Assembly: GCA_964409365.1 (NCBI GenBank)
Contig: CAYPCX010000003.1
Location: 84,577-148,576, forward strand
Length of the DNA stretch: 64,000 nt
Reading direction: 5' to 3'
Origin: an uncultured Planctomycetia bacterium
Lineage (GTDB): Bacteria; Omnitrophota; Gorgyraeia; Tantalellales; Tantalellaceae
Shown: positions 1 to 64,000 of the stretch, one piece after another
How positions within the stretch are numbered: the first letter of the stretch is position 1
Layout: every line of letters starts with the position of its first letter
Notes under the pieces: generated by a model
Seen by the model: the letters and a program-made list of their open reading frames with translations, nothing else
Told to the model about the DNA's origin: nothing
The model's database searches: none
Position numbers and translations under genes: made by a program

Positions 1-2
1 AC

Positions 3-2132
3 ATGCTCTATGCGGGAACGACCGTTGTCAGGGGAACGGGTAAAGCCGTAGTTACCGCCACCGCCATGGATACGGAACTCGGAAAAATAGCCGAGGCGCT
101 CGCCGAGACCAAGACTCCCCCAACGCCGTTCGAGATAGAGGTCGATTCGCTTTCCAAGCATATCACTTTCGCTATACTCTTTCTGGTAGCGGGCGTCGCT
201 TCGCTTTTGTATTTCCGCCACACGATGCCACTGCCCGACATAGCCATATTCTCGCTCAGCCTCGGCGTCGGCGCCATACCGGAAAGTTTGCCGGTGGTCC
301 TTTCGTTCGCCCTCGCTATGGGCGCCCAGCAGATGGCCACACGAAAGGCGCTCGCGCGGCGCCTGGCCATAGTGGAATCGCTCGGATCGCTCGACGTCAT
401 CGGCTCCGATAAGACAGGTACGCTCACAAAGAACGAGATGACCGTCCAGGCGCTTTTCCTTCCGGGCCACGGTATATATCATGTTACCGGCGAAGGGTAT
501 GACCCCACACATGGCCAGATCGAACATCTCCACGAAGGCAAGCAGGGCGCGCTGGAAAGGCTCCTCACAGCCAGCATTTTGTGCAATGACGCGAAAGAAA
601 CGGTAAAGGACGAGAAAAGCATCTACCTCGGGGACCCCACGGAAATCGCCCTCCTGGTAGTGGGCGAAAAAGGCGGCCTCAAGGTCAAAGGCACGATCTC
701 GGATTCCCCGCGCCTCGACGAAATACCCTTTACGAGCGAACGCCAGATGATGACGACGATACACCAGATCAAGGGCGAAAAGACCGCCGTCTGTAAGGGC
801 GCGCCGGAAGTGATCCTGGCGAAATGCACGCACGTGGCAAAGAACGGCGATAAACAGCCGATGGATGAGGCGAACCGCTCGGAGATATCAAAGACCCTCG
901 AGAAGCTCGAGAACGACGCCCTGAGAGTCCTTGCCTTTGCCGGCCGCCCGGTAGCCGAAGGCGCGGACAAAGGCTCCATGGAAGAGGACCTTACCTTTTA
1001 CGGCCTGACGGGCATGATAGACCCGCCGAGGTCCGAGGTCCGCGCGGCCGTCGCCGAAGCGAAGGGAGCTGGCATACGAACGGTCATGATCACGGGCGAT
1101 CACGCGCTGACGGCCCGCGCCATAGCCGGCCGCCTGGGGATGGGGCAGAACGCCGTGACGGGCCGCGACGTCGATGCGATGAGCGACGACGAACTGCAGA
1201 AAAAAGTCCCCGGCATAGACATAGTGGCCCGCGCCACGCCGATCGATAAACTGCGCGTTCTTCAGGCGCTCCAGAGAAATAAACATTTCGCCGCGATGAC
1301 CGGCGACGGCGTGAACGACTCGCCCGCCCTGAAACAGGCCGACGTCGGTGTCGCCATGGGTCTCAGGGGAACCGACGCCGCGAAGGAGGCGTCGGGACTG
1401 GTCCTTCTGGACGACAATTACGCTACCATCGTGGCCGCGGTCGAGGAAGGCAGGCGGATATTCGACAACATACGCAAGTTCGTGAACTACCTCCTTACCT
1501 GTAATATCGGCGAAGTGCTCACCGTCATGCTCGGCGCGTTCTGGGGCCTTCAACCGGTAACGGCAATAATGGTCCTTTGGGTCAACATACTAACCGACGT
1601 TCTTCCGGCGATATCGCTCGCGGTCGACCCGCCGAACCCGGGCCTCATGAAACGCAAGCCGAGACCGCACGACGAGCACATACTCAACAAACCGCTCCTT
1701 CTTACGACCGTCGCTATCGGCTTGAAAAAAGGCTGCATGCTTTTCGGCGTTTTTCTGGCCGGCTACTATTGGATAGGGAAGGGTCTTCCGCACGCGGCGC
1801 GTCTGGAATACGCCCAGACCATGACGTTCACCGGGATCATACTTTACTCGTTCGTCCGCATTTTCGTCATACGAACGTTCGATACGCTGAAATTCTGGTC
1901 GAACCCGTGGCTCGTAATATCACTGGGCGTCGCGGTTTTTCTCCAGGTATTCATCATTTATACACCCGATGTGAACACGTTCTTCGGGCTTCAGCCGCTG
2001 GGATATAAGGCCTGGGGGATACTTTTGGCGATGGCTACGGCGGCCGGCTTCCTCGGGGTATGGATCTCGAAATGGATCGAATCCTGGGCCGGCTCGGTCA
2101 TAGACATAAGTGCCTCAAAACAAACCACTTAA
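3..2132 (+). CDS. Cation-transporting P-type ATPase, 5'-truncated by window edge (C-terminal ~709 aa)
   Basis: Phosphorylation motif DKTGTLT; hinge motif TGDGVNDSPALKQADVGVAMG; C-terminal multi-pass hydrophobic segments. Open at window start. Confidence 0.9.
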   Translation: MLYAGTTVVRGTGKAVVTATAMDTELGKIAEALAETKTPPTPFEIEVDSLSKHITFAILFLVAGVASLLYFRHTMPLPDIAIFSLSLGVGAIPESLPVVLSFALAMGAQQMATRKALARRLAIVESLGSLDVIGSDKTGTLTKNEMTVQALFLPGHGIYHVTGEGYDPTHGQIEHLHEGKQGALERLLTASILCNDAKETVKDEKSIYLGDPTEIALLVVGEKGGLKVKGTISDSPRLDEIPFTSERQMMTTIHQIKGEKTAVCKGAPEVILAKCTHVAKNGDKQPMDEANRSEISKTLEKLENDALRVLAFAGRPVAEGADKGSMEEDLTFYGLTGMIDPPRSEVRAAVAEAKGAGIRTVMITGDHALTARAIAGRLGMGQNAVTGRDVDAMSDDELQKKVPGIDIVARATPIDKLRVLQALQRNKHFAAMTGDGVNDSPALKQADVGVAMGLRGTDAAKEASGLVLLDDNYATIVAAVEEGRRIFDNIRKFVNYLLTCNIGEVLTVMLGAFWGLQPVTAIMVLWVNILTDVLPAISLAVDPPNPGLMKRKPRPHDEHILNKPLLLTTVAIGLKKGCMLFGVFLAGYYWIGKGLPHAARLEYAQTMTFTGIILYSFVRIFVIRTFDTLKFWSNPWLVISLGVAVFLQVFIIYTPDVNTFFGLQPLGYKAWGILLAMATAAGFLGVWISKWIESWAGSVIDISASKQTT

Positions 2133-2151
2133 ACCCAAACCGAACCACTTT

Positions 2152-2184
2152 CATACATCGGGTGTATTATACACCCGATGTATG
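2152..2184. repeat. Perfect palindrome with 15-nt arms ATACATCGGGTGTAT / ATACACCCGATGTAT (copy 1)
   Basis: Second copy with identical arms at 3885-3923 (9-nt loop); half-copy inside the ATPase CDS at 1960-1972. Confidence 0.7.
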
Positions 2185-2197
2185 ATGGATGTATGAT

Positions 2198-2235
2198 GAA
2201 ACTTTTCCTGCGCGAAACTTGTCTAATATAGTGAG
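2198..2235 (+). promoter_or_regulatory. ECF (sigma-E-type) promoter GAAACTT-N16-GTCTAA-TATAGTGAG directly upstream of the ECF sigma gene (autoregulatory)
   Basis: -35 2198-2204, -10 2221-2226, ATG 2239. Confidence 0.6.
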
Positions 2236-2238
2236 ACC

Positions 2239-2796
2239 ATGATAAAAGCGATATCGAGAGAATTACTGGTGCGGGCCTCAGAAGGCGACATGGAAGCCTT
2301 CGAGGAGATATACAGGGCCTCTTCGGGTTATGTTTATACGGTCGCTTATGGGATAACGGCGAGCAGAGAGGACGCCGAAGAGGTGACCCAGGACGTCTTT
2401 GTAAAGATATACCGGAAACTCGGCGGTTTCGGTTTCAGGTCTTCGTTCAAGACCTGGATATACAGGATAACGGCGAATACCGCCATCAACCGGTACAGGA
2501 AAAAGGCCAAGAGGTTCCGCCGGGAGAGGCCCCTGGACGAGGTGCTATCCCGCGTGATCCCCGGGGAGAAAGGCGATGAAAAATTCGACGCCGATCACAA
2601 CAGGACGCTGGTCGATTCGATGCTGAAGAGCCTCCCGCCGGATCAGCGCGCCTGCGTGGTCCTCAGGGAGATCGAGGGCCTGAAGTACGAGGAAATAGCC
2701 CGGACCCTGGAAATAAAGATAAACACGGTAAAGACGCGGCTCAAGAGGGCGCGGAAAAAACTTATGACGATATACGGAAAAGGAGAAAAGCCATGA
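2239..2796 (+). CDS. ECF (sigma-70 family group IV, RpoE-like) sigma factor
   Basis: 185 aa; region-2 like FVKIYRKLGGF...WIYRITANTAINRYRK; region-4 HTH EIARTLEIKINTVKTRLKRARKKL. ATGA start/stop overlap with the downstream anti-sigma gene. Confidence 0.85.
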   Translation: MIKAISRELLVRASEGDMEAFEEIYRASSGYVYTVAYGITASREDAEEVTQDVFVKIYRKLGGFGFRSSFKTWIYRITANTAINRYRKKAKRFRRERPLDEVLSRVIPGEKGDEKFDADHNRTLVDSMLKSLPPDQRACVVLREIEGLKYEEIARTLEIKINTVKTRLKRARKKLMTIYGKGEKP

Positions 2797-3275
2797 GATG
2801 CTCTAAAATAAGAGAACTGGTCCTCACGGATTATACGGACGGGGAACTTAATGAACGCACGCGCGTAGAGGTCGAAGCCCACATGCGGACGTGCGAAAAT
2901 TGCCGGCGGTTCGAAGCCCGTCTTAAAAGCAGGGTCTCCGACCCCCTGAGAAAAGCGCAGCGGCTCGAACCCCCCGAATACCTGTGGTCGCGCATCAAAG
3001 GCGCGATAGAGGAAAGGGCCAAGGAAAACCCGCTCACCGCGCTGAAAGAACGGCTCGAGTCCGTTCTCGTCGTCAGAAGGCCGGCCCTGGCCCTGGCATC
3101 CCTTGCGGTTATCCTGATCGCGGCTGTCTTTTTCACCGGGACGTTCATAGAAAGATCCCGGCTTAACAGTTATATTGAAGAACAGGTCGATTTTTTGGAG
3201 ACACTTAACAACGGGAACGGCAACGGCTACACGTATGACGATATAGGCATCCCGATGGAAGATCTTTTCCTCTAG
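2793..3275 (+). CDS. Anti-sigma factor, zf-HC2 type (putative zinc finger) with single TM helix
   Basis: H-x3-C-x2-C motif HMRTCENC near N-terminus; TM helix PALALASLAVILIAAVFFTG. Translationally coupled to the ECF sigma gene. Confidence 0.7.
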   Translation: MRCSKIRELVLTDYTDGELNERTRVEVEAHMRTCENCRRFEARLKSRVSDPLRKAQRLEPPEYLWSRIKGAIEERAKENPLTALKERLESVLVVRRPALALASLAVILIAAVFFTGTFIERSRLNSYIEEQVDFLETLNNGNGNGYTYDDIGIPMEDLFL

Positions 3276-3277
3276 AG

Positions 3278-3315
3278 GGAACTTTTTCCGGAGCACCTTT
3301 GTCTAAGACAGTGAG
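3278..3315 (+). promoter_or_regulatory. ECF (sigma-E-type) promoter GGAACTT-N16-GTCTAA-GACAGTGAG upstream of CpxP-like gene
   Basis: -35 3278-3284, -10 3301-3306; begins 3 nt after anti-sigma stop. Confidence 0.6.
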
Positions 3316-3350
3316 AGGCGGAAAAAGGACGATCTTAAAAAAGGAGGAGA

Positions 3351-3854
3351 ATGATGAAAATGACAATAAGGACATTTACGGCATGTTTGGTCGCGATAAC
3401 TCTCTTGACCGCGGCGCCGCTTGCTTTAGCGCAGCCCGCTCAGGGCAGCGGACCCGAGGGCGCGGGAGAATGCTCAAGGGGCGGCGCGCGCGCCGGATTC
3501 CTCGAACAGCTCGATCTCACCGACGAGCAGAAAGAACGGATGAAAGAGCAGCGCAAGGCGAACAGGGAGAAGATGAAAGAGCTCATGGGATCCCTCAGGA
3601 ACGAACGCAACGCCCTGCGGGACGAACTGAAAAAACCCGACGCCAGCATGGATTCGGTCGCGGGCACCGTCGCAAAGATGAAAACGGTGCAGTCAGAAAT
3701 GATCGACCAGAGAGTGAACGGTTTTCTCACGATGAAGGAGATCCTCACCCCCGAACAGTTCCAGAAACTCCTCGAACTGAAGGAACAGAGGAAACACCGC
3801 GGCGGCAAACGCCGCATGGAAAAAAAGCACCACATGCGAGGGGACTGGGACTGA
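3351..3854 (+). CDS. CpxP/Spy-family periplasmic LTXXQ-motif protein (envelope stress chaperone-like)
   Basis: Signal peptide MMKMTIRTFTACLVAITLLTAAPLALA; two LTxxQ motifs (LTDEQK, LTPEQF); helical K/E-rich repeats. SD GGAGGAG upstream. Confidence 0.7.
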   Translation: MMKMTIRTFTACLVAITLLTAAPLALAQPAQGSGPEGAGECSRGGARAGFLEQLDLTDEQKERMKEQRKANREKMKELMGSLRNERNALRDELKKPDASMDSVAGTVAKMKTVQSEMIDQRVNGFLTMKEILTPEQFQKLLELKEQRKHRGGKRRMEKKHHMRGDWD

Positions 3855-3884
3855 TAACATAGAGCCCGGGCGAACACACCGAAC

Positions 3885-3923
3885 ATACATCGGGTGTATG
3901 ACCAGGTTATACACCCGATGTAT
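3885..3923. repeat. Palindrome copy 2 (same 15-nt arms, 9-nt loop)
   Basis: Between CpxP-like stop (3854) and next gene start (3951). Confidence 0.7.
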
Positions 3924-3950
3924 AAATGTTCATAACGAAGGGAGAACAAG

Positions 3951-4424
3951 ATGAAGACCAGGAACGCGACGATCTTTGTCATGATCTTTTGCGCGGTATT
4001 AATGCTGGCCGAGACGGCATCCGCCGTTCCCCACAGATGGTATCCCCGAAGGAGGGTGGTCAAACCGGTGGTCGTGACCACCAAACCGCGAGTGGTGGTG
4101 ACCAGCCCCGCAAAGACAACGAAAGTGGCCGAAGGCTGGGGATCGCAAGCGATCACCCAGGAACCCATATCCCCCGAAATCATTAAAGAACGCGGTATAA
4201 AGCCGGACCAGGGCCTTATCGACTTCGAGGTATACCCCACATCCACAAAGATATATCTGGACGGGTCCTATAAGGGAACGGCGGGAACGCTCAACAAGGA
4301 GAAACACTCGCTCAAAGCCACGGCCGGCAGACACACCATCGAGCTGAAAAAGAAACTGGCGCCGACCAAGATAGTGAGGATACGCGTCGAGGCGAGACAC
4401 AAGACCCGGCTGGAACAATATTAA
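3951..4424 (+). CDS. Secreted protein with possible C-terminal PEGA-like beta domain
   Basis: Signal peptide; Pro/Val/Thr-rich linker; C-terminal FEVYPTSTKIYLDGSYKGTAG resembles PEGA domain pattern. Confidence 0.4.
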   Translation: MKTRNATIFVMIFCAVLMLAETASAVPHRWYPRRRVVKPVVVTTKPRVVVTSPAKTTKVAEGWGSQAITQEPISPEIIKERGIKPDQGLIDFEVYPTSTKIYLDGSYKGTAGTLNKEKHSLKATAGRHTIELKKKLAPTKIVRIRVEARHKTRLEQY

Positions 4425-4473
4425 CTTGAACTCTCCCATAAATCCACGTAGAATAAATAAAAACGGAGCATGA

Positions 4474-6540
4474 ATGGGAGATCTAAGAGAACTTGACCTC
4501 AAGAGCTGTTACTGGTATGACCGGGATGACATCCTTTTCGACCTCTATCTTCCCGCGCTATCGGCAGCATCCGCCTGCAGCAAGGTAACCGGCCCTTTAT
4601 CCTCCGAGACCCTTTCGGATCTCGCGAAGAACCTCCCTCAATTCGCCAGAAAAGGCGGACGCACTTTTCTTATCACCAGTATAGTCCTGCCCGGCGGGGG
4701 AACAGTCTCCGCGGAAGATATCGTGAAAAACACCGAGAACAGGGTCCTCAAAGAGATCGGCTATGTCAAGGACGAGGCAAAAAGGGACGGTATCGCGCTT
4801 CTGGGATGGATGCTGAAGACGGGCAACCTGCAGATAAAGATAGCCGTCGTTCCTGAGGGAGCGGAAGCGCCGGAGATAGGCATACTGGAAGATAATACAG
4901 GGAACCGCCTTTCCTTCGCGGGTTCCGGGAACTCGGCAGTGCATGCCTTCAGGAGCTGGGACGAGAGCGGAAAATACGTCGATGCTGATCTCGGTATCTT
5001 CGCGGGCCTCTGGAAATGCGAGGCAAAAAAGACAAAGGTCTATCCCGCGTCCGAGATGTTCACGAACGGCCTTATCCGGTTCGCCCCGGACGACGAGGCC
5101 GCATTCCTGCGCCTGGCACGGTCGATGTCCGAACGGCTGATGGGCCAGCGCAGGAAAAGCGTCGTAAAAAAAGATCTGAGAAAATACCAGGAAGAGGCCG
5201 TGAATGCCTGGCTGGATAGCGGCGCCAAAGGCATACTGGAAATGGCCCCGGCAACGGGCAAGACCTTCACGTCAGTCCATGCGATCGAGGCCCTGAGCAT
5301 TAAAACAGGGAAACTCCTGGCCGTTATAGTAGTACCTCACGAGTACCAGATCTCACTGTGGAAAAAGGAATTAACGGATTTTTTCGGTTATGATTTCGCG
5401 GTCAAAGAAGTTCGCGGGGATATGTCCCAATGGCCTGAGATCCTTGAAGAAAACATTAAGAAATACGCCTCGGGTGAAATGGACCGGCTGGCGATCCTTA
5501 CCATGTATAACACGTTTTCCACAAGCAGGTTCCAGGACCTTGCAGCCGGTCTTCCGGGCGGGGATCCCCAGACGCTGCTTGTCGCAGACGAGGTCCGTTT
5601 CATGAACTTCCCCGAGTTCAGAAGCGGCATGAAAGACACGTACAGGTACAGGCTGGGCCTGAGCGCCGTGCCGCGCGACTGGCTCGAAGACGCGGGGGAA
5701 GATACGCTAAAACAATATTTCGGCGGTACGGTTTACAGCTTTACTTTACAGGACGCTATCCCGGAATTCCTGAGCCCCTACAGCTATTTCCCGCAAACGG
5801 TCGAAATGGGACCCGCCGAGCTCAGCAGATACGCTGAAAAGGCGGGGGAGGATCTCGAGCGGCTATCAAGAGAAAGAGCAAGGGTCATTCTGGAAAACCC
5901 GGGGATACGTGCCGGGTTCGAAAGGATCATACAGGACCTTAAAGAAGAGGGTCAGGTAAACCATCTCCTGGTCTATTGCAGGCCGGAGCAGCTCGATTGG
6001 GTCACGGAAACGCTGAAAGGCAAGGACATCCCGTATCACCGCCTCGACCTGCGGGAATCCAGGGAAGAAAGACGCCTTATGCTCGAACGTTTTAAAAAAG
6101 GCTCTGTCGCGGCCCTTTGCGCCGCGCGCTGTCTCGACCAGGGACTTGAAATGCCGGCGGCGAAAACGGTCATCTTCCTGGCCGCCGATTCCAGCCCCGC
6201 GCAATACATCCAGAGGAGGGGAAAAGTGCTCCTCAAAGACGCGGATAAGGAACAAACGGACATCTATGATTTTATAGTTCTTCCCGCCGAAGGACAGACA
6301 TTGAACAGGATGCTGTACCTCGCCGAAAGGAAGCTTTTCGATAAGCAGCTTGCCCAGGCCCAGATTTTTTACGTGAACGCCAGGAACAGTTCCGACGTGA
6401 TGCCAAAGATGCGCCAGATCGCTTCCCGGTACGACCTCGAGCTTAAGGAAACATCTGCCCCTCCACGCAGGACCGCGCCCATGGCAAGGCTCGGGGGCCT
6501 GGGCCGGCAAAGCTACCTCAATTCACAGAACGGAAAATAA
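4474..6540 (+). CDS. Superfamily-2 DEAD/DEAH-box helicase (type III restriction Res-subunit-like) with ~240-aa uncharacterised N-terminal domain
   Basis: Walker A MAPATGKT (motif I); motif II VADEVR (DExx-type); helicase-C motifs QGLEMP (V) and QRRGKV (VI). N-terminal domain has a GSGNS stretch but no clear HxK. 688 aa. Confidence 0.75.
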   Translation: MGDLRELDLKSCYWYDRDDILFDLYLPALSAASACSKVTGPLSSETLSDLAKNLPQFARKGGRTFLITSIVLPGGGTVSAEDIVKNTENRVLKEIGYVKDEAKRDGIALLGWMLKTGNLQIKIAVVPEGAEAPEIGILEDNTGNRLSFAGSGNSAVHAFRSWDESGKYVDADLGIFAGLWKCEAKKTKVYPASEMFTNGLIRFAPDDEAAFLRLARSMSERLMGQRRKSVVKKDLRKYQEEAVNAWLDSGAKGILEMAPATGKTFTSVHAIEALSIKTGKLLAVIVVPHEYQISLWKKELTDFFGYDFAVKEVRGDMSQWPEILEENIKKYASGEMDRLAILTMYNTFSTSRFQDLAAGLPGGDPQTLLVADEVRFMNFPEFRSGMKDTYRYRLGLSAVPRDWLEDAGEDTLKQYFGGTVYSFTLQDAIPEFLSPYSYFPQTVEMGPAELSRYAEKAGEDLERLSRERARVILENPGIRAGFERIIQDLKEEGQVNHLLVYCRPEQLDWVTETLKGKDIPYHRLDLRESREERRLMLERFKKGSVAALCAARCLDQGLEMPAAKTVIFLAADSSPAQYIQRRGKVLLKDADKEQTDIYDFIVLPAEGQTLNRMLYLAERKLFDKQLAQAQIFYVNARNSSDVMPKMRQIASRYDLELKETSAPPRRTAPMARLGGLGRQSYLNSQNGK

Positions 6541-6544
6541 CGAA

Positions 6545-6961
6545 ATGCAGGTGAACGAAAAAAGGACCTTTATCGGCAGATTTTCTTCGAACGCGGACCT
6601 TTTAAGCTCCCTCACTGGTCTCTGCAAAGAGGAGAACATCAGGCTGGGCGTCTTCACGGTCATCGGCGCGCTGAAATGCGCTAAACTGGGCTACTATGAC
6701 CAGGCCGCCAAAAGATACGTGACGAACGTGGAGCTTGATAAAAAGCTCGAGATCACCTCCTGCATAGGCAACATATCGCTCATGGATTCGGAAATATTCG
6801 TGCATGCCCATATCACCATGGCCGACAGGGAAGGGAAGTGCTTCGGCGGCCACCTCATGCCGGGCGCGACCATATTCGCCGCCGAATACCACATAAAAGA
6901 GCTCATCGGCGCTGAACTCTCCCGCAAACCCGACCCCGATACCGGCCTTTCTCTCTGGTAA
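6545..6961 (+). CDS. PPC (DUF296) domain protein, predicted DNA-binding
   Basis: 138 aa. Conserved DUF296 pattern: GxFxVIGAL..., HAHITMADREGKCFGGHL, AEYHIKEL. Begins 5 nt after the helicase stop. Confidence 0.7.
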   Translation: MQVNEKRTFIGRFSSNADLLSSLTGLCKEENIRLGVFTVIGALKCAKLGYYDQAAKRYVTNVELDKKLEITSCIGNISLMDSEIFVHAHITMADREGKCFGGHLMPGATIFAAEYHIKELIGAELSRKPDPDTGLSLW

Positions 6962-7025
6962 TCCGCTCCAGCCGTTTGCAAAACCCCCCGGCGCAAGGTA
7001 AAATTATGTAGAGGTTAACGTCAAA

Positions 7026-7652
7026 ATGAGAAAACTTTTTATCTTGCTTACATGCCTGGCGCTGGCAGGTTGTGCTACCACTTCCTCAAGAAGCGGGTAC
7101 ACGGCCGGTGGTATCAATACCCCCCGGACCGGGGAACTTAGCGACGGCCAGATGATCGAGCTTTTTCACAAGGTCTATGATGAACCCGCAGAGGACCAGA
7201 TCGACCGGATCGCCAAAGACATCACGATAACAGCGCTCACGAACGCCATGGAGGCCAGAAGGTCCCGGGAAATAAAAGGGTCCGGTGTCCTTAAGGCGGA
7301 ACATAAAAAAGTGGAGCTCAAGAAATGGACCGATAACGATCTACTTGACACCTACCGTTCACTGCGGGTAAAGCTGGACACAGGGGCGGCGGAAGCCGCC
7401 GCTGACACGAATGGATATAACAGCGCTTACTGGGGCACGAGCTCGGCGCGGGACGAAGAAAAAGCAGCGGCCCCGGAGAACGCGGATGAAACGTTAAAGA
7501 TAATGCGCCTGACCGCGGCCTGTTCGATAGAGAACGAACTGAGCCGGAGGGACAAGATCGCTTCAAGGTGGGCCGTCGTCGGCACGGCTGCGGGCGTAAC
7601 GGCGACTATCGCGGCGCGGGTAGCCCTCATGTTGGCCCCATTCCTGATATGA
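7026..7652 (+). CDS. Lipoprotein, paralog A of a two-member family (C-terminal TM helix)
   Basis: Lipobox LALAGC; C-terminal hydrophobic helix. Shares ITIT / GSGV / KVELKKW.DNDL / YRSL / IMRLT blocks with the 9092-9652 protein. Confidence 0.55.
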   Translation: MRKLFILLTCLALAGCATTSSRSGYTAGGINTPRTGELSDGQMIELFHKVYDEPAEDQIDRIAKDITITALTNAMEARRSREIKGSGVLKAEHKKVELKKWTDNDLLDTYRSLRVKLDTGAAEAAADTNGYNSAYWGTSSARDEEKAAAPENADETLKIMRLTAACSIENELSRRDKIASRWAVVGTAAGVTATIAARVALMLAPFLI

Positions 7653-8244
7653 TAAAAAATACCGTTTTGATCCTCATCATGATCCTTTTGTCTCTTTCCG
7701 GGAACACTTCCGCTTCCGCGGAGAACTGGGAAGAATTCGCGAGATGGCACCAGGACCACGCGCCGTCCAGGTCCAAGAGACGGACACAGTCCGGCAGACG
7801 GCTCTTACGGGAAAAAACGGAAAGGATAATGCAGATAGACGTCCAGGCGCGGACCGTCCTCCAGAACGGCGACTACGCGCGCGCCGAAGAACTTTACAAG
7901 GAAGCCCTGGGCCTTACTATCGAAACATACGGCCTGGAAGATATCCGTGTCGCGAAAGCTTTACAATGCTGGGGATCATCTACATGGAGGCAGGTAACCC
8001 CGCCGAGGCGGAAGACGTCTTTACATGGGCTCAGCGCATAGGCGAGCGAACTGTAGGAGGCGACAGCCCCCAGATCATGAACATCTACAGGTTCCTGGCC
8101 GCGGCTTATTACCAGCAGGGCAAATACGAGGCGGCTTCCGCTTCCGCCGGCAAGCTTCTGGAAATAGCTATAGACGCGTACGGCCCCCGCAGCCCCCAGG
8201 CCCGCGAAGCCAAGGGCTTCCTGAAAAAAATAACGATCAAATAG
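7649..8244 (+). pseudogene. Secreted TPR-repeat (kinesin-light-chain-type) protein split by an apparent 1-nt frameshift near 7962
   Basis: N-terminal part with signal peptide is in ORF 7568..8041 (true start MIKNTVLIL at 7649, ATGA overlap with upstream stop). TPR continuation TMLGIIYMEAGNPAEAEDVF... is in ORF 7744..8244, shifted by one base at ...VAKAL|TMLG. Confidence 0.45.
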
Positions 8245-8255
8245 AACGTTTACTG

Positions 8256-8284
8256 TTGAATTACTTGCATTCAGAGGGTATAAT
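8256..8284 (+). promoter_or_regulatory. Sigma-70-type promoter TTGAAT-N17-TATAAT upstream of small secreted protein gene
   Basis: TTGAAT 8256-8261, 17-nt spacer, TATAAT 8279-8284; gene start 8332. Confidence 0.5.
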
Positions 8285-8331
8285 ATTCCCGATTAAAAAT
8301 AATATTCTTTAACTTAATAAAGGGGGGCAAG

Positions 8332-8571
8332 ATGAAAAAGGTGGTAGCACTTTTAGTGGTATTCGTGTTCGTCGTGGGATGCACGGTCGCGTTCGCCGCC
8401 GAGACAACTTCAACGTCTCAGACACAGAAAAAGTCCATGGTAAGGACCTTTTTCGGCGACTTCAAGAAGCTCTGGACCAAAGACATTCCCAACACTCCTA
8501 ACGAAAAGAGCCAGACACACAGGATATGGGAGCAGACGGAAGGCCGCGGCAAAACGGGCGCGCAGAATTAA
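8332..8571 (+). CDS. Small secreted/lipo-protein (79 aa), function unknown
   Basis: Signal peptide MKKVVALLVVFVFVVGCTVAFA; strong promoter and intrinsic terminator flank it. Confidence 0.5.
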   Translation: MKKVVALLVVFVFVVGCTVAFAAETTSTSQTQKKSMVRTFFGDFKKLWTKDIPNTPNEKSQTHRIWEQTEGRGKTGAQN

Positions 8572-8601
8572 GTTTGCTTATTGCATAGCTTGACGTAAGG
8601 A

Positions 8602-8645
8602 CGCCCTCTCTCCGCATTTCAAAAAAGGGGAGAGGGCGTTTTTGA
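8602..8645 (+). terminator. Rho-independent terminator
   Basis: Stem CGCCCTCTCTCC / GGAGAGGGCG followed by TTTTTG. Confidence 0.7.
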
Positions 8646-8673
8646 ATTTTTCCCTAAAATGACGGAGGGACAG

Positions 8674-8946
8674 ATGAAAAAGCCATTGAGCCTGCTATTG
8701 ATCGCCATGTTGCTTGCCCTTACAGTACCGGCCGACTGCCACTCTCAGGAAAAGGCCTCCGATCAGGATACTCCCCAGCCTGTCGACCTGAGCGATATAC
8801 CGGAAGAGCCCGGAGTGGCCGGTGAGGACGTAGAGGTCATCGACAGGGCAGACCGGGACGCGTTCGGCGACCCTTTTGATACCGTGGAAGACCCCAACCC
8901 GGTAAAGGACTATGTAGAGGACGACGGGACCGGCGAATACGACTGA
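8674..8946 (+). CDS. Small acidic secreted protein, function unknown
   Basis: Signal peptide MKKPLSLLLIAMLLALTVPADC; Asp/Glu-rich mature region. ORF-track start 8659, internal Met chosen. Confidence 0.4.
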   Translation: MKKPLSLLLIAMLLALTVPADCHSQEKASDQDTPQPVDLSDIPEEPGVAGEDVEVIDRADRDAFGDPFDTVEDPNPVKDYVEDDGTGEYD

Positions 8947-8950
8947 AGCT

Positions 8951-8990
8951 CCACGGACTCACGTCCGTGGGTTCTCTCCTTTGCTTTCGC
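8951..8990 (+). terminator. Hairpin terminator-like element (CCACGGAC-TCAC-GTCCGTGG + T-rich tail)
   Basis: Perfect 8-bp inverted repeat followed by GTTCTCTCCTTTGCTTTC. Confidence 0.45.
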
Positions 8991-9091
8991 TGAAACGAAA
9001 GCCCGCCGTAGCGGAACTCGCTATCCATCCCCGCACTTACGTATGGGGATTTCCGCGAAGGCGGATTAAACTACCCGGCAGGTCGGCACCG

Positions 9092-9652
9092 ATGGACCAC
9101 TGGATCAGGAAATGCGGTATATTCATTCTGGCCGTGCTCGTATACGCGGCGATCTCCGGCTGCGCCAGCACCAAGGCGCATTACGGGTACAAGGTCGACG
9201 GCCAGCAATACGCCTCCTTCAAAGAGCTCGATGACGAGCAATCCCTCAAAATGGTGGTCATGCTTTATAACGTCCCGACGGAAACATATGAGGACAAAAC
9301 AGCCAAGAACATCACTATCACCAAATACATGGAACTTCTCCAAAAGCGGAAGTCCGACTATATCGCCGGTTCCGGCGTATTTGACCTGCAATACGAAAAG
9401 ATAGATCTCAAGGTCTGGCCGGAAGACGACCTCATAAGCGTTTACCGGGCCCTGGCCGAAAAACCGGGAGTGTACGATCATCAAACGACACACGAACTTT
9501 CCGAGAACGACAACGCCACAAAGATCGTCAGGCTTACCGGCATGGAAGAGATCGTCAGGGAGCTCCGCAACAGGCAGAACACCAGACAGGCCTGGAGCAT
9601 CCTCGCGCAGGTCCTGACGATCGCCCTCAATGTGGCGCTCGCCGCTATCTGA
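9092..9652 (+). CDS. Lipoprotein, paralog B of the 7026-7652 family
   Basis: Internal Met MDHWIRKCGIFILAVLVYAAISGC (lipobox) within ORF 8981..9652. Conserved blocks KNITITKY, GSGVFDLQYEKIDLKVWPEDDL, YRAL, IVRLT; C-terminal TM. Confidence 0.5.
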   Translation: MDHWIRKCGIFILAVLVYAAISGCASTKAHYGYKVDGQQYASFKELDDEQSLKMVVMLYNVPTETYEDKTAKNITITKYMELLQKRKSDYIAGSGVFDLQYEKIDLKVWPEDDLISVYRALAEKPGVYDHQTTHELSENDNATKIVRLTGMEEIVRELRNRQNTRQAWSILAQVLTIALNVALAAI

Positions 9653-9654
9653 CC

Positions 9655-10875
9655 TTACTGTTTTATCTCGCCGGCTTTCTTGAGGGCTCTTTTGATGAAG
9701 AGGGGGCCCAGGAATTCGTTGATGACCGTCGCGGCCACGACGGTGCTTACGAGGAAATTGGAGAATTTGGAAAAGACGGGATCCTGCTCCATGATGAGCG
9801 CCAGGCCCACGACGATCCCTCCGTAAGGGATAAGGCCGCCTATCGTATACTTCTTTACGTTCGGCGAGGCATTTGCCAGCGACGCGCCCACGGCCGTGCC
9901 TCCCCATTTGCCGAGCATCCTGAACACGACGAAAAAAAGCACCAGGAGAAAAGTCGAAGCCAGCACCTTGAGGTCAAGCTGCATCCCGCTCAGCGCGAAG
10001 AACACCAGGAAGATCAATTCCTCCGAATACCTTTCCAGCATCTTGAATATCTTCTCACGGTGGTGGCTGAAATTCGTCACGAATATCCCCATCACCATGA
10101 CCGAGAGGACCTCCTCGACGTGCGCCAGGGTAGCAAGCCCCCAGCAAACGGTTACAAAACTGATAATAAGCACGAACATGATGCCCTCGGTATCACGCAT
10201 AAGGCGCCTGGCGATAAGGTTGAAGATGAACCCCATCGCGCAGCCCAGTACCACAGACCCTGAGATTATGAAACAGGGCACCACGAAAGCGTTGAAAACG
10301 CTGAAATCCTGGTGGGAGACAAGCACTTTCGCTATTACGACCGCGATACTGAAGTTCACTATCCCGAGCACGTCGTCGAACGCGGCGACACCCAGCATGG
10401 TGGACGACACCTCGCCCCGCGCGTTGTACTCATGGGTGACCGCCAGGGCCGCGGAGGGGTCCGTAGGGGACCCGAGGCACCCGAGTATAAGCCCGGCCGG
10501 TATCCACACCCCCAGGTACGTGGCGTTCGGTACGTGCGCGAAAAAGGGGAGCACGGCGACGAACCCCAGCGCGATCGCCAGAAACGCCACTTCGGCCTCA
10601 AAAAAAGTGATGAGAAGCAGACTCCTGCCCATCTTTTTTACTTTCGCGAATTCGATCGTGCCGCCGATGATGAAAGCTATGAAAGCGATAGAGATGATCT
10701 CTATCACGTTGGTCTTGGCGATGATGCTTTTGGGCACGAACGTGCATATTTGCGGGTTAAGCAGGACACCCGCCAGAAGATAACCGAGGATCTTGGGCAT
10801 CTTCAACCGCTGGAATTCCTGTCCCAGGACGAAAGCGAAGAAAAGTATTATGCCCGTTATAAGTATAGCGCTCAC
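9655..10875 (-). CDS. Monovalent cation:proton antiporter (Na+/H+ exchanger, CPA-type)
   Basis: 406 aa, ~12 TM segments; N-terminal ILGYLLAGVLLNP pattern typical of Na_H_Exchanger family. Confidence 0.75.
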   Translation of the reverse strand: MSAILITGIILFFAFVLGQEFQRLKMPKILGYLLAGVLLNPQICTFVPKSIIAKTNVIEIISIAFIAFIIGGTIEFAKVKKMGRSLLLITFFEAEVAFLAIALGFVAVLPFFAHVPNATYLGVWIPAGLILGCLGSPTDPSAALAVTHEYNARGEVSSTMLGVAAFDDVLGIVNFSIAVVIAKVLVSHQDFSVFNAFVVPCFIISGSVVLGCAMGFIFNLIARRLMRDTEGIMFVLIISFVTVCWGLATLAHVEEVLSVMVMGIFVTNFSHHREKIFKMLERYSEELIFLVFFALSGMQLDLKVLASTFLLVLFFVVFRMLGKWGGTAVGASLANASPNVKKYTIGGLIPYGGIVVGLALIMEQDPVFSKFSNFLVSTVVAATVINEFLGPLFIKRALKKAGEIKQ

Positions 10876-10886
10876 TTATTTCTCCT

Positions 10887-12266
10887 TTAAAAAGTTACGC
10901 CCACCCGGAAACCCACCACGGTCGCGTTAGGGTAATTGCCCGTGCCTCCCGGGTGTATAATGTACTGGAAATCCGGCTGGATGTAAAAATAAGGCAGTAT
11001 CACGGCCCTGTACGTCAATTCCAGCACAAGTTCGTACTCCTGCGGGTCCTGTGTAGAGCCGCCCGTGATATCGCGCACGTCAGCCTGTACGCGGCGCCGG
11101 TCACGGCTAAAAATGCCGTAAGCGGTGCCGAAAGCCGCGATATCATCATCCCGGCCCGGTATGGGGCCCTTGTAGAATATGCCGCCGTCCGCGAAGAACG
11201 GGTACTGGTTAAGGCTTTCCGGGCCGAACGTGGCGACCGCGAAAACGGTAAGCCCCTGGTCGCTCCCCGGGCCGCCTTCACGGTAGATCATCTGGTCGGC
11301 GTGGCAGTAGAAGTTGTAATTACCTACGTGCTTGGCGGGGTCGAGCCCGGAGATCACGTGCGAGTTCCCGTTCCTATCGTACAGAAACTCCCGGGTCACG
11401 CCGCTGTGGTAATAGACGCCTGCCTTGTAATGCCCGGGCATGCCTTCGGATCCTTTGGCATAATTGGGCGTAAAAGCGATCTCATGCGCCGTACCGAACC
11501 CTCTCTGCAGGCGCATGCTGAAATCCAATCCGTGAGCGGAATCGCGCCCCACGCGCGGGTCGGCGATATATATGCCGTGCGTGGAATAGAAGAGGTCAGA
11601 ATACTCGATCCTCGCGCGCATGCCCCATATGGCCGTGGGATAGGTGATGAAGGGCAGGTTAACGGGCAAACTTACGGGGTTGCCGTCTATCGAGTTCTGC
11701 ATATATATCCAGTAGATGGGGTCCGCGGCAAAATCGTCGCCGGGGCTTATGCGCCCGATCCTGAAATGCACCTTATCGTCGAAAAGCGCCTGGTCAAAGT
11801 AAAGCCCGTAGAACTTGAGCTCTTCCGACCCGTAGATACTGGTGACGGTAAAAACGTTGCCGATCTTTTTCTGCGAGAGGTTGACGCCGTTACGCCAGAG
11901 GCCGGACACATGGAACTGTAGCCCTTTCCAGCCGACAAGCTTTTCCAGGTCGTAGTTGATATCCAGGCCCCAGGAATGGTTATACCCGACACCCTGCACG
12001 TGCCCGCCGCTCGGGTTACCCTGAAAATCGGCCACGTAAGAACTGGTGACCGTCACGCCGCCGTCAGCGAGCTTGTCACGCATCCCGCCCCAGTTGCCCG
12101 TGAAATACGGTTCGGTAACGGGAGGGGGGAACCAGGGGGAGGCGGTCGCCGGTTTCTGCCTCGCCCGGGTTATGGCATCGGAAAAACTCAACGGAACGAA
12201 CGGGGCCAAAACAAAAAAGACCAAAAAGAAAGAAATGAAAATAGTTTTTTTAAAAGATATTTTCAT
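10887..12266 (-). CDS. OprB-family carbohydrate-selective outer-membrane porin
   Basis: Signal peptide; OprB signature FTGNWGGMRDKLADGGV; beta-strand-rich, ends in aromatic residue (F). Confidence 0.75.
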   Translation of the reverse strand: MKISFKKTIFISFFLVFFVLAPFVPLSFSDAITRARQKPATASPWFPPPVTEPYFTGNWGGMRDKLADGGVTVTSSYVADFQGNPSGGHVQGVGYNHSWGLDINYDLEKLVGWKGLQFHVSGLWRNGVNLSQKKIGNVFTVTSIYGSEELKFYGLYFDQALFDDKVHFRIGRISPGDDFAADPIYWIYMQNSIDGNPVSLPVNLPFITYPTAIWGMRARIEYSDLFYSTHGIYIADPRVGRDSAHGLDFSMRLQRGFGTAHEIAFTPNYAKGSEGMPGHYKAGVYYHSGVTREFLYDRNGNSHVISGLDPAKHVGNYNFYCHADQMIYREGGPGSDQGLTVFAVATFGPESLNQYPFFADGGIFYKGPIPGRDDDIAAFGTAYGIFSRDRRRVQADVRDITGGSTQDPQEYELVLELTYRAVILPYFYIQPDFQYIIHPGGTGNYPNATVVGFRVGVTF

Positions 12267-12351
12267 CGCGCCCCCTTTTCAGGTATATTTTATATAAGTA
12301 TACTGTTATTAAAGGCAAAGACAAGTGGGCCGAAACGTAAAGGAAGCTTAA

Positions 12352-13851
12352 TTGCGCACAAGAGGTAACGGACTCCTTTTCCATATAACTTCACTTCCCG
12401 CGCCTTACGGTATAGGCGATATGGGGCCTGAAGCTCACAAATTCGTCGACATCCTCGCGGAAGCAAAACAGAAATACTGGCAGATACTTCCGCTCAACTT
12501 TCCCATAGCGTCGAACGGGTACTCGCCGTACTTCAGCGATTCGGCCTTCGCGGGGAACCATCTCCTGCTCAGCCCGGACCTGCTTATAGAGGAAGGGCTC
12601 CTTCTTTTGGAAGATATCCCGCCCGTGCCGGGAGCCGACCCCGGGGAAGTCGACTATGACGGCGTGACGAAGCACAAGAAGCTCATCCTCGATAAAGCCT
12701 TCGAACGTTTCCGGAAAAAAGACCAAAAAAACGATTATGACGATTTCTGCCGCGGGCAATCGGGCTGGCTTAACGACTTCGCCCTTTTTGCCGCCATAAA
12801 GGAAGAGCAGAAGGGCAAGATATGGCATGACTGGCCCGCCTCCCTGAGGGACAGGCACCCGGAAGCCCTGGAAGAGGCGGGAAAGCGTCTTGCCGGAAAG
12901 ATCGACCGGCAAAAGTTCATCCAGCACATGGTCTTCAAACAATGGTCCTCCCTGAAATCGTACGCAAACGGAAGAGGCATAAAGATAATAGGCGATATAC
13001 CTATATACGTGAGTTACGACAGCGCCGACGTGTGGGTCGCCCCGCACATATTCAAGCTGGACAAGCGCAAAAGGCCCATGGCCGTCTCCGGAGTGCCGCC
13101 CGACTATTTCAGCGCGACCGGACAATTGTGGAACAACCCCGTCTACAGGTGGGACGTGCTGAAAGATACAAGATACGATTGGTGGATAGAACGCCTTTCG
13201 CACACCTTCAGCTGCGTCGACATACTGCGCATAGACCATTTCAGGGGGCTCGTCCAGTACTGGGAAGTCCCCGCGGGGGAGGAGACCGCGATGAACGGTA
13301 AGTGGGAGGACGTACCGACCTACGATTTCTTCGACACGCTGCTCGGGCACTTCAAGGATTTCCCCGTTATCGTGGAAGACCTGGGCCTCATAACGCCCGA
13401 CGTGAAGGAGGCCATGGACCATTACGGTTTCCCGGGCATGCGGGTCCTGCAGTTCGCTTTCGGCGAGGACAAACCGGACCACCCGTACCTCCCGCAGAAT
13501 TACGTAAAGAACTGCGTGGCATACACCGGCACGCACGACAATAACACGCTGATGGGCTGGCTGCGGGAAGAAGCCACACCCGATGTAACGCACAGGGTGC
13601 TGGATTTTCTGGGAGAACGGAAAATAAGCCCCGGTATCAACTGGAAAATAATAACCCGGCTCATGGGATCCGTTGCCGACACCACCGTCATACCCGTACA
13701 GGACATACTTGCCCTCGGCAGCGAAGCGAGAATGAACCAGCCCCGCGAGACCTTCGGCAACTGGAAGTGGCGCCTTCTTCCCGGACAGTTCACGAAGGAA
13801 CACGCAGGGAAGCTTCGCGGGATAACCGAAACAACCGAAAGGAGCAGATAA
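12352..13851 (+). CDS. malQ: 4-alpha-glucanotransferase (amylomaltase, GH77)
   Basis: N-terminal RGNGLLFHITSLPAPYGIGDMGPEA matches MalQ signature; 499 aa; catalytic region DHFRG. Confidence 0.9.
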   Translation: MRTRGNGLLFHITSLPAPYGIGDMGPEAHKFVDILAEAKQKYWQILPLNFPIASNGYSPYFSDSAFAGNHLLLSPDLLIEEGLLLLEDIPPVPGADPGEVDYDGVTKHKKLILDKAFERFRKKDQKNDYDDFCRGQSGWLNDFALFAAIKEEQKGKIWHDWPASLRDRHPEALEEAGKRLAGKIDRQKFIQHMVFKQWSSLKSYANGRGIKIIGDIPIYVSYDSADVWVAPHIFKLDKRKRPMAVSGVPPDYFSATGQLWNNPVYRWDVLKDTRYDWWIERLSHTFSCVDILRIDHFRGLVQYWEVPAGEETAMNGKWEDVPTYDFFDTLLGHFKDFPVIVEDLGLITPDVKEAMDHYGFPGMRVLQFAFGEDKPDHPYLPQNYVKNCVAYTGTHDNNTLMGWLREEATPDVTHRVLDFLGERKISPGINWKIITRLMGSVADTTVIPVQDILALGSEARMNQPRETFGNWKWRLLPGQFTKEHAGKLRGITETTERSR

Positions 13852-15287
13852 TGGTCAAGCCGCGCCTCAGTATATGGCAGATCATGAACATGAGCATAGG
13901 GTTCATGGGGATACAGTTCGGCTGGGGACTGCAGATGGCGAACATGAGCGCCATCTACGAATACCTGGGGGCCCAGCCCGATAAGATACCCATACTGTGG
14001 CTGGCCGCCCCGCTGACGGGCCTTTTGGTCCAGCCGTTCATAGGGCACATGAGCGACTACACGTGGTGCAGGTTCGGCAGGAGACGCCCGTATTTCCTCG
14101 TGGGGGCCATCCTGGCGTCGTGTTCATTGTTCTTCATGCCTTATTCCGGGACACTCCTCATGGCCGCCGGCCTGCTCTGGGTGCTGGACGCTTCCGTTAA
14201 CGTGAGCATGGAACCCTTCCGGGCTTTCGTGGCGGACCTCCTGCCGGAAGAGCAGAGGACGTTCGGTTTTACCATGCAAGGCATGTTCATCGGGATAGGG
14301 GCCGTCACGGCTTCCGCTTTCCCGTGGCTCCTGGAGAACGTCTTCGGTTTCAGCGCTAAAGGCGGGCCGCACCCGCATGCGGCCGTCATTCCGGCGCACG
14401 GCGCGGTACACCATATACAAAAAGCGATCCCCGCGGTCCAGCAGGCCGCACACAACGTGATACCCGACATCGTACGGATATCGTTCCACGTGGGAGCGGC
14501 CGTGTTCATCGGCGCCGTCCTCTGGACCGTCTTCACTACAAAGGAATATCCCCCCGTGGACCTGGAAGCTTTCAAAAAGAGAAAAGCCGAAAAAGGAGGG
14601 CTCGGCAAGGCCGCCAGAGAGATATTCCGTGACCTTCTTCGTATGCCGCCCACGATGAAGGAACTCGCGTGGGTCCAGGTGTTCTCGTGGATGGGCCTTT
14701 TCTGCATGTTCATTTATTTCCCCGTCACGGTCGCGAACAACATCTTCGGCGCCAAAGAAGGAAGCGACCTTTACCTGAAAGGCATCGAATGGGCGGGGAT
14801 CTGTTTCGCCACGTATAATGCGGTATGTTTTTTCGTTTCTCTTGTCCTGGCAAAAGTCGCCGGGAAGATCACCCGCAAATACACGCACATGATCGCGCTG
14901 TTATGCGGCAGCGCCGGCCTTATAGGCATAACCGCTGTCCACGACAAGAACATGCTGCTCCTTTTGATGATAGGCGTCGGTATCGCCTGGGCGAGCATAC
15001 TCGCGATGCCGTACGCGATACTGTCAACGGCCATACCCAAAGAGAAAATGGGCGTTTATATGGGGATATTCAACTTTTTCATCACGATACCGCAGATAAT
15101 CGTCTCGCTGGGGCTCGGCTGGGTCATGTTCCACTTCCTGGGCAACAACCGTCTTTACGGCGTCGTGATAGGGGGCTGCTGCTTTATCCTCGCCGCCCTG
15201 CTCATGTTGAGGGTAAGGGACAGGGGAGCCGAAAGGGAACGCGGCCATCCGCCGTCCTGGATCGCCCCGAGCGAGAACAACGAATAG
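13851..15287 (+). CDS. MFS/GPH-family sugar:cation symporter (sucrose-H+ symporter / SLC45-like)
   Basis: 12 TM; RFGRRRPYF loop motif typical of sucrose/GPH transporters. True start at TAATG overlap with malQ stop (ORF-track N-extension rejected). Confidence 0.75.
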   Translation: MVKPRLSIWQIMNMSIGFMGIQFGWGLQMANMSAIYEYLGAQPDKIPILWLAAPLTGLLVQPFIGHMSDYTWCRFGRRRPYFLVGAILASCSLFFMPYSGTLLMAAGLLWVLDASVNVSMEPFRAFVADLLPEEQRTFGFTMQGMFIGIGAVTASAFPWLLENVFGFSAKGGPHPHAAVIPAHGAVHHIQKAIPAVQQAAHNVIPDIVRISFHVGAAVFIGAVLWTVFTTKEYPPVDLEAFKKRKAEKGGLGKAAREIFRDLLRMPPTMKELAWVQVFSWMGLFCMFIYFPVTVANNIFGAKEGSDLYLKGIEWAGICFATYNAVCFFVSLVLAKVAGKITRKYTHMIALLCGSAGLIGITAVHDKNMLLLLMIGVGIAWASILAMPYAILSTAIPKEKMGVYMGIFNFFITIPQIIVSLGLGWVMFHFLGNNRLYGVVIGGCCFILAALLMLRVRDRGAERERGHPPSWIAPSENNE

Positions 15288-15345
15288 AAATAGGCAACAC
15301 ACCGGGAGAGGCACGAAGTGCCTCTCCCGGTGTGAAAGTAATATT

Positions 15346-16263
15346 ATGAAAACGCCCATAAAGATTTTACTCATTATAGCCCTGGTGGCCGCTCTTTTTG
15401 TCGGCGGCATCGCCCTGGCCATATTTTCCCTGACCCGCCGGATCGACAGGTCCGAACTATGGCTCTATGACCTCGACACCGGACAGACGGTACGCTTAAC
15501 GGGGTCCGGCTCCAACGTCACTCCCGCTTTTTCGCCGGACGGCAAATTCCTGGTATACGCCCACAGGATCCCCGCATCCCGCGGCAAGGCGGCCTCATCC
15601 ACGATCGAGATGCTGACGCTCGAAAAGGGCGCGGAAAACACCATCATCGATAACGGCGGCTACAACTACAGCCCCACCTGGAGCCCTGACATGAGATCGA
15701 TCTACTACGCTTCCGACCATGGCGGCCAACGGGACATATGGGAACTCGAACTTGAAACCGCGGTCTCAAAAAAGATCACCGACGACAAGGCTTCCGAAAG
15801 GGAACCCCGCCTCTCCCGCGACGGAAAATGGATACTTTTTACACAGCGGGCCGAGACCGGGGGGATCGATGAGATCCATATCATCCCGTCAGGGGGAGGG
15901 GATAAAATACGCCTTACAGAGACAAAGAACATATTACAGATGCCCAAATCCCCGGCGTGGCTGCCCGATTCCAAGGGAATAGCTTTTTTTCGCCTGGTCG
16001 AGATCGCGATCATGGACCTTGAGGGCAACATAAAAGGGGTCATCAGTCTTGCCGGCCTCAACAATCTCGACGAACTCCGGTTCAACCCCACGCGGCCCGA
16101 GATCATATTCAAGGGCCGGCCCGCGAGGGAACTGTCTTTCCAGTTCTACTTGTATTCATTCACGTTCGAGAACAACGAGCTGCGTCCCGTCCGCAAATCC
16201 GGTTTCGTGGAGACCGGCTACACCTTCTCGCCGGACGGCCGCCAGATCGTTTTTTCGAAGTAA
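15346..16263 (+). CDS. TolB-like beta-propeller (PD40/WD40-like repeat) protein with N-terminal TM anchor
   Basis: Repeats FSPDGKFLVY, YSPTWSPDMRSIYY, PRLSRDGKWILF, FSPDGRQIVF. Confidence 0.6.
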   Translation: MKTPIKILLIIALVAALFVGGIALAIFSLTRRIDRSELWLYDLDTGQTVRLTGSGSNVTPAFSPDGKFLVYAHRIPASRGKAASSTIEMLTLEKGAENTIIDNGGYNYSPTWSPDMRSIYYASDHGGQRDIWELELETAVSKKITDDKASEREPRLSRDGKWILFTQRAETGGIDEIHIIPSGGGDKIRLTETKNILQMPKSPAWLPDSKGIAFFRLVEIAIMDLEGNIKGVISLAGLNNLDELRFNPTRPEIIFKGRPARELSFQFYLYSFTFENNELRPVRKSGFVETGYTFSPDGRQIVFSK

Positions 16264-16281
16264 CGAACAAAAGGAGCGAAA

Positions 16282-16668
16282 ATGGAGACATCGGTGTTTT
16301 TGGCAAAACTTCTCGGGCCGTATTTCGTCATCGTTGGGATAGGGGTGCTGGCGAACCTCAAGTACTACCAGGGCATGATAACGGATTTCATGGAGAACAA
16401 GGCAATGCTTTACCTGGGCGGGGTGATGGCGCTGCTTTTCGGCCTTATCATCGTCCTCTTCCACAACTACTGGGCGCTCAACTGGGCCGTGATCATCACT
16501 ATCATGGGCTGGCTGGGCATCTTGAAAGGCATCGCGCTGATCGTGTGTCCGGGCGCCATGATGAAACTGTCCAGAGCGTATATCGAAAATATGTTACCGC
16601 TCGCGACCAACCTGACGGTCATAATCATCCTCGGGGCGGTGCTGTGTTACATGGGCTATTTCGCCTGA
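16282..16668 (+). CDS. Small integral membrane protein (4 TM), unknown function
   Basis: 128 aa, hydrophobic throughout. Confidence 0.4.
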   Translation: METSVFLAKLLGPYFVIVGIGVLANLKYYQGMITDFMENKAMLYLGGVMALLFGLIIVLFHNYWALNWAVIITIMGWLGILKGIALIVCPGAMMKLSRAYIENMLPLATNLTVIIILGAVLCYMGYFA

Positions 16669-16672
16669 AAAG

Positions 16673-18514
16673 TCATTCGCGTTTTCGCTCGGCGAGCAGA
16701 ACGGCGTTCTTGAGATCAAGCTCGTTCGCCGCCTGCATCCATTCGTCCTCGAAATAAGGGTTCTGGGCGATCTGGGCGATGGCGGCCATTATCTTCAGTT
16801 TCATCTCCTCCTTACCGGGGGAGGTGACGATAACGAAGACGGCATGCGCGACACTGTCGTCGAGGAAGATGATCCCCGACCTGGCCCTGACCATGATAAG
16901 CTTAAGAACGTCCCTCTCCAGTTCGATGTGGGGGATAGCGAGGCCTTTCTCCAGGTACGTGCTCGACTGTTTTTCCCGTTCCAGGAGCAGCCCGGCCAAT
17001 TTCCCGGGTTCCGCGCCGAGTCCGGACGACACCAGGCCCGCCAGTCTGCCGAAAAAATCCTCCACGTCGAGAGGCTCCTTTATTTCCATGAAAGTACTGG
17101 TCTTCACCAGCTCATGGAACTTATCCACGGCAAGCTGGTCCCTCTGCATCACTATCTTCCGCAGTTCCGAAAGGATGTCTTCCTGCGTGCTCAGTTCTTT
17201 GCTCCGGGATATCATCCTCTCCATGAAAAAGAAGAGCGCCGAGTTCTTCACGACCCTTTTTTGCACGTAATACCTGTACCACAGGGCGCAGACGACGACG
17301 AACATCATGGTCAGCGCTATGTAAAAATCGCCCATACCGACGAGCAGGAGAATGCCGCCCATCACGCCGATGATCTGCATGTACGGGTAGAGGGGGGCGA
17401 CGAACTTGGGCTTATAGCTGGCGATCTTGCTTTCCCTGAAGAGCATTATGGTAAGATTGGCGAAAATATAGAGCAGTATGAGTATTGCCGATGCCACCTC
17501 GACCAGGATATCGAGTTTGATGAAGATCACCATCGCCATGAAGCCCCCGGTGAAAAGGACCGCTATGTACGGCACCCTGAACCTCTTGCTGATCCTCTGG
17601 AACGATTCGGGGAGCAGTCCGTCCCTGCTCATGCCGAACGGGTACCGCGAGGCGGTCATGAGGCCGGAATTCACGGTCGTGAGGAACGCCAGGAACGCCG
17701 CCACGCCTATCGCGATCTGGAACGCCCCGCCGCCGATAACGACGGAACAGTCGGATACGGGAGTAAGCGACTTCTGGAGGACGTTCGCCTTAAGGACCCC
17801 GACTGTGATAAAAACGGTAAACGCATAAAGCACGGAGGTTATGATAAGCGCCCAAAAGATACCGGCCGGGAGGTTCTTCTGGGGGTTTTTCACTTCTTCG
17901 GCCACGGCCACGATGGTGGTAAGGCCGCCGTAAGAGATAAAAACGAAACTCGCCGTGGTAAAAGCGGCGGTGTGCCCCTTGCTGAAAAAAGGCGTAAAAT
18001 GCGTCAGGTCCACCAGTTTCATCCCCCAGGCGATATACAGGATAAGTATGGCGATAAGCCCCGCTACCATGACCAGCTGAAAACGCGCCGCTTCCTTGAC
18101 ACCGACCAGGTTCAGAAGAATAAAGAATATACAGAAAAGAAAAGCGATGAGACTCAGGGGCATCCCGACTATCTTCGTAAGGTAGGCCCCGATACCTATC
18201 AGGGCGAAAGCGCTTTTCATGCTGAGGGAGAACCAGGTGCTGAACCCCGCGATCGTCCCTATGGAAGGCCCGAAACCCCGCATGATATAAAAATAGTCAC
18301 CGCCGGCCTTGGGCATGGCGGTAATAAGTTCGGACATGCTGAACACGGTAGGGACGCACAAAAGCCCGGCTATGATGTAGGAGAGTATCACCGACGGTCC
18401 CGCCTTGCCGAAAGCCATGCCCGGGAGGATGAAAAGGCCGGAACTTATCATCGCCCCGGAAGCTATACAAAAAACATGCCAGAATCCCAGGTCTTTCTTC
18501 AATTCCATCTGCAT
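16673..18514 (-). CDS. APC-family amino-acid permease fused to a C-terminal PTS EIIA(Ntr)/PtsN-like domain
   Basis: N-terminal ~430 aa with 12 TM and the AA_permease pattern GFWHVFCIASGAMISSGLF. C-terminal ~150 aa REK..ST..LEKGLAIPH...LIMVRARSGIIFLDDSVAHAVFVIVTSP aligns to PtsN (REKMGSTGIGNGIAIPH ... DLLFALLVPAD). Confidence 0.8.
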   Translation of the reverse strand: MQMELKKDLGFWHVFCIASGAMISSGLFILPGMAFGKAGPSVILSYIIAGLLCVPTVFSMSELITAMPKAGGDYFYIMRGFGPSIGTIAGFSTWFSLSMKSAFALIGIGAYLTKIVGMPLSLIAFLFCIFFILLNLVGVKEAARFQLVMVAGLIAILILYIAWGMKLVDLTHFTPFFSKGHTAAFTTASFVFISYGGLTTIVAVAEEVKNPQKNLPAGIFWALIITSVLYAFTVFITVGVLKANVLQKSLTPVSDCSVVIGGGAFQIAIGVAAFLAFLTTVNSGLMTASRYPFGMSRDGLLPESFQRISKRFRVPYIAVLFTGGFMAMVIFIKLDILVEVASAILILLYIFANLTIMLFRESKIASYKPKFVAPLYPYMQIIGVMGGILLLVGMGDFYIALTMMFVVVCALWYRYYVQKRVVKNSALFFFMERMISRSKELSTQEDILSELRKIVMQRDQLAVDKFHELVKTSTFMEIKEPLDVEDFFGRLAGLVSSGLGAEPGKLAGLLLEREKQSSTYLEKGLAIPHIELERDVLKLIMVRARSGIIFLDDSVAHAVFVIVTSPGKEEMKLKIMAAIAQIAQNPYFEDEWMQAANELDLKNAVLLAERKRE

Positions 18515-18644
18515 GATCCTTGCCCCCTTGAAAACGTCATTTTTTCAAGTATACCTAAAACATCATTTATAGCAAATAATGTTGGCAAAAGAGCTCATTT
18601 AAAAGTAAAATAATATAAATGGAAATAAAGAAAAGGGGGGAATA

Positions 18645-19043
18645 ATGAAGAAGATCGTGAGCGTGGTTCTGACGGTTCTCTTTATCACCGGCTTGAGCCT
18701 GCTTTCCGCGCAAGGGGCGCAGGAAGACTTCCAGACCCAGCTGGACAAACTGAACCAGCAGATGAAGGACGCGAGGGACAGCTACAAACAGCAGCAGAAA
18801 GATGTCGACCAGGCGACACTGAAGCAGATGAAAGCGCTCGACCCGAAAGACAAGGACGGCCGCAAAGCTCTCCTGGACCAGAAAAGAGCCGAAAAGAAAA
18901 AGATCGAGGAAGCTTACCAGGAAGAACAGAAATCGATACGGGAACAGGTAAAACAGCTGAAAGCGGCCAACAAGGGTGTCGTAAAAACCAAAGAAGGGGA
19001 CAAACCCGCAACGCCGGCGAAGAAAAAGGCCTGGACGCAATAA
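18645..19043 (+). CDS. Secreted coiled-coil K/E/Q-rich protein, unknown function
   Basis: Signal peptide; low-complexity helical sequence. Confidence 0.4.
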   Translation: MKKIVSVVLTVLFITGLSLLSAQGAQEDFQTQLDKLNQQMKDARDSYKQQQKDVDQATLKQMKALDPKDKDGRKALLDQKRAEKKKIEEAYQEEQKSIREQVKQLKAANKGVVKTKEGDKPATPAKKKAWTQ

Positions 19044-19160
19044 ATAAGCGTCAAACGCTTGATCGCCCGGACCGGGCACGTCCCACGGCGGAGCGGGGCC
19101 CGGTCCCGGCGTCCTATCTTATTGCTGCGCAACAAGTTATACTCCCCGTTTTTTTAATAA

Positions 19161-19189
19161 TTGCGCAATGTCGTATTTACGTTTATAAT
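19161..19189 (+). promoter_or_regulatory. Sigma-70-type promoter TTGCGC-N17-TATAAT
   Basis: Located ~30 nt upstream of the NMO/FabK-like start (19221). Confidence 0.45.
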
Positions 19190-19220
19190 ATGTGTCCGAC
19201 TTGTTTTTAAAAATAATATC

Positions 19221-20303
19221 ATGAAGAAAAAACTGAAACCTTTGATCATAGGAGACCTGGTGGTACCCGTACCCATAATCCAGGGGGGCATGGGTGTCAG
19301 GGTGTCCACATCGGCCCTGGCCAGCGCGGTAGCCAACTGCGGGGCCGCGGGCACGATAGCGAGCGTCGGCCTTCCTCCCGACACTGCGGAGAACAGGGCG
19401 GATGTCCCGAAATCCTGCAGGGAGCACCTCCAGATCGAGATCCGGAAAGCCCGTGAGCTCTCCGACGGCGTCATCGGCGTGAACATAATGGTCGCGCTGA
19501 GCAACTATGAGGACATCGTCCGGACGACCGTCAAAGAGGGCGCCGATTTTATAATCTCCGGGGCGGGACTTCCCCTGAGACTGCCCGAATACACGGAAGG
19601 ATCGACCATAAAACTCATACCTCTCATCTCGTCGGCCAGAGCCGCGGAGATAATATTCAAAACATGGACGAGGCGCTATGACCGACTGCCTGACGCCCTT
19701 GTCGTCGAAGGCCCGTTATCCGGCGGGCATATCGCGGCGCATTCCGTAGAGGACCTTAAAGCCGGCAGGCTGACCGATCTTGAGACCACGCTGAAAGAAG
19801 TGTTCGAGGTCGTCGACAAGTACGCGAAGCCGGCGGGAGCGGATATACCCGTTATAGCGGCAGGAGGCATATTCGACGGAAAGGACGTCGCCAGATTCCT
19901 GAAACTCGGCGCGAAAGGCGTGCAGATAGGTTCCAGGTTCGTGGCCACGCACGAATGTTCGGCCGCCAAGGAGTTCAAACAGCTGTACCTGGACTCCGAC
20001 GAGAAAGACCTCCTTTATATACAAAGCCCGGTCGGCATGCCGGCAAAAGTGATCAGGACAAAATTCATAGAAGAGATGCTTGCCGGCGGAAGACGGCCTA
20101 TCAGCTGCAATTACATATGCCTGCGGACCTGTGACCCCAACGCCGTTCCCTATTGCATAGCCAAAGCCCTTATAGACGCGGTGGAAGGCGATATTGATAA
20201 CGCGGTCGTATTCGCGAGCTCTTACATCGGCCGGATCGACAAGATCGTATCCGTGAAAGAGATGATCGACGAGATAACCCGCGAAGCGGCCGAACACCTT
20301 TAA
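19221..20303 (+). CDS. Nitronate monooxygenase / FabK-like FMN oxidoreductase (NPD family)
   Basis: IQGGMGV signature; TIM-barrel FMN family length (~360 aa). Start at internal Met MKKKLKP of ORF 19161. Confidence 0.75.
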   Translation: MKKKLKPLIIGDLVVPVPIIQGGMGVRVSTSALASAVANCGAAGTIASVGLPPDTAENRADVPKSCREHLQIEIRKARELSDGVIGVNIMVALSNYEDIVRTTVKEGADFIISGAGLPLRLPEYTEGSTIKLIPLISSARAAEIIFKTWTRRYDRLPDALVVEGPLSGGHIAAHSVEDLKAGRLTDLETTLKEVFEVVDKYAKPAGADIPVIAAGGIFDGKDVARFLKLGAKGVQIGSRFVATHECSAAKEFKQLYLDSDEKDLLYIQSPVGMPAKVIRTKFIEEMLAGGRRPISCNYICLRTCDPNAVPYCIAKALIDAVEGDIDNAVVFASSYIGRIDKIVSVKEMIDEITREAAEHL

Positions 20304-20329
20304 TTCTTTCAATACGGAAGGAGCGTGCA

Positions 20330-21295
20330 ATGAACATCACAGAGATCAAACCCGAAGAACTTAATCCCCAGCAGTTTATCGACGAACAGATAGATGAACT
20401 TTCGTCCACCGTAGGCGACGGCCTGGCCATAAACGCCCTCTCGGGCGGGGTGGATTCATCGGTGGTCACCATGCTCGGGCACAAGGCCCTCGGCAATAAG
20501 CTAAAAACGTATTTCATCGACAGCGGCCTCATGAGGCAGGACGAACCCCGGCAGGTCCGGAGCTGGTTCGCCGAACTGGACGTCCCTGTAGAAATAATAG
20601 ACGCGAAAGACGATTTCTTCGGCGCCCTGAAGGGCCTGACCGACCCCGAGGAGAAAAGGGAAGCCATCACACAGACCTTTTACAAGAAGGTGTTCGGCAA
20701 ACTGGTCCGGGAAAGCGGCGCGAAATACCTGCTCCAGGGCACGAACTACACCGACGTGGAAGAGACCGTGGCCGGCATAAAGCGGCAGCACAACATACTC
20801 GAACAGCTCGGCATAGACACCCGGAAAGCGTTCGGTTACCATGTCCTCGAACCGGTCCTCCGGCTGAGAAAGACCGGCATCCGGCGCCTCGGCGAAGCGC
20901 TCGGCCTCCAGAAAGAAATTTACACCAGGCCTCCGTTCCCGGGGCCGGCCCTATCGGCACGCGTGATCGGCGAGGTCACCCGCCAGAGGGTAGAGACAGT
21001 GAGGCAGGCAACGGTCATCGTGGAAAAAGAACTGGCGCCGATAGGCGCGTTCCAGTACTTCGCCATACTTCACCGGGACCGCGTGACCGGCATGAGGGAA
21101 GGCAAAAGGGACTACGGGTTGCAGATAGAGGTCCGCTGCTGGGATTCCAAGGACGCCATAACCGCTGCCCCGACGAACGTGCCGTTCCAGACGCTCCGGA
21201 AGATCGCGGACGAAATAACCCGCAACGTGCCCGGCGTGGTCAGCGTGACCTATAATATCGCCACCAAGCCGCCGTCAACCATAGAGGTCGTCTAA
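20330..21295 (+). CDS. GMP synthase PP-loop ATP-pyrophosphatase domain protein (GuaA C-terminal / subunit-B type), no GATase domain
   Basis: PP-loop SGGVDSSV; FIDSGLMRQDE (cf. GuaA FVDNGLLRLNE); LLQGTNYTD; C-terminal KPPSTIEVV (GuaA KPPgTIE). Confidence 0.75.
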   Translation: MNITEIKPEELNPQQFIDEQIDELSSTVGDGLAINALSGGVDSSVVTMLGHKALGNKLKTYFIDSGLMRQDEPRQVRSWFAELDVPVEIIDAKDDFFGALKGLTDPEEKREAITQTFYKKVFGKLVRESGAKYLLQGTNYTDVEETVAGIKRQHNILEQLGIDTRKAFGYHVLEPVLRLRKTGIRRLGEALGLQKEIYTRPPFPGPALSARVIGEVTRQRVETVRQATVIVEKELAPIGAFQYFAILHRDRVTGMREGKRDYGLQIEVRCWDSKDAITAAPTNVPFQTLRKIADEITRNVPGVVSVTYNIATKPPSTIEVV

Positions 21296-21320
21296 AGGCG
21301 AGACGTTCATAACAAACGTC

Positions 21321-22223
21321 ATGTATAAGAAAATATCCCCGAAAAACTTAACACTGTTCGCGATCGGGATCATTTTCATATCCGCAGGCACGGCTCTGGT
21401 CGTTTTCCTTTCTTACAGACACGGGGCCGGATCGGCCGTCGAACCGGCGCGGCGCGAACTGAAAGAACCGCTCCCGGCTGAAAGCCAAAATACCAAAAAA
21501 GAGGAAACACAGGCTAAAGGACCCGCCCTGACAGCGCACCCCGAAAAGGTCTTCATCGTACTGAACAACGGTGGCGAACTAAGGGGCGTCATAGAGCGCC
21601 AGACAGGGGAAAGCATAGCCTTGAATATCGGAGGAGGCACCGTTCTTCTGAACAAGAGCGACGTGAAAAGCCTTACCCCGCTCCCGGCGGATGAAACGGG
21701 CACCATCGTGTCGAACTCCTCGATCAGCGAGGAAGAGAGAAAAAAACAGCTGGATGAAATAAACGAACGGGACCGGATATACGCGGAGTGGAAAGAAAGC
21801 GTCGCCGAGTACGATCGCACTCAGAAAGAATACCGTGTGCCGTTCCGCGACAGGTCACGGATCATCGTCGACGTCATGCTGGACGATAAGGTGAAGACCA
21901 GGATGATAGTGGACACGGGCGCGCCCCTGGTATACATCCCCAGAAAAATAGCCATATTATTGCCGGATATAAACAGCAGGATAGGAAAACTCGAGCATAA
22001 GTTCATGTGGCCCGACGGGACCGTCTCGGAAGGGAACAGGGTGATCCTGAGGTCCGTCAAAATAGGGCCCGACATAGAAGCGAGGAACGTCGAAGCCATC
22101 GTCTATGACATAAAGAACCTCGACCACAAACACGCGGCCGGCCTTTTGGGCATGTCCTTCCTGGGCCAGTTCAATCTTACCGTGGACGCCCAGGAAAAAG
22201 AACTGGTGTTCCGGGAAAAATAG
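21321..22223 (+). CDS. Membrane-anchored retropepsin-like (clan AA) aspartic protease
   Basis: N-terminal TM; catalytic motif MIVDTGAPLVYIP (D-T-G-A); C-terminal GLLGMSFL. Confidence 0.6.
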   Translation: MYKKISPKNLTLFAIGIIFISAGTALVVFLSYRHGAGSAVEPARRELKEPLPAESQNTKKEETQAKGPALTAHPEKVFIVLNNGGELRGVIERQTGESIALNIGGGTVLLNKSDVKSLTPLPADETGTIVSNSSISEEERKKQLDEINERDRIYAEWKESVAEYDRTQKEYRVPFRDRSRIIVDVMLDDKVKTRMIVDTGAPLVYIPRKIAILLPDINSRIGKLEHKFMWPDGTVSEGNRVILRSVKIGPDIEARNVEAIVYDIKNLDHKHAAGLLGMSFLGQFNLTVDAQEKELVFREK

Positions 22224-22224
22224 C

Positions 22225-23097
22225 ATGCGCGGAGTGACCTACAAAGTGGATCTTTGCCCCGGGGACGACGACCCGGGAAAAGCCGAGATCCTGCGGACCG
22301 TTCTCCTGGGCGCCGGGGTCCCGCCCGAAAGAACAGCCGAACTTTACCGCGACGGAAGGGTCCATCTCTCGTTCTACACGAAAAAGCGTACCAGAGCCCG
22401 GTCCCTGGCATCAAAGCTCAGAAGGTCCGGACTGAAGGGGATAACGGTAAAAGGCGCCTCCCTCAAAGATTCGGACTGGAAAACAAAATGGAAAAAGACC
22501 TACAAGCCTTTCATGCTCACCCGTAACATCCTCGTGATCCCCGCGCGATTCAAGGATACATGTAAAAAGAAAGCGAAAAAATGCGTCTCTATCGACACCG
22601 CGCTGGCCTTCGGTACGGGGCTGCATTTTACCACCAGGTCCATGGCCGAGTTCATCGAGATGGAAGAGGGCAGGTTCGATGACTTTTTCGATGCCGGCAC
22701 GGGATCGGGAATACTTTCCATCATAGCCCGGAAGAGCGGGGCCCGGCGCGTATGGGGTATAGATATCGATAAGGAAGCCGTAAAGGCCGCGAGGAAGAAC
22801 CTTAAAGAGAACAGCTGCGGGGAGGGGTCCGTCAAACAGATGGATCTCAGGAGCTTCCCCGAAGGAGATGCCTTCGACTTCGTGGCGGCCAATATCAACA
22901 CGAGGACGCTTCTTGCTAACCGGGGCAAGCTCATAGCACTTACGCGCCCCGGTAAATACCTGGCCGTATCGGGTGTAGCCGTTGAGAATTACGGGGAATT
23001 CCGCAGAAAATTCGACACAAAACGCCTCCGCTGCCTTAGGGTAAAAAAGGACAGGGAATGGACCGCGGTCCTTTACAAACGCACCTGGCGGGGTTAA
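22225..23097 (+). CDS. prmA: Ribosomal protein L11 methyltransferase
   Basis: IDTALAFGTGLHFTT, DAGTGSGILSIIA, GIDIDKEAVKAARKN match PrmA motifs. Confidence 0.8.
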   Translation: MRGVTYKVDLCPGDDDPGKAEILRTVLLGAGVPPERTAELYRDGRVHLSFYTKKRTRARSLASKLRRSGLKGITVKGASLKDSDWKTKWKKTYKPFMLTRNILVIPARFKDTCKKKAKKCVSIDTALAFGTGLHFTTRSMAEFIEMEEGRFDDFFDAGTGSGILSIIARKSGARRVWGIDIDKEAVKAARKNLKENSCGEGSVKQMDLRSFPEGDAFDFVAANINTRTLLANRGKLIALTRPGKYLAVSGVAVENYGEFRRKFDTKRLRCLRVKKDREWTAVLYKRTWRG

Positions 23098-23110
23098 AAT
23101 ATCGGATACC

Positions 23111-24868
23111 ATGCAGAAAAGCGTAGTTACGAATAAGTATTCACTGGTCGACAGCCTGCCTGTATTCTCGGACCTGTCCCTTTTCCAAAAGATACTGGTG
23201 GCTTCAAGCTGCCACGTCGTTGAGTTCGAAAAAGGCGAGCACGTTTACGAAGAAGGCGACGCTCCCGACCATTTTTTCTGCGTGGTAAGCGGTAGGGTCG
23301 AGATATACCATCCCGCCGGCAAGACACGGACCGGCAGGAAGTTCATGCTCGAAGTTATCCGAAAAGGCGATTATTTCGGCCTGATATCCTCGCTGACGGG
23401 TAAACCCCATACCGTAAGCGCCCGGGCGCTCAACGATTCCGTGGTGCTCAGGATAAACAACAGGAATTTCAGCCGCATACTGAACAAGATTCCGGCCCTT
23501 GCGATAAAACTGAGCCGTTCCCTTTCCAGGAGGCTGGGCCGGAAACCTTTCAAGGAAATATTCGAAAGCCGGATAATCTCCGTTTATGGCATGACCGCCC
23601 CAGAAGACGCCGCCTTTTACGCCCGGAGCCTGGCGGAAAGCGTTAAAAAGGAATCCGGTAAAAAAGCGCTGGTCATACGGTCGACCTCGTTCTCAAAAGA
23701 AAAAGAGGTCTCTTCCAGGTTAAGCGCCCTTACGGGTGACCACCACTATATAATAGCGGATATATTCCCCGGCGACAGGAAAATAGACCTGGAGATCATC
23801 AGGCAATCCGACGCCTGCCATATCCTTAGCGCTTCCGATAAGGCCTCGCTCACGAGGACCGCGTCCTTTGTCAAACAGGCGGAAAAGCTCTTTGTAAAAC
23901 ATTCCGATCAAGCTGCCCTGGTCATATTGAAAGAGGACCGTCATTATCCGGACCTCTCTTATGAGGAAAAGGTCAAAGCGCTCTCAAAAGAAGTGTTCGC
24001 CACGCTTCCCGGACGCGGAGCAGTGTACAAAAAAGCGGTGCGCCGTATAGCCAGGGAGGTTTCCGGGGTGCGGGTGGGGCTTGCCCTGGGCGCGGGCGGC
24101 GCTATGGGCCTCGCCCACATCGGCGTCCTCAAGGTGCTGGAAAAAGAAAAAGTGCCCGTCGATATCGTCGCGGGCTGCAGTATCGGGGCGTTCATAGCGG
24201 CGTTATGGGCCGCAGGTTCCTCCGCCGCGGAGATCGAAAAACTCGTGTGCGGTTTTGACACCAGGCTCAAGACCCTCTTCTTGCTCGACCCGACCCTGCC
24301 CCTGCGGGGGCTCATAAAGGGAAAAGCGGTCAGGAAGGTACTGGAAAGATATCTGGGGGACAAGACCTTCTTCGACACGACCCTGCCCCTGAAAATAGTG
24401 ACATGCGACATAAAGACCAGGGAGAAATTCGTGATAGATTCCGGAAGCCTCGTGGACGCTGTAATGGCCAGCATAGCGATACCCGGGGTCTTCGAGCCGG
24501 TGCCCTTCGGCGGCACACAGCTCGTCGACGGGGGGATCGTCGATCCTTTACCGGTAAGCGTGTTATCAAGGGCAGGCATCAAGAAGGTGGTCGCCGTGAA
24601 CACGCTGCCTTCCCCGGAAGAGATGGCCGTCACGAGCCCCAGGAGTCTTAATCTCTATAACGTGATAGTGAACAGCTTTCATGCCGCCGAATACACCATG
24701 GCCGTCAACTCATGCCAGCAGGCGGACGTATACCTGCATCCCGTACTCGGGACCGCGGACTGGCACGAGTTCCATAAGGCGCGGCTGTTCATCCGGACAG
24801 GCCGCAACGAAGCGGTACGTATGCTGCCGCAGATCAAAGACCTCGCAAGGCAGAAACCCTGCGCTTAA
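23111..24868 (+). CDS. Cyclic-nucleotide-binding domain fused to patatin-like phospholipase (NTE-like)
   Basis: N-terminal cNMP-binding fold (EGDAPDHFFCVVSGRVEI); patatin motifs GLALGAGGAMGLAHIGVL (GxGxxG), GCSIG (GxSxG), DGG (VDGGIVD). Confidence 0.8.
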   Translation: MQKSVVTNKYSLVDSLPVFSDLSLFQKILVASSCHVVEFEKGEHVYEEGDAPDHFFCVVSGRVEIYHPAGKTRTGRKFMLEVIRKGDYFGLISSLTGKPHTVSARALNDSVVLRINNRNFSRILNKIPALAIKLSRSLSRRLGRKPFKEIFESRIISVYGMTAPEDAAFYARSLAESVKKESGKKALVIRSTSFSKEKEVSSRLSALTGDHHYIIADIFPGDRKIDLEIIRQSDACHILSASDKASLTRTASFVKQAEKLFVKHSDQAALVILKEDRHYPDLSYEEKVKALSKEVFATLPGRGAVYKKAVRRIAREVSGVRVGLALGAGGAMGLAHIGVLKVLEKEKVPVDIVAGCSIGAFIAALWAAGSSAAEIEKLVCGFDTRLKTLFLLDPTLPLRGLIKGKAVRKVLERYLGDKTFFDTTLPLKIVTCDIKTREKFVIDSGSLVDAVMASIAIPGVFEPVPFGGTQLVDGGIVDPLPVSVLSRAGIKKVVAVNTLPSPEEMAVTSPRSLNLYNVIVNSFHAAEYTMAVNSCQQADVYLHPVLGTADWHEFHKARLFIRTGRNEAVRMLPQIKDLARQKPCA

Positions 24869-24898
24869 CGGTGCGGGATCAACCAAAAAGGGGTACAA

Positions 24899-25525
24899 AT
24901 GAAGATAATAGCTGTCAGCGGAACCTACAGGAAGGGCAAGACCATCGACACACTGATAGATAAAGCTATCGAAGGCGTCAAACAGGTCGACCCTTCGGTG
25001 GAGGTCGAAAAGATCCAGCTCATCGATAAGGATATAAAATACTGCACCAATTGCGCCGCGTGTAAGACCGTTGACCCCGCCGAACCCATATCCAGATGCA
25101 TTATACAGGATGACATGCAAAAGATCTGCCAGAAGTTGGTCGAAGCGGACGGGTACATACTGGGAACTCCCATAAACTGCGGCACGGTGACCGCCGTCTG
25201 GAAGGCGTTCTATGAACGCGCGGCCTGGATCCTGGCGAAACCGGGCACCAAACCCGTCAAGGGATGCCCGGCCCCGCGCACCGACAAGAAAAGAGCGGCG
25301 ATGTTCATATTGAGCGCCGGGCTTGTACCGCCGATCCTGAGGTGCTTCTGTGACGACGCGACAAGGCTCCTCAAGGATCTCTGCGAATGCTGCCTCAACG
25401 CGAAGGTAACGGGGAACATGTACGCCGGCGCACTCGAAAAAAGAGGCATGTCCTATTATTTTGACCAGGCCCGCAAGGACGGCGAAAAACTCGCCCGGGC
25501 CCTGACGTCACAAAATATAGGTTGA
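24899..25525 (+). CDS. Flavodoxin-like-fold NAD(P)H-dependent FMN reductase family protein
   Basis: MKIIAVSGTYRKGKT N-terminus; ~200 aa. Confidence 0.55.
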   Translation: MKIIAVSGTYRKGKTIDTLIDKAIEGVKQVDPSVEVEKIQLIDKDIKYCTNCAACKTVDPAEPISRCIIQDDMQKICQKLVEADGYILGTPINCGTVTAVWKAFYERAAWILAKPGTKPVKGCPAPRTDKKRAAMFILSAGLVPPILRCFCDDATRLLKDLCECCLNAKVTGNMYAGALEKRGMSYYFDQARKDGEKLARALTSQNIG

Positions 25526-25549
25526 CACGGACAAAAGATAGTGTATAAT
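25522..25549 (+). promoter_or_regulatory. Near-consensus sigma-70 promoter TTGACA-N16-TATAAT (cold-shock gene promoter)
   Basis: TTGACA 25522-27, TATAAT 25544-49; ~135-nt leader to csp start. Confidence 0.6.
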
Positions 25550-25591
25550 AACCATGAACACAGTAGTAGTAAATAAAGGAGTAAAGTTTTG

Positions 25592-25634
25592 AACCACAAG
25601 GTTGAGAATGTAGCGCCTTGTGGTTTTTTAATTT
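25592..25634 (+). other. Stable hairpin + U-tract inside the csp 5' leader (attenuator or sRNA-terminator-like)
   Basis: AACCACAAGG-14 nt loop-CCTTGTGGTT followed by TTTTAATTT; lies between the promoter and the csp start codon. Confidence 0.45.
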
Positions 25635-25683
25635 CTGCCGTTATTTACTATGACACAAGAGCAAGAAAGGAGGGTAGTAAGTA

Positions 25684-25884
25684 ATGGCAAAAGGAACAGT
25701 AAAATGGTTCAATAACCAGAAGGGTTATGGATTTATTACTCCTGAGTCGGGCGAAGATGTATTCGTACATCACAGCGCGATACAGAGCGAAGGCTTTAAG
25801 TCTTTGGATGAAGGCCAGGCGGTTGAATTCGATATTCAGCAGGGCCCCAAGGGCGCGCAGGCCGTCAACGTAGTAAAACTGTAA
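25684..25884 (+). CDS. csp: Cold-shock protein (CspA family)
   Basis: [15 protein letters not shown] (RNP1) and VFVHHSAI (RNP2); 66 aa. Confidence 0.95.
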
Positions 25885-25892
25885 CACAAAGA

Positions 25893-25922
25893 GCAGGGCC
25901 CGGCAGAAATGCCGGGCCCTGC
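25893..25922 (+). terminator. Weak terminator/attenuator hairpin after csp
   Basis: GCAGGGCCCGGC-AGAAAT-GCCGGGCCCTGC, short T tail. Confidence 0.45.
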
Positions 25923-25938
25923 TTCAAAAGGAGCTACA

Positions 25939-26205
25939 ATGCGAGAGAAGAAGCTTTTCGTCGGAAATCTCAGCTATTCCACCGAGGAAAGTGATCTGAG
26001 AGATCTGTTCGCCCAGCATGGCAAGGTAGAGAGCGTCAACATAATTCCGAACAAAGGTTTCGGGTTTGTCGAGATGTCCAGCTCTTCCGAAGCGGAAGCC
26101 GCTAAGAACGCTTTAAACCTGACCCAGGTGGGAGGACGCAACATAAATGTCAATGAAGCCCGCCCGATGAAACCCAAACCGAGGCGTGAATTCAGGCGAT
26201 ATTAA
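25939..26205 (+). CDS. RRM-type RNA-binding protein
   Basis: RNP-2 LFVGNLSY and RNP-1 KGFGFVEM; start at internal Met (SD AAGGAG) of ORF 25909. Confidence 0.85.
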   Translation: MREKKLFVGNLSYSTEESDLRDLFAQHGKVESVNIIPNKGFGFVEMSSSSEAEAAKNALNLTQVGGRNINVNEARPMKPKPRREFRRY

Positions 26206-26223
26206 CAGTACGGAAAGATCGGT

Positions 26224-26258
26224 AACCCCCAGGGCTAATACCCCCGGGGGTTTTTTTG
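26224..26258 (+). terminator. Rho-independent terminator (C5/G5 hairpin + T7)
   Basis: ACCCCCAGGGCTAATACCCCCGGGGG TTTTTTT. Confidence 0.7.
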
Positions 26259-26293
26259 TTTTCGTTCCCGAGTGTCGAAGATATAATTGATCA

Positions 26294-27019
26294 ATGACGA
26301 TCCCGTTCCATAGAATACCCGCAACGAACCGTTTCGCGGTTGCCATTGCCGCGATTCTTATCCCTCTCGCGCTCCTGGCCTTCGGCGTGTACGGCACTTT
26401 TTCTTTTACGTTCTCGATCCCCCTGATCTGGCAGTTCTGCTTTCTGGGAGAGGGAATAAACTCTCTCGGCCTCAAAAGGAGGTCTTTCTGGCCTTCCGCA
26501 GCAACGGGCATACTAACGGGCATCGTCCTCGCTGTTTCGGGAGGATTTATCCTGAAGGCCCTGGGAATGACGGGTTATTCCCTGGACAAGGTCCACGAAT
26601 TGAACAGTTTCCTCCGTTCCTTCGGGATAAAGATCACGTTCATGGGGGAGGCGGGATTCAAGCTTCTCTCGGCGGGGAATGAACTGAATTGGGTCCTGTT
26701 GTCCCTGATATACTGTGTGCTCCTCGTCGGGCTGGGCGAGGAGATATTCTGGAGGGGGTTCATCCAGCGGAAGATATCAAGAACTTTACCCGTGCCTGCC
26801 TCCATATGGGTAACAGCGGTCCTGTTCGCCCTGGTGCACAGCTACCTGTTCTTCATCATCCCTTTCAAAGAGGGACTTATTTTCCTGGGGCTCATAACCC
26901 TGGCCGGAGCGTTCTGGGGGTACCTGTATGAATACTTCGGCAACATCTGGGGGCCGGCCTTTTCCCACGGTATCATCGCTTTCATCGTGTGGAGATACTT
27001 CGTGTTCTCGACCGTTTAG
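26294..27019 (+). CDS. CPBP-family intramembrane metalloprotease (CAAX-protease/Abi-like)
   Basis: Motif 1 EEIFWRGF (EExxxR), motif 2 FALVH (FxxxH), third His-containing helix; 6-7 TM. Confidence 0.75.
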   Translation: MTIPFHRIPATNRFAVAIAAILIPLALLAFGVYGTFSFTFSIPLIWQFCFLGEGINSLGLKRRSFWPSAATGILTGIVLAVSGGFILKALGMTGYSLDKVHELNSFLRSFGIKITFMGEAGFKLLSAGNELNWVLLSLIYCVLLVGLGEEIFWRGFIQRKISRTLPVPASIWVTAVLFALVHSYLFFIIPFKEGLIFLGLITLAGAFWGYLYEYFGNIWGPAFSHGIIAFIVWRYFVFSTV

Positions 27020-27080
27020 AACTGGAAAAGGAGAACCTTTAGGTGTAAAATTAAACAAAACGATCCAAAAAGGAGACAAC

Positions 27081-28502
27081 ATGAAAAGGGCTATCACTTT
27101 TGCACTTGCGCTGCTTTTGGCTTTCAATGCCGGTCCTGTTTCTGGACAGGGTCCGGCCCAGCGGGAACTTATCGGTGAGACCCGCGTTAAGAGGGGAAGG
27201 AACGAAGCCGGTGTAGCCCTGATACGGCTGGGCCCGGAAAAACTCGCGGCGCTGGTGAGGACCCCGTTAAGGGCAAAAGCGAAAGTACAGAAGATGGAGC
27301 TCATAAGCCCGTCGGGTAAACGATACAAGTCCTCCAACACGGACCAGGTGCCTTCCAGGCAGCTCGGGCAGTATTTTGACCAGATCTCATCTGTCGGCAG
27401 GATATTCGGTGATTTTTGTAAAAGGGTCGATTCGATCCTGACCCGCGAGGCGTGCGCGGACGGCGGTTGTCCGAGTAGCGGAGGGACAGGCGGCGGCCAA
27501 GAACCTTGCCATGAGGACAGGGTCAGTGACAGAGAGCGCGCTGAGAGATTTGCCGCGTTCACGGCCCTGATAGGCCGTGCCATGATGGACAAAGACCAGT
27601 GGTTCACGGTACTCCTTTACGACAAAATAACGATAGAGCCCGGTTCCTGGGAGATCCACCTTGTGATGGTCGATGACCGCGGTAAGCGCGTGCGTGTGAC
27701 CGGTACCCTGGAGGTTATCGGGCCGGCTGAAGGCGAGGAAATAGACCCCATGTTACTCAGATATATGACCGACTACGATAAATATTCCAGGCGTTTGCAG
27801 CAGATCGCCCCCGACAGTTACGAAGCACAGACTATAAGAAGGATCCTTCCCGGTCTTGAAGACTCAATAAGGTCAATGGGGGGGGAAGTGCCGGAAATAC
27901 CTCAACCGCCTGTGGAACCGGTTCCTGAGGTCGACATGCCGGCCGGCGGAGCACAGCCGCCCGCTGGCGGCCGGGACCTGCCATGGGCAGAATCCACCAA
28001 CCGCGCTACAGGCATCACTACGAGATCCGAAGCGAACCCTGACGGTTCGCACACCATTACAAGAACGGACAAAAACGGCAATGTGATCTCACGTGAAACA
28101 ACACCCCCGCCGCGTGCACGGGGACCTCAAGCCGGAGCTCCGCCTGGCGCCGCCCAACCCGGTGCCCAACCCGGAGCGCCCGCGGGCCAGCCCGCCGCGC
28201 CTGCCGGCCGGCAAGACCGGCCGTGGGCCGAAGGTTACGACCATCCCCGCGAGGGCGTAACTACACGGTCCGAGGGACAAGCGGACGGTTCACACTCGAT
28301 CACGCAAACTGATGACCAGACCGGCAGGGTGATCCAGCGCCGGACCACGCCCCCGGCGGGAACTGCGCCGCCGAGCGGACGCTCAAGTTACACGGACCCC
28401 GAAACCGGCGTTACGACGACCATTGACAGAACGGGGGCCGGTACACGGACCACCCAGACCGACCGAAGCGGCAGAGTAATATCGGACAAGCTTGATATTT
28501 GA
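27081..28502 (+). CDS. Secreted protein with Pro/Ala/Gly-rich linker and three tandem ~40-aa C-terminal repeats
   Basis: Signal peptide MKRAITFALALLLAFNAGPVSG (SD AAGGAG). Repeats G[IV]TTRSE..DGSH[ST]IT.TD..G.VI.R.TTPP. Confidence 0.5.
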   Translation: MKRAITFALALLLAFNAGPVSGQGPAQRELIGETRVKRGRNEAGVALIRLGPEKLAALVRTPLRAKAKVQKMELISPSGKRYKSSNTDQVPSRQLGQYFDQISSVGRIFGDFCKRVDSILTREACADGGCPSSGGTGGGQEPCHEDRVSDRERAERFAAFTALIGRAMMDKDQWFTVLLYDKITIEPGSWEIHLVMVDDRGKRVRVTGTLEVIGPAEGEEIDPMLLRYMTDYDKYSRRLQQIAPDSYEAQTIRRILPGLEDSIRSMGGEVPEIPQPPVEPVPEVDMPAGGAQPPAGGRDLPWAESTNRATGITTRSEANPDGSHTITRTDKNGNVISRETTPPPRARGPQAGAPPGAAQPGAQPGAPAGQPAAPAGRQDRPWAEGYDHPREGVTTRSEGQADGSHSITQTDDQTGRVIQRRTTPPAGTAPPSGRSSYTDPETGVTTTIDRTGAGTRTTQTDRSGRVISDKLDI

Positions 28503-28622
28503 TATGATCGGCCCGGAAATAGCGTTAATTTTAAAAAAGTAAGCAATTTTAACTGGTCAGTTCACGATCACAAGGTAAACTATAACAAGATATAAAATAT
28601 CCGATAGGAAAGGAGGGGAAAG

Positions 28623-28859
28623 ATGAAAAAACTTATCGCGTTTTTGCTCATAGTCGCTTTAGTGATGTGCGTCACTCCGGCTTTTGCGCAGTCGAAAGCA
28701 CGTCCGCCCGGCGATGGAGGGTTTTTCACGAAATTCTTCAACGGGCTTCTGGGCGATTCCTGGGCAAAAGGGGCTACGGGAGCAAAAGACATAACACCCG
28801 AGCAGACGAAAGAACAGGCCGAAAAACAGAGGAAGAAAATAAGCAAACCGCAATTCTAA
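28623..28859 (+). CDS. Small secreted protein (78 aa)
   Basis: Signal peptide; followed by strong terminator. Confidence 0.45.
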   Translation: MKKLIAFLLIVALVMCVTPAFAQSKARPPGDGGFFTKFFNGLLGDSWAKGATGAKDITPEQTKEQAEKQRKKISKPQF

Positions 28860-28880
28860 GGATGCACGCGCCTGAAGTCA

Positions 28881-28924
28881 CAACCCCCGGGGCCGGATAA
28901 CAACCCCGGGGGTTGTTTTTTGTG
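28881..28924 (+). terminator. Rho-independent terminator
   Basis: CAACCCCCGGGG-loop-CCCCGGGGGTTG then TTTTTTG. Confidence 0.7.
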
Positions 28925-28954
28925 ATTTTCGGGTTTACTGCAGGTATACTATAG

Positions 28955-29782
28955 GTGTTTAATATGGGCGAGATAGCGACCGATAAAACGACAGGCATAA
29001 AGTACGAAAAATGGGTGTGCCCCGGGCCGAGGGCCGTGCTGGTCCTCGTGCACGGAATAGGGGCGCACACCGGCAGGTGGAATTTTCTTGCCAGGTTCTT
29101 CCGGGCGCACGGCATATCCTCTTACGCGATCATGCTGAAGGGTTTCGGGAAGGCAGCCGCCACGAACGGGCATGCGGATTCTTTAAAGACGTACCTCGGC
29201 GACATCCGCAAACTATGCGCTCTCGTTGCGAAAGAGAACCCGGGCAAAAAGGTGTTCATCCTGGGGGAAAGCCTGGGCGGGCTCATATCCTTCATCGCCG
29301 CGGGCCTTTTCCCTGACCTTTTTGACGGGGTTATCTGCATCTCACCGGCTTTCGGCAACAGGATGAAGTTCTCTCTTTTAGACTATATCCGGATATTCCT
29401 CTCAGGGATCTTCAACCCGAAAGAGCAGTTCGACCTGCCTTTCGACTCCGACATGTGCACGCGCGACGCGGAATACCGCAGGGCGATGGACCATGACCCC
29501 GATGAACACCGGTCGGCTTCCTCGGGGCTTCTTGTCGGGATCGCCGTCGCGCAGATACGTTCCCGGCGGCTCTGTGGCCGGATAACGAAACCGGTCCTTT
29601 TCCAGATAGCGGGCAGTGACATGCTGGTGGACCCGGAAGCGAGCGTCAGAGTGTTCAACTCGTTGAAAGTCGCCGACAAGACGCTGAAAGACTACCCGGA
29701 GATGCTCCACGCGCTATCCATAGACACGGACAGGGAAAAGGTGTTCGACGACGCGCTGAATTGGCTGGAACAAAAGTTATGA
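28955..29782 (+). CDS. Alpha/beta hydrolase, lysophospholipase/monoacylglycerol-lipase-like
   Basis: HGIGAH oxyanion region; nucleophile elbow GESLGG; ~275 aa. Confidence 0.75.
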   Translation: MFNMGEIATDKTTGIKYEKWVCPGPRAVLVLVHGIGAHTGRWNFLARFFRAHGISSYAIMLKGFGKAAATNGHADSLKTYLGDIRKLCALVAKENPGKKVFILGESLGGLISFIAAGLFPDLFDGVICISPAFGNRMKFSLLDYIRIFLSGIFNPKEQFDLPFDSDMCTRDAEYRRAMDHDPDEHRSASSGLLVGIAVAQIRSRRLCGRITKPVLFQIAGSDMLVDPEASVRVFNSLKVADKTLKDYPEMLHALSIDTDREKVFDDALNWLEQKL

Positions 29783-29792
29783 GGAACCGTAG

Positions 29793-31283
29793 ATGAAATA
29801 CGTTCTGTCGATAGACCAGGGCACGACAGGCAGCCGCGCGGTCCTGTACGACAAAAGCGGCGGGGTGAAAGCAAGCTGCTACCGGGAGTTCAGGCAGTAT
29901 TTCCCGAAACCCGGGTGGGTGGAACATGATCCCGAAGAGATATGGCACAGCGTCAACGCTTCCATGCAAAAAGCCCTCTCAAGCGTACCGAAAAGCGGCA
30001 AAATAGAAGCGATAGGGATAACCAACCAGAGGGAAACCACGGTCGTGTGGGACAGGGTAACGGGAAGACCCGTGTATAACGCGATCGTCTGGCAGTGCAG
30101 GAGGACTGCCCCGAGGTGCGACCGGCTTAAGGGCGACCCCAAAGTCGCGCACGAATTCCGCGAAAAGACGGGGCTTAAGATCGACGCGTATTTTTCGGCG
30201 ACCAAAGTGGAGTGGATACTGAAGAACGTGCCGAAGGCCCGGCAGAAGGCGAAAAAGGGCAGGCTCCTTTTCGGCAACACGGACACCTGGGTGCTCTGGA
30301 AACTCACCGGAGGCAAGGTCCATGCCACCGACTACACCAACGCCTCGCGCACGATGCTCTACAATATCGATAAACTGCACTGGGACAAGTCCATCCTTAG
30401 AAGATTCGGCATACCGCGCCCGATGCTGCCGGAAGTCAAGAACTCTTCCGGCATTTTCGGCAAGACCGTCAGGATAGGAAAGCTCCCCGCGGGCATACCC
30501 GTAGCGGGCGACGCGGGAGACCAGCAGGCGGCCCTTTTCGGGCAGACCTGTTTCGAACCGGGGACCATGAAGAACACTTACGGCACGGGAAGCTTCGTCC
30601 TGCTGAACGCGGGAAAAAAGCGGCCCCGCGGAAAGCACGGGCTCATAACCACCCTTGCCTGCGGCCCGGCGGGCGAACCGGTATACTGCCTGGAAGGGTC
30701 CATCTTCATAGCCGGCGCCGCTATCCAGTGGCTGCGCGACGGGTTAAAACTCCTGCACAAGGCCCCGGTCTCGGAAAAAATGGCCTTGTCCGTCAAAGAT
30801 AATGCCGGGGTGTATTTCGTGCCCGCGCTCGTGGGGCTCGGCGCTCCTTACTGGGACCAGGAAGCAAGAGGGACCATTACCGGGCTTACCAGGGGCACGG
30901 CACGGGAACACATCGTAAGGGCGGCCCTCGAGGCCATGTGTTACCAGACCCGGGACGTGCTGGAGGTCATGGAAAGGATAGCGGGCCTGAAGATAAAAGA
31001 GCTTAAGGTGGACGGCGGGGCTGTGGCGAACGATTTCCTGTGCCAGTTCCAGGCGGACATACTCGGCATAAAGGTCATAAGGCCCAGAATAATCGAGACC
31101 ACCTCGCTCGGAGCGGCTTACCTGGCGGGGCTCGCGACCGGTTTCTGGAAAAGGACGGCGGACGTAAAAAGATATTGGAAAAAAGACAGGATATTTTCTC
31201 CCAGAATGAGCAAAAGGGACGCCGACGCCTTATACAGGGGCTGGGAGAAAGCGGTGAAAAGGACGCTTTCGAGAACGACATGA
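29793..31283 (+). CDS. glpK: Glycerol kinase
   Basis: N-terminal [31 protein letters not shown]; 496 aa. Confidence 0.95.
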
Positions 31284-32722
31284 AAAAATATGATTGCCTC
31301 ATAATCGGCGGAGGGGCGACCGGGACGGCCATGGTCAGGGAACTGTCCCGTTACCGCCTAAGCCTGGCGCTCCTGGAAAAGGAAGAGGAGCTCGCCTTCG
31401 GCGTCTCGAAATCCAACAGCGGCATCATACATCCCGGCACGCAGAACCCGCCGGACTCCCTCAAGGGCAAGTTGTGCGTGGCGGGCAACACCCTGGTCAA
31501 AAAGATATCAAAAGAACTCGGTGTCGATTTCAAGGAAGTCGGGGAACTTATCGTCATCTTCGACCGGACGGACATGCCGCGCCTCCAAAAGATCAAGGAA
31601 GAGGCCGAGGTTCTCGGCGTGCGCGGGATGAGCATTGTCGACAGCAAATGGCTCCGCAGGAACGAACCCAACCTAAATCCCGAAGTAGTGGCGGCGCTTC
31701 ACGTGCCCACGGCAGGTATAATCAGCCCTTACCGGTGGGCATACGACCTCGCGGAGAACGCCGCGAAGAACGGCGCCGAGATCCACCTGGAGACCACCGT
31801 GGAGGGTATTGCCGCCGCCCCGTCCGACAGGCACCGTTTCGTGATCAAAACGACGAAAGGCGAGTTCGGGGCCAGATACGTCGTCAACGCCGCCGGGCTT
31901 TTCGCGGATGATATCTCCCGTATGGCCGGAGTGGACGATTTCAAGATAAGCCCGAGAAAGGGCGAGGAGTTCCTTCTGGACAAGAAGAGACAGTACCTCA
32001 CTAACCACCTTATATTCCCGCTGCCCACGAAGAGATCAAAAGGGATACTTGTAATAAAGACGTCCGACGGCAACCCGATGATCGGGCCTACGGCCCATGA
32101 TATCGAGGACAAGCATGACCTTTCCACTTCCGATGCGGGTTTGGAGGAAGTGCTGGCCGGCGTACGGAAACTGGTGCCCGCGATAGACGGGAACGATATA
32201 ATCGCGTATTTCGCGGGCCTGAGGCCCGCCGCCGGACATGACTTCATCATACGCCATGAAGAAAAAGTCCCGGGGTTCATCAATGTCGCGGGCATACAGT
32301 CGCCGGGGCTCACGGCCTCACCGGCCATCGCGCATATGGTGACGGGCCTTTTGAAGGACAACGGCCTCGCCTTAAGGCGAAAACTCTTCTACCACCCGCA
32401 CCGCAAAAGGTCCGTGCACCTTTTCGGGATACCGCTGGAGAAAACAAAAAAGTTGATAAAAGAAGACCCTGCCTACGGCGACATAATCTGCCGGTGCGAG
32501 ATGGTATCCGCCAAAGAAGTGACGGACGCGATAAAGCGGGGCGCGAGGACGCTCGACGGGATAAAGTTCCGGACACGCGCCCAGGCCGGAAGATGCCACG
32601 GGGGGTTCTGCACGACCCGTCTCATGAAAATACTTGCCGAAGAAACGGGTACCACCCGCACTAAAGTGACGAAAAGGGGCAAAGCCTCAGAGATCGTCAA
32701 GAAGGACAGGCGCGATGCATGA
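31280..32722 (+). CDS. FAD-dependent glycerol-3-phosphate dehydrogenase, GlpA-like large subunit with C-terminal BFD-like [2Fe-2S] domain
   Basis: Dinucleotide fold [14 protein letters not shown]; C-terminal CRCEMVS...[16 protein letters not shown] overlap with glpK stop; ORF-track N-extension (31040) is read-through of the glpK 3' end in another frame. Confidence 0.8.
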
Positions 32723-33692
32723 ACGGGAACTCATAGTCGTCGGCGGCGGTCCCGCCGGCATGGCGGCGGCCATTTCCGCGCATGAGAACGGGGTGAGGGA
32801 TATACTCCTCATCGAAAGGGACCAGTACCTGGGAGGGATACTCAACCAGTGTATCCACACCGGCTTCGGCATAGAGTATTTCAAAGAGGTCCTGGCCGGA
32901 CCGGAATACGCCGAAAGGTTCATCGCGAAAGTCACCGCGATACCCGGGATCGAGATAAGCCTGCGGACCTTCGTGGTGCACCTTACCGGCGAAAAGGCCA
33001 TCACATACCTGAAGCCGGGCCTCATGGAAGAGGTAAGGGCTAAAGCCCTCATTATGGCGACAGGCTGCCGCGAACGGACGCGCGAGATGATACACATCCC
33101 AGGAACAAGGCCGGCCGGCGTGTTCCCCGCGGGCCTCGCGCAGAAACTCATAAACATAGAAGGGCTCCTGCCCGGCAAAAAGATCGTGATAGTGGGCTCG
33201 GGAGACATAGGAATGATAATGGCCAGGCGGTTCCTCCTGGAAGGAGCCGAAGTCAAAGCCGTCGTCGAGATACAGAACAAGACCCGGGGCCTTACGCGCA
33301 ATCTCGTGCAATGCATAGAGGATTTCGAGATACCCATCTATTTCGGCCACAAGGTAAAGCGCCTTCTCGGGAAGGACCGGACAGAGAAGGTAGAGATCGT
33401 AAAGGTCGACGAAAATTACCGGGAGGTGCCCGGTACCGGTTTTGAGATAGAGTGCGACACTCTCCTGGTCTCCGTGGGGCTTATCCCGGAGAACGAACTC
33501 GTCGAGATGGCGGGCGTCGAACTCGACAGAAGGACGAACTCACCGGTGTCGGACGAGGTCAACAAGACGTCCATACCAGGGCTTTTCGTGTGCGGCAATT
33601 CGTTCAAGGTATACGATATCGTCGATTCCGTCACGCATGACAGCGAAATAGCCGGCCGCCAGGCCGCCGAATACCTGAGGGGCCTTAAATGA
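32715..33692 (+). CDS. NAD(P)/FAD-dependent pyridine-nucleotide-disulfide-type oxidoreductase (second component of GlpA-like complex)
   Basis: LIVVGGGPAGMAAA FAD fold; second Rossmann IVIVGSGDIGMIMA. Confidence 0.75.
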   Translation: MHERELIVVGGGPAGMAAAISAHENGVRDILLIERDQYLGGILNQCIHTGFGIEYFKEVLAGPEYAERFIAKVTAIPGIEISLRTFVVHLTGEKAITYLKPGLMEEVRAKALIMATGCRERTREMIHIPGTRPAGVFPAGLAQKLINIEGLLPGKKIVIVGSGDIGMIMARRFLLEGAEVKAVVEIQNKTRGLTRNLVQCIEDFEIPIYFGHKVKRLLGKDRTEKVEIVKVDENYREVPGTGFEIECDTLLVSVGLIPENELVEMAGVELDRRTNSPVSDEVNKTSIPGLFVCGNSFKVYDIVDSVTHDSEIAGRQAAEYLRGLK

Positions 33693-34045
33693 TAAAAAAA
33701 ATGACCTGCATAGAATGCCCGGTGGGATGCCAGCTCGAAGTGGAGATCGGCGAAAGCGGCAAGGTGGTCACGGTCTCCCGCAACAAGTGCCCCAAGGGCG
33801 AGAAGTATGCGATAGAGGAGACGGAAAACCCCGTGCGCGTGCTCACGACGACGGTGCTGACCGAAGGCCTCCCGCTAAGAACGGTCTCGGTAAAGACCGA
33901 CCGTCCGATACCCAAAGCGCGGCTCCTGGAGGCGATGCGGGAGATAAGCAAGGTAAGGCTGCGCAAGTCCGTTAAAGTGGGTGAGGTCGTGGTACCGAAC
34001 CTGATCGGCCTTGACGCCAACCTCATCGCCACCCGCAACTGCTAA
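33689..34045 (+). CDS. DUF1667-domain small Cys-containing protein (third component of glycerol-3-P dehydrogenase cluster)
   Basis: MTCIECPVGCQLEV N-terminus typical of DUF1667. Confidence 0.7.
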   Translation: MIKKMTCIECPVGCQLEVEIGESGKVVTVSRNKCPKGEKYAIEETENPVRVLTTTVLTEGLPLRTVSVKTDRPIPKARLLEAMREISKVRLRKSVKVGEVVVPNLIGLDANLIATRNC

Positions 34046-34350
34046 GTGATGGTAAGCTGTCTATCGAATCCCGCGATCTTGAAGACCTTCTTCACGTTGG
34101 GGTGCACGTTCATTATCGAAAAATTGGCGGGTCCGACTTCCTTCGCGACGCGCAGGCATAAACGCAGGAAAGCGGAAGATACATAGTCCACCTCATCCAG
34201 GTCGAACACGACCGGGATCTTCTCTTCGACCACCTTATCGAAAAGCTGGTCTTCGACTTTCTGGCATTCGGCCGTGTCCATCTTTCTGGAAAAGGAACAC
34301 ACCAGGGTCTTTTCCTGCGTTATGTTGTCTTCTATGTTGAAATCGACCAT
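34042..34350 (-). CDS. STAS-domain anti-sigma-factor antagonist (SpoIIAA/RsbV-like)
   Basis: 102 aa; conserved DYVSSAFLRL region with phosphorylatable Ser. Confidence 0.75.
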   Translation of the reverse strand: MVDFNIEDNITQEKTLVCSFSRKMDTAECQKVEDQLFDKVVEEKIPVVFDLDEVDYVSSAFLRLCLRVAKEVGPANFSIMNVHPNVKKVFKIAGFDRQLTIT

Positions 34351-34367
34351 CTAATTTCCTCCTTGGC

Positions 34368-35798
34368 TTAAAAATCCCTGTTAAATTCCTTTTCCAGGGT
34401 CTTCGCGTCGAGCGTTTCGTCAAAATATTCGTTCATGTCGAAATGCTCCCAACGCCCGTCCACGCGCCGCCGCGCGATACGCTGGATATTCAGGTAATGT
34501 TCCACACTTATATTGTCGGTCGTCGTCGTCTTGGCGGCCGTGCCGCAGCCCGGCGACATGGAAGGGGTGAGCATGTTGTACATGAACCCCAGGGACCCGT
34601 GCGACGAAGGCGTGTTCACAAGGACGCGCCCCGTGTTCATGATGGCCGCGAAACGCATGACCTTTTCGTCATCGTTGGAGAATATGCTAGCCGTGTGGCC
34701 GGCGCCCCCGTGGGAGATAAGGTCTATGCACAGGTTGACCGCGCTGTCGAAGTTATGTATCGTGTAAAGACCGAGTATCGGCGCGAGGACCTGTCCGGAA
34801 AGGGGAACATGCGGCCCCACCTCTTCAAGCGGCGCTATCAAGAGCTTCACGCCCTCCGGGACGTCTATGCCGGCCCTCTCGGCGATGACCGAAGCGGGCT
34901 GCCCAAGGACCTGGACGCTTGTAGTTCTTTTTTGCCGGTCAACGGCTATCTCCCCGAGTTTCTTCACTTCTTCACGGGTGAGAACATGTCCCCCGAGCTG
35001 TTTGAACTCTTTGATGATCTCCCGGACTTTCTCGTGCATCACTACGACAGCCTGTTCACTGGCGCCTATCGTACCGTTGTCGAACGTCTTGGACAGCATG
35101 ATCTCGTTAACGGCGAAGGGCACATCGGCGCTGTCCTCGATAAAGACCGGCACGTTGCCGGCCGTGACCCCGAGAGCGGGCGTGCCCGAACTATAAGCCT
35201 CTTCTACGATCTTTCTTACGCCGGTCGCGTGGATCAGGCGGACGTTCTTATGGCCCATGAAGGAGCGCCTCTGTTCGCGGGAAAGAGAGACCCACTGGAC
35301 ACAGTCCTCCGGGGCGTCTTCCCTGAGAGCGGCTTCATAGCATATACGGGCAGCCTCCTCCCCGCACTTCATCGCCCGGGCATTAGAACTTATGATGACC
35401 GGGTTCCTTGTCTTCATAGCGACGAGTATTTTAAAGATGATAGCCGACGTAGGGCTTGTGACAGGCACAAAGGCAAGTATCGGGCCGACCGGCTGGGCTA
35501 TCTTCGTGATCCCTTTTACCGTGTTCTCGGACAGGATCCCGACGGTCTTACGGTCCTTGATGTCCTCGTAGGCGATCTGGGTCGCGAGCACTGTCTTGAG
35601 GACCTTATCCTGCCATTTTCCCATGCCCGTTTCTTCAGCGGCCATTTTCGACAGCCTCACGCGGTCGTTGAACGCCGCTTCATAGACCGCCCTGACTATG
35701 CGGTCGGTATGTTCCTGTGAGAGCTGGCTGAAAACGGCGGCCGCGTTTCTGGCCTTTTCCATTATTCTTTCGATATCGACCAACTTTGTAACGGCCAT
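34368..35798 (-). CDS. CoA-acylating (acetylating) aldehyde dehydrogenase, EutE/PduP/AdhE-N-like
   Basis: 476 aa ALDH fold; catalytic Cys region SMSPGCGTAA; no C-terminal ADH domain. Confidence 0.75.
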   Translation of the reverse strand: MAVTKLVDIERIMEKARNAAAVFSQLSQEHTDRIVRAVYEAAFNDRVRLSKMAAEETGMGKWQDKVLKTVLATQIAYEDIKDRKTVGILSENTVKGITKIAQPVGPILAFVPVTSPTSAIIFKILVAMKTRNPVIISSNARAMKCGEEAARICYEAALREDAPEDCVQWVSLSREQRRSFMGHKNVRLIHATGVRKIVEEAYSSGTPALGVTAGNVPVFIEDSADVPFAVNEIMLSKTFDNGTIGASEQAVVVMHEKVREIIKEFKQLGGHVLTREEVKKLGEIAVDRQKRTTSVQVLGQPASVIAERAGIDVPEGVKLLIAPLEEVGPHVPLSGQVLAPILGLYTIHNFDSAVNLCIDLISHGGAGHTASIFSNDDEKVMRFAAIMNTGRVLVNTPSSHGSLGFMYNMLTPSMSPGCGTAAKTTTTDNISVEHYLNIQRIARRRVDGRWEHFDMNEYFDETLDAKTLEKEFNRDF

Positions 35799-35952
35799 TT
35801 AGATACCCCCCGGGTTTGGTTCGAGCAAAACCGTTAAAGATGAAGATAAGCTTAATTTTATCAACCGCAACTGAAAAAGTCAAAAACTTTCCCGCCGGGG
35901 GAACATCCGCTAAGGTCTTGTAATAATTATTATTTAGATGTAAAATTACAAT

Positions 35953-38319
35953 ATGATATCTTTATTGCGGAACCGCAGCATAGCGTTCAAGCTCGTATTC
36001 TTCATCCTCTCAAGTTGCACTTTCATTTTCGCGGTCGTCTTCAGCTATAATTACGGTGTTTCCCGGGGAATAGTCTTAGACAGGATAGACGACCTGGCGC
36101 GTACCCTTACCGCCGGCGCTGTCAATAAGATAGAGTCCGTGCTGCTTCCCGTAGAAAAGATACCGGAACATCTCGCCCTCGCGCTGGGAAAGCACTTTCA
36201 CACCAGGGAAGAGCTCGAAGAACTGCTTTTTTCCGTCGTGGACAAGAACCCCGAGATATACGGCGCCGCCATAGCCTTCGCACCTTACAAGTTCGACCCG
36301 AACGTCTCCGACTTGGCGCTTTACTTCTACAGAAGGGACGGCGAGGTGCGGTCCGCCGACCTCGGCAGCGATTCGTACTCGTACCGCAAATGGGACTGGT
36401 ACACGGTCCCTAAAAAGCTCGAACGCCCGGTATGGAGCGAACCTTACTTCGACAAGGGCGGGGGCGAGACGCTGATGACCACCTATTCGGTCCCGTTCTA
36501 CCGGGAAACGGGCGGGGAGAAGGAATTCCTGGGGATCGCCACCGCGGATATGTCCCTCGTCGGGCTCCAGAAATTCATCGCCTCCATCAAGGTGGGGAAG
36601 ACCGGTTACGGATTTCTCATTTCCAAAAAAGGGACCCTGATCACGCACCCCGAGACGGACCTTGTCATGGACAAGACCATCCAGGAAGTGGCCAGGCTCC
36701 GGAACAACCCGGCACTGCTCAAGATCGGCGGGCAGATGATGCGGGGCGAAATAGGTTTCGCCCCCGTGAAAGATACATCCACCGGGAAAGAAACATGGAT
36801 GGCCTTCGCTCCCGTGCCCGCCAGTGACTGGTCGTTCGCGGTCATGTTCCCTAAGGGTGAGCTCATGCAGGACCTCCACGCCCTCAACAGGGCCGTCCTT
36901 GTCATCGGCTTGACCGGACTGGTGTTCCTGGCACTGGCGATCACCCTTTTTTCGAACTCTATAACAAAACCCCTTAGGGTCCTGGCCATCAAGACAAAGG
37001 ACGTGGGAAGCGGACATCTGGATTTCGAGCTCCCGCCGGCAAGATCGAAGGACGAGGTCGGCAGCCTTACCGAGTCCTTCCGGCACATGAAAGACGCGCT
37101 CAAAAGATACATAACGAAGCTGACCGAGACCACGTCCGAGAAGGAAAAGATCCAGAGCGAGCTGAAGATCGCGCAGCGCATCCAGATGGATATTCTTCCC
37201 AAGGTGTTCCCGCCCTTCCCGGAAAGGGAAGAGTTCGATATCTTCGCTATGATGAGGCCGGCCAAGGAAGTGGGCGGGGATTTCTACGACTTTTATTTCA
37301 TCGACGAGGACCACCTCTGCCTCGCCATAGGCGACGTCGCGGATAAAGGCGTTCCGGCGGCGCTTCTCATGGCCATGACCAAGACCTACATGAAATCGAC
37401 GGTGAAGGTGATACATAACGTGCCCGGCGTCATGTACAAGACCAACAAGGAACTCTGCATCGGGAACGATTCGGGCATGTTCGTCACCGCTTTCTGCTGC
37501 ATCCTGAACGTCAAAACGGGCGAGGTCTTTTCCTCCAACGCGGGGCACAACCCGCCCCTGGTGATCCGCAAGGGAAAGGACCCCGAATTTCTCGAAGAGG
37601 ATTCCGGTTTCGCGCTGGGCGCCTTTGAAGACGTTTTCTATGAGGAGCAGAAGATGGTCCTCAGGCCCGGGGACACCCTGCTTTTGTACACTGACGGCGT
37701 AACGGAAGCCATGAACAGGGAAAGGCAGCTCTTCTCCGAAGAAAGGCTGCGAAAAGGGCTGTCAAAACACCGTGACGACCCGATAAAGGAAATGGTCGAG
37801 AAGCTGGTGAGCGGAATAGATTCTTTCGCCCGGGGCGCTCCCCAGTCCGACGACATAACGGTCATGGTGCTCAAGTATTACGGCAAGGGAAGCACTGGCG
37901 CAGAACAAAAGAACAACGGTAAGATGACCCTCAAGAACGACCTCCCCGAGATCAGGAGGATGGCGGGCATCATGGACAGCTTCGGGAAAGCGAACGGCCT
38001 GTCACAGGAGCTGATAAACGACGCGAACCTCGCCCTGGAAGAGATCGTGAATAACATCATATATTACGCCTATGAAGATAAAAAAGAACACCTTATACAC
38101 GTGCGCATGAACATCGAAAGCGGGGAGCTCGTCCTGGAAGTGGCCGACGACGGCAAACCCTTCGACCCCCTGAGCGCCCCGGTATCGGATACCGATAGGC
38201 CCATCGAAGAAAGGACCGAAGGCGGCCTGGGTATATTCCTCTCCCGGAGAATCATGAACTCGATGGAATACAAACGGGAAGACGGAAAGAACATCCTGGT
38301 GATGAAAAAGAAGATATGA
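35953..38319 (+). CDS. Multidomain partner-switching regulator: TM - Cache-like sensor - HAMP - PP2C (SpoIIE/RsbU) phosphatase - HATPase_c (RsbW/SpoIIAB-like kinase)
   Basis: N-terminal TM + ~270-aa extracytoplasmic domain; second TM + HAMP (VGSLTESFRHMKDAL); PP2C motifs GGDFYDF, GDVADKG, LYTDGVTEA; C-terminal ATPase GGLGIFLSRRIM. Confidence 0.8.
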   Translation: MISLLRNRSIAFKLVFFILSSCTFIFAVVFSYNYGVSRGIVLDRIDDLARTLTAGAVNKIESVLLPVEKIPEHLALALGKHFHTREELEELLFSVVDKNPEIYGAAIAFAPYKFDPNVSDLALYFYRRDGEVRSADLGSDSYSYRKWDWYTVPKKLERPVWSEPYFDKGGGETLMTTYSVPFYRETGGEKEFLGIATADMSLVGLQKFIASIKVGKTGYGFLISKKGTLITHPETDLVMDKTIQEVARLRNNPALLKIGGQMMRGEIGFAPVKDTSTGKETWMAFAPVPASDWSFAVMFPKGELMQDLHALNRAVLVIGLTGLVFLALAITLFSNSITKPLRVLAIKTKDVGSGHLDFELPPARSKDEVGSLTESFRHMKDALKRYITKLTETTSEKEKIQSELKIAQRIQMDILPKVFPPFPEREEFDIFAMMRPAKEVGGDFYDFYFIDEDHLCLAIGDVADKGVPAALLMAMTKTYMKSTVKVIHNVPGVMYKTNKELCIGNDSGMFVTAFCCILNVKTGEVFSSNAGHNPPLVIRKGKDPEFLEEDSGFALGAFEDVFYEEQKMVLRPGDTLLLYTDGVTEAMNRERQLFSEERLRKGLSKHRDDPIKEMVEKLVSGIDSFARGAPQSDDITVMVLKYYGKGSTGAEQKNNGKMTLKNDLPEIRRMAGIMDSFGKANGLSQELINDANLALEEIVNNIIYYAYEDKKEHLIHVRMNIESGELVLEVADDGKPFDPLSAPVSDTDRPIEERTEGGLGIFLSRRIMNSMEYKREDGKNILVMKKKI

Positions 38320-39092
38320 CCCCTAAAGAGCAGCGGATCAGTTTCAAGTCAAAGGACGGCGTTACCCTGCGGGGCATCCTGACAACTCCCGGCGAAAAAG
38401 CAAAAGAGGCCGTCATATTCGCCCACGGCATCACGGGGGAGAAGGACGAAGGCGGCCTTTACGCGAAGCTCTCCCGGCTCTTCGCCGGTAAAGGTGTCGA
38501 GAGCCTGCGCTTTGATTTCAGGGGACACGGTGAAAGCGGCGGAAAGCCGTGGACGGTAACGATAAAAGGGGAACTTGACGATCTCGCGGCGGCCGTGGAC
38601 CTCGTCAGGGCCCGGGGATATGAGAAGGTCGCTATCATCGGCTTCAGCTTCGGGGGCGGGATAACCGTTCTTTATGCCGGCAGAAAACCCCGGAACGTTT
38701 CCTGCATCACGCTTTTATGCCCGGTACTCGATTACCGGAAGACCTTTCTGGAACCCGAGACCGCCGAAGCGGCGAAATGGTTCTCCCCGGAGGCGATAGC
38801 CCGGGCAAAACGAACGGGCAGGCTCGACCTTGCCGGGTTCCCCCTGGGGCATGGCCTCCTGAAGGAGCTTAGCAGGTACAAACCCGGCCAGACCCTTTTA
38901 AAACTCGAGGTGCCGTGCTTGATAATCCACGGGACAGATGATAATATGGTCCCTTATACCGTCGCCCGGTATTACGGCAGGAAATACGAAAAAGGCGAAT
39001 TCCTGTCCGTCAAGCGTGCGAGTCACAGTTTTAAAGGGTTTGAAGGCAGGATCGCCCCGACGATCACCAACTGGGTCTTGAAATGGATATAG
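38316..39092 (+). CDS. Alpha/beta hydrolase (GFSFGG nucleophile elbow)
   Basis: HGITGE, RGHGESGG, GFSFGGG; overlaps upstream stop (ATGA). Confidence 0.7.
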   Translation: MTPKEQRISFKSKDGVTLRGILTTPGEKAKEAVIFAHGITGEKDEGGLYAKLSRLFAGKGVESLRFDFRGHGESGGKPWTVTIKGELDDLAAAVDLVRARGYEKVAIIGFSFGGGITVLYAGRKPRNVSCITLLCPVLDYRKTFLEPETAEAAKWFSPEAIARAKRTGRLDLAGFPLGHGLLKELSRYKPGQTLLKLEVPCLIIHGTDDNMVPYTVARYYGRKYEKGEFLSVKRASHSFKGFEGRIAPTITNWVLKWI

Positions 39093-39994
39093 AACTTTAT
39101 TCAGGTACTATAATATCTATCCCGTTCGGCAAGCACAAGATCGACGCTCGCTTGTACCACATCGTCTCCGACAAAGAACATTTGAAGGAAAAGCCGGTGA
39201 TCCTGCGCCTTCACGGCACTTTGGGCAACCTCCTGGACGAGACCGAATATTACCTGCCGACCGTCCTTTCAAAGAACGATTATTCTTCGCTTACGACCAA
39301 CACCCTGCTTTCCAATCTGGGGCTTTTTTTCGGGTTCGGGGTTTTCGACGATACCATGCCGCAGATAGAAAGGGTATGCGCGTTCCTCAAGGAACTGGGT
39401 TTCAAAAAAATAGTCCTTTCGGGCCACGGCGTAGGCGGCTGCATGGCGGTAAGATACGCGGCATGGAAGGCCGAGGAAGGTAAAGCCGACGAGATAGCCG
39501 GGGTCATAGCGGTAACGACCCCGTATTCCCTGCCGGAGACCACCCGCAACCGGTGGAAAAAGTTCGGAAGCGAACCTTCCTACGACGAGGTTCATGAAAA
39601 AGCCGACCGTATCCTTCATCCCGCCCCGGGGGAGGAACAACCGGGTGACGAGATAATCGTGGTAGAAAAAGCTCAGGGGCCTACGCGCCTGCCGAAGGAC
39701 ACCGAGGTATACACGCTGAGAACATGGTGGTCGCTCACCGGACCTGAGGCCGAGGGCACTAAGGTCTACAAGCATATAGGTAAGATAAAAGCGCCGCTGC
39801 TTTTGATACACGGCCTGCAGGACGAGTTCATCGGCCACAAAAAGACGGGCGAGCTGCCCATAATAGCCGCCGAGGCGGGGAACAGGGACGTGACGCAGAT
39901 ATTCCTTTCCACTGGGCATAAAATGGACGACATGCAGGACGAGCTCGGGGACATAATAATTAAGTGGCTCAATAAAAGGTTCACGAAAGACTAA
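39083..39994 (+). CDS. Alpha/beta-hydrolase-fold paralog lacking the nucleophilic Ser (GHGVGG instead of GxSxG), probable pseudo-enzyme
   Basis: Collinear with the 39996-40916 protein (LHGTLGN/IHGLLGH, YSSLTTNT/YSSLSINT, GIFDDT, TWW.L/MAGPEA, YKHIGK); Ser replaced by Gly at the elbow. Confidence 0.6.
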   Translation: MDIELYSGTIISIPFGKHKIDARLYHIVSDKEHLKEKPVILRLHGTLGNLLDETEYYLPTVLSKNDYSSLTTNTLLSNLGLFFGFGVFDDTMPQIERVCAFLKELGFKKIVLSGHGVGGCMAVRYAAWKAEEGKADEIAGVIAVTTPYSLPETTRNRWKKFGSEPSYDEVHEKADRILHPAPGEEQPGDEIIVVEKAQGPTRLPKDTEVYTLRTWWSLTGPEAEGTKVYKHIGKIKAPLLLIHGLQDEFIGHKKTGELPIIAAEAGNRDVTQIFLSTGHKMDDMQDELGDIIIKWLNKRFTKD

Positions 39995-39995
39995 G

Positions 39996-40916
39996 ATGGA
40001 AATAAAGTTCAACGAGTTCCAGTATCTGATGAGGTTCAAGGCCGCGGACGGCTTTACGGTAAGCGCGTACCTTATGCCGGCGGATTGCGGGGACGACACG
40101 GACCTTATGGAAGTACCCGTCCTTTTGCAGATACACGGGCTTCTCGGCCATTTTCTCTCAAGAGGCACCCCGCGCCAGCTCCCGCGCGCTCTCTATAAAA
40201 AAGGCTACAGCTCACTTTCCATAAACACAAGGCTCGCTTACGCCGGCCAGATCAACGGCACAGGCATCTTCGACGATACCATCAAAGACATAGACGCCGC
40301 GATAGCGTTCCTGAACGACAGAGGTTTCAGGAACATTTTCATCCTCGGCTACAGCCTCGGGGCCGCGATGCTTGTGTACTGGGCCTCACAGAGAAAAGAA
40401 GAGAACGTGAGGGGTTTGATCCTCGAGGGCGCACACTACTCGATCCCGGATTCATGGAAGAACGATTTCCACAAGTGGGGCAGCACCCCGAGCTATGAAG
40501 AGCTTTACGAGAAAGCGAAAACCGTGCTGGGAGACGACCCGTACAACAGCCCCAACGACGAGACCTTCGTAGTGTACCAGTCCCGGGGGCCCAACCACGA
40601 ACCCATAAGCAGCGAGATCTTCACTTACAAGACCTGGTGGTTCATGGCCGGACCCGAGGCCGGCAACGCCATGGCCTATAAGCATATCGGCAAGGTCAAA
40701 CTGCCCATACTGATCCTGAGGGGCGTGGATGATTTCCTGGTCGAGGACTGGGAGCCCGGGGCGCTGAAAAAAATAGCGCGGGACGCCGGCAATAAGAACG
40801 TGAAGATGATCGATGTTCCCGGGGCAAGGCACGACTGCATGGAGAACTCGGTGGTAATGATGCAGCATATCGTCGAGATGTTCTCCGAAGACAGCAAATA
40901 TAAGGAGGGGTCATGA
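39996..40916 (+). CDS. Alpha/beta hydrolase paralog (GYSLGA nucleophile elbow, intact)
   Basis: See paralog above; Ser present. Confidence 0.65.
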   Translation: MEIKFNEFQYLMRFKAADGFTVSAYLMPADCGDDTDLMEVPVLLQIHGLLGHFLSRGTPRQLPRALYKKGYSSLSINTRLAYAGQINGTGIFDDTIKDIDAAIAFLNDRGFRNIFILGYSLGAAMLVYWASQRKEENVRGLILEGAHYSIPDSWKNDFHKWGSTPSYEELYEKAKTVLGDDPYNSPNDETFVVYQSRGPNHEPISSEIFTYKTWWFMAGPEAGNAMAYKHIGKVKLPILILRGVDDFLVEDWEPGALKKIARDAGNKNVKMIDVPGARHDCMENSVVMMQHIVEMFSEDSKYKEGS

Positions 40917-41821
40917 AAAGGGCGGCTATTCTCTTACTGGTCGCGATCTTCACTTTTACAGGGATTTTTTCCGCGGCCGCGGCAGAGAAACAATTATCAT
41001 CCATCACGATAAAAAGGATCAAGGACGCGATCGCGAAACTGGAAGACCCCGCGCGCGGCGTCCAGCGAAAAGGCTACAGGCAAGTAAAGGATTTCGGCGA
41101 GGCCGCGGTACCGTACATTACGGAAGAGCTGAAAAAGAAAGATGTCAATTTCGAAGCGAAGGCGCTCATGTGCGACATCTGCGGCGAGATAAAGGCGAAG
41201 GCCGCGGTGCCCGCTCTCATCGATACGATCAGGAACCCTTCGGCCACGGTGCGCGCGGCCGCGGCCAGGGCCCTCGGTAAGATCGGGGAGGCCCAGGCGG
41301 TCGACTCGCTTCTTCAAGCCACGCAGGACAAAGACGACCAGGTGAGGGCCGAAGCGATATGGGCGCTTAACCCTTTCGGCGACCTGCGGATACCCCCGAG
41401 GGCCGTCGAAATGCTCGGTGACGGCGACGATACGGTCCGTCTGAACGCCGCCAAGTACCTCGACGGCCACCCCTACACGGCGGCTTCCGGGCCGCTGCGC
41501 GAGGCGCTGGCCGGCGACGAATTCGCCTCCGTGCGCATGACGGCGGCGCAGGCCCTCGGCAACCTTAGGGACGATGCCGCGGTAGGCACGCTCTCGGAGT
41601 CGCTGGCCGAGGACACCTCAGAAGCCGTGCGCCGGGCGTGCGCGATCGCCCTCGGCACGATCAAAAGCAAGAAAGCTATCCCCGCCCTTATAGCGGCTCT
41701 TAAAGACGACTATAAAGACGTCCAGCTGAGCGCGGCCGAGTCCCTCAAATCGATCACAAAAAAGGATTTCGGCCGTGATCAAAAAGAATGGAACGAGTGG
41801 TACACCCGCAAAAAGAAGTAA
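40913..41821 (+). CDS. Secreted HEAT-repeat (PBS-lyase-type) protein
   Basis: Signal peptide; repeated V-R-x-A-A-x-ALG-x-IG / D-x-V-R units. Confidence 0.75.
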   Translation: MKRAAILLLVAIFTFTGIFSAAAAEKQLSSITIKRIKDAIAKLEDPARGVQRKGYRQVKDFGEAAVPYITEELKKKDVNFEAKALMCDICGEIKAKAAVPALIDTIRNPSATVRAAAARALGKIGEAQAVDSLLQATQDKDDQVRAEAIWALNPFGDLRIPPRAVEMLGDGDDTVRLNAAKYLDGHPYTAASGPLREALAGDEFASVRMTAAQALGNLRDDAAVGTLSESLAEDTSEAVRRACAIALGTIKSKKAIPALIAALKDDYKDVQLSAAESLKSITKKDFGRDQKEWNEWYTRKKK

Positions 41822-41946
41822 GACGCAAACACCACCCTCCCGCGATCAAAAGTTGTATTTGACTTGATTTTTTAGCAGGATATATTACAATATACTCATA
41901 TAGTTATATATCAATCTGTGTTTTTGAGCAATAAGAAAAGAGCCAT

Positions 41947-42642
41947 ATGGAAATCAAAAAAGCCCGGCAGATCCTGAAATCCTTAGCGGACGATACCCGC
42001 CTGAGGATAGTCAACCTGCTAGAAAAGCAGGAATTGACCGTGAACGAGCTTTGCCTGCTTTTGGATAAAAAGCAGCCGAACGTGTCGAAACATCTCACAA
42101 GGCTGCGGCTGACGGAGATCGTTCGGGACAGGCGCAGCGGCAACAAAGTATTTTATTTTATCCCCAAAACCGCGGGCGAAAAGCATAATAGGCTGCCCAA
42201 GGCCATAATGAAGGAACTTTCCGGGATGGAAAGGTTCAAAAGGGATGAAATGAGACTGAAAGAATTGATTAAGAAAAAAACCCGACAAAGGAGAGAGATC
42301 ATGAAAAAACTGTTGGTGGCGTGCGTGGCAATAACGGCCGTTATTCTTTCTTTCGGGATGAACGGCGCTTCGTTCGCCCAGGAAACCGATTCGGACTGGG
42401 TGTACGGGGAGATCGTTAGCGTCTCGGGCAACAGGATCACTGTGAGCGAAACGGAGTATAACGAAGATACGGGCGAAAAGATCGAAACGGAAACGATCTA
42501 CGCGGCGAACCCTGATATGGAGACAGAGAACATCACCTCCATCCAAGAGCTCAAGGGGGGAGAAACTGTAGACATCGAATACGTGGAGGTGGACGGCAAG
42601 AAGCAGATCACGTACCTGTACGTATATATTGAGGAAGAATAA
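41947..42642 (+). CDS. ArsR/SmtB-type HTH regulator fused in-frame to a TM segment and acidic extracytoplasmic domain
   Basis: N-terminal LADDTRLRIVNLLEKQELTVNELCLLLDKKQPNVSKHLTRLRLTEIV (winged HTH); residues ~122-140 MKKLLVACVAITAVILSF hydrophobic; C-terminal E/T-rich ~90 aa. Confidence 0.5.
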   Translation: MEIKKARQILKSLADDTRLRIVNLLEKQELTVNELCLLLDKKQPNVSKHLTRLRLTEIVRDRRSGNKVFYFIPKTAGEKHNRLPKAIMKELSGMERFKRDEMRLKELIKKKTRQRREIMKKLLVACVAITAVILSFGMNGASFAQETDSDWVYGEIVSVSGNRITVSETEYNEDTGEKIETETIYAANPDMETENITSIQELKGGETVDIEYVEVDGKKQITYLYVYIEEE

Positions 42643-42678
42643 TAAAAAACCATATTTTCAGGCGGGAAAGATACTACC

Positions 42679-43971
42679 ATGGGTAAAAAGAATTTTCTCT
42701 TTGTTTCCTGGGACGGGTATATAGGCGACATAGCCTGGCAGGTCGTCAAAGAAGGCCACGAGGCCAAGTATTATATCCGGAACGAGGATAACCAGGACAT
42801 AGTCGACGGTTTCGTCCCCAAGACGGAGAACTGGGAAAAAGAGATCGACTGGGCTGATGTTATCGTCTTCGACGACGTCCTGGGGCAGGGCGCGATAGCG
42901 CAAAAACTGCGGGAGGCGGGTAAAAAGGTCGTCGGCGGCACTGAATACACCGACAAGCTCGAGGACGACCGCTCTTTCGGACAGGAAGAGCTGAAAAAAG
43001 CCGGCATAAACATCCTTCCATACCGTGAATTCTCCTCGTTCGACGATGCCATAGAATATGTCAATAACAACCCCGACAGGTACGTTGTGAAACCCAGCGG
43101 GGAAGCCCAGAACATCAAGCGCATGCTGTTCGTGGGGGAAGAAGAGGACGGCAGGGACGTCATCCAGGTGCTCGAGGCCTACAAGAAAGTGTCAACGGAA
43201 GACATCCGGGTGTTCCAGCTGCAGAAAAAGGTCACGGGGGTCGAGATCGCCGTTGGTGCCTTTTTCAACGGGGAACAATTCGTGTATCCCATAAACATAA
43301 ATTTCGAGCACAAGAAACTTTTCCCCGGACAGATAGGCCCTTCTACCGGAGAGATGGGGACGTCGATGTACTGGGGCGGCGTGAACAAGATATTCAACTC
43401 CACGCTACTTAAGCTCAAACCCCGCCTGAAGGAAGAGAAGTACGCGGGGTACATAGACCTCAACTGTATCGTCAACGCGAACGGCATCTACCCGCTGGAA
43501 TTTACCGCCCGCTTCGGCTACCCGACGATCTTTATACAGCAGGAAGGGATACAGATACCGATGTCCGATTTTCTGTACGGCCTCGCCGAAGGCACCCTCT
43601 CAGAGTTCAAGGTAAAAAAAGGGTTCCAGGTAGGGGTGAGAATAGTCGTTCCGCCTTACCCGTTCGAAGACCAGGACACTTTCGAGCGTTATTCCAACAA
43701 TGCCGCCGTGCTTTTCAAAAAGCAGAACCACGACGGTATCCACATCGAGGACGTGAAGAACATCAACGGCCAATGGCTCGTCGCCGGCACTTCCGGCGTA
43801 GTGCTGGCCGTGGTAGGGACGGGACAGACCATGAAACAGGCCCAGAACCAGGTCTACGCCAGGATAAAGAACATACTGATACCTAACATGTATTACAGGA
43901 CCGATATAGGCGACAGGTGGTTCGAGGACTGCGATAAACTGCATACCTGGGGTTACCTGAGAGAGGTTTGA
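42679..43971 (+). CDS. ATP-grasp enzyme, phosphoribosylamine-glycine ligase (PurD/GARS)-like, divergent
   Basis: ATP-grasp A-domain pattern FGQEELKKAGINILPY...RYVVKPSGEAQNIKRMLFV; PurD-like length 430 aa; N-domain atypical. Confidence 0.5.
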   Translation: MGKKNFLFVSWDGYIGDIAWQVVKEGHEAKYYIRNEDNQDIVDGFVPKTENWEKEIDWADVIVFDDVLGQGAIAQKLREAGKKVVGGTEYTDKLEDDRSFGQEELKKAGINILPYREFSSFDDAIEYVNNNPDRYVVKPSGEAQNIKRMLFVGEEEDGRDVIQVLEAYKKVSTEDIRVFQLQKKVTGVEIAVGAFFNGEQFVYPININFEHKKLFPGQIGPSTGEMGTSMYWGGVNKIFNSTLLKLKPRLKEEKYAGYIDLNCIVNANGIYPLEFTARFGYPTIFIQQEGIQIPMSDFLYGLAEGTLSEFKVKKGFQVGVRIVVPPYPFEDQDTFERYSNNAAVLFKKQNHDGIHIEDVKNINGQWLVAGTSGVVLAVVGTGQTMKQAQNQVYARIKNILIPNMYYRTDIGDRWFEDCDKLHTWGYLREV

Positions 43972-43972
43972 A

Positions 43973-44560
43973 ATGGACCCGCACGGCGCGTTCATCAACT
44001 ACGTTTTTTTACCCGGCTTGATATTCCTCATGAGGATAGCGGACGTCAGCATGGGGACGATAAGGATAATTTTCGTCTCCAGGGGGATAAAGATATTCGC
44101 CGCTATACTCGGATTTTTCGAGGTGCTGATCTGGCTTTTCGCGATCAGCCAGATAATGAAGAACCTGAACAACCCCATGCATTACGTCGCTTACGCGGCG
44201 GGGTTCGGGATGGGCAATTTTGTCGGGATCTCGATAGAGAAATGGCTCTCGATGGGTAACAGGACCGTCAGGATAATCACGAAGAAAGACGCCGCCGACC
44301 TGATCAGGGCCCTGAGGGCGAAAGGGTTCGGCGTCACCAGTATCGACGGAGAAGGGGCCGACGGTATGGTCAAGCTCATTTTCACCGTGCTCAGGCGGAA
44401 CCATGTCTCGGACGTGGTAAAATTGATCAAAAAATTCAACCCGAACGCCTTCTATACAGTTGAAGACATACGATATGTCCGGGAAGACAATATCTACCCC
44501 CTGAGATCGGATACAGGGCCATTCCGGAGACTGCTTTCTTCGATATACAAGAAGAAATGA
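43973..44560 (+). CDS. UPF0316/DUF2179-family membrane protein
   Basis: RIADVSMGTIRIIFVSRG, FFEVLIWL, C-terminal GFGVTSIDGEGADGMVKLIFTVLRR...NPNAFYTVEDIRYV. Confidence 0.7.
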   Translation: MDPHGAFINYVFLPGLIFLMRIADVSMGTIRIIFVSRGIKIFAAILGFFEVLIWLFAISQIMKNLNNPMHYVAYAAGFGMGNFVGISIEKWLSMGNRTVRIITKKDAADLIRALRAKGFGVTSIDGEGADGMVKLIFTVLRRNHVSDVVKLIKKFNPNAFYTVEDIRYVREDNIYPLRSDTGPFRRLLSSIYKKK

Positions 44561-44573
44561 CCCGCGCGAAAAA

Positions 44574-45998
44574 CTACAGCATCAAGCTAAGCTCTTCCAG
44601 TGACTTGCATTTGGTCTCGACCCTAAAGACGAGCGTGACCATGAAGGCAAGGACCGAGAATATCGCCAGCATCACGAGTGTGAAAGTGATACCCGCCGCC
44701 GCTTTGACCACGGGCAGCAGGAATATACCGAAAGCCGCCCCTATCTTGGCCACCGCCGCTGAAAAGCCGTGTCCCGACCCCCTCAAGCTTGTCGGATAAA
44801 GTTCGGCGGGCAGCACAAAGGTCGTCGCGTTCGGCCCCATGTTCATCAAGACATTGAATATGATAAATCCTGAGAAGACCAGCACGAGGTTCCAGGTATG
44901 GCCCACAACGACTATAGAGGATACCGCCAGAACCAGCAGCCCTAAGGCCATCCCGCCGAAACCGAAAAGCTGCAGTTTTATGCGCCCCCATTTATCGATC
45001 AAGAGGATGTTCAGCAAAAACCCTATCGCGAGAAAGATATCGAGGAACATCGCGCCCTCGGTGGCCTTGAAATCCCTTGCGATCGTGCCAAGGCCTTCTC
45101 CCGAAAAAGCCATGGACGCCAGGATTATCGGCGTAAAAATGCCCACGCCGTAAGTGGCGATATCCATCAGGAACCAGGGCACAGCCGAGAGGATCGTGCG
45201 CCTGATGTGCTTCCGGGAAAAGAGGGCCTTGTAGTCCACCTTTTTCACCTTAACGTCGCCGGGCAGACTGTGGGCTTTTGCCGCCAGCACGTGGAGTTCC
45301 TCCTCCTTGGAAGGCACGAGCTTCCTGATCACTTTCGCCGCGTCCTTGTTCTTATTGTGCAAAAGGTACCACCGGGCGCTTTCCGGCACGGTGGTCCTGA
45401 GGATTATGACCACGAGCGCCGGCAGGGCGCCGAAAGCCAGCATGTAGCGCCAGGCCTGGAAAGAGGGGAATACTTTCAAGATCACCAGGCCCATGAACGC
45501 CGCGGCGGCCATTCCGAGGGCCTGAAAACTGAAAGCGCTTATGAGCATCCGCCCGCGCACCCGGGCCGGCATGAACGCCGAGATATACGAAGCGCATATG
45601 GGATAATCCGCCCCGATACCGATACCCAGCAGAAACCTGAATATAATAAGCGAGGTCACGTTCCAGGATACGGCACAGAATAAAGATAAGATAATAAAAA
45701 CTACAAGATCGAGTATATATAACGCCTTGCGTCCCCAGCGGTCGGTCAGGGTGCCGCCGACCGACGCGCCCACGACCGCGCCCAGGAGCGCCGCGGCGCC
45801 TATTAAACCGACGATCCGCGGGGTCGTCGGGAAAGTCTTCATGATAAGGGGCATGGCCACCCCTATAATGAAAAGATCGAACCCGTCCAGGAATATACCC
45901 ATAGCGGACAGCCACCATATCCTCCAGTGGATCGGCCTCAAGGGGGCGTTATCCATCAGTTCCGTCATCTCTCTATGTATCAGATCGCGCTTATTCAT
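44574..45998 (-). CDS. MFS transporter (sugar-porter/metabolite:H+ symporter type)
   Basis: 12 TM; GRK loop motif DRWGRKALY; 474 aa. Confidence 0.8.
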   Translation of the reverse strand: MNKRDLIHREMTELMDNAPLRPIHWRIWWLSAMGIFLDGFDLFIIGVAMPLIMKTFPTTPRIVGLIGAAALLGAVVGASVGGTLTDRWGRKALYILDLVVFIILSLFCAVSWNVTSLIIFRFLLGIGIGADYPICASYISAFMPARVRGRMLISAFSFQALGMAAAAFMGLVILKVFPSFQAWRYMLAFGALPALVVIILRTTVPESARWYLLHNKNKDAAKVIRKLVPSKEEELHVLAAKAHSLPGDVKVKKVDYKALFSRKHIRRTILSAVPWFLMDIATYGVGIFTPIILASMAFSGEGLGTIARDFKATEGAMFLDIFLAIGFLLNILLIDKWGRIKLQLFGFGGMALGLLVLAVSSIVVVGHTWNLVLVFSGFIIFNVLMNMGPNATTFVLPAELYPTSLRGSGHGFSAAVAKIGAAFGIFLLPVVKAAAGITFTLVMLAIFSVLAFMVTLVFRVETKCKSLEELSLML

Positions 45999-46055
45999 GA
46001 CGTTCAGTATCTTTTTCTGTTCCTTTCCGGCAAAAATAAGATATACTATATCGAA

Positions 46056-46286
46056 ATGATGAGTTTCCTGGTCTTAATAATAGTCTCTTTAGCATGCCTG
46101 CTGCTGGGCCTCTTTTTGCTGTTAAACCCCGCCTCGGCCATCGAGATACAGGAGAAGTTCTATGAAAAACTGAACTGGCGCATGGAACCTGTCTCTATGG
46201 AAAAAGAGGTCCGGAACACCAAATTCATGGGGGTATTCCTGATCATCATCACTTTTCTGGCGGTGGTCATGGGCCTGTGGAAATAA
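46056..46286 (+). CDS. Small 2-TM membrane protein
   Basis: Internal Met of ORF 45927; hydrophobic ends. Confidence 0.35.
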   Translation: MMSFLVLIIVSLACLLLGLFLLLNPASAIEIQEKFYEKLNWRMEPVSMEKEVRNTKFMGVFLIIITFLAVVMGLWK

Positions 46287-46293
46287 AACGCGC

Positions 46294-47898
46294 CTATTTT
46301 CTCCATGATATCGGGGAAAGGGCGATAAGCACGGTGTATATCTCCAATCGTCCGAGCAGCATGCAAAGGGCGAGGACCCATTTCCCCGAGAGCGGGATCC
46401 ACGCGTAATTCTCAGTGGTCCCTATACCCGAAAGACCGGGGCCGATATTGCACATCGTCGCGACTACCGACGTGACGGCCGTGGTAAAATCATCTATCAC
46501 AAAGCTCATTATCGCGGAAAAGATCACGAAGCACCCCAGGAAAAGCCCTATGAACCCCACGATATTCGCCACCTGTTTTTCCTTCAGCTCCTTTCCCGCT
46601 ATCTTTATGGGCAAGATGAGCCGCGGCTGAATGATCGTCTTGACCTCCCGCCAGGCGGTCTTGACGCCTACCATGATCCTCGTCATTTTTATGCCGCCGC
46701 CGGTAGACCCGGCGCACCCCCCGAAGAACATGAGCACCACCAGCATGAAACGTATGAAATTGGGCCACATGTCCGAATCGGCAGTGGAATAACCGGTAGT
46801 GGTCGTTATGGAGACCACCTGGAACGCCGCGCAGCGCACCGTATCGTGCAGTGAACCGATCTTTTTCTCTTCCTTGATCATTTTCTCCGCGAGCACCTCT
46901 TCGGAAAGAGGCCGGCTCCGGAAGCTCCTTTCGATCTGCTCCCGCGGGGCGATGCCGCGCGCGGCAAGCACGATAGTGGCGATCAGGACCGCCGATACAA
47001 GGACCCCGGCGTAAAAATGGAACTCCTTGTTGTTTTTCGCGAGGTTCCATTTCCTGGCGAACAGGATCTGGTAATGTATGATGAAGTTCATGCCGGCGAA
47101 GAACATGAAGACGATGACGACCCAGTCGATGTAAGCGCTGTTGTAGGCCCCGATAGAAGCGTTCTTAGTGGAGAACCCCCCGGTAGCCATGGTGCCGAAA
47201 GAGTGGCAGAACGCGTCAAATACCGTCATGCCCCCGAAATACAAAAGCGCCGTCTCCGCCAGGGTAAGCAGGGCATAGACCCCCCACAGGACCTTGGCGG
47301 TCTGGGCAAGGCGTGGTTTGAGACGCTCGGAAGTAGGCCCCGGGACTTCGCCGCGGAACATCTGGTAACTGGCGATTCCAAAAACGGGCAGTATGGCCAG
47401 CGCGAGCGTGACGATCCCCATGCCGCCCAGCCAGTGGGTCATGCTGCGCCAGAAAAGCACCCCGCGCGGGAACGACTCTATGTTGGTCAGGATGCTCGCC
47501 CCGGTAGTGGTAAAACCGCTCATTATCTCGAAATAGGCGTCGGTGAACGCCCGCGCCCCCGACTCCAGCGTGGCGGCCTCCGCCTGGGACATGAAATAGA
47601 CGAAAAGGGGGATCGCCCCGAAAAGCGTCAGAACGATCCACCCGAAAGTGACGATCGCGAACCCCTCCCTGATGCCGGTCCCGGTCAGCTGGTCGCTCCC
47701 GATAAGCTTAAGCAGGTTGCCGCATATGAAAGAAGAGACTATCGCTATCAGGAACCCCAGCAGGCGTGGATCCAAAAAAACCTCCGGAAGGACCCTCGAA
47801 GGTATCTCGAAAAAAGCGATCGCGGCGGGTATAAAGAGGATCAAGGCAAGGATCTCCAGCAGCTTGCCGACCGAATATATTATAAAGCTCTTGTTCAT
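46294..47898 (-). CDS. trkH: Trk/Ktr-family K+ transporter membrane subunit
   Basis: 534 aa; four selectivity-filter-like loops (TTTGAS, ATGGFST, TTTGYST, TGGG). Confidence 0.9.
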   Translation of the reverse strand: MNKSFIIYSVGKLLEILALILFIPAAIAFFEIPSRVLPEVFLDPRLLGFLIAIVSSFICGNLLKLIGSDQLTGTGIREGFAIVTFGWIVLTLFGAIPLFVYFMSQAEAATLESGARAFTDAYFEIMSGFTTTGASILTNIESFPRGVLFWRSMTHWLGGMGIVTLALAILPVFGIASYQMFRGEVPGPTSERLKPRLAQTAKVLWGVYALLTLAETALLYFGGMTVFDAFCHSFGTMATGGFSTKNASIGAYNSAYIDWVVIVFMFFAGMNFIIHYQILFARKWNLAKNNKEFHFYAGVLVSAVLIATIVLAARGIAPREQIERSFRSRPLSEEVLAEKMIKEEKKIGSLHDTVRCAAFQVVSITTTTGYSTADSDMWPNFIRFMLVVLMFFGGCAGSTGGGIKMTRIMVGVKTAWREVKTIIQPRLILPIKIAGKELKEKQVANIVGFIGLFLGCFVIFSAIMSFVIDDFTTAVTSVVATMCNIGPGLSGIGTTENYAWIPLSGKWVLALCMLLGRLEIYTVLIALSPISWRK

Positions 47899-47925
47899 CG
47901 GATATTATAAGGGTGTCGATCGAAT

Positions 47926-49290
47926 TCAGTCCGTGACCCTGAACGCCTTTTTGACCAGACCGATATTATCCTTGTGGCTCACGATCATGACCTCGTCGTT
48001 CTCTTTGATAACGGTATCGCCCCGGGGGATGACAACGGAATCGTCCTTGATGATCGCTCCCACGACAATGGACTTTTTGAAAAGCTTGTCAAGTTGCGAG
48101 AGCGGCTTGCTCGTAACGGGGCTATTCTTCCTGGTCCTGACCCGCAGGACCTCCAGGTCGGCGGTCTTCAGCTTCAGGTACGTGTCCAAAGAGACCATCT
48201 GTATCTTCTCGATTATCGCGTTAAGCGTGATCTCCTGCGGGTATATGATGTGGTCTATCCCGAGAACGGTGAACAGCCTGTCATACCGCTTGTCGTCCCT
48301 TAAAGCGATGACATTACGGGCCCCTTCGACCTTTGCCAGGAGGCATGACATGATGTTCTCTTCCGCGTATTTACCCGCGGCTATAAAACAGTCGACGCTG
48401 CTTATATTGATCTCTTCGAGCATCTCGGTCTTCGTGCTGTCAATATGGAATACGTCCACGCCTTCCAGCTCGACCGCCGCCATGCGCCCGTGTTCCAGGT
48501 CGGGGTCGGCCAGAATGACCTGCTCTGAATACGGCTTCAAGGCCTCGGCCAGGTGCACAGCCGTAAGGGTATCGCCCGAGATCACTATTTTTTTCATTTT
48601 CGCGGGCTGGCTGTTGATAAGATCGCGGAACGCCCCGAAGGACTCCTTGGGCATGATGACCACTATCTTGTCGCCGGCCAGGAGCTTCTGGTCACCGGTG
48701 GGGGGAAGGCTCTTCCCGGACCGTACGATCACCACGAAGAGCATCTGCGACGCCCCGGTCATGTTCCTGATCTGGGCAAGCGTTTTATTGGCTATGGGCA
48801 TATCCTCGGTCACACGGTAGCCCCGGAGATAGATATTGTTCGACTCGAAATTCGCGGTCTCTATCACGTCTGGCAGCTCCACGTACTGGAGGATCCTTTT
48901 CATCACCTCGCGTTCGGGTTCGATAACGCTGGTGACCCCCAGTTTTTCGAGATTGACATTAGGCGTGTTCTCGGTATAGATGTCCGATTTGAGCCTGGCG
49001 ATCCGCTTCGGTACGCCGTTCTGCATCGCAAAGTGGCAGACCAGGAGATTGGTCTCATCACTGGGAGTAACGGCGATGACAAGATCGGCCGATCTGATGT
49101 CCGCCTGATCGAGAACGGCCGGGCTCGAACCTATGCCCTCGACCACGAAAACATCGAGCTTGCTGTTAATATGTTCGCAAAGCTCTTTATCCTTTTCGAT
49201 GACCGTTATGTTGTGGTCAAGCCCGGAAAAATACTCCGCCAGACTGTATCCCACCATCCCGGCACCGACTATAACGATCTTCATGATCAC
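47926..49290 (-). CDS. trkA: Trk system K+ uptake regulatory subunit (tandem RCK/NAD-binding domains)
   Basis: MKIVIVGAGMVGYSLA Rossmann start; second RCK_N GxGxxG (VIVGAIIKDD region); 454 aa. Confidence 0.9.
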   Translation of the reverse strand: MIMKIVIVGAGMVGYSLAEYFSGLDHNITVIEKDKELCEHINSKLDVFVVEGIGSSPAVLDQADIRSADLVIAVTPSDETNLLVCHFAMQNGVPKRIARLKSDIYTENTPNVNLEKLGVTSVIEPEREVMKRILQYVELPDVIETANFESNNIYLRGYRVTEDMPIANKTLAQIRNMTGASQMLFVVIVRSGKSLPPTGDQKLLAGDKIVVIMPKESFGAFRDLINSQPAKMKKIVISGDTLTAVHLAEALKPYSEQVILADPDLEHGRMAAVELEGVDVFHIDSTKTEMLEEINISSVDCFIAAGKYAEENIMSCLLAKVEGARNVIALRDDKRYDRLFTVLGIDHIIYPQEITLNAIIEKIQMVSLDTYLKLKTADLEVLRVRTRKNSPVTSKPLSQLDKLFKKSIVVGAIIKDDSVVIPRGDTVIKENDEVMIVSHKDNIGLVKKAFRVTD

Positions 49291-49445
49291 TCCTTATATT
49301 TAGCTCCTGTATTATACAACGGTTTTGTCGCATATAAAAAGGGAAAAATTCGGACCTTTCACCTGAAAACCCGATCGGATCTTTCACCTGAAATTTCGAA
49401 AAGAATTGCACAACAGGCAGATATCAGTATAGAATAAGGGCGCGT

Positions 49446-50966
49446 ATGGCTGACCGTACTACCTTTATTACGGACATCGAACGGGATTACCCCGATTACC
49501 TGCGTGACGAATCCCGCCGCGCAGGCAGGGCCGATTCCATTTCCTTCCCGCGGACGGAAAAGGAGCTCAAAGATCATCTTGCTGTCCTGCACGGGCTGGA
49601 GAGGCCTGTAACGATACAGGGCGCGCGCACGGGGGTCACAGGCGGAGCGGTGCCGGAGGGCGGCCATATACTCAATCTGAGCAGGATGGACCGGATACTG
49701 GACCTGCGGCACGAGGCCTCTTCGAACCTTTCCTATATTACCGTCCAGCCCGGTGTGCCTCTTTCCGAGGTCCAGGAAAAGGTAAAAGAGTTCAGGGCGG
49801 GGGGAGCGTACTTTTTTCCACCTGATGTCACGGAGAACTCGGCCACGATAGGGGGCATGGCCGCCTGTAACGCATCGGGCGCGGGATCGTTTTTTTACGG
49901 CCCGACGCGCGAGTTCGTGGAACGGCTCCGGGTCGTCCTTGCCGACGGTTCCGTTCTGGATCTCAAACGCGGCGATCAAAAGGCCGATAACCGCTCATTT
50001 TCCCTGGTAACCGATACCGGCAGGGTGATCGCTGGGGAACTTCCTTCCTACAGAATGCCCGAGGTGAAAAACTCCTGCGGTTACTTCGCGCGGGATAACA
50101 TGGACCTTGTGGACCTCTTTATCGGCTCGGAAGGGACCCTGGGGATCATCTCCGAGATCGAGCTCAGGCTGATCCCCGCGCCGGCGGCGCGATGGGTGAC
50201 AATGGCCTTCTTTCCCTCGGAAGAGACTTCCCTTAGTTTCGTAAAAACGATCCGCCGCGGCGCGCAGCATCTGGTCGCGATAGAATTCTTCGGCCACAGG
50301 GGGCTGGACCTCTTCCGCAGGCACAAAAAAGACATCCCGGCTTTCAAGGAAACCCCGGAGATGCCGCCCGAATGGCATACCGCGGTCTACCTGGAATTCC
50401 ACGCAGAAAGCGAAGAAGCGGTAGAGAACGCCTGCATGGACATGTCGAGGATCATGGAAGAATGCGGCGGAGATCCCGACGCTATCTGGGCGGCAAGCAA
50501 TGAGCGTGATATCGAAAGATTGAAAGATTTCAGGCACGCCGTTCCCGAGGCGGTGAACACGCTGATAGACGAGCGCCGCAAAAAAACGCCCCGGCTGACC
50601 AAACTCGGCACGGACATGGCAGTGCCCGACTCGATGCTGGGAGATGTCATTTCGCTTTATCACGCCGGCCTGGCCGAAGCCGGGCTTGAATACGTGATCT
50701 TCGGTCACATCGGGAACAACCACCTGCACGTGAACATACTCCCGAACAGCCTCGAGGAATATGAACGCGGGAAACAGCTGTACCTTGAATGGGCTCAGGA
50801 AGTCATTAAAATGGGGGGCACGGTATCCGCCGAGCACGGTATCGGAAAACTGAAAATACCGTTCCTTCGTAAAATGTATGGTGATGAAGGTATCCGCCAG
50901 ATGCAAAAGGTGAAGGCATTGTTCGACCCGGACAACATATTGAACCGCGGGAACCTTTTCATATAG
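49446..50966 (+). CDS. FAD-linked oxidase (PCMH-type FAD-binding; GlcD/D-lactate dehydrogenase-like)
   Basis: FAD-binding region VTIQGARTGVTGGAVP; GSEGTLGIISEIELRLIP. Confidence 0.8.
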   Translation: MADRTTFITDIERDYPDYLRDESRRAGRADSISFPRTEKELKDHLAVLHGLERPVTIQGARTGVTGGAVPEGGHILNLSRMDRILDLRHEASSNLSYITVQPGVPLSEVQEKVKEFRAGGAYFFPPDVTENSATIGGMAACNASGAGSFFYGPTREFVERLRVVLADGSVLDLKRGDQKADNRSFSLVTDTGRVIAGELPSYRMPEVKNSCGYFARDNMDLVDLFIGSEGTLGIISEIELRLIPAPAARWVTMAFFPSEETSLSFVKTIRRGAQHLVAIEFFGHRGLDLFRRHKKDIPAFKETPEMPPEWHTAVYLEFHAESEEAVENACMDMSRIMEECGGDPDAIWAASNERDIERLKDFRHAVPEAVNTLIDERRKKTPRLTKLGTDMAVPDSMLGDVISLYHAGLAEAGLEYVIFGHIGNNHLHVNILPNSLEEYERGKQLYLEWAQEVIKMGGTVSAEHGIGKLKIPFLRKMYGDEGIRQMQKVKALFDPDNILNRGNLFI

Positions 50967-50991
50967 GGCGCCGGCCTTTGCCATTAACATC

Positions 50992-51019
50992 TTGCGCTAT
51001 TCCGTAATAGGTGTAAAAT
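50992..51019 (+). promoter_or_regulatory. Sigma-70-like promoter TTGCGC-N16-TAAAAT with conserved spacer shared with 54214-54241
   Basis: Spacer tattccgtaata identical in both copies. Confidence 0.4.
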
Positions 51020-51058
51020 TAAGAAGATCCTTAAAGGTATCCAAAAAGGAGGTTCGAG

Positions 51059-51478
51059 ATGAGGTTTCTGCAGTATTTTCTGGTCGGGGCCATGCTGTGC
51101 CTTTTCATGGGTGTACATCCGGCTTCAGCCGACGTGATCGGTACAACGGATGAACAGGTAAAAGCTATCGCCGAACCGGTCTTGAACGGCATTCTGGAAG
51201 GTTTTAAGACCGACGATTACGCCCTGTATTCAAAGGACTTCGACGGCACACTTAAAGACGCCATCCCGGAAGGGGAGTTCGTCCGGGTGGACGGCCAGAT
51301 CGAAGACATGTTCGGGAACTGCGAAAGCAAAAAGTACCTGGGGTTCCTCCGGAAAGGGAAGATGACGGCGGTCCTCTGGAAGGCAAAATTCGCGAAAACT
51401 GAAGACGACGTCCTGATCAAGCTCCTGATGTCCAAAAGGGGAGATAAATACGTCGTCACCGGGCTTTGGTTTCAATGA
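51059..51478 (+). CDS. Secreted protein, unknown function (NTF2/DUF3887-like size)
   Basis: Signal peptide MRFLQYFLVGAMLCLFMGVHPASA. Confidence 0.4.
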   Translation: MRFLQYFLVGAMLCLFMGVHPASADVIGTTDEQVKAIAEPVLNGILEGFKTDDYALYSKDFDGTLKDAIPEGEFVRVDGQIEDMFGNCESKKYLGFLRKGKMTAVLWKAKFAKTEDDVLIKLLMSKRGDKYVVTGLWFQ

Positions 51479-52260
51479 CAATAGCTGAGATCAACGATAT
51501 CGAATGTTACTATGAAATCCATGGGACCGGCCGGCCATTGGTTCTTATAGGGGGCCTGGCCAGCGACAGCCAGACCTGGCAGCTTGTCCTTGACCGGTTG
51601 AAAGAACTCTTCAGGGTCATTATTTTCGATAACCGGGCAGTAGGGCGCACGAAAGACGCCGGCAAGCCCTTGGATATTCCCGTCATGGCGAACGACACTG
51701 TTACGCTCCTTGAGCATCTCGGGGTCGGAAACGCCGCTATCCTGGGCCATTCCATGGGCGGATATATCGCCCAGGAGATCGCCATTACATACCCGGCGAG
51801 GGTGAACAAGCTCGTCCTGGCAAGCACTGCCGCATGCACATCAGGGAGGAATAAGCATCTTTTCCTGAACATGGCCGACATATACGAAGAAACCGCCTCG
51901 TATGAAAAGCTCCTGAAAGAATTCATGGTCTGGATGTTCACACCGGGATACTTCGATGATAAAGAAAGAACGGACGAGTTCATCAGATGCGCGCTGGATC
52001 ACCCGTACCGGCAGACACCCGAAGACTTCAAAAGGCAGGTCGAGGCATATATAGAGTACAGTTCCCTAGACAGGCTGGACAGGATACAGGCCGAGACCCT
52101 GGTCCTCTCCGGCGAAAAAGATATACTCATAACGCGTGAGGAAACGGACCTGCTCGCGTCCGGGATACCGAACGCCCGGGTCAAGCACATAGCCGGCACT
52201 GCCCATTCGATACAGACCGAATCACCCGAAAAATTCGCCGACGAAATATGCGCGATCTGA
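51466..52260 (+). CDS. Alpha/beta-fold hydrolase
   Basis: GHSMGGYIAQE nucleophile elbow; HGTGRPLVLIGG. Confidence 0.8.
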   Translation: MVSMTIAEINDIECYYEIHGTGRPLVLIGGLASDSQTWQLVLDRLKELFRVIIFDNRAVGRTKDAGKPLDIPVMANDTVTLLEHLGVGNAAILGHSMGGYIAQEIAITYPARVNKLVLASTAACTSGRNKHLFLNMADIYEETASYEKLLKEFMVWMFTPGYFDDKERTDEFIRCALDHPYRQTPEDFKRQVEAYIEYSSLDRLDRIQAETLVLSGEKDILITREETDLLASGIPNARVKHIAGTAHSIQTESPEKFADEICAI

Positions 52261-52285
52261 AAGAAAACCTGAAGGAGCGGGAAAC

Positions 52286-52894
52286 ATGAAAAGATCCAAA
52301 TTTTCTGTGAATATAGCCGCGATCGTGCTTTCACTGATTTTCTTCTGCCAAAATTCATACGCCGCGACCGCTTCTTATGACCAGGAAGTCATAGCCGGCG
52401 GGCAGCGCGCCATGACAAGCCGCGTCTGGATAAAGGATGAAAAGATGCGCATGGAGACCTCAATGGGAAAAAGAAAAGGGGTCATACTCATAAGGGAAGA
52501 CGGCACCTACAACTACGACCCGGACCGGAACATGGTGATCAAGATGCCGAATTTCGGGGCAATGGAAGGGGGGAGCCCGAACTACGTGAAGGATCCCGCG
52601 GATTATATGGGATACCTCAAAAGCGTCGGTGCCGTAAAGACCGGCTCCGGGGACATAGACGGCCGGCCCTGCGACATCTACAAATACACCGAATCCTCGC
52701 ACGGCATGGATGTCTCGGCGACCGTGTGGGTGTGGAAGAAACACCCCTTTCCTTTGAAAATGATAATGGAAAACCCTTTCGGGAATTCCGAGGTCTATTT
52801 CCGTAACGTCCGCATAAACGAGCCTATACCCGAGAGCATGTTCGAATTACCCAAAAACGCCCGGGTCATGGACGTGACAAAGCAGTTCAGGTAG
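52286..52894 (+). CDS. Secreted LolA-like / DUF4412-like beta-sheet protein
   Basis: Signal peptide; size and composition only. Confidence 0.35.
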   Translation: MKRSKFSVNIAAIVLSLIFFCQNSYAATASYDQEVIAGGQRAMTSRVWIKDEKMRMETSMGKRKGVILIREDGTYNYDPDRNMVIKMPNFGAMEGGSPNYVKDPADYMGYLKSVGAVKTGSGDIDGRPCDIYKYTESSHGMDVSATVWVWKKHPFPLKMIMENPFGNSEVYFRNVRINEPIPESMFELPKNARVMDVTKQFR

Positions 52895-52934
52895 TCGATT
52901 TCCTCCGCCCCGACAGATATAAACATACCCCTGG

Positions 52935-52972
52935 GGAACTTTTTCGCCTCCCGTACTGTCTAAGACAGTAGA
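52935..52972 (+). promoter_or_regulatory. ECF (sigma-E-type) promoter GGAACTT-N16-GTCTAA-GACAGTAGA upstream of glycine-zipper lipoprotein gene
   Basis: -35 52935-52941, -10 52958-52963; gene start 52986/52989. Confidence 0.55.
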
Positions 52973-52985
52973 AGGGAGGAGGTGC

Positions 52986-53426
52986 GTGATGAAAAAGTTG
53001 ACCATGATCGTGCTCATTCTGGCGTTCAGCATGACCTTAGTACTGCCGTGCCCGGCCCAGGAAGACTCTGCTATAGCGATCATAAAAGCGGGCCTTTTGG
53101 GGGCAGGCGCGGGGGCTATCGGCGGGGCGGCTTCCGGAGCCAAGGGAAGGGACATCTGGAAAGGGGCCCTCGCGGGGGCCGGGACCAATATCATAGGGGG
53201 AGCCCTTCTGGACACGATTACCCGCAGTAGCACCACCACGCAGACCCAACGGTACTATGTGCAGCCTCAGCGCGCGGCGTATTCCCAGCCGGTAACGTAT
53301 TCTCAGCCTTCGTACACCGCGCACAGCACCCCCGGTGAGAGCTTCGATGATTACTTCCAGCGGGGGTACTACCTGGGGTACAAGGAAGGGTATGAGCAGG
53401 GATTCCGTGACGGCATGCGGCAGTGA
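52986..53426 (+). CDS. Glycine-zipper (Gly-zipper/YMGG-like) outer-membrane lipoprotein-like protein
   Basis: Signal peptide with Cys; GLLGAGAGAIGGAASGAKG...GALAGAGTNIIGGALL glycine zipper; Q/Y/S-rich tail. Confidence 0.6.
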   Translation: MMKKLTMIVLILAFSMTLVLPCPAQEDSAIAIIKAGLLGAGAGAIGGAASGAKGRDIWKGALAGAGTNIIGGALLDTITRSSTTTQTQRYYVQPQRAAYSQPVTYSQPSYTAHSTPGESFDDYFQRGYYLGYKEGYEQGFRDGMRQ

Positions 53427-53476
53427 CAGGTCCCCCCTGGAAATGGTATAATACCGGCAAAAGGGGGAGGTACAGA

Positions 53477-53701
53477 ATGAAGAGGATAATCGTATTGGTA
53501 GTGCTGTTCGCGTTCGCAGCCGGTTCGGTGTGTTTCGCCGCCGAGGGCGCGAAAACGACAAAAGCGAAGGATCCGGTCACGGCCACCTGTGAAGTAGCCG
53601 GAAAGACCGTGGCAGCTCCCGTGGAAGCCGTATTCGGCGGAAAGAAAAAGACGGAAGAACCGGCAAAGACCGGGACGGAGAAAACTACCAAGAAGAAGTA
53701 A
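53477..53701 (+). CDS. Small secreted Lys-rich protein
   Basis: Internal Met MKRIIVLVVLFAFAAGSVCFA with SD GGAGG; ORF-track N-extension rejected. Confidence 0.4.
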   Translation: MKRIIVLVVLFAFAAGSVCFAAEGAKTTKAKDPVTATCEVAGKTVAAPVEAVFGGKKKTEEPAKTGTEKTTKKK

Positions 53702-53714
53702 TAATACCCTTATT

Positions 53715-54080
53715 TCAGGCTTCGACCCATTGCCAGGCCTCGTCGAGCTGGTCGCCCTCGAAAGTCCTGACCTCGGTATCCTTCATGAAATGGCCTACTA
53801 TTTTAGTGGTCCAGTCGATCCACCTGGGGCCGCCCACAAGGGCTATTTTATCGAATTTCTCGTGGTGCCCGCCGGCGTACTTTATGTCATCCCACATGGC
53901 GCCCACTTCGAAGCCCTCGAACTCGTCCGAAAGGTAATACACGAACCTGGCTTTGTCATGATCGGCTAACATGCGGTCCATGGCGGGGATTATCACATCG
54001 GTGTAATCCGCGGCCGTGACCTTGCCGCTGGCTTTGACGCCTATAATATTATCGTGGCTCTGGGGAAGGATCTCTATCAT
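53715..54080 (-). CDS. SpoIIAA-like/STAS-fold protein (DUF3478-type)
   Basis: 121 aa; pattern ILPQSHDNIIGVKASGKVTAADY...KIALVGGPRW typical of DUF3478. Confidence 0.5.
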   Translation of the reverse strand: MIEILPQSHDNIIGVKASGKVTAADYTDVIIPAMDRMLADHDKARFVYYLSDEFEGFEVGAMWDDIKYAGGHHEKFDKIALVGGPRWIDWTTKIVGHFMKDTEVRTFEGDQLDEAWQWVEA

Positions 54081-54213
54081 ATCGCACCTCCGGTTGGGGT
54101 TAGTAAGTTCATACGATTATACTCCCGGTAAGCTGAATAGGGAAGGGAAAAGTACCTCTCTTTTTTTGTGACACAGTTCTGTAACACAAAAATTGCAAGC
54201 GGCAACTAACAAC

Positions 54214-54241
54214 TTGAACTATTCCGTAATAATAGTAAAAT
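54214..54241 (+). promoter_or_regulatory. Sigma-70-like promoter TTGAAC-N16-TAAAAT (second copy of conserved element)
   Basis: See 50992-51019. Confidence 0.4.
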
Positions 54242-54247
54242 AAGAGC

Positions 54248-54718
54248 GTGAACGCGTTCGAACCCACAAGAATAACCTGGATCCTTAGCATCACGGGCCT
54301 GATCATTTATATTCCCCCGATCTACCTGGAAGTGCTCGCCATATGCAGGCCCCGCAGCCAGAAGACCAAAGACCTCCTGGTGGGAAAGGGGGAAGATTAC
54401 AAGGACCAGACCCATGCCTCTTTCTGTCACGGCCACGGCTGGGCCGACATGCTCGTACCGATCCCTTTCGTGATAGCCGGCTGCATCGCCGTGCTGTTCG
54501 GGCGCCCGTGGGGTTACATGCTATGGTTCGCGGGGGCGGCCGTAACGATATATGCCCACCTCATCCTGCTGTTCCTGGAAGGCAGGGAGATCTACACTAA
54601 ATGGGGAAAGCTGGCGTTCTTTACCTACGCATGGGGCATCTGGGTGTACTGGTCTGTGATCGTCATGGTTTACAGCCTGCTCCGCGTGCAGGGCGCGATC
54701 TTCAACACCGGTATCTAA
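54248..54718 (+). CDS. Integral membrane protein, unknown function
   Basis: 4 predicted TM; GTG start uncertain. Confidence 0.35.
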   Translation: MNAFEPTRITWILSITGLIIYIPPIYLEVLAICRPRSQKTKDLLVGKGEDYKDQTHASFCHGHGWADMLVPIPFVIAGCIAVLFGRPWGYMLWFAGAAVTIYAHLILLFLEGREIYTKWGKLAFFTYAWGIWVYWSVIVMVYSLLRVQGAIFNTGI

Positions 54719-54738
54719 AAGAAATAGGAGTGAAAAAC

Positions 54739-56031
54739 ATGAAAAAGAACCTCATTTATCTGGCCGGCGCCGTTATCATCATTATCATTGTCACTATCGG
54801 TTTTCTTGTATTCAGGCCGAAACCCCACCCCGCGATCGTCAAGAACGAAATAATCCTTCACAAAGGGCTAAATAAATACATGCAGGTCCGCCACATAGTG
54901 CTTAAAGGGTCCAACGGGGAGATCGGCGAGGCCCTGGCCGACATAGCTCGCAAGGATTACAGGGCCAAACTGATAAAATACGCCGCCCCGGTCTACGCTA
55001 AAGCCCGCCTCGAATACATGAAAAAGAACGACCCGGTCTTGCTTGAACGCATGAAAGGGGTAGCGCGTTACTACGGCCTTTCCTTAGATAAGACCGACTA
55101 CGATACAAGCAGCCTGTACTATTGCGCGGGCCAGCCGGAATGTTCGGCGATCTTTTTTCCCGCTGCCGTATCCGCGAACGGCCACAACTTTTACGCCTGT
55201 AACAGGGACTACTACCTGGCAAGCATGTCGGAGGTCATGGGCAAGAAACGCAAACTGGGCGAGAAAGACATGCTGTCGCGCATGATCGTATTAGAAATGT
55301 ACCCGGATAAGGGATACTCCTCTATCGGCATCGGCGCGCTGGACCTGCTCAATATGTATATCGACGCGGTAAATTCAAAAGGATTAAGCGTCACGGCCCT
55401 CCAGGACGATACTTACGGCATGGAACACACCCTCAAGGACCTCACCAGGCAATCCGGGCTTCATCTGTACCAGGCTATCCGGCTTATCATGGATACCTGC
55501 GCGACGCTGGATGAGGCGAAAGAGGTCCTCTTGAACAACAAGATATCGCTGTCCCTTATCCCGGCGCACATAATGGTCATGGACTCCTCCGGCGGTTCGT
55601 TCATTTTTGAGAAGTCTCCCGAGGATTTCAGTGACCATTTTACGGACAGCAAAGGAAAACCTGTCGTAATAACCAACCACTCCGTTCACGATTACCCGAC
55701 GGTCGATAAATTCCCTGAAGCGGGCAAAGACGATTATGACACTTTTAACCGCTACCGCAGGCTGGAAAAATACGTCGAGGACCACAAGGGCAAATTTTCA
55801 GAAAAGGACGGCGAGCACGCCATGAGCCTGGCATACGGGCGCGTAGATGAAGCGTCGGAAGGGGGACATCATGACCTGCCCCTCAGGACGTTGTATACCG
55901 CGGTAGTCGATATTAACGAACGTTCGATGCGGGTCAGGTTCTATGAGCGCGACGGAAAACCCGACCCGGAAACCGGCCTGGCCACGCTTGTCTTCTCAAA
56001 ACCGTTCGAATTCAAACTGAAAACGGATTAA
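54739..56031 (+). CDS. Membrane-anchored Ntn-hydrolase-like protein (C45 acyltransferase/amidase-like), low confidence
   Basis: N-terminal TM; YYCAGQPECSAIFFPAAVSANGHNFYACNRDYY resembles C45/choloylglycine-hydrolase nucleophile region. Confidence 0.4.
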   Translation: MKKNLIYLAGAVIIIIIVTIGFLVFRPKPHPAIVKNEIILHKGLNKYMQVRHIVLKGSNGEIGEALADIARKDYRAKLIKYAAPVYAKARLEYMKKNDPVLLERMKGVARYYGLSLDKTDYDTSSLYYCAGQPECSAIFFPAAVSANGHNFYACNRDYYLASMSEVMGKKRKLGEKDMLSRMIVLEMYPDKGYSSIGIGALDLLNMYIDAVNSKGLSVTALQDDTYGMEHTLKDLTRQSGLHLYQAIRLIMDTCATLDEAKEVLLNNKISLSLIPAHIMVMDSSGGSFIFEKSPEDFSDHFTDSKGKPVVITNHSVHDYPTVDKFPEAGKDDYDTFNRYRRLEKYVEDHKGKFSEKDGEHAMSLAYGRVDEASEGGHHDLPLRTLYTAVVDINERSMRVRFYERDGKPDPETGLATLVFSKPFEFKLKTD

Positions 56032-56048
56032 TTGAAAGGGGTCACGGG

Positions 56049-57191
56049 ATGCTGACCAGAAAATACAACCGATTCCAGCGGGAGGTCAAAAAACAGATCA
56101 GCCCTCTCAGGAAGAAAAAAAAGATAGGGGAGGCCGAATTCGACGCTCTCGTCAAAAAGATACTCTCGAACAAAGACCTCGACGTGAAAGACAAGGTCTA
56201 CTGCCGGGACGGCGCCGCTTACGTCCACAAAATAGACAAGCGCACCTTCCAGATACTGGCCTTCCAGATCAACACCTTCGGCAGCGGCGTGTTCGGAAGA
56301 TCCATCGTCAAGCTCTGCACGCCGGTAATGCTGACGATAACCGCCCACGGGACGCACCGCCACCTCCAGCACAGCCTGAAAGATACCTGCCTTTCCATAG
56401 ACGAGCTTTACCTTGGCAAGGACTATTCCGGCAGCAAAGGCCCCCTTTGCGACAGGGAAAAGTTCCTGCCTTACGCCAGGATGATGTTCCTTTCCAAAAA
56501 AACGGCTTATTCTTTCAACCACCAGGTGGTCTATAATATCATGAACGCGAACTACCTCTGCCACCACATAGCGGAGGTAATGGGCTACGCCTTCGGGGCC
56601 CTTGACATCTACTGGACACAGGCGAAGGACCTTTTCTTTTTATCGTCGGGTTCCTGGTTCAACCAGAACAGGCACAAGCTCTACATAAACATCATTGAGA
56701 ACTTTTCTGGGGACAAGATGAGCGGCCACTTCCAGATACCCCATTACGCGGAGCTGGCCGAGAACATCACTAAGTTCAAGGAGGAATTCGACGTCCTGCT
56801 CAGCTCTATAGATTACAAGAAAGAGATAGAGACGTTCTGCCTGCCCGTCGGCTACCAGGTGATACGCAAGAAGAGGTTCAACAAGAACGTCAACGTTATC
56901 ACGAGCCAGCATATCCTGGAACATCTCCTCTCGGAATACTACAAGCGCGAGAACATCTTCGTGGTCGCCAACACTTTCCAGACGCTTGAATACCTCTCCA
57001 GGGCGCTGATAGCCAAAGTGGAAGGCAGACAGGAGGAATTCGCGGATTACATGAAAACCGTCACGTCTTGTCTGGGATACTACCCCGAAAGGGATTTCGA
57101 GGCGTTTTACAGGCAGAAAGAGACCAAATTCCCGGAATTCATAAGCGAATATTCCCACTCCATGTTCTTCAGGGCTCCTGTACTAAGGTGA
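56049..57191 (+). CDS. Hypothetical protein (380 aa), no recognisable motif; first gene of lower-GC island
   Basis: Long ORF with coding-like composition; immediately precedes peptide ORF and radical-SAM gene. Confidence 0.4.
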   Translation: MLTRKYNRFQREVKKQISPLRKKKKIGEAEFDALVKKILSNKDLDVKDKVYCRDGAAYVHKIDKRTFQILAFQINTFGSGVFGRSIVKLCTPVMLTITAHGTHRHLQHSLKDTCLSIDELYLGKDYSGSKGPLCDREKFLPYARMMFLSKKTAYSFNHQVVYNIMNANYLCHHIAEVMGYAFGALDIYWTQAKDLFFLSSGSWFNQNRHKLYINIIENFSGDKMSGHFQIPHYAELAENITKFKEEFDVLLSSIDYKKEIETFCLPVGYQVIRKKRFNKNVNVITSQHILEHLLSEYYKRENIFVVANTFQTLEYLSRALIAKVEGRQEEFADYMKTVTSCLGYYPERDFEAFYRQKETKFPEFISEYSHSMFFRAPVLR

Positions 57192-57193
57192 TC

Positions 57194-57271
57194 ATGAAAA
57201 GGCCCGGAGGCGGAAAACCCTTGAAATTTTCGCGTATATCACTAAAATATACTTGTTGCGTTAAATTCTGA
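57194..57271 (+). CDS. Candidate 25-aa peptide MKRPGGGKPLKFSRISLKYTCCVKF (possible RiPP precursor), speculative
   Basis: Starts 3 nt after upstream stop with AAGGTGA SD-like; ends 38 nt before the radical-SAM start; C-terminal Cys-Cys. Confidence 0.2.
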   Translation: MKRPGGGKPLKFSRISLKYTCCVKF

Positions 57272-57309
57272 ATTGACATATAGATACAAATACGCAGGGG
57301 GTAAATGCC

Positions 57310-58767
57310 ATGTCGGCAAAAATATCGCAAAATATTAACAGTTTTTTCACGAAACAGCTGATCAATTTTTTGCCTTTCTTTTTAAAAAGGGCGTCCAAGA
57401 AGAACCTTATAAGTATGTTCGAACTTGCGGCCAAATTCGCCCACACTGAAGAGGACAAAAAAGACATATCCGGAACTATCTGGCGATTGAAGAACAATTA
57501 CGGGACCCTGGATTTTTTCAAACGCCTTATTGATGAACTAAATCCGCGATGCATGAAAAAGTTTTTCGAGAACGCGCATCTGGTCCATCACGATATCAGC
57601 AAAATAGGCCTGGAATTCCGGGAAAGGGAAGGTTTCCGCGGTCCCGATGTCCTGGTGCTCGATGTCACGGCCAGATGTAATTTGCGATGTAAGGGATGCT
57701 GGGCCGGGGAGTATGATAAGAAGGCCGAAGATCTCGATATGAAGCTGATCGAAAAAGCACTGGATGAGGCAAGATACAAAATAGGGCTTAACCATATCGC
57801 CGTAACAGGGGGAGAACCTCTTATAAGAGAAAACCTTTTTGACATCTTTGAGAAATACTCCGATTGCCAATTCATACTCTATACCAATGGGACGCTTTTA
57901 ACGGACGAGAAGATAAAGAAAATAGCCGAATTAGGGAACGTTTATGTGCTTTTAAGCATTGAAGGCAATGAGGAATATACTGACGCGAGAAGGGGGGAAG
58001 GCGTATATAAAAAGGTCATTAACGCCATGGAGAGGTTGAAGAAAGCCGGTGTCATATTCGGCTTTTCAAGCTGTCCTACCCGCGAAAATATCGAATACCT
58101 GGCCAGTGACGAGTTCGTCGATACCATGCTTGAAAAAGGCTGCCATTACGGTTTCTATTTCCAGTATGTTCCGGTCGGAAGGGATCCCGATCCTGAATTA
58201 ATGCCCACGCCCGAGCAAAGGAATGCCGTAAGGTATAGTCTTTACAGGCACAGGAACACAAAACCGATACTTTTGATCGATTTCTGGAATGACGGCCCTG
58301 AGGTCAACGGTTGCATGGCCGGTGGCAGGAAATACCTTCATATAACGAATAACGGTGACATTGAACCCTGTGTTTTTGTCCATTTTGCCGTAGGTAACAT
58401 CAAGGATATGAGCATAACAGATGCGCTTAAGTCGTCTTTTTTCACTGAGATAAGGAACAATATTCCCTATGACGGCAATCTTTTAAGGCCATGTATGATA
58501 ATCGACAGGCCTTACGTCCTAAGAGGCCTGGTCGAAAAACATAAAGCTTACGCTTCCGACAGGGATGCGGAACTTTTGTTCACCAAGTGCAAGGATGCGC
58601 TTGATAATTATTCCAAAGAATTAAGCGAAGTATTGGACAAGGAATGGGAGGCGGGAAAATGGATGTGTTTCTACCCGTCACCGGAGAGGCCCGAGATAAT
58701 AGGCCTTGATAAAGACAAAGCCGATGTCACGGCCTCGCATGGAACCCGATCTCCCGTTTCCGCTTAG
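57310..58767 (+). CDS. Radical SAM enzyme with SPASM/twitch-like C-terminal domain and ~110-aa N-terminal extension (RRE-like)
   Basis: Cx3Cx2C CNLRCKGC; GGEPL glycine-rich SAM motif; C-terminal NGCMAGG...ITNNGDIEPCVF...RPCM Cys cluster. Confidence 0.8.
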   Translation: MSAKISQNINSFFTKQLINFLPFFLKRASKKNLISMFELAAKFAHTEEDKKDISGTIWRLKNNYGTLDFFKRLIDELNPRCMKKFFENAHLVHHDISKIGLEFREREGFRGPDVLVLDVTARCNLRCKGCWAGEYDKKAEDLDMKLIEKALDEARYKIGLNHIAVTGGEPLIRENLFDIFEKYSDCQFILYTNGTLLTDEKIKKIAELGNVYVLLSIEGNEEYTDARRGEGVYKKVINAMERLKKAGVIFGFSSCPTRENIEYLASDEFVDTMLEKGCHYGFYFQYVPVGRDPDPELMPTPEQRNAVRYSLYRHRNTKPILLIDFWNDGPEVNGCMAGGRKYLHITNNGDIEPCVFVHFAVGNIKDMSITDALKSSFFTEIRNNIPYDGNLLRPCMIIDRPYVLRGLVEKHKAYASDRDAELLFTKCKDALDNYSKELSEVLDKEWEAGKWMCFYPSPERPEIIGLDKDKADVTASHGTRSPVSA

Positions 58768-59269
58768 CCGGGGGCGGTTCCATTAGCTTTCTGATGGCTT
58801 CAAAGATCGCACAGATCTCCCCGTCATGTTTTTCAACTTTTCGTTCCAACTCGGCTAATTTATGCATTAGCTCCTTATGCGTGACGACCATTTCTTTGAG
58901 TTTCACAAAAACTCGCATAATAGCAATGTTTACCTGCGCTGCCCGTTCGCTGTTCAATACGCTGGAAAGCATCAAGATCCCATGCTCGGTGAATGTATAA
59001 GGTAGATACCGTCTGCCTCCTCGTTTTGAGGTTTCAAATTGAAACCTCAAACTTTCGCTTTCCGCTCTATTCAGTTGGAACATGAAGTCCTTTGGAAAAC
59101 GATTTTTATTGCGCCTTACAGCCAGATTTAAAGATTTCGTGGGTACTCCATAAAGGATCGCCAGATCTTTGTCCAGCATCACTTTCTTGCCCCTGATCAG
59201 CAGTATTTTACCCGCGATGGTCTTCTGCGAAATCAGTCCTGTCATAACCGTTTTCTTCCGTTTCCCCAT
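58727..59269 (-). CDS. ORF6N-domain (KilA-N-like, phage antirepressor-type DNA-binding) protein, copy 1
   Basis: RNKNRFPKDFMFQL, RGGRRYLPYTFTEHGILMLSSVLNSERA; C-terminal coiled coil + EPPPAKRKR. 41-nt convergent overlap with the radical-SAM gene. Confidence 0.75.
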   Translation of the reverse strand: MGKRKKTVMTGLISQKTIAGKILLIRGKKVMLDKDLAILYGVPTKSLNLAVRRNKNRFPKDFMFQLNRAESESLRFQFETSKRGGRRYLPYTFTEHGILMLSSVLNSERAAQVNIAIMRVFVKLKEMVVTHKELMHKLAELERKVEKHDGEICAIFEAIRKLMEPPPAKRKREIGFHARP

Positions 59270-59312
59270 AAAACCTCCCTATCCTCAAATTTAATACTGT
59301 GGATTCCATACC

Positions 59313-59352
59313 CTCACAATATTAGACACATTTCCCGCCCAAATTCTTTCAC
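59313..59352 (-). promoter_or_regulatory. Variant copy of the conserved ECF-type promoter motif (TGAAAGAATTT-N-GTCTAATATTGTGAG) upstream of ORF6N copy 1
   Basis: Same spacing and 15-nt -10/start block as the ECF sigma gene promoter at 2198-2235. Confidence 0.45.
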
Positions 59353-59462
59353 TTTTTTTTGAATTATCCAGGTATATGCTTGCCATAAGAACGCCTTAGA
59401 CTTATAATTTGTACTCAAGGCCTGTTAATAGGGCAGGGCACAAAACGTAAAGGGAACACATA

Positions 59463-60119
59463 ATGCTGAAGAAAAAGGCTGAAGCGATAATCAGGGATAT
59501 CGGCAGGGCCGACCGGGTATTCACGATCAACAGGAATAAAGCCGCTTTTATAGTCGTCGATATGCAGAACTTCGTCTGTAAACCCAAGAAAAGCCCCAAA
59601 AAGATGATCGGCATTAAAAAGGTCGTCACCAATATCAACAGGATCGCCGACCTGTGCCGCCGGACGAACATACCCGTAATATGGATAAGGCAGAATTTCA
59701 CCATGAAAAAGGGCAAAAGCGACGGCGGCCTGTACGATAAATTCCACAAAACGCCTTTATCCCGCGAGATAACGAACCGAAGGCCCGGCACGGAGATCTA
59801 CAAAGAGCTCCATTTCGACGGGAAAAAGGACCACGTCGTGTTCAAGAACAGGTACAGCGCTTTCGAGAGCAAAATATCAAAACTGGATAATTTGCTGAAG
59901 AAGCTCGGGAAGAAACAGCTGATCTTCGCCGGTGCCGCCGTGAACGTATGCGTTGAAAGCACCATCCGTGACGCCATGCAGAAAGGGTATGAAGCCACGC
60001 TGGTCTCCGACGCGACCACGACTTTCGACAAGGCGCTTTTGGAAGCCAGCCTGTTCAATATTAAAATATACTTCGGCGACGTCCTGGACACGGCCGGCGT
60101 CTTAAAAGAACTGGCATAA
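59463..60119 (+). CDS. Isochorismatase-family cysteine hydrolase
   Basis: AFIVVDMQNFV (Asp), K, NVCVESTIRDA (Cys) triad pattern. Confidence 0.8.
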   Translation: MLKKKAEAIIRDIGRADRVFTINRNKAAFIVVDMQNFVCKPKKSPKKMIGIKKVVTNINRIADLCRRTNIPVIWIRQNFTMKKGKSDGGLYDKFHKTPLSREITNRRPGTEIYKELHFDGKKDHVVFKNRYSAFESKISKLDNLLKKLGKKQLIFAGAAVNVCVESTIRDAMQKGYEATLVSDATTTFDKALLEASLFNIKIYFGDVLDTAGVLKELA

Positions 60120-60131
60120 AAAAGGAACCCC

Positions 60132-60911
60132 ATGAAAACACATCTTTTTTATTTTTCCGCTACCGGCAACTCATTGAAGATCGCCAATGACCTGGCAAAA
60201 GAGCTCGGAGAGACCCGGGTCTTTTCTATCCCAAAGGTCATACATGAAACCCCCGATCTATCGGCCGAGCGTATAGGCATTGTCTTTCCCATGTACTACG
60301 GGGGGATCCCCAATATCGTCAAAAGGTTTATTGGTACGATCACCCCTGAGCCGGGGAAATACCTGTTCGCCGTCACCAGCGGAAGAGACGAAAATTCCCC
60401 CATGGGCGCCCTGGACCTGGCCCGGAAACTCTTCAGGAAAAAAGGCCTGGATCTATCGGCCGGTTTCTTCGTCCGGATGCCGGGAAATTATCTTCTCATG
60501 TACGATATCATATCGAAAGAAGAGCAGGAAGACCGGCTCAAGGAAGAAGAGGCCAGGGTCAGGGAGATCGCGGGAAAGATCACCGCCGGCGAGCGCTCCA
60601 TCGAAAAAGGCTCCTTTCTGGCGAACTGGCTGCTTTCCGGGGTAATGCACGGCATCGCCTCCTCAAGATTCGCGACGGCGGACAAATACCTCCGGGTAGA
60701 CGAGAAATGTACGCATTGCGGTACGTGCGAAAAGGTGTGCCCTGTCCGTAATATCAGGCTGCGGGACGGGGTCCCGACCTGGCTGCATCACTGCGAACAC
60801 TGCCTGGCGTGCCTGCACTGGTGTCCGGCCGGTGCGATCCAATGCGGGAAGAACACGGCGGGCCGTACCCGCTACAGAAATCCCCGGATAACGCTCGAGG
60901 ATCTCACATGA
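60132..60911 (+). CDS. Flavodoxin-like domain fused to 4Fe-4S dicluster ferredoxin (EFR1-type iron-sulfur flavoprotein)
   Basis: FYFSATGNSLKIA flavodoxin start; CTHCGTCEKVCP and CEHCLACLHWCP ferredoxin motifs. Confidence 0.7.
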   Translation: MKTHLFYFSATGNSLKIANDLAKELGETRVFSIPKVIHETPDLSAERIGIVFPMYYGGIPNIVKRFIGTITPEPGKYLFAVTSGRDENSPMGALDLARKLFRKKGLDLSAGFFVRMPGNYLLMYDIISKEEQEDRLKEEEARVREIAGKITAGERSIEKGSFLANWLLSGVMHGIASSRFATADKYLRVDEKCTHCGTCEKVCPVRNIRLRDGVPTWLHHCEHCLACLHWCPAGAIQCGKNTAGRTRYRNPRITLEDLT

Positions 60912-61318
60912 AAATAATAATAGACACCAACCTGTTAGTGGCCTGTATGTTCAATAAAAGCAGCGCTTCCGCCCGGATCATACGCCAGGCCGAAGAGGGC
61001 GCTGTCGATGTGATGTGGCATCAAAAGACCCGGAACGAAGCGCGATTCATTGTAGACCAGATCCAGAGGGCGGTCCCGAAAGTGAAGATCGACCTGGACA
61101 AGGTGTTCAGGGAACAGAACGAAGTGAAAGATATGCCAAGAATTGAAGATGCTTCCGAAGACCCTGAAGACAATAAGTTCCTGGCATGCGCCGTAGCGGC
61201 CGGGGCCGATATGATCGTTTCGAACGACGCGCACCTCCGGAAGCTTAAAAAGTTTCAAGGTATTCCCATTTATACCTCTCGCCGGGCCCTGGAGATCATA
61301 AAAAAGGAACACGCGTGA
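60908..61318 (+). CDS. PIN-domain protein (TIGR00305-like putative toxin), orphan
   Basis: MKIIIDTNLLVA (Asp), LACAVAAGADMIVSNDAHL; ATGA overlap with upstream gene; ORF-track N-extension is read-through. Confidence 0.7.
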   Translation: MKIIIDTNLLVACMFNKSSASARIIRQAEEGAVDVMWHQKTRNEARFIVDQIQRAVPKVKIDLDKVFREQNEVKDMPRIEDASEDPEDNKFLACAVAAGADMIVSNDAHLRKLKKFQGIPIYTSRRALEIIKKEHA

Positions 61319-61347
61319 CGGAACACAAAGATGTCTCTATCACCCCT

Positions 61348-61881
61348 TCACATGAAACCCGATCCCCGTTTCTTTTTAGCCGGAGGCGGTTCCATTAGCT
61401 TCCTGATAGCGTCGAAAACGATCTTAAATTGTCCGTCATATTTCTTTTCCAAAGTTTCAATTTTTCTCCTTAGACTTTCATACGTCATGATCATTCTCCG
61501 CATACTCACAAATACCCGCATGATCTGAATATTCGCCTTAATTGCCCTTTTGCTGTTCAATACACTCGATAGCATTGCGACCCCTTGCTCGGTAAACACG
61601 CAAGGCAAGTATCTCCGTCCGCCCCAACTTGAGGTCACAAATTGTGACCTCAAGATTGTAACTTCTTTATTTGTAATGATAAACATAAAATCCCCAGGAA
61701 AGCGATCACGATTTCTCTTTACTGCTTGCAATAAAACCTTTGTTTGAACATCATAGAGTTCCGCCAAATCCCTATCTAGCATTACGTTATACCCCCGGAT
61801 CCGATATATCTTGGTCTTAATGTCCTCCAGCGAAACCCTTTTTCCCATGCTTTTCCCCCTTCTTGATATCTTCCTTTTCAT
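61348..61881 (-). CDS. ORF6N-domain protein, copy 2 (paralog of 58727-59269)
   Basis: RNRDRFPGDFMFII, WGGRRYLPCVFTEQGVAMLSSVLNSKRA, FDAIRKLMEPPPAKKKR. Confidence 0.75.
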   Translation of the reverse strand: MKRKISRRGKSMGKRVSLEDIKTKIYRIRGYNVMLDRDLAELYDVQTKVLLQAVKRNRDRFPGDFMFIITNKEVTILRSQFVTSSWGGRRYLPCVFTEQGVAMLSSVLNSKRAIKANIQIMRVFVSMRRMIMTYESLRRKIETLEKKYDGQFKIVFDAIRKLMEPPPAKKKRGSGFM

Positions 61882-61886
61882 GAACC

Positions 61887-61926
61887 CTCACTATATTAGA
61901 CACATCTCCCGCCCAAATTCTTTCAA
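61887..61926 (-). promoter_or_regulatory. Variant copy of the conserved ECF-type promoter motif (TGAAAGAATTT-N-GTCTAATATAGTGAG) upstream of ORF6N copy 2
   Basis: -10/start block GTCTAATATAGTGAG identical over 15 nt to the ECF sigma promoter; 5 nt then ATG. Confidence 0.45.
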
Positions 61927-61954
61927 TTTTTTCGTTTTTTTAGTAAAATAACAA

Positions 61955-62998
61955 TTGATGCCTACTAAACTCCGCTATGAAACGGACCCGTACAACCGGC
62001 TTATCCTGGCCCCCAAGGGCAAGAAAAGCCCCCTCAGGAAATACCGCCGCGTCCTGACCGGCCGCTTTAAAACAGACGCCAAAAACACCCTTATTTACAC
62101 CGTAAGGGCCCCTCTGGCGGCCGAAGGGAAGGACCTGCCCCACCAGCTCCGCCTGAAGGGGAAATGGTCCCTGACAGAGGATCATGACCTGCGCCTCACC
62201 CTGGATAAGAAGGGCAGGGACACCCTCCAGGACAAGATAACCCTCAAGGGCGAGATACTGGACGTCAAAAAGAATTCGCTCCTTTTTGCCGTCACCACCA
62301 AGACAAAAAAGAACACGCGCCTCACGTACGTCCTGGAGCTCGGCGGCACCTGGCAGGCCGACCGCAACAACCGCCTGACCTTCCACGTCCAGAAAGAAAA
62401 GGGACGCCACGATATCCTCACCTTAAAGGGCGCCTGGGACATCAATAAAGACCACCAGATCACATACACCTATGAAAAAGCCTCCCTCCTCAGGAAAAAG
62501 AAAAAGACACACACCCTCACGTTCAAGGGCCACTGGAACGTCACCGAGAGACACCGCATATCCTACGAGCTCAGCAAAGCCTCCGATCCCGCCTTCACCT
62601 TCAGGACAAGCGCCGGCATATTCGAAGGTAACCGCATTATATACGAACTGGGTATCGGCTTATCCGGCAGCTCAAAGCCCGTCAAACGCACCCTGACGCT
62701 CTCCGGCAGGTGGAAACTGCTGAAAAACGTGGGCCTCGTCTTTGAGGTGAAATACAAAGATAAAAAACCGTACTCCATGGTCTTCGGGGCCGATGCCGAG
62801 CTCACCGACAAAGACACGGTCCTCTTCCGTCTCACCAACGACATGGAGAACAAAGACCTTGAACTGTCCCTGGAACTATCCCGCAAGATACTCAAGGGTG
62901 ACGGTGAGGCGTTCGTAAGGTTCCTTAGGCGCAGGTCCTCGTCATTCCCGCGCAAGCGGGAATCTGCCGTATACGTAGGAGCGGGGTGGGGATTTTAA
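61955..62998 (+). CDS. Repeat protein with ~45-aa beta-strand-like repeats (LKGxW...H.ItY), no signal peptide, unknown function
   Basis: Repeats LKGKWSLTEDHDLRLT / LKGAWDINKDHQITYT / FKGHWNVTERHRISYE / LSGRWKLLKNVGLVFE. Confidence 0.45.
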   Translation: MMPTKLRYETDPYNRLILAPKGKKSPLRKYRRVLTGRFKTDAKNTLIYTVRAPLAAEGKDLPHQLRLKGKWSLTEDHDLRLTLDKKGRDTLQDKITLKGEILDVKKNSLLFAVTTKTKKNTRLTYVLELGGTWQADRNNRLTFHVQKEKGRHDILTLKGAWDINKDHQITYTYEKASLLRKKKKTHTLTFKGHWNVTERHRISYELSKASDPAFTFRTSAGIFEGNRIIYELGIGLSGSSKPVKRTLTLSGRWKLLKNVGLVFEVKYKDKKPYSMVFGADAELTDKDTVLFRLTNDMENKDLELSLELSRKILKGDGEAFVRFLRRRSSSFPRKRESAVYVGAGWGF

Positions 62999-63034
62999 GT
63001 TAAAATACCAGCGTGAAAGGGAGGAGGGGCTTTT

Positions 63035-63118
63035 ATGGCACTTTATAACATTATAGCAATAGGGATTATCATACTCCTGGTGGTCCTTCTTGTGTGGCAG
63101 CGCTCTAAAAAAGGCTAA
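63035..63118 (+). CDS. Candidate 27-aa single-TM peptide MALYNIIAIGIIILLVVLLVWQRSKKG
   Basis: Perfect SD GGGAGGAGG 5 nt upstream; hydrophobic core + basic tail; ~200 nt upstream of the decarboxylase. Confidence 0.25.
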   Translation: MALYNIIAIGIIILLVVLLVWQRSKKG

Positions 63119-63317
63119 TTAGTAAGCTCTATGGTAGGGGGAATGCTTTAACGAAGGTTTATCGACCGGGCATGCGCGAGTTGTGAAAGGGGACAACGAA
63201 TAGTTTTTTGGCATAACCCCTTGTATGTTCAGAATATATCATTAAGATATATGTGTTGTATGATACAATTTTATTAAAGTTAACAGTCCTGAGCATTTAA
63301 TAATAAGAGGAGAAACC

Positions 63318-64000
63318 ATGAAATCTAACAAAATTACTTGGCCGGTTTTGATCATTTCAGCACAATTTAATGCAACGAATGATGAAGGCTTCCGGCTGAG
63401 GGAGCTGGAAGAGGAACTTACAGAGGTCTGGCATTGCAGCGTTATCCCTTCTTTCAGTTATGAAGACGGGTATGAGGTGTTCCGGTCGAGGTCCGATTTC
63501 GGGTGTATAGTCATCGACTGGGATATACCCAAAGAAACCCCCAAAGAAAAGATCTCTCCCATGCAGATCGTAAGACTTATGCGGGAAAGGCATAAAAAAA
63601 TCCCGATACTGCTTTTGACCGGACGCATGGAAACGGGAAAGATCCCGGCGGAGACACTTGAAGATATTAACGAATGTCTCTGGAAGACCGCGGATACGAT
63701 CCAGTTCCTGGCAGGGAGGATAGACAGGCATATTGTAGAATATATTAAAGGAGTATATCCTCCCTTTTTCGGAGAGCTTGTCGAGTATGCCAGTGAATTC
63801 AAGTACGCGTGGCACACCCCGGGCCATATGGGCGGCACAGGGTTCTTGAGGTCCCCCGCGGGCGCCGCATTTTTCAAGTTTTTCGGTGAGAACATGCTCA
63901 GGTCCGATCTTTCCATCTCGGTGCCTGAACTCGGGTCTCTTTTGGACCACAGCGGGGTAACGGGCGAGGCGGAAAAAAACTCCGCAAAGGTCTTCGGGGC
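63318..64000 (+). CDS. Orn/Lys/Arg decarboxylase, large biodegradative type (CadA/LdcI-like), 3'-truncated by window edge
   Basis: Own translation: N-terminal wing domain then AWHTPGHMGGTGFLRSPAGAAFFKFFGENMLRSDLSISVPELGSLLDHSGV, near-identical pattern to E. coli CadA (TPGHMGG...SVSELGSLLDHSG). Not in the ORF track because no stop is reached. Confidence 0.85.
   Translation, partial: MKSNKITWPVLIISAQFNATNDEGFRLRELEEELTEVWHCSVIPSFSYEDGYEVFRSRSDFGCIVIDWDIPKETPKEKISPMQIVRLMRERHKKIPILLLTGRMETGKIPAETLEDINECLWKTADTIQFLAGRIDRHIVEYIKGVYPPFFGELVEYASEFKYAWHTPGHMGGTGFLRSPAGAAFFKFFGENMLRSDLSISVPELGSLLDHSGVTGEAEKNSAKVFG

Follow-up and report, generated by a model that had tools for sequence, protein, structure and literature searches.

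A putative autoregulated ECF sigma factor module for the envelope-stress response of a Candidatus Omnitrophota bacterium

A compact group of genes at the beginning of the 64-kb stretch of DNA analysed here (the window) raises the question of which sigma factor reads a bipartite motif that recurs in front of them, and to what kind of signal these genes respond. We consider the region to be an autoregulated ECF sigma factor module for envelope stress of a Candidatus Omnitrophota bacterium, and on the basis of sequence comparisons we assign this reading a probability of roughly 0.82. The flanking genes are those that the earlier note on this DNA had described, with the Pfam families Sigma70_r2 and Sigma70_r4_2, zf-HC2, and Metal_resist/LTXXQ. 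The features of the window that are needed for the argument are listed below.

3-2132: P-type ATPase gene, immediately upstream of the module
2151..2185, + strand: perfect palindrome of 17+17 nt (TCATACATCGGGTGTAT / ATACACCCGATGTATGA), between the ATPase stop codon (2132) and P1
2198..2226, + strand: P1, predicted sigma-dependent (autoregulatory) promoter upstream of the ECF sigma gene
2239..2796, + strand: gene of an ECF (group IV) sigma factor of 185 aa
2793..3275, + strand: gene of a single-pass ZAS-type anti-sigma factor of 160 aa (Pfam zf-HC2, E 7e-10)
3278..3306, + strand: P2, predicted internal sigma-dependent promoter of the LTXXQ chaperone gene
3351..3854, + strand: gene of a secreted periplasmic protein of 167 aa of the Spy/CpxP family (LTXXQ, PF13801; Pfam)
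3885..3923, + strand: palindrome of 19+19 nt (repeat I1), 30 nt past the LTXXQ stop codon
52935..52963, + strand: P3, third copy of the predicted promoter, 25 nt upstream of ATG 52989
52986..53426, + strand: gene of a small secreted Gly-zipper_YMGG-family protein, predicted distal regulon member (homologues carry PF13441)
53477-53701: gene of a basic secreted Asr-like protein of 74 aa (weak Asr match), following the Gly-zipper gene

The sigma factor comprises Sigma70_r2 (residues 25-91) and Sigma70_r4_2 (residues 124-175), lacks region 1.1 and region 3, and scores 113 bits against TIGR02937 (sigma70-ECF), for which the cut-off is 42.9. Its closest solved relatives are SigE of M. tuberculosis (96 bits), AlgU (79), RpoE (74), SigW (74) and CnrH (47). 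The term "RpoE-type" used in the earlier note applies to the promoter only: the sigma factor, with 92.4 bits against an equivalog cut-off of 236.15 (TIGR02939), was rejected as an RpoE orthologue, and the anti-sigma factor is ZAS/RsiW-like. The exact 185-aa sequence had no match in the contig index; public gene calls begin at Met18. This later start (P0001, 168 aa) was rejected and ATG 2239 was retained as the true start, which is supported by an N-terminus of the form M-x-D-I...GD-x-x-AF that is kept in 27 homologues.

The anti-sigma gene begins within the sigma gene, its ATG sharing the sequence ATGA with the sigma stop codon. The anti-sigma factor consists of a cytoplasmic zf-HC2 domain and one transmembrane segment (approximately residues 96-118), followed by a periplasmic tail that is about 42 aa long and ends in ...IGIPMEDLFL. 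Its ZAS ligand set, C3, H30, C34 and C37 (H-x3-C-x2-C and an upstream Cys), is invariant in 30 orthologues, and zinc binding is predicted. At the other end, a motif (F/L)GTxIEEYFL is conserved, and about 33 of 48 orthologues have it at their extreme C-terminus; the tail in the window is a degenerate copy of this ...IEEYFL motif. RsiW is the closest solved relative (E 1e-7) and the RsrA model is matched weakly, while identity with RseA was ruled out for this zf-HC2 protein, which has no RseA domain.

The two bipartite motifs are present where the earlier note had located them, each with a 16-nt spacer; the -35 box of P1 reads GAAACTT (2198-2204; -10 box GTCTAA, 2221-2226). P2 begins 2 nt past the anti-sigma stop codon and comprises GGAACTT (3278-3284) and GTCTAA (3301-3306), and the same boxes are found in P3 (52935-52941 and 52958-52963). 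With up to two mismatches allowed, the 64-kb window contains three matches to GRAACTTTT-N14-GTCTAA, where 0.21 would be expected, and none of 100 shuffles reached three. The third match, at 52935-52963, is an addition to the two given in the earlier note. A weight matrix (PWM) derived from sites of the orthologous loci, with a maximum score of 33, gave scores of 29.9 for P1, 33.0 (the maximum) for P2 and 30.7 for P3. No further site scoring at least 10 was found in the rest of the window, and the best score on both strands of 396 kb of unrelated ECF loci was just 11.1. All three sites are intergenic, lie on the coding strand and precede a start codon by 12-45 nt. Across 69 sites the consensus is GGAACTTTTt-N11-tTGTCTAA, in which positions that were not imposed are conserved as well, namely the T preceding GTCTAA (66/69 sites) and the TTT following GGAACT. 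As for the AGTGAG block, which had also been described as conserved, it follows P1 (2230-2235) and P2 (3310-3315) but is conserved only in part: P3 has AGTAGA, and the consensus of the 69 sites at this place is a.TGAA.GG (0.5-1.0 bit per position).

The -35 element of E. coli sigma-E, GGAACTT(TT), is the same as that of the motif, and the sigma-E -10 element, GGTCAAAA, is close to it (PMC1540707, PMC1312014). The sigma-E consensus of GGAACTT, 16 nt and TCAAA is matched, with a spacing to TCTAA of 17 nt here for a range of 15-19 nt in E. coli. The likeness also comprises a -10 box of the type (G)GTC(A/T)AA, a spacing of about 16-17 nt, autoregulation and the presence of periplasmic folding factors in the regulon. 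In contrast to RpoE/RseA of E. coli (ECF02), the present system has a ZAS anti-sigma factor with a 42-aa periplasmic tail in place of RseA, and no RseB. From the spacing rules of E. coli sigma-E (PMC1312014), transcription from P1 is predicted to start at approximately 2233-2234, which would leave a leader of 5-6 nt to ATG 2239; the predicted start for P2 is approximately 3313-3314. The distance of 12 nt between P1 and the sigma ATG, with no Shine-Dalgarno sequence, is unusual. Sigma leaders are very short. The leader RNAs of P1 and P2 fold no better than shuffled sequences and thus provide no evidence for an attenuator, and a scan for sigma-70 promoters between 1900 and 4600 returned nothing above the shuffled expectation.

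The positions of the motif are conserved in orthologous loci, which come mostly from Omnitrophota, belong to independent genomes and share 42-55% sigma identity. In 49 of 51 loci the motif, with its AAC (-35) and GTC (-10), stands at the head of the sigma operon, either directly before the sigma gene (36/51) or in front of a DUF6515 gene that lies further upstream in that operon (13 more), and the overlapping anti-sigma gene is the predicted cognate partner, as is usual for ECF sigma factors. No homologue of the DUF6515 gene was found in the window by tblastn. Nearly all 52 loci have the anti-sigma gene at +1 and about 45 have PF13801 at +2; the triad of sigma, zf-HC2 anti-sigma and PF13801 genes is syntenic in about 45/52. 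A motif copy of its own, in the same intergenic place 1-4 nt past the anti-sigma stop codon, was found for 32 of 45 orthologous LTXXQ genes; the other 13 have none, and P2 is thus not obligatory. In two loci (L017, L021) the motif also precedes TolC-like outer-membrane efflux genes. The proposal of an autoregulated module of this composition is strongly supported by the recurrence of the motif in the same two places across the orthologous loci and by its absence from unrelated ECF loci. We infer that the sigma factor encoded here reads P1, P2 and P3, because autoregulation is the expected logic of such an operon and no second ECF gene is present within the 64-kb window.

P3 extends the predicted regulon beyond the cluster. 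Orthologues of the Gly-zipper gene keep the motif in four of six cases (L081-L084), 24-26 nt before their start codons, and in three genomes (L081, L084, L085) the gene adjoins the sigma/anti-sigma/LTXXQ module itself. By this comparison the Gly-zipper gene is a conserved member of the predicted regulon. The module had been called self-contained, which is not fully the case in view of this third promoter, which would drive a Gly-zipper_YMGG gene 50 kb away.

With regard to the LTXXQ protein, translation starts at ATG 3351 or ATG 3354, the latter being more likely. The product has a signal peptide ending in ALA-Q and two LTXXQ motifs (LDLTDEQ and ILTPEQ), whose residues are the only ones invariant among 31 orthologues. 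A basic, K/R-rich C-terminal tail is also present. Pfam scores are 43 bits for PF13801 (cut-off 29.2) and 33.7 bits for PF07813 (cut-off 24.3), whereas the family-specific models exclude orthology with both Spy (NF007769, 43 against a cut-off of 174) and CpxP (NF009391, 56.5 against 148). Profile searches against the PDB returned Spy (8.6e-11), ZraP (2e-7), CpxP (0.009) and CnrX (0.03; CnrX/NccX 0.02-0.03). A structure prediction built with 13 database homologues (AF2) gave a hooked-hairpin helical fold with a core pLDDT of 89-97, for which the top 29 Foldseek matches in the PDB all belong to the CpxP/CnrX/ZraP/Spy family (target TM 0.45-0.74), albeit with modest E-values of 0.01-0.25. Judged by sequence, the protein is a member of the Spy/CpxP/ZraP/CnrX family and an orthologue of neither Spy nor CpxP. 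The earlier designation as "CpxP-type" is correct at the level of the Spy/CpxP family, but the profile comparison places it closer to Spy than to CpxP. An ATP-independent chaperone activity, analogous to that of Spy, may be expected of it. The signal peptide, the two LTXXQ motifs and the fold are shared with CpxP, Spy and ZraP; unlike theirs, the gene described here would be controlled by an ECF sigma factor and not by a two-component system.

The module is flanked by two large hairpins, which share a 15-nt stem and exceed in length all other inverted repeats found in the window. The RNA of the upstream hairpin (2151-2185) folds with -27.9 kcal/mol (z -5.9) and that of the downstream hairpin (3885-3923) with -30.6 kcal/mol (z -6.6). 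The sequence of the palindrome bracketing the module is ATACATCGGGTGTAT. The former is probably a terminator or an insulator, and the latter probably the terminator of the module. A simple terminator scan between 1900 and 4600 called neither of the two, as they have no T-tracts, and returned nothing above the shuffled expectation. A very stable hairpin occurs within 90 nt past the LTXXQ gene in 18 of 41 orthologous loci, many with T-tracts. In metagenomes, the 15-nt stem gave single scattered chance matches among the matches listed. No Rfam family reached its gathering threshold across the whole window, and at E<=1 the sole match between 2100 and 4000 was a meaningless miRNA on a hairpin. The palindromes were also inspected as integron attC sites, a reading that was discarded given that the core GTTRRRY is unmatched. 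The ORF at 3951-4424 was rejected as a module member, since it has no family match and is not kept beside orthologous modules.

The gene order is that by which the group ECF281 is defined, with a zinc-finger anti-sigma factor at +1 and PF13801 at +2 of the ECF gene (Casas-Pastor et al. 2021, PMC7826278); both neighbours are present here, and the likeness is one of gene context. The passages of PMC7826278 that deal with ECF281 link the group to metal stress and name no characterised member, whereas the LTXXQ proteins described here are Spy-like. A second parallel is CirYZ-spy of Phocaeicola vulgatus, in which RNA-seq of an anti-sigma deletion showed induction of the sigma gene, of spy and of a small number of genes close by (PMC13114119, 2026). 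In both systems a spy-like gene lies downstream of an ECF sigma/anti-sigma pair, and both appear autoregulated and centred on Spy. They differ in phylum (Bacteroidota against Omnitrophota), in the expression of the spy gene, which is reported to be co-transcribed in the CirYZ system (PMC13114119) but has a conserved additional internal promoter here, and in the other regulon members, which are glycan or peptidoglycan hydrolases in P. vulgatus and Gly-zipper, DUF6515 and Asr-like proteins in the present system. The E. coli genes spy and cpxP are controlled by CpxR/BaeR and not by sigma-E (literature quoted in PMC13114119). Placing a CpxP-type gene under direct ECF control had been regarded as a rewiring worth documenting; this control is predicted here as well, but it is not new, because the ECF281 architecture has been described and CirYZ-spy has been demonstrated experimentally.

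Two further systems share individual elements. RsiW of B. subtilis is a single-pass ZAS anti-sigma factor, the closest with a solved structure, and SigW is among the closest sigma factors; the extracytoplasmic domain of RsiW is longer, however, and the sigma-W promoter and regulon differ. Regulated intramembrane proteolysis is the route by which RsiW is removed. CnrYXH of Cupriavidus metallidurans (ECF291) combines an ECF sigma factor, a small membrane anti-sigma factor with a short tail and a periplasmic protein with the PF13801 fold, to which the LTXXQ model aligns with a TM of 0.65-0.71 on the target. Nevertheless, its genes are arranged as cnrY-X-H, CnrY does not belong to the ZAS proteins, the metal ligands of CnrX are not conserved here and CnrH is distant (47 bits).

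In the mechanism that we propose, the cytoplasmic zinc-finger domain of the anti-sigma factor would hold the sigma factor at the membrane in the resting state, both proteins being co-translated. A periplasmic signal acting via the short conserved tail would remove the anti-sigma factor, probably by regulated proteolysis in analogy with RsiW and RseA. The freed sigma factor would then guide RNA polymerase to GGAACTTTT-N14-TGTCTAA promoters. P1 would re-express sigma and anti-sigma factor, resulting in both positive and negative feedback, and P2 would boost transcription of the secreted Spy-like, ATP-independent chaperone, whose gene would also be reached by read-through from P1. P3, 50 kb away, would drive the glycine-zipper envelope protein and probably the Asr-like basic protein. 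The sequences and their comparison show which genes are present, what the motif is, how specific it is and where it is conserved, whereas recognition of the motif by this sigma factor, the start sites, the signal, the activation by proteolysis and the chaperone activity are predicted.

It is possible, although we consider it unlikely, that the LTXXQ protein is also part of the sensor of the system. It would cap the anti-sigma tail (...GTxIEEYFL-COOH), and titration of the chaperone by unfolded envelope proteins would expose this tail to a protease and free the sigma factor. Such a loop, CpxP/CpxA-like or CnrX/CnrY-like, does not conflict with the main explanation and would extend it by one layer. 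The family offers precedents, as CpxP is an inhibitor of CpxA and ZraP a repressor of ZraSR, and CnrX passes its signal to CnrY via the short periplasmic tail of the latter. Consistent with this, the periplasmic part of the anti-sigma factor is just about 42-45 aa long and ends in a conserved motif, the three genes are tightly syntenic, an LTXXQ gene is present in 33 of 34 tail-bearing loci, and the four loci with room for this gene that lack it (L026, L033, L049, L050) all lack the tail. According to the general account in Casas-Pastor et al. (2021, PMC7826278), a conserved neighbour of an ECF gene may have the role of a regulator, that of a target or both, which also speaks for a sensory role. 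However, 11 loci pair an LTXXQ gene with a different anti-sigma tail, so that the association is partial, and it is phylogenetically non-independent. Moreover, Spy, the closest family member by sequence, has no known signalling role, and the tail IGIPMEDLFL in the window is degenerate. The more specific version, in which the exposed hydrophobic C-terminus is recognised by a PDZ-type or tail-specific protease that starts the degradation, is doubtful.

A heavy-metal response, with the LTXXQ protein as a periplasmic metal sensor or binder of the CnrX/ZraP type, appears improbable. It would agree with the name of the best Pfam match (PF13801, "Heavy-metal resistance"), with the match of the fold to CnrX and ZraP, with the P-type ATPase gene immediately upstream and with the motif before the TolC-like efflux genes of L017 and L021. 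CnrX binds its metal through His/His/Glu/His and Met, but the 31 LTXXQ orthologues contain no invariant or near-invariant His, Met or Cys from which a site of the CnrX type might be built, and the profile comparison favours Spy far over CnrX/NccX. Furthermore, a strong hairpin parts the ATPase gene from the module, the ATPase is absent beside orthologous modules, and the remaining members of the regulon, Gly-zipper, DUF6515 and Asr-like proteins, are not specific to metals. In the group descriptions of PMC7826278, ECF281, ECF290 and ECF291 carry the remark "related to heavy-metal stress"; for the gene at +2 in the present loci the label "heavy-metal resistance" is probably a misnomer, and "Spy-like chaperone" fits better. 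A cytoplasmic thiol or redox input sensed by the zinc finger, as in RsrA, instead of a periplasmic signal, is quite improbable. The invariance of the full ZAS ligand set and the weak match to the RsrA model point in this direction, but most ZAS proteins are not known to sense redox stress, the membrane-bound and proteolysis-controlled RsiW is the closest solved relative, the protein spans the membrane and has a periplasmic tail that is conserved, and all predicted targets are secreted or envelope proteins. Finally, a short palindrome (TGTCTAAGACA) in the -10 region of P2 and P3 could be an operator, and the motif might then be the site of another regulator, if not a chance repeat or a small repeat element, rather than a promoter of this sigma factor. 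We regard this as very improbable, given that the palindrome is absent from P1 and not conserved, that the 16-nt spacing is fixed, that orientation and distance to the start codon are kept over about 50 genomes, and that the control loci with unrelated ECF genes contain no match.

The reading as an autoregulated ECF module for envelope stress leaves the general picture unchanged, since ECF control of Spy-family genes is already documented, and the layout, which is kept in about 50 related genomes, is of a type that has been described. If the titration switch were true, it would represent a CpxP-style feedback sensor inside an ECF pathway and would provide the uncharacterised ECF281-type systems with a general mode of input. 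For the ECF281-type architecture, the orthologous loci provide a clean comparative data set. For the Omnitrophota, an uncultured and poorly understood phylum, the predicted gain is a regulon that can be read from sequence, with one sigma factor and one rule, GGAACTTTT-N14-TGTCTAA, and with an envelope set that would comprise a Spy-like chaperone, Gly-zipper_YMGG and DUF6515 proteins and, in some genomes, TolC-like proteins.

The module consists of three plus-strand genes with two predicted sigma-dependent promoters, P1 before the sigma gene and P2 before the LTXXQ gene; a third predicted promoter, P3, precedes a distant Gly-zipper gene. The features are as follows.

2151-2185: inverted repeat, 17+17 nt, upstream flank of the module, RNA fold -27.9 kcal/mol
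2198-2226, plus strand: P1, -35 box GAAACTT (2198-2204), 16 nt, -10 box GTCTAA (2221-2226), AGTGAG four bases further on
2239-2796, plus strand: ECF sigma factor, 185 aa, Sigma70_r2 and Sigma70_r4_2
2793-3275, plus strand: zf-HC2 anti-sigma factor, 160 aa, one transmembrane segment, overlapping the sigma stop codon (ATGA)
3278-3306, plus strand: P2, -35 box GGAACTT (3278-3284), 16 nt, -10 box GTCTAA (3301-3306), AGTGAG four bases further on
3351-3854, plus strand: secreted LTXXQ protein, PF13801 (Metal_resist) and PF07813 (LTXXQ), both over cut-off
3885-3923: inverted repeat, 19+19 nt, downstream flank of the module, RNA fold -30.6 kcal/mol
52935-52963: P3, third copy of the motif
52986/52989-53426: Gly-zipper secreted protein, 145/146 aa, downstream of P3
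53477-53701: Asr-like basic protein, 74 aa, weak NCBIfam match to Asr

Both motif sequences quoted in the earlier note, which had proposed an autoregulated envelope-stress module, were recovered in place; P3 was absent from that finding. A pattern search allowing up to two mismatches found three exact matches to GRAACTTTT-N14-GTCTAA in the window, against an expected 0.21, and 0/100 dinucleotide-preserving shuffles reached three. All three lie between genes, in the orientation of the gene that follows, and end 12 nt (P1), 45-48 nt (P2) and 22-25 nt (P3) before the start codon. With a two-block weight matrix (maximum 33) they scored 29.9, 33.0 and 30.7, and no further site in the window scored at least 10.

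A locus scan with one genome per species gave 80 loci, comprising orthologues (L001-L052 and L067; sigma identity 42-55%) and, as controls, distant ECFs (L053-L080; 33-39%). The orthologous loci are mostly from Omnitrophota, with some MAGs labelled Planctomycetia, Elusimicrobia, Desantisbacteria or Syntrophales. In almost all orthologous loci the regular expression derived from the window matched at two set positions, roughly 45-55 nt 5' of the sigma match and roughly 1040 nt 3' of its start. The control loci gave no match to the expression, and their best weight-matrix score over 396 kb was 11.1. The consensus of 69 sites, tt..a.GGAACTTTTt-N11-tTGTCTAA...a.TGAA.GG, is conserved at positions that the search did not impose, such as the T before GTCTAA (66/69 sites). 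Among the 51 orthologous loci with enough upstream sequence, the motif lies immediately upstream of sigma in 36; in 13 more it stands ahead of an additional gene for a secreted protein (DUF6515, PF20125) placed 5' of sigma, and it therefore heads the sigma operon in 49/51. A separate copy precedes 32/45 orthologous LTXXQ genes, its -35 box starting 1-4 nt after the anti-sigma stop. Such placement is fixed rather than scattered, which removes the concern that the motif might be common at non-promoter positions. The operon-leading DUF6515 gene (loci L007, L008, L012, L014, L017, L020, L027, L030, L035, L038, L039, L042 and L052) lies about 550-950 nt upstream of sigma and encodes a conserved C-terminal motif, ...PN.NGSYT.V.L.....GY.GPQGEYYP..P...QLK.LYGK; it has no homologue in the window.

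In its -35 box the motif has exactly the GGAACTT(TT) of the sigma-E consensus of E. coli (PMC1540707), and in its -10 box, TGTCTAA, it comes near to (T/C)GGTCAAAA (PMC1312014). E. coli sigma-E promoters prefer a 16-nt spacing, a 5-6-nt discriminator and an A/G start (PMC1312014). The predicted start sites are at about 2233, 3313 and 52970. The T-G/A-A-A found +6 to +9 from the -10 box, which is moderately conserved and forms part of what had been described as an AGTGAG block, would most simply represent the region of the start site, continuing into a Shine-Dalgarno sequence rich in purines. Public gene calls begin sigma at Met18 (public sigma record P0001, 168 aa). Across 27 aligned homologues, however, conservation of the N-terminus reaches back to the ATG at 2239. 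The gap between the -10 box and that codon is then just 12 nt, whereas 29 orthologues have a median gap of 17 nt. Sigma mRNAs from P1 would thus have predicted leaders of only 5-12 nt, which implies near-leaderless or very-short-leader messages. No Shine-Dalgarno sequence is present between the -10 box and the sigma ATG (2227-2241), and a short leader of this kind probably explains the Met18 calls.

The two flanking repeats enclose the three-gene module and no other gene, and both have the same 15-nt stem, ATACATCGGGTGTAT. By length they rank in the top three of the 64-kb window, with just one other their equal. They lack T-tracts and were not called by a simple terminator scan; in 18/41 orthologous loci the LTXXQ gene is followed by a hairpin of very high stability, often of canonical terminator type. 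We consider with moderate confidence that both hairpins are insulating terminators, though they may instead belong to a repeat family or be left over from insertion of the module. The matches to the stem listed from metagenomes were single and scattered, as expected by chance, and favour none of these readings. One arm recurs as a 13-nt half-site at 1960-1972, within the coding sequence of the ATPase upstream; this copy could base-pair with the first hairpin's left arm. Immediately after the second hairpin, 3951-4424 encodes a 157-aa secreted protein with no Pfam or NCBIfam match, not conserved beside orthologous modules, whose C-terminal half resembles, by eye, a PEGA-like beta domain. A 688-aa ResIII/Helicase_C protein, whose long N-terminal region has no family match, and after it a PCC-domain (PF03479) protein follow at 4474-6961; both are unrelated to the module.

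Homologues of the Gly-zipper protein carry PF13441 (Gly-zipper_YMGG) and are likewise from Omnitrophota. In four of the six homologue loci fetched (L081-L084 of L081-L086), 24-26 nt lie between the end of the motif and the start codon; in L085 the gene lies 15 nt after the LTXXQ gene. It adjoins a sigma/anti-sigma/LTXXQ module in L081, L084 and L085. The L086 gene, which encodes a longer relative (253 aa), lacks the motif and adjoins no module. The motif and the module linkage in relatives mark the Gly-zipper gene as a conserved regulon member. Judged from these sequences, P3 appears to be a real promoter, and the gene would therefore have been relocated in this genome, promoter included, to a site 50 kb from the module. 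P3 probably also drives the Asr-like gene. Occasional further motif targets in relatives are a second LTXXQ paralogue and TolC-like outer-membrane efflux genes (PF02321; L017 7161-8496, L021 6784-8084), the latter about 2-3 kb downstream of the module. Elsewhere in the window, two similar 13+13-nt perfect palindromes 2.6 kb apart, at 59025-59051 (TTTGAGGTTTCAA/TTGAAACCTCAAA) and 61628-61654 (CTTGAGGTCACAA/TTGTGACCTCAAG), may be operator sites of one common regulator.

With regard to the proteins, sigma fell under every NCBIfam equivalog cut-off, including RpoE (92 vs 236 bits). Its best database homologues (50-61% identity) are annotated Candidatus Omnitrophota, and it is closest to M. tuberculosis SigE, AlgU, RpoE and SigW and distant from CnrH. 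The anti-sigma factor, whose closest solved relative is RsiW, has an invariant ZAS ligand set (C3/H30/C34/C37) in its orthologues and a periplasmic part of only about 42-45 residues. It ends in (F/L)GTxIEEYFL-COOH in about 33/48 orthologues (anti-sigma alignment A3; window 3150-3275). This tail is a possible ligand of a PDZ or tail-specific protease or else of the Spy-like putative chaperone. Four loci with room for an LTXXQ gene but without one also lack the tail, and 11 carry the gene with a different tail; a link between gene and tail is suggestive only. The LTXXQ protein fell under the NCBIfam Spy and CpxP equivalog cut-offs. A 31-orthologue profile matched Spy best (3oeo, 8.6e-11), followed by ZraP (2e-7), CpxP (0.009) and CnrX/NccX (0.02-0.03). 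The AlphaFold2 model (mean pLDDT 78, core 89-97) had only CpxP, CnrX, STV, ZraP, Spy and NccX family members as its top 29 Foldseek PDB matches. The sigma/anti-sigma/LTXXQ order was found in about 45/52 loci by BLASTP of all ORFs.

Sequence and comparison establish the gene identities, the motif, its specificity and its conserved placement; recognition of the motif by this sigma, the start sites, the signal, proteolysis and chaperone function are inferred. The best-supported proposal is an ECF switch with autoregulation: the ZAS anti-sigma factor would keep sigma at the membrane until a periplasmic cue led to removal of the anti-sigma factor, on the model of the proteolysis of RsiW and RseA. 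Sigma would then fire P1, yielding sigma and anti-sigma with read-through into the putative chaperone gene, P2, adding transcription of that gene, and P3, yielding the Gly-zipper and Asr-like proteins. A role of the LTXXQ protein as co-sensor, which is compatible with this switch, is possible though doubtful, and chaperone-titration input via the conserved anti-sigma tail is likewise possible but unlikely. A metal response is improbable. In its favour, the module has the same architecture, in gene order and domain content, as ECF281 of ECF classification 2.0 (zinc-finger anti-sigma at +1, PF13801 protein at +2), a group tentatively tied to heavy-metal stress (PMC7826278). Only residues of the two LTXXQ motifs are invariant among the LTXXQ orthologues, and the 31 have no conserved His, Met or Cys, which argues against a CnrX-like metal site. 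Redox input is slightly less probable still. That the motif is not a promoter at all is very hard to credit beside its fixed placement.

In Phocaeicola vulgatus, loss of the anti-sigma gene cirZ by deletion raises expression of cirY, of the co-transcribed spy and of two genes nearby; ECF control of spy is direct there, and the authors contrast it with CpxAR/BaeSR control in E. coli (PMC13114119). An earlier Prevotella microarray study placed two putative genes, one for CpxP with the LTXXQ motif and one for an ECF sigma-E, in the set with the strongest induction on solid medium (PMC2633007). The suggested rewiring of a CpxP-type gene to ECF control is thus real in this genome but not new, as ECF281 and P. 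vulgatus CirY-spy document the same pattern. On the sequence evidence, it is well supported that the module is real, mechanistically coherent and one more case of the known ECF-spy arrangement.

What the first reader, a model, noticed from the sequence alone, without database searches (positions are those of the whole stretch)
4474..6961. SF2 helicase with an unassigned 240-aa N-terminal domain, translationally coupled to a PPC/DUF296 DNA-binding protein: candidate two-gene nucleic-acid surveillance/defence pair
The helicase core is complete: motifs I (ATGKT), II (DEVR), V (QGLEMP) and VI (QRRGKV). It resembles type III restriction Res / defence-island helicases. The N-terminal domain (GGRTFLITSIVLPGGG ... 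IKIAVVPEG ... ILEDNTGNRLSFAGSGNSAVHAFRS) has a PLD-like GSxN stretch. It lacks the HxK dyad, so a degenerate PLD-type nuclease fold is possible but unproven.

The downstream gene starts 5 nt after the stop and encodes a PPC (DUF296) domain, a fold associated with DNA binding. I know of no described system pairing these two. Placement right after a stress module and before lipoprotein genes gives no housekeeping context.
Basis: partly seen in the sequence, partly recalled or inferred. Interest (0 to 1): 0.6.

Follow-up and report, generated by a model that had tools for sequence, protein, structure and literature searches.

The report
Orphan, catalytically dead PbeA defence helicase
The helicase is a stranded, catalytically degenerate copy of PbeA, the nuclease-helicase subunit of a known four-gene anti-virus system, and it merely sits next to a conserved PPC gene, so it is not a new two-gene defence pair.

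Summary
Both ORFs exist as described: 4474-6540 (688 aa) and 6545-6961 (138 aa, PPC/DUF296).

The "unassigned" N-domain is a PLD/HKD nuclease fold. The whole protein is a full-length homologue of PbeA (PADLOC E 6e-135), the HKD-nuclease + SF2-helicase subunit of the PbeABCD (CxC-ABC-ATPase/DndE) defence system.

- **No partners.** In relatives, PbeA is followed by PbeB-PbeC-PbeD (52 of 59 loci with enough downstream sequence). None of 85 family loci has a PPC gene. The window has no PbeBCD, dnd or cassette methylase genes.
- **PPC is a resident gene.** It is a conserved Omnitrophota gene (62-76% identical homologues) with a different upstream neighbour in every relative.
- **The helicase core is not complete.** The protein lacks the HKD His and Lys, the motif II His, the motif III Thr and both motif VI arginines. 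These are kept in 139-143 of 143 family representatives. It has lost 8 of 22 a-priori motif residues, against 1% in the family.
- **Old and fast-evolving.** Its branch is about 2.4 times longer than its sisters', and its composition matches the host.
- **The frame is still open.** This argues for some residual selection.

Verdict: an orphaned, inactivated PbeA remnant. Low interest.

The parts
4474..6540 (+). Full ORF of the orphan, degenerate PbeA homologue (688 aa): PLD/HKD-like domain + SF2 helicase core + unique C-terminal tail
   Evidence: ORF. PADLOC PbeA PDLC02707 E 5.7e-135 over aa 4-642. 1,087 family representatives at E<=1e-30, the nearest only 41% identical.
4474..5157 (+). N-terminal PLD/HKD-fold domain (aa 1-228) with a dead active site: family motif GIxHxKxGILED...SFSGSxNET reads GAEAPEIGILED...SFAGSGNS (H132A, K134E), plus a deletion of about 10 aa after GSxN
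   Evidence: Alignment. HKD H kept in 140/143 and K in 139/143 representatives. AF2 pLDDT 93. Foldseek top hits are SauUSI PLD domain 7CLG, Streptomyces PLD, BfiI and Zucchini. Profile hits to NucT and MitoPLD fall on the HKD motif.
5170..6399 (+). SF2 (ResIII/XPB-like) helicase core, aa 233-642. Walker A GKT (262-264) and Walker B DE (372-373) are retained. Mutated: motif I T259P and G260A, Q295L, motif II H375R, motif III T399V, K478I, motif V E556Q and D559E, motif VI R584K and R587L
   Evidence: Pfam ResIII and Helicase_C. PDB sequence hits to XPB/Rad25. Residue survey: H375, R584, R587 and T259 are each 143/143 in the family, and T399 is 142/143. A-priori motif test.
6448..6540 (+). Lineage-specific C-terminal extension (about aa 659-688, ETSAPPRRTAPMARLGGLGRQSYLNSQNGK) that runs past where all homologues end and places the stop codon 4 nt before the PPC start
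   Evidence: C-terminal alignment block; DNA of the junction.
4426..4473 (+). Upstream region with a promoter-like site (TTGAAC-17-TAGAAT, 4426-4454) and a GGAG Shine-Dalgarno 5 nt before the ATG at 4474
   Evidence: Consensus scan and sequence. These are consensus matches only, not evidence of function.
6545..6961 (+). PPC/DUF296 gene (138 aa). It is a conserved resident Omnitrophota gene, probably co-transcribed with the helicase ORF, but not a family partner of it
   Evidence: Pfam PF03479 1.4e-29. 349 homologues, the listed ones 61-76% identical. Variable neighbours in relatives. No similarity to PbeD. No PADLOC hit.

Best explanation
The 688-aa protein is an orphaned, catalytically degenerate homologue of PbeA, the HKD(PLD)-nuclease + SF2-helicase subunit of the PbeABCD system (also called the CxC-ABC-ATPase/DndE system). 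It lies in the chromosome of a Candidatus Omnitrophota bacterium. Proposed history (inferred): a PbeABCD-type cassette was acquired horizontally. The partner genes pbeB, pbeC and pbeD, and any modification genes, were then lost. The remaining pbeA evolved about 2.4 times faster than its sister lineages and lost constraint on catalysis in both domains. The PLD nucleophile His and its Lys are gone (A132, E134). The motif II His, motif III Thr and both motif VI arginines are replaced. It therefore most likely neither cleaves DNA nor translocates by ATP hydrolysis, and it does not act as a defence system. ATP and DNA binding may persist, because Walker A GKT and Walker B DE are intact. Its reading frame has nevertheless been kept open. 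Two reasons are possible. My slight preference is that the ORF is co-transcribed and translationally coupled with the strongly conserved PPC gene, so that premature stops would be polar on PPC. The alternative is that the protein keeps a non-catalytic role as a pseudoenzyme. The adjacency to the PPC gene is positional, not a conserved functional pairing.
For: Shown: full-length PbeA match. PLD fold of aa 1-228. Closest relatives sit in MTase-PbeA-PbeB-PbeC-PbeD cassettes. 52 of 59 family loci with enough downstream DNA have a PbeC-like gene 120-800 nt downstream, and 0 of 85 have a PPC ORF. No PbeB, PbeC, PbeD or cassette methylase is in the window by tblastn, and there are no Dnd or Pbe partner hits by PADLOC among 59 window ORFs. 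The rest of the window is housekeeping genes without integrases. The protein lacks all of 7 key catalytic residues, while no other of 143 unbiased representatives lacks more than 2. In the a-priori test it lost 8/22 motif residues, the same rate as other conserved sites (22/71, Fisher p 0.79); the family loses 1.0% of motif and 6.1% of other conserved residues, and the equally divergent P0272 loses 0/22. Branch length is 0.67-0.77 against 0.26-0.33 substitutions per site, with Tajima p from 1e-6 to 2e-9. GC 0.55 and GC3 0.66 match the host, whereas sister genes have GC 0.29-0.34. The PPC gene is conserved at 62-76% in Omnitrophota with different upstream genes in each relative. From the literature: PbeA is an HKD endoDNase + SF2 helicase working with a CxC ABC ATPase (PbeC), a DndE-like protein (PbeD) and a small protein (PbeB); all four genes are needed for protection (PMC6459918, PMC10853773).
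Against: The ORF is intact over 688 codons. If the roughly 0.4 excess substitutions per site were neutral, about 14-15 stop codons would be expected (stop/missense ratio 0.053). So the gene is not simply decaying, and a function cannot be excluded. Walker A and B, Q580, R581 and G583 are retained, so residual ATPase activity is conceivable. Only 64 kb of the genome was screened for partner genes, plus the further 7.5 kb upstream shown, so PbeBCD could lie elsewhere. Part of the accelerated amino-acid change may reflect the AT-to-GC compositional shift rather than relaxed selection. All available copies are essentially the same strain, so no dN/dS could be measured.
Confidence: 0.78

Rival explanations
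1. One reading: the helicase and the PPC protein form a new two-gene nucleic-acid surveillance or defence system, translationally coupled, with PPC as the DNA-binding partner.
For: The genes are 4 nt apart on the same strand with no terminator-like site between them. The helicase belongs to a defence family. The function of bacterial PPC proteins is unknown, and some sources name them DNA-binding proteins.
Against: The pair is unique to this strain. 0 of 85 PbeA-family loci have a PPC ORF. 0 of 16 PPC-homologue loci have a PbeA-like helicase. PPC has no PADLOC hit. The helicase has lost nuclease and ATPase catalytic residues that are invariant in the family. The tight spacing results from a unique C-terminal extension, and PPC relatives are just as tightly spaced behind unrelated genes, with gaps of 2 and 11 nt. 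The surroundings are not a defence island.
Confidence: 0.04
2. It is a domesticated pseudoenzyme. The catalytically dead PbeA fold has been recruited for a non-catalytic role, for example as an ATP- or DNA-binding scaffold, regulator or decoy, and is maintained by protein-level selection. It may or may not act together with PPC.
For: The frame stays open despite a long, fast branch. About 69% of family-conserved positions, including Walker A and B and many structural G, P, W and F residues, are retained. Composition matches the host, which indicates long residence. A promoter-like site and a good Shine-Dalgarno lie upstream.
Against: Motif and non-motif conserved positions are lost at the same rate (36% vs 31%), which looks like general relaxation and not selective remodelling. 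No second lineage shares these changes among 1.84 billion representatives; the nearest relative is 41% identical. There is therefore no evolutionary conservation of the derived state. The open frame can also be explained by polarity on the downstream PPC gene.
Confidence: 0.3
3. It is a still-active, merely divergent PbeA-type restriction motor that works alone or in trans with PbeBCD or modification genes located elsewhere in the genome.
For: Xiong et al. report that many PbeAC pairs lack nearby dnd genes (PMC6459918). Seven of 59 family loci with enough downstream DNA lack PbeC directly downstream; the six of these whose motifs were checked keep all 7 key residues. Walker A and B are retained. 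Only part of the genome was examined.
Against: The PLD nucleophile His and the Lys are both replaced. Motif II H, motif I T and both motif VI arginines are 143/143 in the family and are all replaced here. An equally divergent member (P0272) keeps 22/22 motif residues. In HKD enzymes the His is the catalytic nucleophile, and in SF2 helicases the motif VI arginines are needed for ATP hydrolysis (established knowledge, not tested here).
Confidence: 0.06

Closest known systems
PbeA of the PbeABCD system (Xiong et al. 2019, PMC6459918), also described as the HKD endoDNase + SF2 helicase of the CxC-ABC-ATPase/DndE systems (PMC10853773)
   Same: Same three-part architecture and length: a single HKD/PLD domain, a ResIII helicase N-lobe and a Helicase_C lobe. 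It aligns end to end with PADLOC PbeA models (E 6e-135). The nearest relatives are bona fide PbeA genes in PbeABCD cassettes.
   Different: It has no PbeB, PbeC or PbeD and no neighbouring methylase or dnd genes. The HKD His and Lys and 6 helicase-motif residues are lost. It has a deletion of about 10 aa in the PLD domain and a C-terminal extension of about 30 aa. It is a singleton lineage, at most 41-45% identical to anything else.
TIGR04095 dnd_restrict_1 ('DNA phosphorothioation system restriction enzyme')
   Same: The helicase region (aa 234-655) aligns over the whole model, E 1e-81.
   Different: It scores 275 bits against a curated cut-off of 600, so it is not a member of that equivalog. 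No dnd genes are in the window.
SauUSI (PDB 7CLG), an ATP-dependent type IV restriction enzyme with a PLD nuclease + SF2 helicase + target-recognition domain
   Same: It is the best structural match of the N-domain model (Foldseek E 6e-6), and its helicase C-lobe is hit by sequence. The domain order is the same: PLD nuclease, then SF2 motor.
   Different: Only 13-15% identity. The window protein has no C-terminal modified-DNA recognition domain, and unlike a working PLD nuclease it lacks the catalytic His and Lys.
Type III restriction Res subunit and XPB/Rad25-like SF2 helicases
   Same: Pfam ResIII and Helicase_C domains. XPB/Rad25 are the best PDB sequence hits (1e-15).
   Different: Res subunits carry a C-terminal PD-(D/E)xK nuclease and pair with a Mod methylase. 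Here the nuclease-type domain is an N-terminal PLD fold and there is no Mod gene.
Stand-alone prokaryotic PPC/DUF296 proteins (PF03479)
   Same: The downstream gene is a typical full-length member (1.4e-29), 62-76% identical to many Omnitrophota homologues.
   Different: Nothing unusual in the protein itself. Only its position behind a PbeA remnant is unique.

Membership tests
PbeA protein family (HKD + SF2 helicase) | Full-length sequence similarity to PbeA profiles | tested here: met
   PADLOC PDLC02707 449.5 bits, E 5.7e-135, aa 4-642 against profile positions 2-668 of 672.
PbeA protein family (HKD + SF2 helicase) | N-terminal PLD/HKD fold | tested here: met
   AF2 model pLDDT 93. Foldseek hits SauUSI, PLD, BfiI and Zucchini. 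Profile hits to NucT and MitoPLD fall on the HKD motif.
PbeA protein family (HKD + SF2 helicase) | Catalytic HxK...D...GSxN motif intact | tested here: not met
   H132A and K134E; D140, G150, S151 and N153 are kept. The family keeps H in 140/143 and K in 139/143.
PbeA protein family (HKD + SF2 helicase) | Intact SF2 ATPase motifs I, II, III and VI | tested here: not met
   GKT and DE are kept, but T259P, G260A, H375R, T399V, R584K and R587L are changed. Each of T259, H375, R584 and R587 is 143/143 in the family. 8/22 a-priori motif residues are lost.
PbeABCD / CxC-ABC-ATPase-DndE defence system | PbeA followed by a small PbeB, a PbeC ABC-ATPase and a PbeD DndE-like gene | tested here: not met
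   No tblastn hit of PbeB, PbeC or PbeD in 64 kb and no PADLOC hit. In relatives the cassette is present in 52 of 59 loci. The rest of the genome was not examined.
PbeABCD / CxC-ABC-ATPase-DndE defence system | Associated DNA modification module (dndCDEA or a DNA methylase) | tested here: not met
   No Dnd hits among 59 window ORFs. Cassette methylases are absent. The only methyltransferase found among the 34 window ORFs scanned with Pfam is the ribosomal protein methylase PrmA.
PbeABCD / CxC-ABC-ATPase-DndE defence system | Protection against viruses | not testable with these tools
   Needs a phage challenge experiment.
TIGR04095 dnd_restrict_1 equivalog | Score above the curated cut-off (600 bits) | tested here: not met
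   275.3 bits.
Type III restriction Res subunit | ResIII helicase + C-terminal PD-(D/E)xK nuclease + adjacent Mod methylase | tested here: not met
   Only the ResIII and Helicase_C domains match. The C-terminus is a short unique tail. No Mod gene is nearby.
PPC/DUF296 (PF03479) | Pfam model above the gathering score over the full domain | tested here: met
   103.3 bits against a cut-off of 25, aa 7-121 against profile positions 1-116 of 117.
Hypothetical 'helicase + PPC' two-gene system | Conserved adjacency of the two genes across genomes | tested here: not met
   0 of 85 helicase-family loci have PPC. 0 of 16 PPC loci have a PbeA-like helicase.

The most novel reading that the evidence does not exclude
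The doubly inactivated PbeA fold has been domesticated as a non-catalytic DNA- or ATP-binding protein that works with the conserved PPC/DUF296 protein. This would be the first functional clue for bacterial PPC proteins and an example of a defence motor-nuclease recycled as a pseudoenzyme. A variant of this reading is that the relic ORF is kept open purely as a translational-coupling leader for the PPC gene.
Probability: 0.1. Interest if true: 0.45.

Novelty: new member of a known kind. Interest (0 to 1): 0.17.

Why it matters
Mostly as a correction. A helicase that looked like an unknown defence pair is a member of the described PbeA family, and its neighbour is an unrelated resident gene. Two minor points of interest remain. 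First, it is a clear natural example of a defence motor-nuclease stranded after losing its partners, with both active sites degraded, yet still an open reading frame. That is useful as a caution for automated defence-system callers, because PADLOC-type HMMs match it at E 1e-135. Second, 3 of 143 PbeA representatives lack only the HKD His and Lys. This bears slightly on the open argument over whether PbeABCD needs DNA cleavage at all (PMC6459918 against PMC10853773).

Tried and rejected
(1) dN/dS from related strains. All other contigs carrying the gene (L001, L002, L008) are identical in the helicase, with 1 nt difference in 12 kb, so there is no signal.

(2) Synteny test for insertion. PPC relatives share no neighbouring genes with the window, so an 'empty site' could not be found.

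(3) Insertion scars. Only short two-copy repeats at chance level were found, for example 19 nt at 4427 and 6913, 84% identical. No integrase or transposase is in the window.

(4) PPC as a disguised PbeD (both 138 aa). No similarity, E 0.15.

(5) The unannotated 709-aa ORF upstream of the PPC homologue in L020 as a hidden PbeA relative. tblastn found nothing on L020.

(6) My first '7 key residues' statistic was chosen after seeing the deviations. I replaced it with an a-priori list of 22 motif residues and divergent controls. The conclusion held. It also showed that motif residues are not lost preferentially over other conserved sites, so the data do not show selection for inactivation.

(7) Pfam alone does not recognise the N-domain, and sequence search of the PDB hit only the helicase lobes. 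The PLD assignment needed the family alignment, profile and fold search.

(8) The genome-contig scan with PPC returned only 11 distant loci and not the source genome.

(9) Rfam found nothing in the window.
Full report
**Observation.**
The two ORFs are real and lie at the stated coordinates: 4474-6540 (+, 688 aa) and 6545-6961 (+, 138 aa). The helicase stop TAA is at 6538-6540 and the next ATG at 6545. Pfam finds ResIII (aa 233-401) and Helicase_C (491-585) in the first ORF and nothing in aa 1-232. The second ORF is a full PPC/DUF296 domain (PF03479, 1.4e-29).

**Identity of the helicase.**
PADLOC models of PbeA match the protein end to end. PDLC02707 gives E 5.7e-135, aa 4-642 against profile positions 2-668 of 672. 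NCBIfam TIGR04095 ('DNA phosphorothioation system restriction enzyme') matches the helicase part but scores 275 bits against a 600-bit cut-off.

PbeA was described as a PLD domain + ResIII + helicase-C protein, the first gene of the pbeABCD cassette. That cassette, together with dndCDEA phosphorothioation, protects haloarchaea against a virus, and all four pbe genes are required (PMC6459918). A later comparative study re-annotated the components (PMC10853773):
- PbeA is an HKD endoDNase fused to an SF2 helicase.
- PbeB is a small, fast-evolving protein.
- PbeC is a CxC-type ABC-ATPase.
- PbeD is a DndE-like protein.

So the architecture is a described one.

**The N-terminal domain.**
I aligned the protein with 41 homologues. 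The family carries one canonical HKD motif, G-I-x-H-x-K-x-G-I-L-E-D...S-F-S-G-S-x-N-E-T. The window protein aligns in register but reads GAEAPEIGILED...SFAGSGNS, and about 10 residues after GSxN are missing. A profile of the family N-domain hits the PLD nucleases NucT and MitoPLD/Zucchini on exactly this motif, though weakly (E about 0.01). An AlphaFold2 model of aa 1-228 is confident (pLDDT 93.2, pTM 0.88). Its best PDB matches are the PLD nuclease domain of SauUSI (7CLG), Streptomyces PLD, BfiI and Zucchini.

**The helicase core is not complete.**
An exhaustive HMMER search of 1.84 billion representatives found 1,087 family members at E<=1e-30. The nearest is only 41% identical. In an alignment with 143 of these representatives, which were not selected by motif, retention was as follows:

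| Residue | Family retention | Window protein |
|---|---|---|
| HKD His | 140/143 | A |
| HKD Lys | 139/143 | E |
| Motif I Thr259 | 143/143 | P |
| Motif Ia Gln295 | 137/143 | L |
| Motif II His375 | 143/143 | R |
| Motif III Thr399 | 142/143 | V |
| Motif VI Arg584 | 143/143 | K |
| Motif VI Arg587 | 143/143 | L |

Of the seven key residues scored (all of these except Thr259), no other representative lacks more than two. Walker A GKT, Walker B DE, and Q580, R581 and G583 are retained.

I had picked those residues after seeing the deviations, so I repeated the test with an a-priori list of 22 motif residues:
- The window protein has lost 8/22 motif residues (36%) and 22/71 other conserved residues (31%). 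The two rates do not differ (Fisher p 0.79).
- The other representatives have lost 1.0% of motif residues and 6.1% of other conserved residues.
- P0272 is equally divergent (21/71) yet keeps 22/22 motif residues.

Catalysis is therefore no longer under constraint. From established knowledge, the HKD His is the nucleophile of PLD-type nucleases, and the motif VI arginines are needed for ATP hydrolysis in SF2 motors. On that basis the protein most likely neither cuts DNA nor translocates. This is inferred, not tested.

**Evolutionary behaviour.**
The branch leading to the window protein is 0.67-0.77 substitutions per site, against 0.26-0.33 for its sisters. Tajima relative-rate tests give p from 1e-6 to 2e-9. 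The gene's GC (0.55), GC3 (0.66) and codon usage are host-like, whereas the sister PbeA genes have GC 0.29-0.34 and GC3 0.17-0.31. The gene is thus a long-term resident and not a fresh acquisition. The compositional shift may account for part of the extra amino-acid change.

About 5.3% as many single-nucleotide changes give a stop as give a missense change. If the excess of roughly 0.4 replacements per site were neutral, 14-15 stop codons would be expected, and none is seen. Something still selects for an open frame.

**Partners and context.**
The three closest relatives lie in cassettes of the form methylase(s)-PbeA-small ORF (56-67 aa)-ABC-ATPase (about 640-660 aa)-DndE-like protein (about 135 aa). 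One of these is in an Omnitrophota MAG, next to a serine recombinase and terminase-like genes.

Among 80 further metagenomic loci plus these, 59 have at least 2.5 kb downstream of PbeA. Of those, 52 carry a PbeC-like gene starting 120-800 nt downstream. PbeD-like genes occur in 46 loci. A PPC ORF occurs in none of 85 loci.

The window has no PbeB, PbeC, PbeD or cassette methylases (tblastn) and no Dnd or Pbe partner hit among 59 ORFs (PADLOC). The surroundings are:
- a P-type ATPase;
- an ECF sigma, anti-sigma and LTXXQ module;
- lipoproteins;
- a Na/H exchanger and OprB;
- then ordinary metabolic and transport genes.

There are no integrases or transposases.

**The PPC gene.**
It has at least 349 homologues. 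The 120 listed are 61-76% identical and come mostly from Omnitrophota and other PVC-group MAGs. GlpK from the window is 81% identical to Omnitrophota proteins. Against the nearest available relative, housekeeping genes are 76-81% identical while the helicase is 44%.

Around 16 PPC homologues there is no PbeA-like helicase. This rests on tblastn for 14 loci and on gene tables for L103 and L104. L103 does carry an ordinary 406-aa DEAD-box helicase two genes upstream. No synteny with the window exists. The upstream gene differs every time: acetolactate decarboxylase (2-nt gap), RNase T (11-nt gap), and unknown ORFs of 101, 121 and 709 aa. PPC is unrelated to PbeD and has no PADLOC hit.

The 4-nt spacing in the window arises because the helicase ORF carries a unique tail of about 30 aa that runs past the point where all homologues end. 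Tight spacing is therefore not evidence of a functional pair. Co-transcription is still likely: a promoter-like site and a GGAG Shine-Dalgarno lie upstream of 4474, and no terminator-like site lies between the genes.

**Interpretation.**
The best-supported reading (confidence about 0.78) is an orphaned, inactivated PbeA remnant. A PbeABCD-type cassette entered this Omnitrophota lineage and the partner genes were lost. The remaining gene lost catalytic constraint in both domains and took on host composition, and it now sits directly upstream of an unrelated conserved gene.

Why the frame is still open is unresolved. I slightly favour cis-selection, meaning polarity or translational coupling on the conserved PPC gene. 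The reason is that motif and non-motif conserved sites are lost at the same rate, which looks like general relaxation at the protein level. A non-catalytic pseudoenzyme role is the main alternative.

An active but divergent enzyme working with distant partners is unlikely (about 0.06).

**Novelty and score.**
The family and architecture are known, and the pairing is not conserved. The only unusual feature is the double inactivation with a maintained frame, seen in a single strain. This is a new, degenerate member of a known kind, and interest is low (about 0.17).

Noticed in passing
window 2239-4424: Upstream module on the same strand: ECF sigma factor (2239-2796), zf-HC2 anti-sigma (2793-3275, 4-nt overlap), LTXXQ/Metal_resist periplasmic protein (3351-3854) and a 157-aa protein without Pfam hit (3951-4424). 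It is preceded by a P-type cation ATPase (3-2132). It looks like an envelope or metal stress unit.
   Followed up: partly
window 3885-3923: Near-perfect 19-nt palindrome (ATACATCGGGTGTATGACC / GGTTATACACCCGATGTAT, 95% complementary, 1 nt between the arms) in the intergenic region between the LTXXQ gene and the 157-aa gene. It could be an operator or a hairpin without a T-run.
   Followed up: no
window 7026-7652 and 9092-9652: The two downstream lipoprotein-like genes (lipobox LAGC / ISGC) are paralogues: 31% identity, E 6e-28. Neither has a Pfam or NCBIfam hit. Several small ORFs without annotation lie between them.
   Followed up: partly
window 23111-24868: A protein combining a cyclic-nucleotide-binding domain with a patatin-like phospholipase (Pfam). 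It probably explains the PADLOC 'Effector phospholipase' hit. It is solitary, with no CBASS-like or Pycsar-like cyclase next to it.
   Followed up: no
window 57310-58767: A radical SAM + SPASM gene with clearly lower GC (0.449, GC3 0.53) than the rest of the window (about 0.55 / 0.70). It may be a more recent horizontal acquisition.
   Followed up: no
window 26928-28502: A 524-aa ORF with no Pfam hit and atypical GC3 (0.59) and codon usage.
   Followed up: no
P0208, P0306, P0312 (family representatives); P0039: A few PbeA-family members lack only the HKD His and Lys but keep all the helicase motif residues scored. These may be naturally nuclease-dead PbeA variants, which is relevant to the dispute over whether PbeABCD cleaves DNA. 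Their gene neighbourhoods were not examined.
   Followed up: no
L005 1-16498 (Omnitrophica MAG GCA_028712375.1): The PbeABCD cassette of the 39%-identical relative is preceded by Vsr and a C5 DNA methylase, with a serine recombinase further upstream. It is followed by a ParB-N6/N4 methylase and a terminase-like gene, so it sits in a mobile-element or prophage-like context.
   Followed up: no
L020 1-8417: Upstream of a 75%-identical PPC homologue lie defence-like genes (SLFN/AlbA_2-HATPase, AEP-TOTE + DEAD/ResIII helicase) and an unannotated 709-aa ORF. tblastn found no similarity to the window helicase.
   Followed up: partly
window 1-64000: No Rfam family reaches its gathering score anywhere in the 64-kb window.
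   Followed up: yes

Follow-up and report, generated by a model that had tools for sequence, protein, structure and literature searches.

We find that the segment at 52935-52971 is very probably a promoter for an extracytoplasmic function (ECF, group IV) sigma factor that is encoded about 50 kb away in the same window, by which we mean the whole 64-kb stretch of DNA that was analysed. The promoter stands directly in front of a gene for a small exported protein with a glycine-zipper motif, and the same bipartite motif precedes both the operon of the sigma factor and a neighbouring gene for a Spy/CpxP-like protein (Table 1).

Table 1. Position and strand of the features discussed in the text.
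Feature	Position	Strand	Description
Promoter copy 1, GAAACTTTT..TGTCTAAtatagtgag	2198-2226	+	GAAACTTTT-N13-TGTCTAA; 12 nt 5' of the sigma gene ATG
ECF sigma factor gene, 185 aa	2239-2796	+	Sigma70_r2 57.8 bits, Sigma70_r4_2 72.3 bits
Anti-sigma factor gene	2793-3275	+	zf-HC2 (H-x3-C-x2-C), PF13490 39.2 bits
Promoter copy 2, GGAACTTTT..TGTCTAAgacagtgag	3278-3306	+	5' of the Spy-like gene
Spy/CpxP-like periplasmic protein gene (LTXXQ)	3351-3854	+	PF13801 43 bits, PF07813 33.7 bits
-35 element of copy 3, GGAACTTTT	52935-52943	+	GGAAC at 52935-52939, then TTTTT
Variable spacer, 13 nt, T-tract to TGTCTAA	52944-52956	+	No conserved columns in alignment A3
Palindrome TACTGTCTaAGACAGTA, 17 nt, over the -10	52954-52970		Perfect 8-1-8; 8/8 complementary pairs
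-10 element TGTCTAA (T + GTCTAA)	52957-52963	+	Invariant in alignment A3
Discriminator GACAG, conserved T and purines	52964-52971	+	GACAGT at 52964-52969
Shine-Dalgarno GGAGGAGG	52975-52982	+	Two overlapping GGAGG; ends 6 nt 5' of the ATG at 52989
Secreted glycine-zipper-like protein gene, 145 aa	52989-53426	+	ORF, stop codon included; homologs
Signal peptide, residues 1-23	52989-53057	+	Predicted signal peptidase I cleavage PCPA/Q
Two-helix Gly-zipper region, residues 34-75	53088-53213	+	A34/G38/G42/G46/G50 in register; G59/G63/G70/G71
C-terminal GYxxGYKxGYxxG helix, residues 119-143	53343-53417	+	Alignment A1; predicted model
Small secreted Lys/Thr/Ala-rich protein gene, 74 aa	53477-53701	+	Next gene 3' of the Gly-zipper gene

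Within the window the motif GGAACTTTT-N13-TGTCTAA is matched three times when up to two mismatches are allowed (at 2198, 3278 and 52935, here called copies 1, 2 and 3) against an expectation of 0.01, and none of 100 shuffled windows contained three such matches; the three sites themselves fit it with no or one mismatch. The 13-mer made up of the -10 element and the discriminator has six matches with up to two mismatches, where 0.60 are expected. A two-block position weight matrix (PWM) trained on 18 sites, all from other genomes, gives 37.7 bits to copy 2, 36.9 to copy 1 and 35.9 to copy 3, compared with best scores of 7.3 to 17.1 bits in each of 20 shuffles and about 17 bits for the next best site in the window. 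The PWM scan that an earlier note on this DNA had named as its check therefore bears out the claim it made, that copy 3 is an ECF-type promoter like those at 2198 and 3278 (36-38 bits in round figures, against at most 17 in shuffled sequence). The note had also described the -35, the 16-nt spacer, the -10 and the downstream block as shared by all three copies, and this holds for the spacing and the -10, with the distance from RRAAC to GTCTAA being exactly 18 nt in each, but not for copy 1 elsewhere, since its -35 reads GAAAC and its discriminator is TATAGT where copies 2 and 3 have GACAGT.

The common discriminator of copies 2 and 3 could suggest recent copying, which would make the three sites a dispersed repeat. 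They might also resemble one another by chance and not act as promoters, or be ordinary sigma70 promoters. We give these readings almost no probability, because the three spacers share no sequence relationship, because chance would supply 0.01 occurrences, and because the motif is kept at orthologous positions in genomes with proteins that are only 45-63% identical; the unrelated spacers and the conserved positions led us to reject duplication. Read as a sigma70 promoter, copy 3 offers TAAGAC, which lacks the final T of a -10, and a sigma70 scan returned nothing at 52935-52970. One further match to the 13-mer, at 36070 on the minus strand, was set aside as chance (two mismatches, no -35, inside a long ORF). 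An Rfam search of the whole window gave no match, so a known RNA element does not account for the block.

The elements of copy 3 are those of an RpoE-like ECF promoter. The -35 at 52935-52943 has the G-rich start, the AAC core and the T-tract of the GGAACTT-type ECF consensus (PMC1540707, PMC1312014), and the -10 is of the GTC / TCnAA type at the usual distance of 16 +/- 1 nt, with 16 nt from GGAACTT to GTCTAA and 17 nt to TCTAA. The E. coli sigmaE promoter has GGAACTTTT as -35, (T/C)GGTCAAAA or GTC(A/T)AA as -10 and a discriminator of 5 or 6 nt (PMC1312014), and promoters of the E. coli sigmaE (RpoE) and P. aeruginosa AlgU type are nearly identical to those described here in -35, -10, spacing (16-17 nt) and discriminator length (5-6 nt). 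Transcription is predicted to start at about 52969-52971.

The same arrangement is found in relatives. Among the 18 sites from other genomes GTCTAA is fixed, the leading T is present in 17, a T at +11 (counted from the G of GTCTAA) in 15, and purines follow it in all 18; the distance from RRAAC to GTCTAA is 18 nt in 66 of 81 relatives' sites. We compared about 46 orthologous sigma loci, mostly from Candidatus Omnitrophota MAGs, and found the motif 5' of the sigma operon: the strict form lies within 150 nt 5' of the sigma gene in 34 of 46 loci, near-variants occur in 6 of 46, and in 6 of 46 the motif precedes the gene before sigma. Only 1 of 34 control loci with a distant ECF gene carries it anywhere. 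Most orthologous loci also have a copy between the anti-sigma and spy genes. A relaxed form of the motif has 105 matches in 947 kb of loci, with 84 of them 5' of sigma, spy or Gly-zipper orthologs (three more Gly-zipper cases, mis-called by the ORF picker, are outside this count) and most of the others 5' of other proteins with signal peptides.

For the Gly-zipper gene itself, we used a second PWM, derived from 69 promoters of sigma and spy genes, to score the independent Gly-zipper loci. Twelve close orthologs reach 22 bits or more, with the motif 21-60 nt 5' of the start codon, and three further orthologs lie behind spy in a motif-driven spy-glyzip operon, whereas the distant paralogs all score 10.3 bits or less. 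The earlier note's extension of the predicted sigma regulon to 52989-53426 is thus supported, and absence of the motif from orthologous loci, which it had named as grounds for refutation, is not what we observe. When the 12 orthologous upstream regions are aligned (alignment A3), G.AACT.TT of the -35 shows no variation, the -10 and the discriminator T six nt downstream of it are the only other invariant parts of the promoter, and the spacer is free to vary; the GGAG column of the Shine-Dalgarno is conserved as well. This pattern is that of a promoter and not of a repeat or an operator, and it agrees with the note's view that the 13-mer belongs to a promoter rather than forming a stand-alone operator.

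Which sigma factor reads copy 3 we infer from the locus at the other end of the window. The product of the sigma gene scores 113 bits on TIGR02937, over its cut-off, and NCBIfam places it no further than in the sigma70-ECF superfamily. The anti-sigma gene begins 4 nt inside the end of the sigma gene, overlapping its stop codon, and its translation contains HMRTCENC and RPALALASLAVILIAAVFFTGTF, a single hydrophobic segment and a short C-terminal tail. With the motif 5' of the sigma gene and the anti-sigma gene adjacent, copy 1 has the classical layout of ECF autoregulation. The Spy-like product exceeds the cut-offs of PF07813 (24.3 bits) and PF13801 (29.2 bits), and it remains under those of the CpxP and Spy models of NCBIfam.

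Copy 3 could instead be a genuine ECF promoter that is served by another ECF sigma factor from outside the window, which we regard as unlikely. The 64 kb in view are a part of the genome, and -35 and -10 motifs of the RpoE type are common to many ECF groups. There is also a mismatch at the level of single residues: R176 of sigmaE, which contacts the -35, corresponds to a conserved R170 in the sigma factor of the window, but the counterpart of S172 is a threonine (T166), and in the correlation of Lane and Darst a threonine at this position pairs with A, not G, at the second -35 position, contrary to the G that dominates in these promoters. Against this, the same motif precedes the sigma factor's own gene both in the window and in the approximately 46 orthologous loci, a search for a second ECF gene in the 64 kb found none, and in several relatives the Gly-zipper gene adjoins the sigma cluster and has a motif copy of its own. 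The order is glyzip-sigma-antisigma-spy in four relatives (L003, L083, L086 and L013) and sigma-antisigma-spy-glyzip in another (L021), while L088 has sigma-antisigma-spy, and its Gly-zipper gene follows some 1.3 kb 3' of these. The sigma factor encoded at 2239-2796 is thus the preferred reader of copy 3.

One property of copy 3 is left unexplained by the promoter model, namely its perfect palindrome, which is an outlier: 89 sites of relatives most often have 3-4 complementary pairs and at most 7, copy 2 has 6 of 8 and copy 1 has 3 of 8. That a dimeric DNA-binding protein uses TACTGTCTaAGACAGTA as its operator, in place of the promoter or in addition to it, is nevertheless highly improbable, as the consensus of -10 and discriminator by itself already yields 3-4 pairs, the orthologous Gly-zipper promoters have GATAGT and 3-5 pairs so that the palindrome is not conserved, and an operator would need neither the bipartite conservation nor a fixed distance to the -35. 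What speaks for an operator, apart from the extreme symmetry, is that the -10 half recurs without a canonical -35. Two more GTCTAA sites with equal spacing and GAAAG as -35, which the note had overlooked, lie on the minus strand at 59350-59322 and 61924-61896 and score about 17 bits. They precede two genes for ORF6N (KilA-N-like DNA-binding) proteins, only 55% identical to each other, and belong to a block of 48 nt with 96% identity between the two upstream regions. This block agrees with the -10 half of copy 1 in 16 of 16 nt, and its -35 lacks AAC. We found no exact match to it in viral contigs, TGAAAG-N17-TGTCTAA is absent from the 162 loci searched, and the closest viral ORF6N homologs have a sigma70-like TTGAAA-N17-TAATAT in its place. 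The -10 block might also be bound by another factor, for which ORF6N proteins from a mobile element are candidates, and the host ECF regulon might so be modulated or tapped; to this reading, together with the one of a regulon core to the Omnitrophota that we take up at the end, we assign a very small probability. The ECF promoter is the reading that we retain for copy 3.

The protein encoded behind copy 3 has 453 homologs, and those that are named belong to Candidatus Omnitrophota. The alignment of homologs (A1) favours the start at MKK. Lipobox sequences follow the consensus [LVI][ASTVI][GAS]C, and cleavage by signal peptidase I follows the -3/-1 rule. The earlier note had called the protein an outer-membrane lipoprotein, and the word lipoprotein is unsupported, because the cysteine is not conserved (27 homologs have C in 15 cases and G, V, S, A or N in the other 12), because proline stands at -1 in the window protein (V-L-P-C, in LVLPC/PAQ), and because a small-x-A/Q pattern is conserved, with the A-Q two residues past the cysteine column being nearly invariant in A1. 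A signal peptidase I site of the form C/S/G-x-A/Q fits better than a lipobox, and we consider it unlikely that the protein is a lipoprotein.

The other part of the label, the glycine zipper, stands at the level of the motif and does not reach the Pfam cut-offs. The repeated (G/A/S)xxxGxxxG pattern of a helical hairpin is present (A34-G38-G42-G46-G50, then G59-G63 and G70-G71, the helices being those of a low-confidence model), and G35, G38, G42, G45, G50, G59, G63 and G70 are invariant in A1. The Gly-zipper_OmpA model aligns over its positions 6-42 of 44 with 14.1 bits, under its cut-off of 27, and other Pfam Gly-zipper models give 7.9 (cut-off 28.9) and 9.3 bits (24.2); no gathering cut-off is reached for PF13436, PF13441, PF05433 or PF13488, and NCBIfam and Pfam together return nothing at cut-off. 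The best homolog attains 23.1 bits against 27, 12 of 27 homologs match PF13436 at E <= 0.01, and precomputed tables assign PF13441 to many homologs. With all Pfam scores of the window protein under threshold, its glycine-zipper status derives from the sequence motif alone. In the C-terminal repeat, G126, Y127, G130, Y131, K132, G134 and Y135 are nearly invariant in A1, and 7 of 27 homologs show weak matches to Yae1_N, a GxxxG repeat. An AlphaFold2 model built from A1 predicts helices at 27-48, 56-80 and 119-143 with low confidence (mean pLDDT 52.6, pTM 0.23), and a profile search of the PDB with A1 gave only low-complexity chance matches (E >= 0.12).

The 74-aa gene that follows has a sigma70-like promoter of its own at 53423-53452 (GTGACA-18-TGgTATAAT, 11 of 12 positions matching). 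No terminator-like site was found between it and the Gly-zipper gene, and transcription from the ECF promoter possibly continues into it. Its product has a weak similarity to Asr (24.5 bits, cut-off 50), and in the relative L004 a similar small protein is encoded 3' of an ECF motif at 5029.

Among known systems, sigmaE of E. coli and AlgU of P. aeruginosa resemble the present one in the autoregulation of the sigma operon and in having exported envelope proteins as targets. The sigma factor of the window is, however, only 31% identical to E. coli sigmaE and fails the RpoE equivalog test (TIGR02939, 92.4 bits where 236 are required), its anti-sigma is of the zf-HC2 type where RpoE has RseA, and in place of the BAM, Skp and DegP of the sigmaE regulon we find Spy-like, Gly-zipper and, in relatives, YYYYD-motif proteins. 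In E. coli, Spy and CpxP are under other stress systems, Cpx and Bae. A closer parallel is group ECF281 as described in the main text of ECF classification 2.0 (Casas-Pastor et al. 2021, PMC7826278), where the ECF gene is followed first by a gene for an anti-sigma with a zinc finger (+1) and then by one for a 'heavy-metal resistance' protein of PF13801 (+2), which is exactly the layout of 2239-3854 and of the orthologous loci (PF13490 at +1, PF13801 at +2), so that the locus appears ECF281-like in its gene layout. That main text names no Gly-zipper target for ECF281. Our literature search found no functional study of ECF281, no paper that joins 'GTCTAA' with ECF, and no work in which the ECF sigma factors of Omnitrophota are treated.

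For the Gly-zipper protein the nearest parallels are SlyB, YfgH, OsmB and YiaD of E. coli, which are likewise small and exported, have a GxxxG helical hairpin (predicted from sequence in the window protein) and are induced by envelope stress, as the window protein would be from its predicted promoter. They differ in being outer-membrane lipoproteins, whereas the family described here has no conserved lipobox cysteine, carries in addition a Q/P/Y-rich linker and the GY-repeat C-terminal helix, and stays below threshold on PF05433, PF13436, PF13441 and PF13488. For SlyB and YfgH, assembly into oligomeric rings has been reported or proposed, with the rings stabilising nanodomains of lipid and outer-membrane proteins (bioRxiv 10.64898/2025.12.22.696046), and SlyB is described as being under the control of PhoPQ and not of an ECF factor (bioRxiv 10.64898/2026.06.08.730324). 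By analogy with proteins of the SlyB/YfgH/OsmB type, the window protein probably acts in or on the membrane during envelope stress.

In the mechanism that we propose, the sigma factor would be held in the absence of stress by the membrane-anchored zinc-finger anti-sigma and would be freed by an envelope signal, for which protein-folding, metal or membrane stress are candidates. The sigma-RNA polymerase would then bind GGAACTTTT and TGTCTAA, start about 6-7 nt 3' of the -10, and transcribe three units, namely the sigma operon (as positive autoregulation), the gene for the Spy/CpxP-like periplasmic chaperone and the Gly-zipper gene. The product of the last would be exported through its signal peptidase I-type signal peptide and present a GxxxG two-helix zipper together with a GY-repeat helix.

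The recurring pairing of this promoter with these genes in related uncultured Omnitrophota is a sound yet ordinary regulon annotation; the mechanism is a textbook one, and the value of the finding therefore lies in annotation and in the choice of targets for heterologous tests rather than in a new principle. The shared promoter of the regulon is probably readable by tools of the E. coli sigmaE type. For the uncultured Omnitrophota, on whose stress regulation we found no publications, the finding supplies a concrete and testable regulon that consists of an ECF sigma factor, its anti-sigma, a Spy-like chaperone, the Gly-zipper protein and, in relatives, a secreted YYYYD-motif protein, and the computationally defined ECF281 gains a candidate target motif and candidate target genes. 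The sigma, anti-sigma, Spy, Gly-zipper and YYYYD set may be a phylum-wide core envelope-stress regulon of Omnitrophota, and if this were true, SlyB and YfgH would have a non-lipidated counterpart in the Gly-zipper protein. The predicted regulon also ties an uncharacterised glycine-zipper family to envelope stress.

The sequence that the earlier note had quoted at 52935 of the window is present there, and it is one of three copies of an ECF-type promoter (copies 1, 2 and 3) that stand far above chance. A search for GGAACTTTT-N13-TGTCTAA that allowed two mismatches at most returns three matches in the window, exactly copies 1-3, where dinucleotide-preserving shuffles give an expectation of 0.01 and none of 100 shuffled sequences carried three matches. 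The distance from RRAAC to GTCTAA is 18 nt in all three copies, or 16 nt if measured from GGAACTT, and five of the ten GTCTAA hexamers in the window are preceded at precisely this distance by an RRAA[C/G] pentamer. On a two-block weight matrix built from 18 sites, all from other genomes, copies 2, 1 and 3 score 37.7, 36.9 and 35.9 bits; the next-best window sites reach about 17 bits, and the best site per shuffled window 7.3-17.1 bits (n = 20 shuffles).

Promoter elements and neighbouring features, in window positions except where loci of relatives (L numbers) are named
Feature	Position	Strand	Sequence or remark
Copy 1	2198-2226	+	GAAACTTTT...TGTCTAAtatagtgag
Copy 2	3278-3306	+	GGAACTTTT...TGTCTAAgacagtgag
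Copy 3, -35	52935-52943	+	GGAACTTTT
Copy 3, spacer	between GGAACTTTT and TGTCTAA		variable, 13 nt
Copy 3, -10	52957-52963	+	TGTCTAA
Copy 3, discriminator block	52964-52969	+	GACAGT
Shine-Dalgarno of 145-aa gene	52975-52982	+	GGAGGAGG
Start codon of 145-aa gene	52989	+	ATG
GTCTAA site before ORF6N gene	59350-59322	-	18-nt spacing, GAAAG for GGAAC
GTCTAA site before ORF6N gene	61924-61896	-	18-nt spacing, GAAAG for GGAAC
Radical SAM/SPASM protein	57310-58767		near ORF6N genes
Isochorismatase-family protein	59463-60119		near ORF6N genes
Flavodoxin/4Fe-4S protein	60132-60911		near ORF6N genes
PIN_3 domain protein	60908-61318		near ORF6N genes
His/Arg-rich secreted family in relatives	L097:598, L099:3230, L104:3233, L105:3246, L107:3155, L116:3385, L118:3337

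Twelve nt separate copy 1 from the ATG of an ECF sigma gene (2239-2796) whose product matches Sigma70_r2 and Sigma70_r4_2 and scores above the TIGR02937 cut-off. At its stop codon the sigma gene overlaps a zf-HC2 anti-sigma gene (2793-3275), which encodes a protein with an H-x3-C-x2-C motif and a single hydrophobic segment, and copy 2 lies between the anti-sigma gene and a Spy/CpxP-like gene (spy, 3351-3854) whose product matches PF13801 and LTXXQ, both above cut-off. Copy 3 sits in a 94-nt gap, with an unannotated 202-aa ORF on one side and on the other the gene for a 145-aa glycine-rich secreted protein (the Gly-zipper gene, 52989-53426). There is no second ECF gene elsewhere in the 64-kb window, and no Rfam family matches anywhere in it. 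A P-type cation ATPase gene (3-2132) ends 66 nt before copy 1, and a distant P-type ATPase also stands ahead of the sigma gene in one relative (L101:412-1695); these neighbours might point to a metal or an ion as the signal, fitting the PF13801 name 'heavy-metal resistance', and are not conserved in the other loci.

With the sigma protein as query against GTDB species genomes, we found about 46 orthologs (42-64% identity), the majority labelled Candidatus Omnitrophota, with an anti-sigma homolog following in nearly all and spy next in most of those. The strict motif occurs within 150 nt upstream of sigma in 34 of these loci, six others have near-variants (GTAAC or GCAAC at -35, GTTTAA at -10), and in a further six the motif lies ahead of the preceding gene, which encodes a secreted YYYYD-motif protein. 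Among distant ECF loci from other phyla, GGAACTT-N-GTCTAA is found anywhere in only 1 of 34. A relaxed motif gives 105 matches in 947 kb of fetched loci, of which 37 precede sigma, 36 spy and 11 Gly-zipper orthologs (plus three Gly-zipper genes mis-called by the ORF picker), the remainder being mostly ahead of signal-peptide proteins. We also observed, with the ECF motif ahead, a secreted His/Arg-rich family of ~145-210 aa, most members carrying a YYYY(D) motif (Table). Because its gene lies directly 5' of sigma, the sigma operon promoter stands ahead of that gene in six of the seven loci, and L116 keeps a further motif copy directly before sigma; the window holds no homolog of this family. 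In one Omnitrophota MAG the motif is also found 45 nt before the gene of a 420-aa signal-peptide protein, ~3 kb 3' of the sigma cluster (L104:7161), whose N-terminus, by inspection of its sequence, resembles that of a TolC-type outer-membrane efflux protein.

Absence of the motif from orthologous loci had been named beforehand as evidence against the promoter, and we found the motif present at Gly-zipper as well as sigma loci. In 80 metagenome loci fetched with the Gly-zipper protein family (387.5 kb), the strict motif has 20 matches, 19 of them of the GGAACTT type, and all 19 share the orientation of the matched gene and lie shortly 5' of ORFs in that orientation; 10 of the 16 best orthologs carry it 22-49 nt ahead of the start codon. 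An independent matrix, for which 69 sigma and spy promoters of GTDB genomes served as the training set, gives bimodal scores on the metagenome Gly-zipper loci, with 12 close orthologs at 22-42 bits (site 21-60 nt upstream) and the distant paralogs all at or below 10.3 bits. In L021, L024 and L034 the site is ~520-540 nt upstream, before a spy gene directly 5' of the Gly-zipper gene. When the 12 orthologous upstream regions are aligned, the only invariant columns are G.AACT.TT, TGTCTAA, one T 6 nt later and the Shine-Dalgarno, and the spacer and upstream flank are free to vary. Such a pattern points to a bipartite promoter and away from both a palindromic operator and a repeat.

The order Gly-zipper gene, sigma, anti-sigma, spy is found in L003/L083, L086 and L013, with a motif copy ahead of each of the Gly-zipper gene, sigma and spy in L003/L083 and L086, and one before the Gly-zipper gene and one before spy in L013. 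The Gly-zipper gene follows sigma, anti-sigma and spy directly in L021 and ~1.3 kb further on, with its own motif copy, in L088, and it precedes sigma in L017. In the window the gene is relocated ~50 kb from the sigma cluster with its promoter retained. That the gene lies within the sigma cluster in relatives and has kept this promoter in the window is the strongest argument that the site at 52935 is read by the sigma factor encoded at 2239. Motif and linkage in relatives support the proposal that the predicted regulon reaches 50 kb to this gene.

The consensus of 81 non-redundant sites in relatives is GGAACTTTTT-N-TGTCTAAGATAGT(G/A)RA, in which TAA is followed by five weakly conserved bases, the T that is invariant in the 12 Gly-zipper regions (15/18 in sites from other genomes), and purines that extend as far as the Shine-Dalgarno. 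In E. coli sigmaE promoters the discriminator is 5-6 nt long and the start is a purine (PMC1312014), so that the downstream block is best taken as discriminator, start site and beginning of a very short leader. The 13-mer shared by the copies, which the earlier note had assigned to a promoter and not to a stand-alone operator, is indeed the -10 and discriminator block, with a conserved -35 partner. Transcription from copy 3 would start at about 52969-52971, leaving a Gly-zipper mRNA leader of ~19 nt. At copy 1 the gap between the -10 and the sigma ATG is 12 nt (2226-2241; usually 13-19 nt in relatives), so that the sigma operon mRNA would have a leader of only ~6 nt, in which a minimal Shine-Dalgarno, GAG(G), comes first.

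The -10 of copy 3 is overlapped by a palindrome, TACTGTCTaAGACAGTA (52954-52970), whose 8-nt arms pair perfectly around one central base (8-1-8). The conserved -10 and discriminator alone produce 3-4 complementary pairs, which is also the mode in 89 related sites (maximum 7); copy 1 has three pairs, copy 2 six, and the eight of copy 3 lie beyond all 89. This extreme value is what an operator at this position would explain, but the symmetry is absent from the orthologous Gly-zipper promoters, which have GATAGT, and we consider an operator very improbable; the palindrome is most likely incidental, though an outlier.

The window promoter essentially equals the E. coli sigmaE consensus, with -35 GGAACTTTT, -10 (T/C)GGTCAAAA and a preferred spacing of 16 nt (PMC1312014). 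The window sigma is 31% identical to sigmaE and keeps R176, which contacts the first G, as R170, whereas R171 is replaced by Lys and S172 by Thr (T166). In a published correlation, Ser at this residue goes with G as the second base of the -35, and Thr with A; T166 departs from it, the consensus being G (GGAAC), a small discrepancy, and A (GAAAC) occurs only in the window's own sigma promoter. The protein is not an RpoE ortholog: the equivalog model, whose cut-off is 236 bits, gives it 92, and its partner is an anti-sigma other than RseA. Compared by layout alone, the cluster exactly matches the gene order described for ECF281 by Casas-Pastor et al., with the ECF followed by a zinc-finger anti-sigma at +1 and a PF13801 protein at +2 (PMC7826278); we found no functional work on this group in the literature.

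The 145-aa protein is encoded in identical form on metagenome contigs (JGI 3300029267, ENA ERZ27256770), and its named homologs belong to Candidatus Omnitrophota, e.g. Ca. Tantalella remota. A signal peptide is evident in an alignment of 27 homologs. Twelve of the 27 have G, V, S, A or N in place of the Cys of the LPC/PAQ stretch, the Ala-Gln two residues on is nearly invariant, and the lipobox consensus does not allow the Pro at -1. With small-x-Ala ahead of the predicted cut, the site agrees with the rule for signal peptidase I. The lipoprotein label given in the earlier note is therefore unsupported, and it should be dropped together with the outer-membrane label. The mature protein has a glycine-zipper register (A34, G38, G42, G46, G50), a second Gly-rich helix (G59, G63, G70, G71), a Q/P/Y-rich linker that varies in length across the family, and a C-terminal helix with a conserved GYxxGYKxGYxxG. 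The Pfam glycine-zipper models all align to the right region and all fall below their cut-offs (14.1 bits for the window protein and 23.1 for the best homolog, cut-off 27), NCBIfam yields no more than 19 bits, to the YiaD N-terminus, AlphaFold2 models the protein with low confidence (pLDDT 52.6), and a PDB profile search with the family returned nothing usable. The term glycine zipper thus holds at the level of the motif, for the A34-G50 register, and not as a family assignment. The nearest functional analogy is with SlyB, YfgH, OsmB and YiaD, E. coli glycine-zipper lipoproteins and envelope-stress proteins, of which SlyB forms rings around nanodomains of lipid and outer-membrane proteins and YfgH is predicted to do likewise (bioRxiv 10.64898/2025.12.22.696046); unlike these lipoproteins, the 145-aa protein has no conserved Cys and scores below cut-off in the Pfam zipper models.

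The 50-nt gap behind the Gly-zipper gene contains no terminator; a sigma70-type promoter close to consensus, its -10 extended, lies there (53423-53452, GTGACA-18-TGgTATAAT, 11/12), followed by the gene of a 74-aa secreted Lys/Thr/Ala-rich protein (53477-53701) with weak similarity to Asr (24.5 bits, cut-off 50). A small protein resembling it is found in L004 behind an ECF motif at 5029. The two GTCTAA sites before genes of ORF6N-domain DNA-binding proteins (Table) score only ~17 bits, and their -10 half is identical to the sigma gene's own promoter at 16 of 16 positions. They belong to a block of ~48 nt, AAAAAA[G/T]TGAAAGAATTTGGGCGGGA[A/G]ATGTGTCTAATAT[T/A]GTGAGGGT, identical at 46 of 48 positions between the sites, whereas the two proteins behind it are only 55% identical. 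We did not find this block in the relatives' loci or viral contigs searched, and in the viral ORF6N homologs closest to these proteins its place is taken by a sigma70-like TTGAAA-N17-TAATAT. Around 57310-61318, the presence of PIN and ORF6N domains hints at a patch that is mobile or rich in toxin-antitoxin systems.

The reading of copy 3 as the third promoter of a putatively autoregulated ECF sigma, driving a predicted secreted glycine-zipper-like protein, is well supported by comparison among relatives, and so is the view that the Gly-zipper gene would be conserved across Omnitrophota as part of the predicted regulon of this sigma, often lying next to its other genes. The mechanism is a textbook one, so that this is a further case of familiar ECF regulation.
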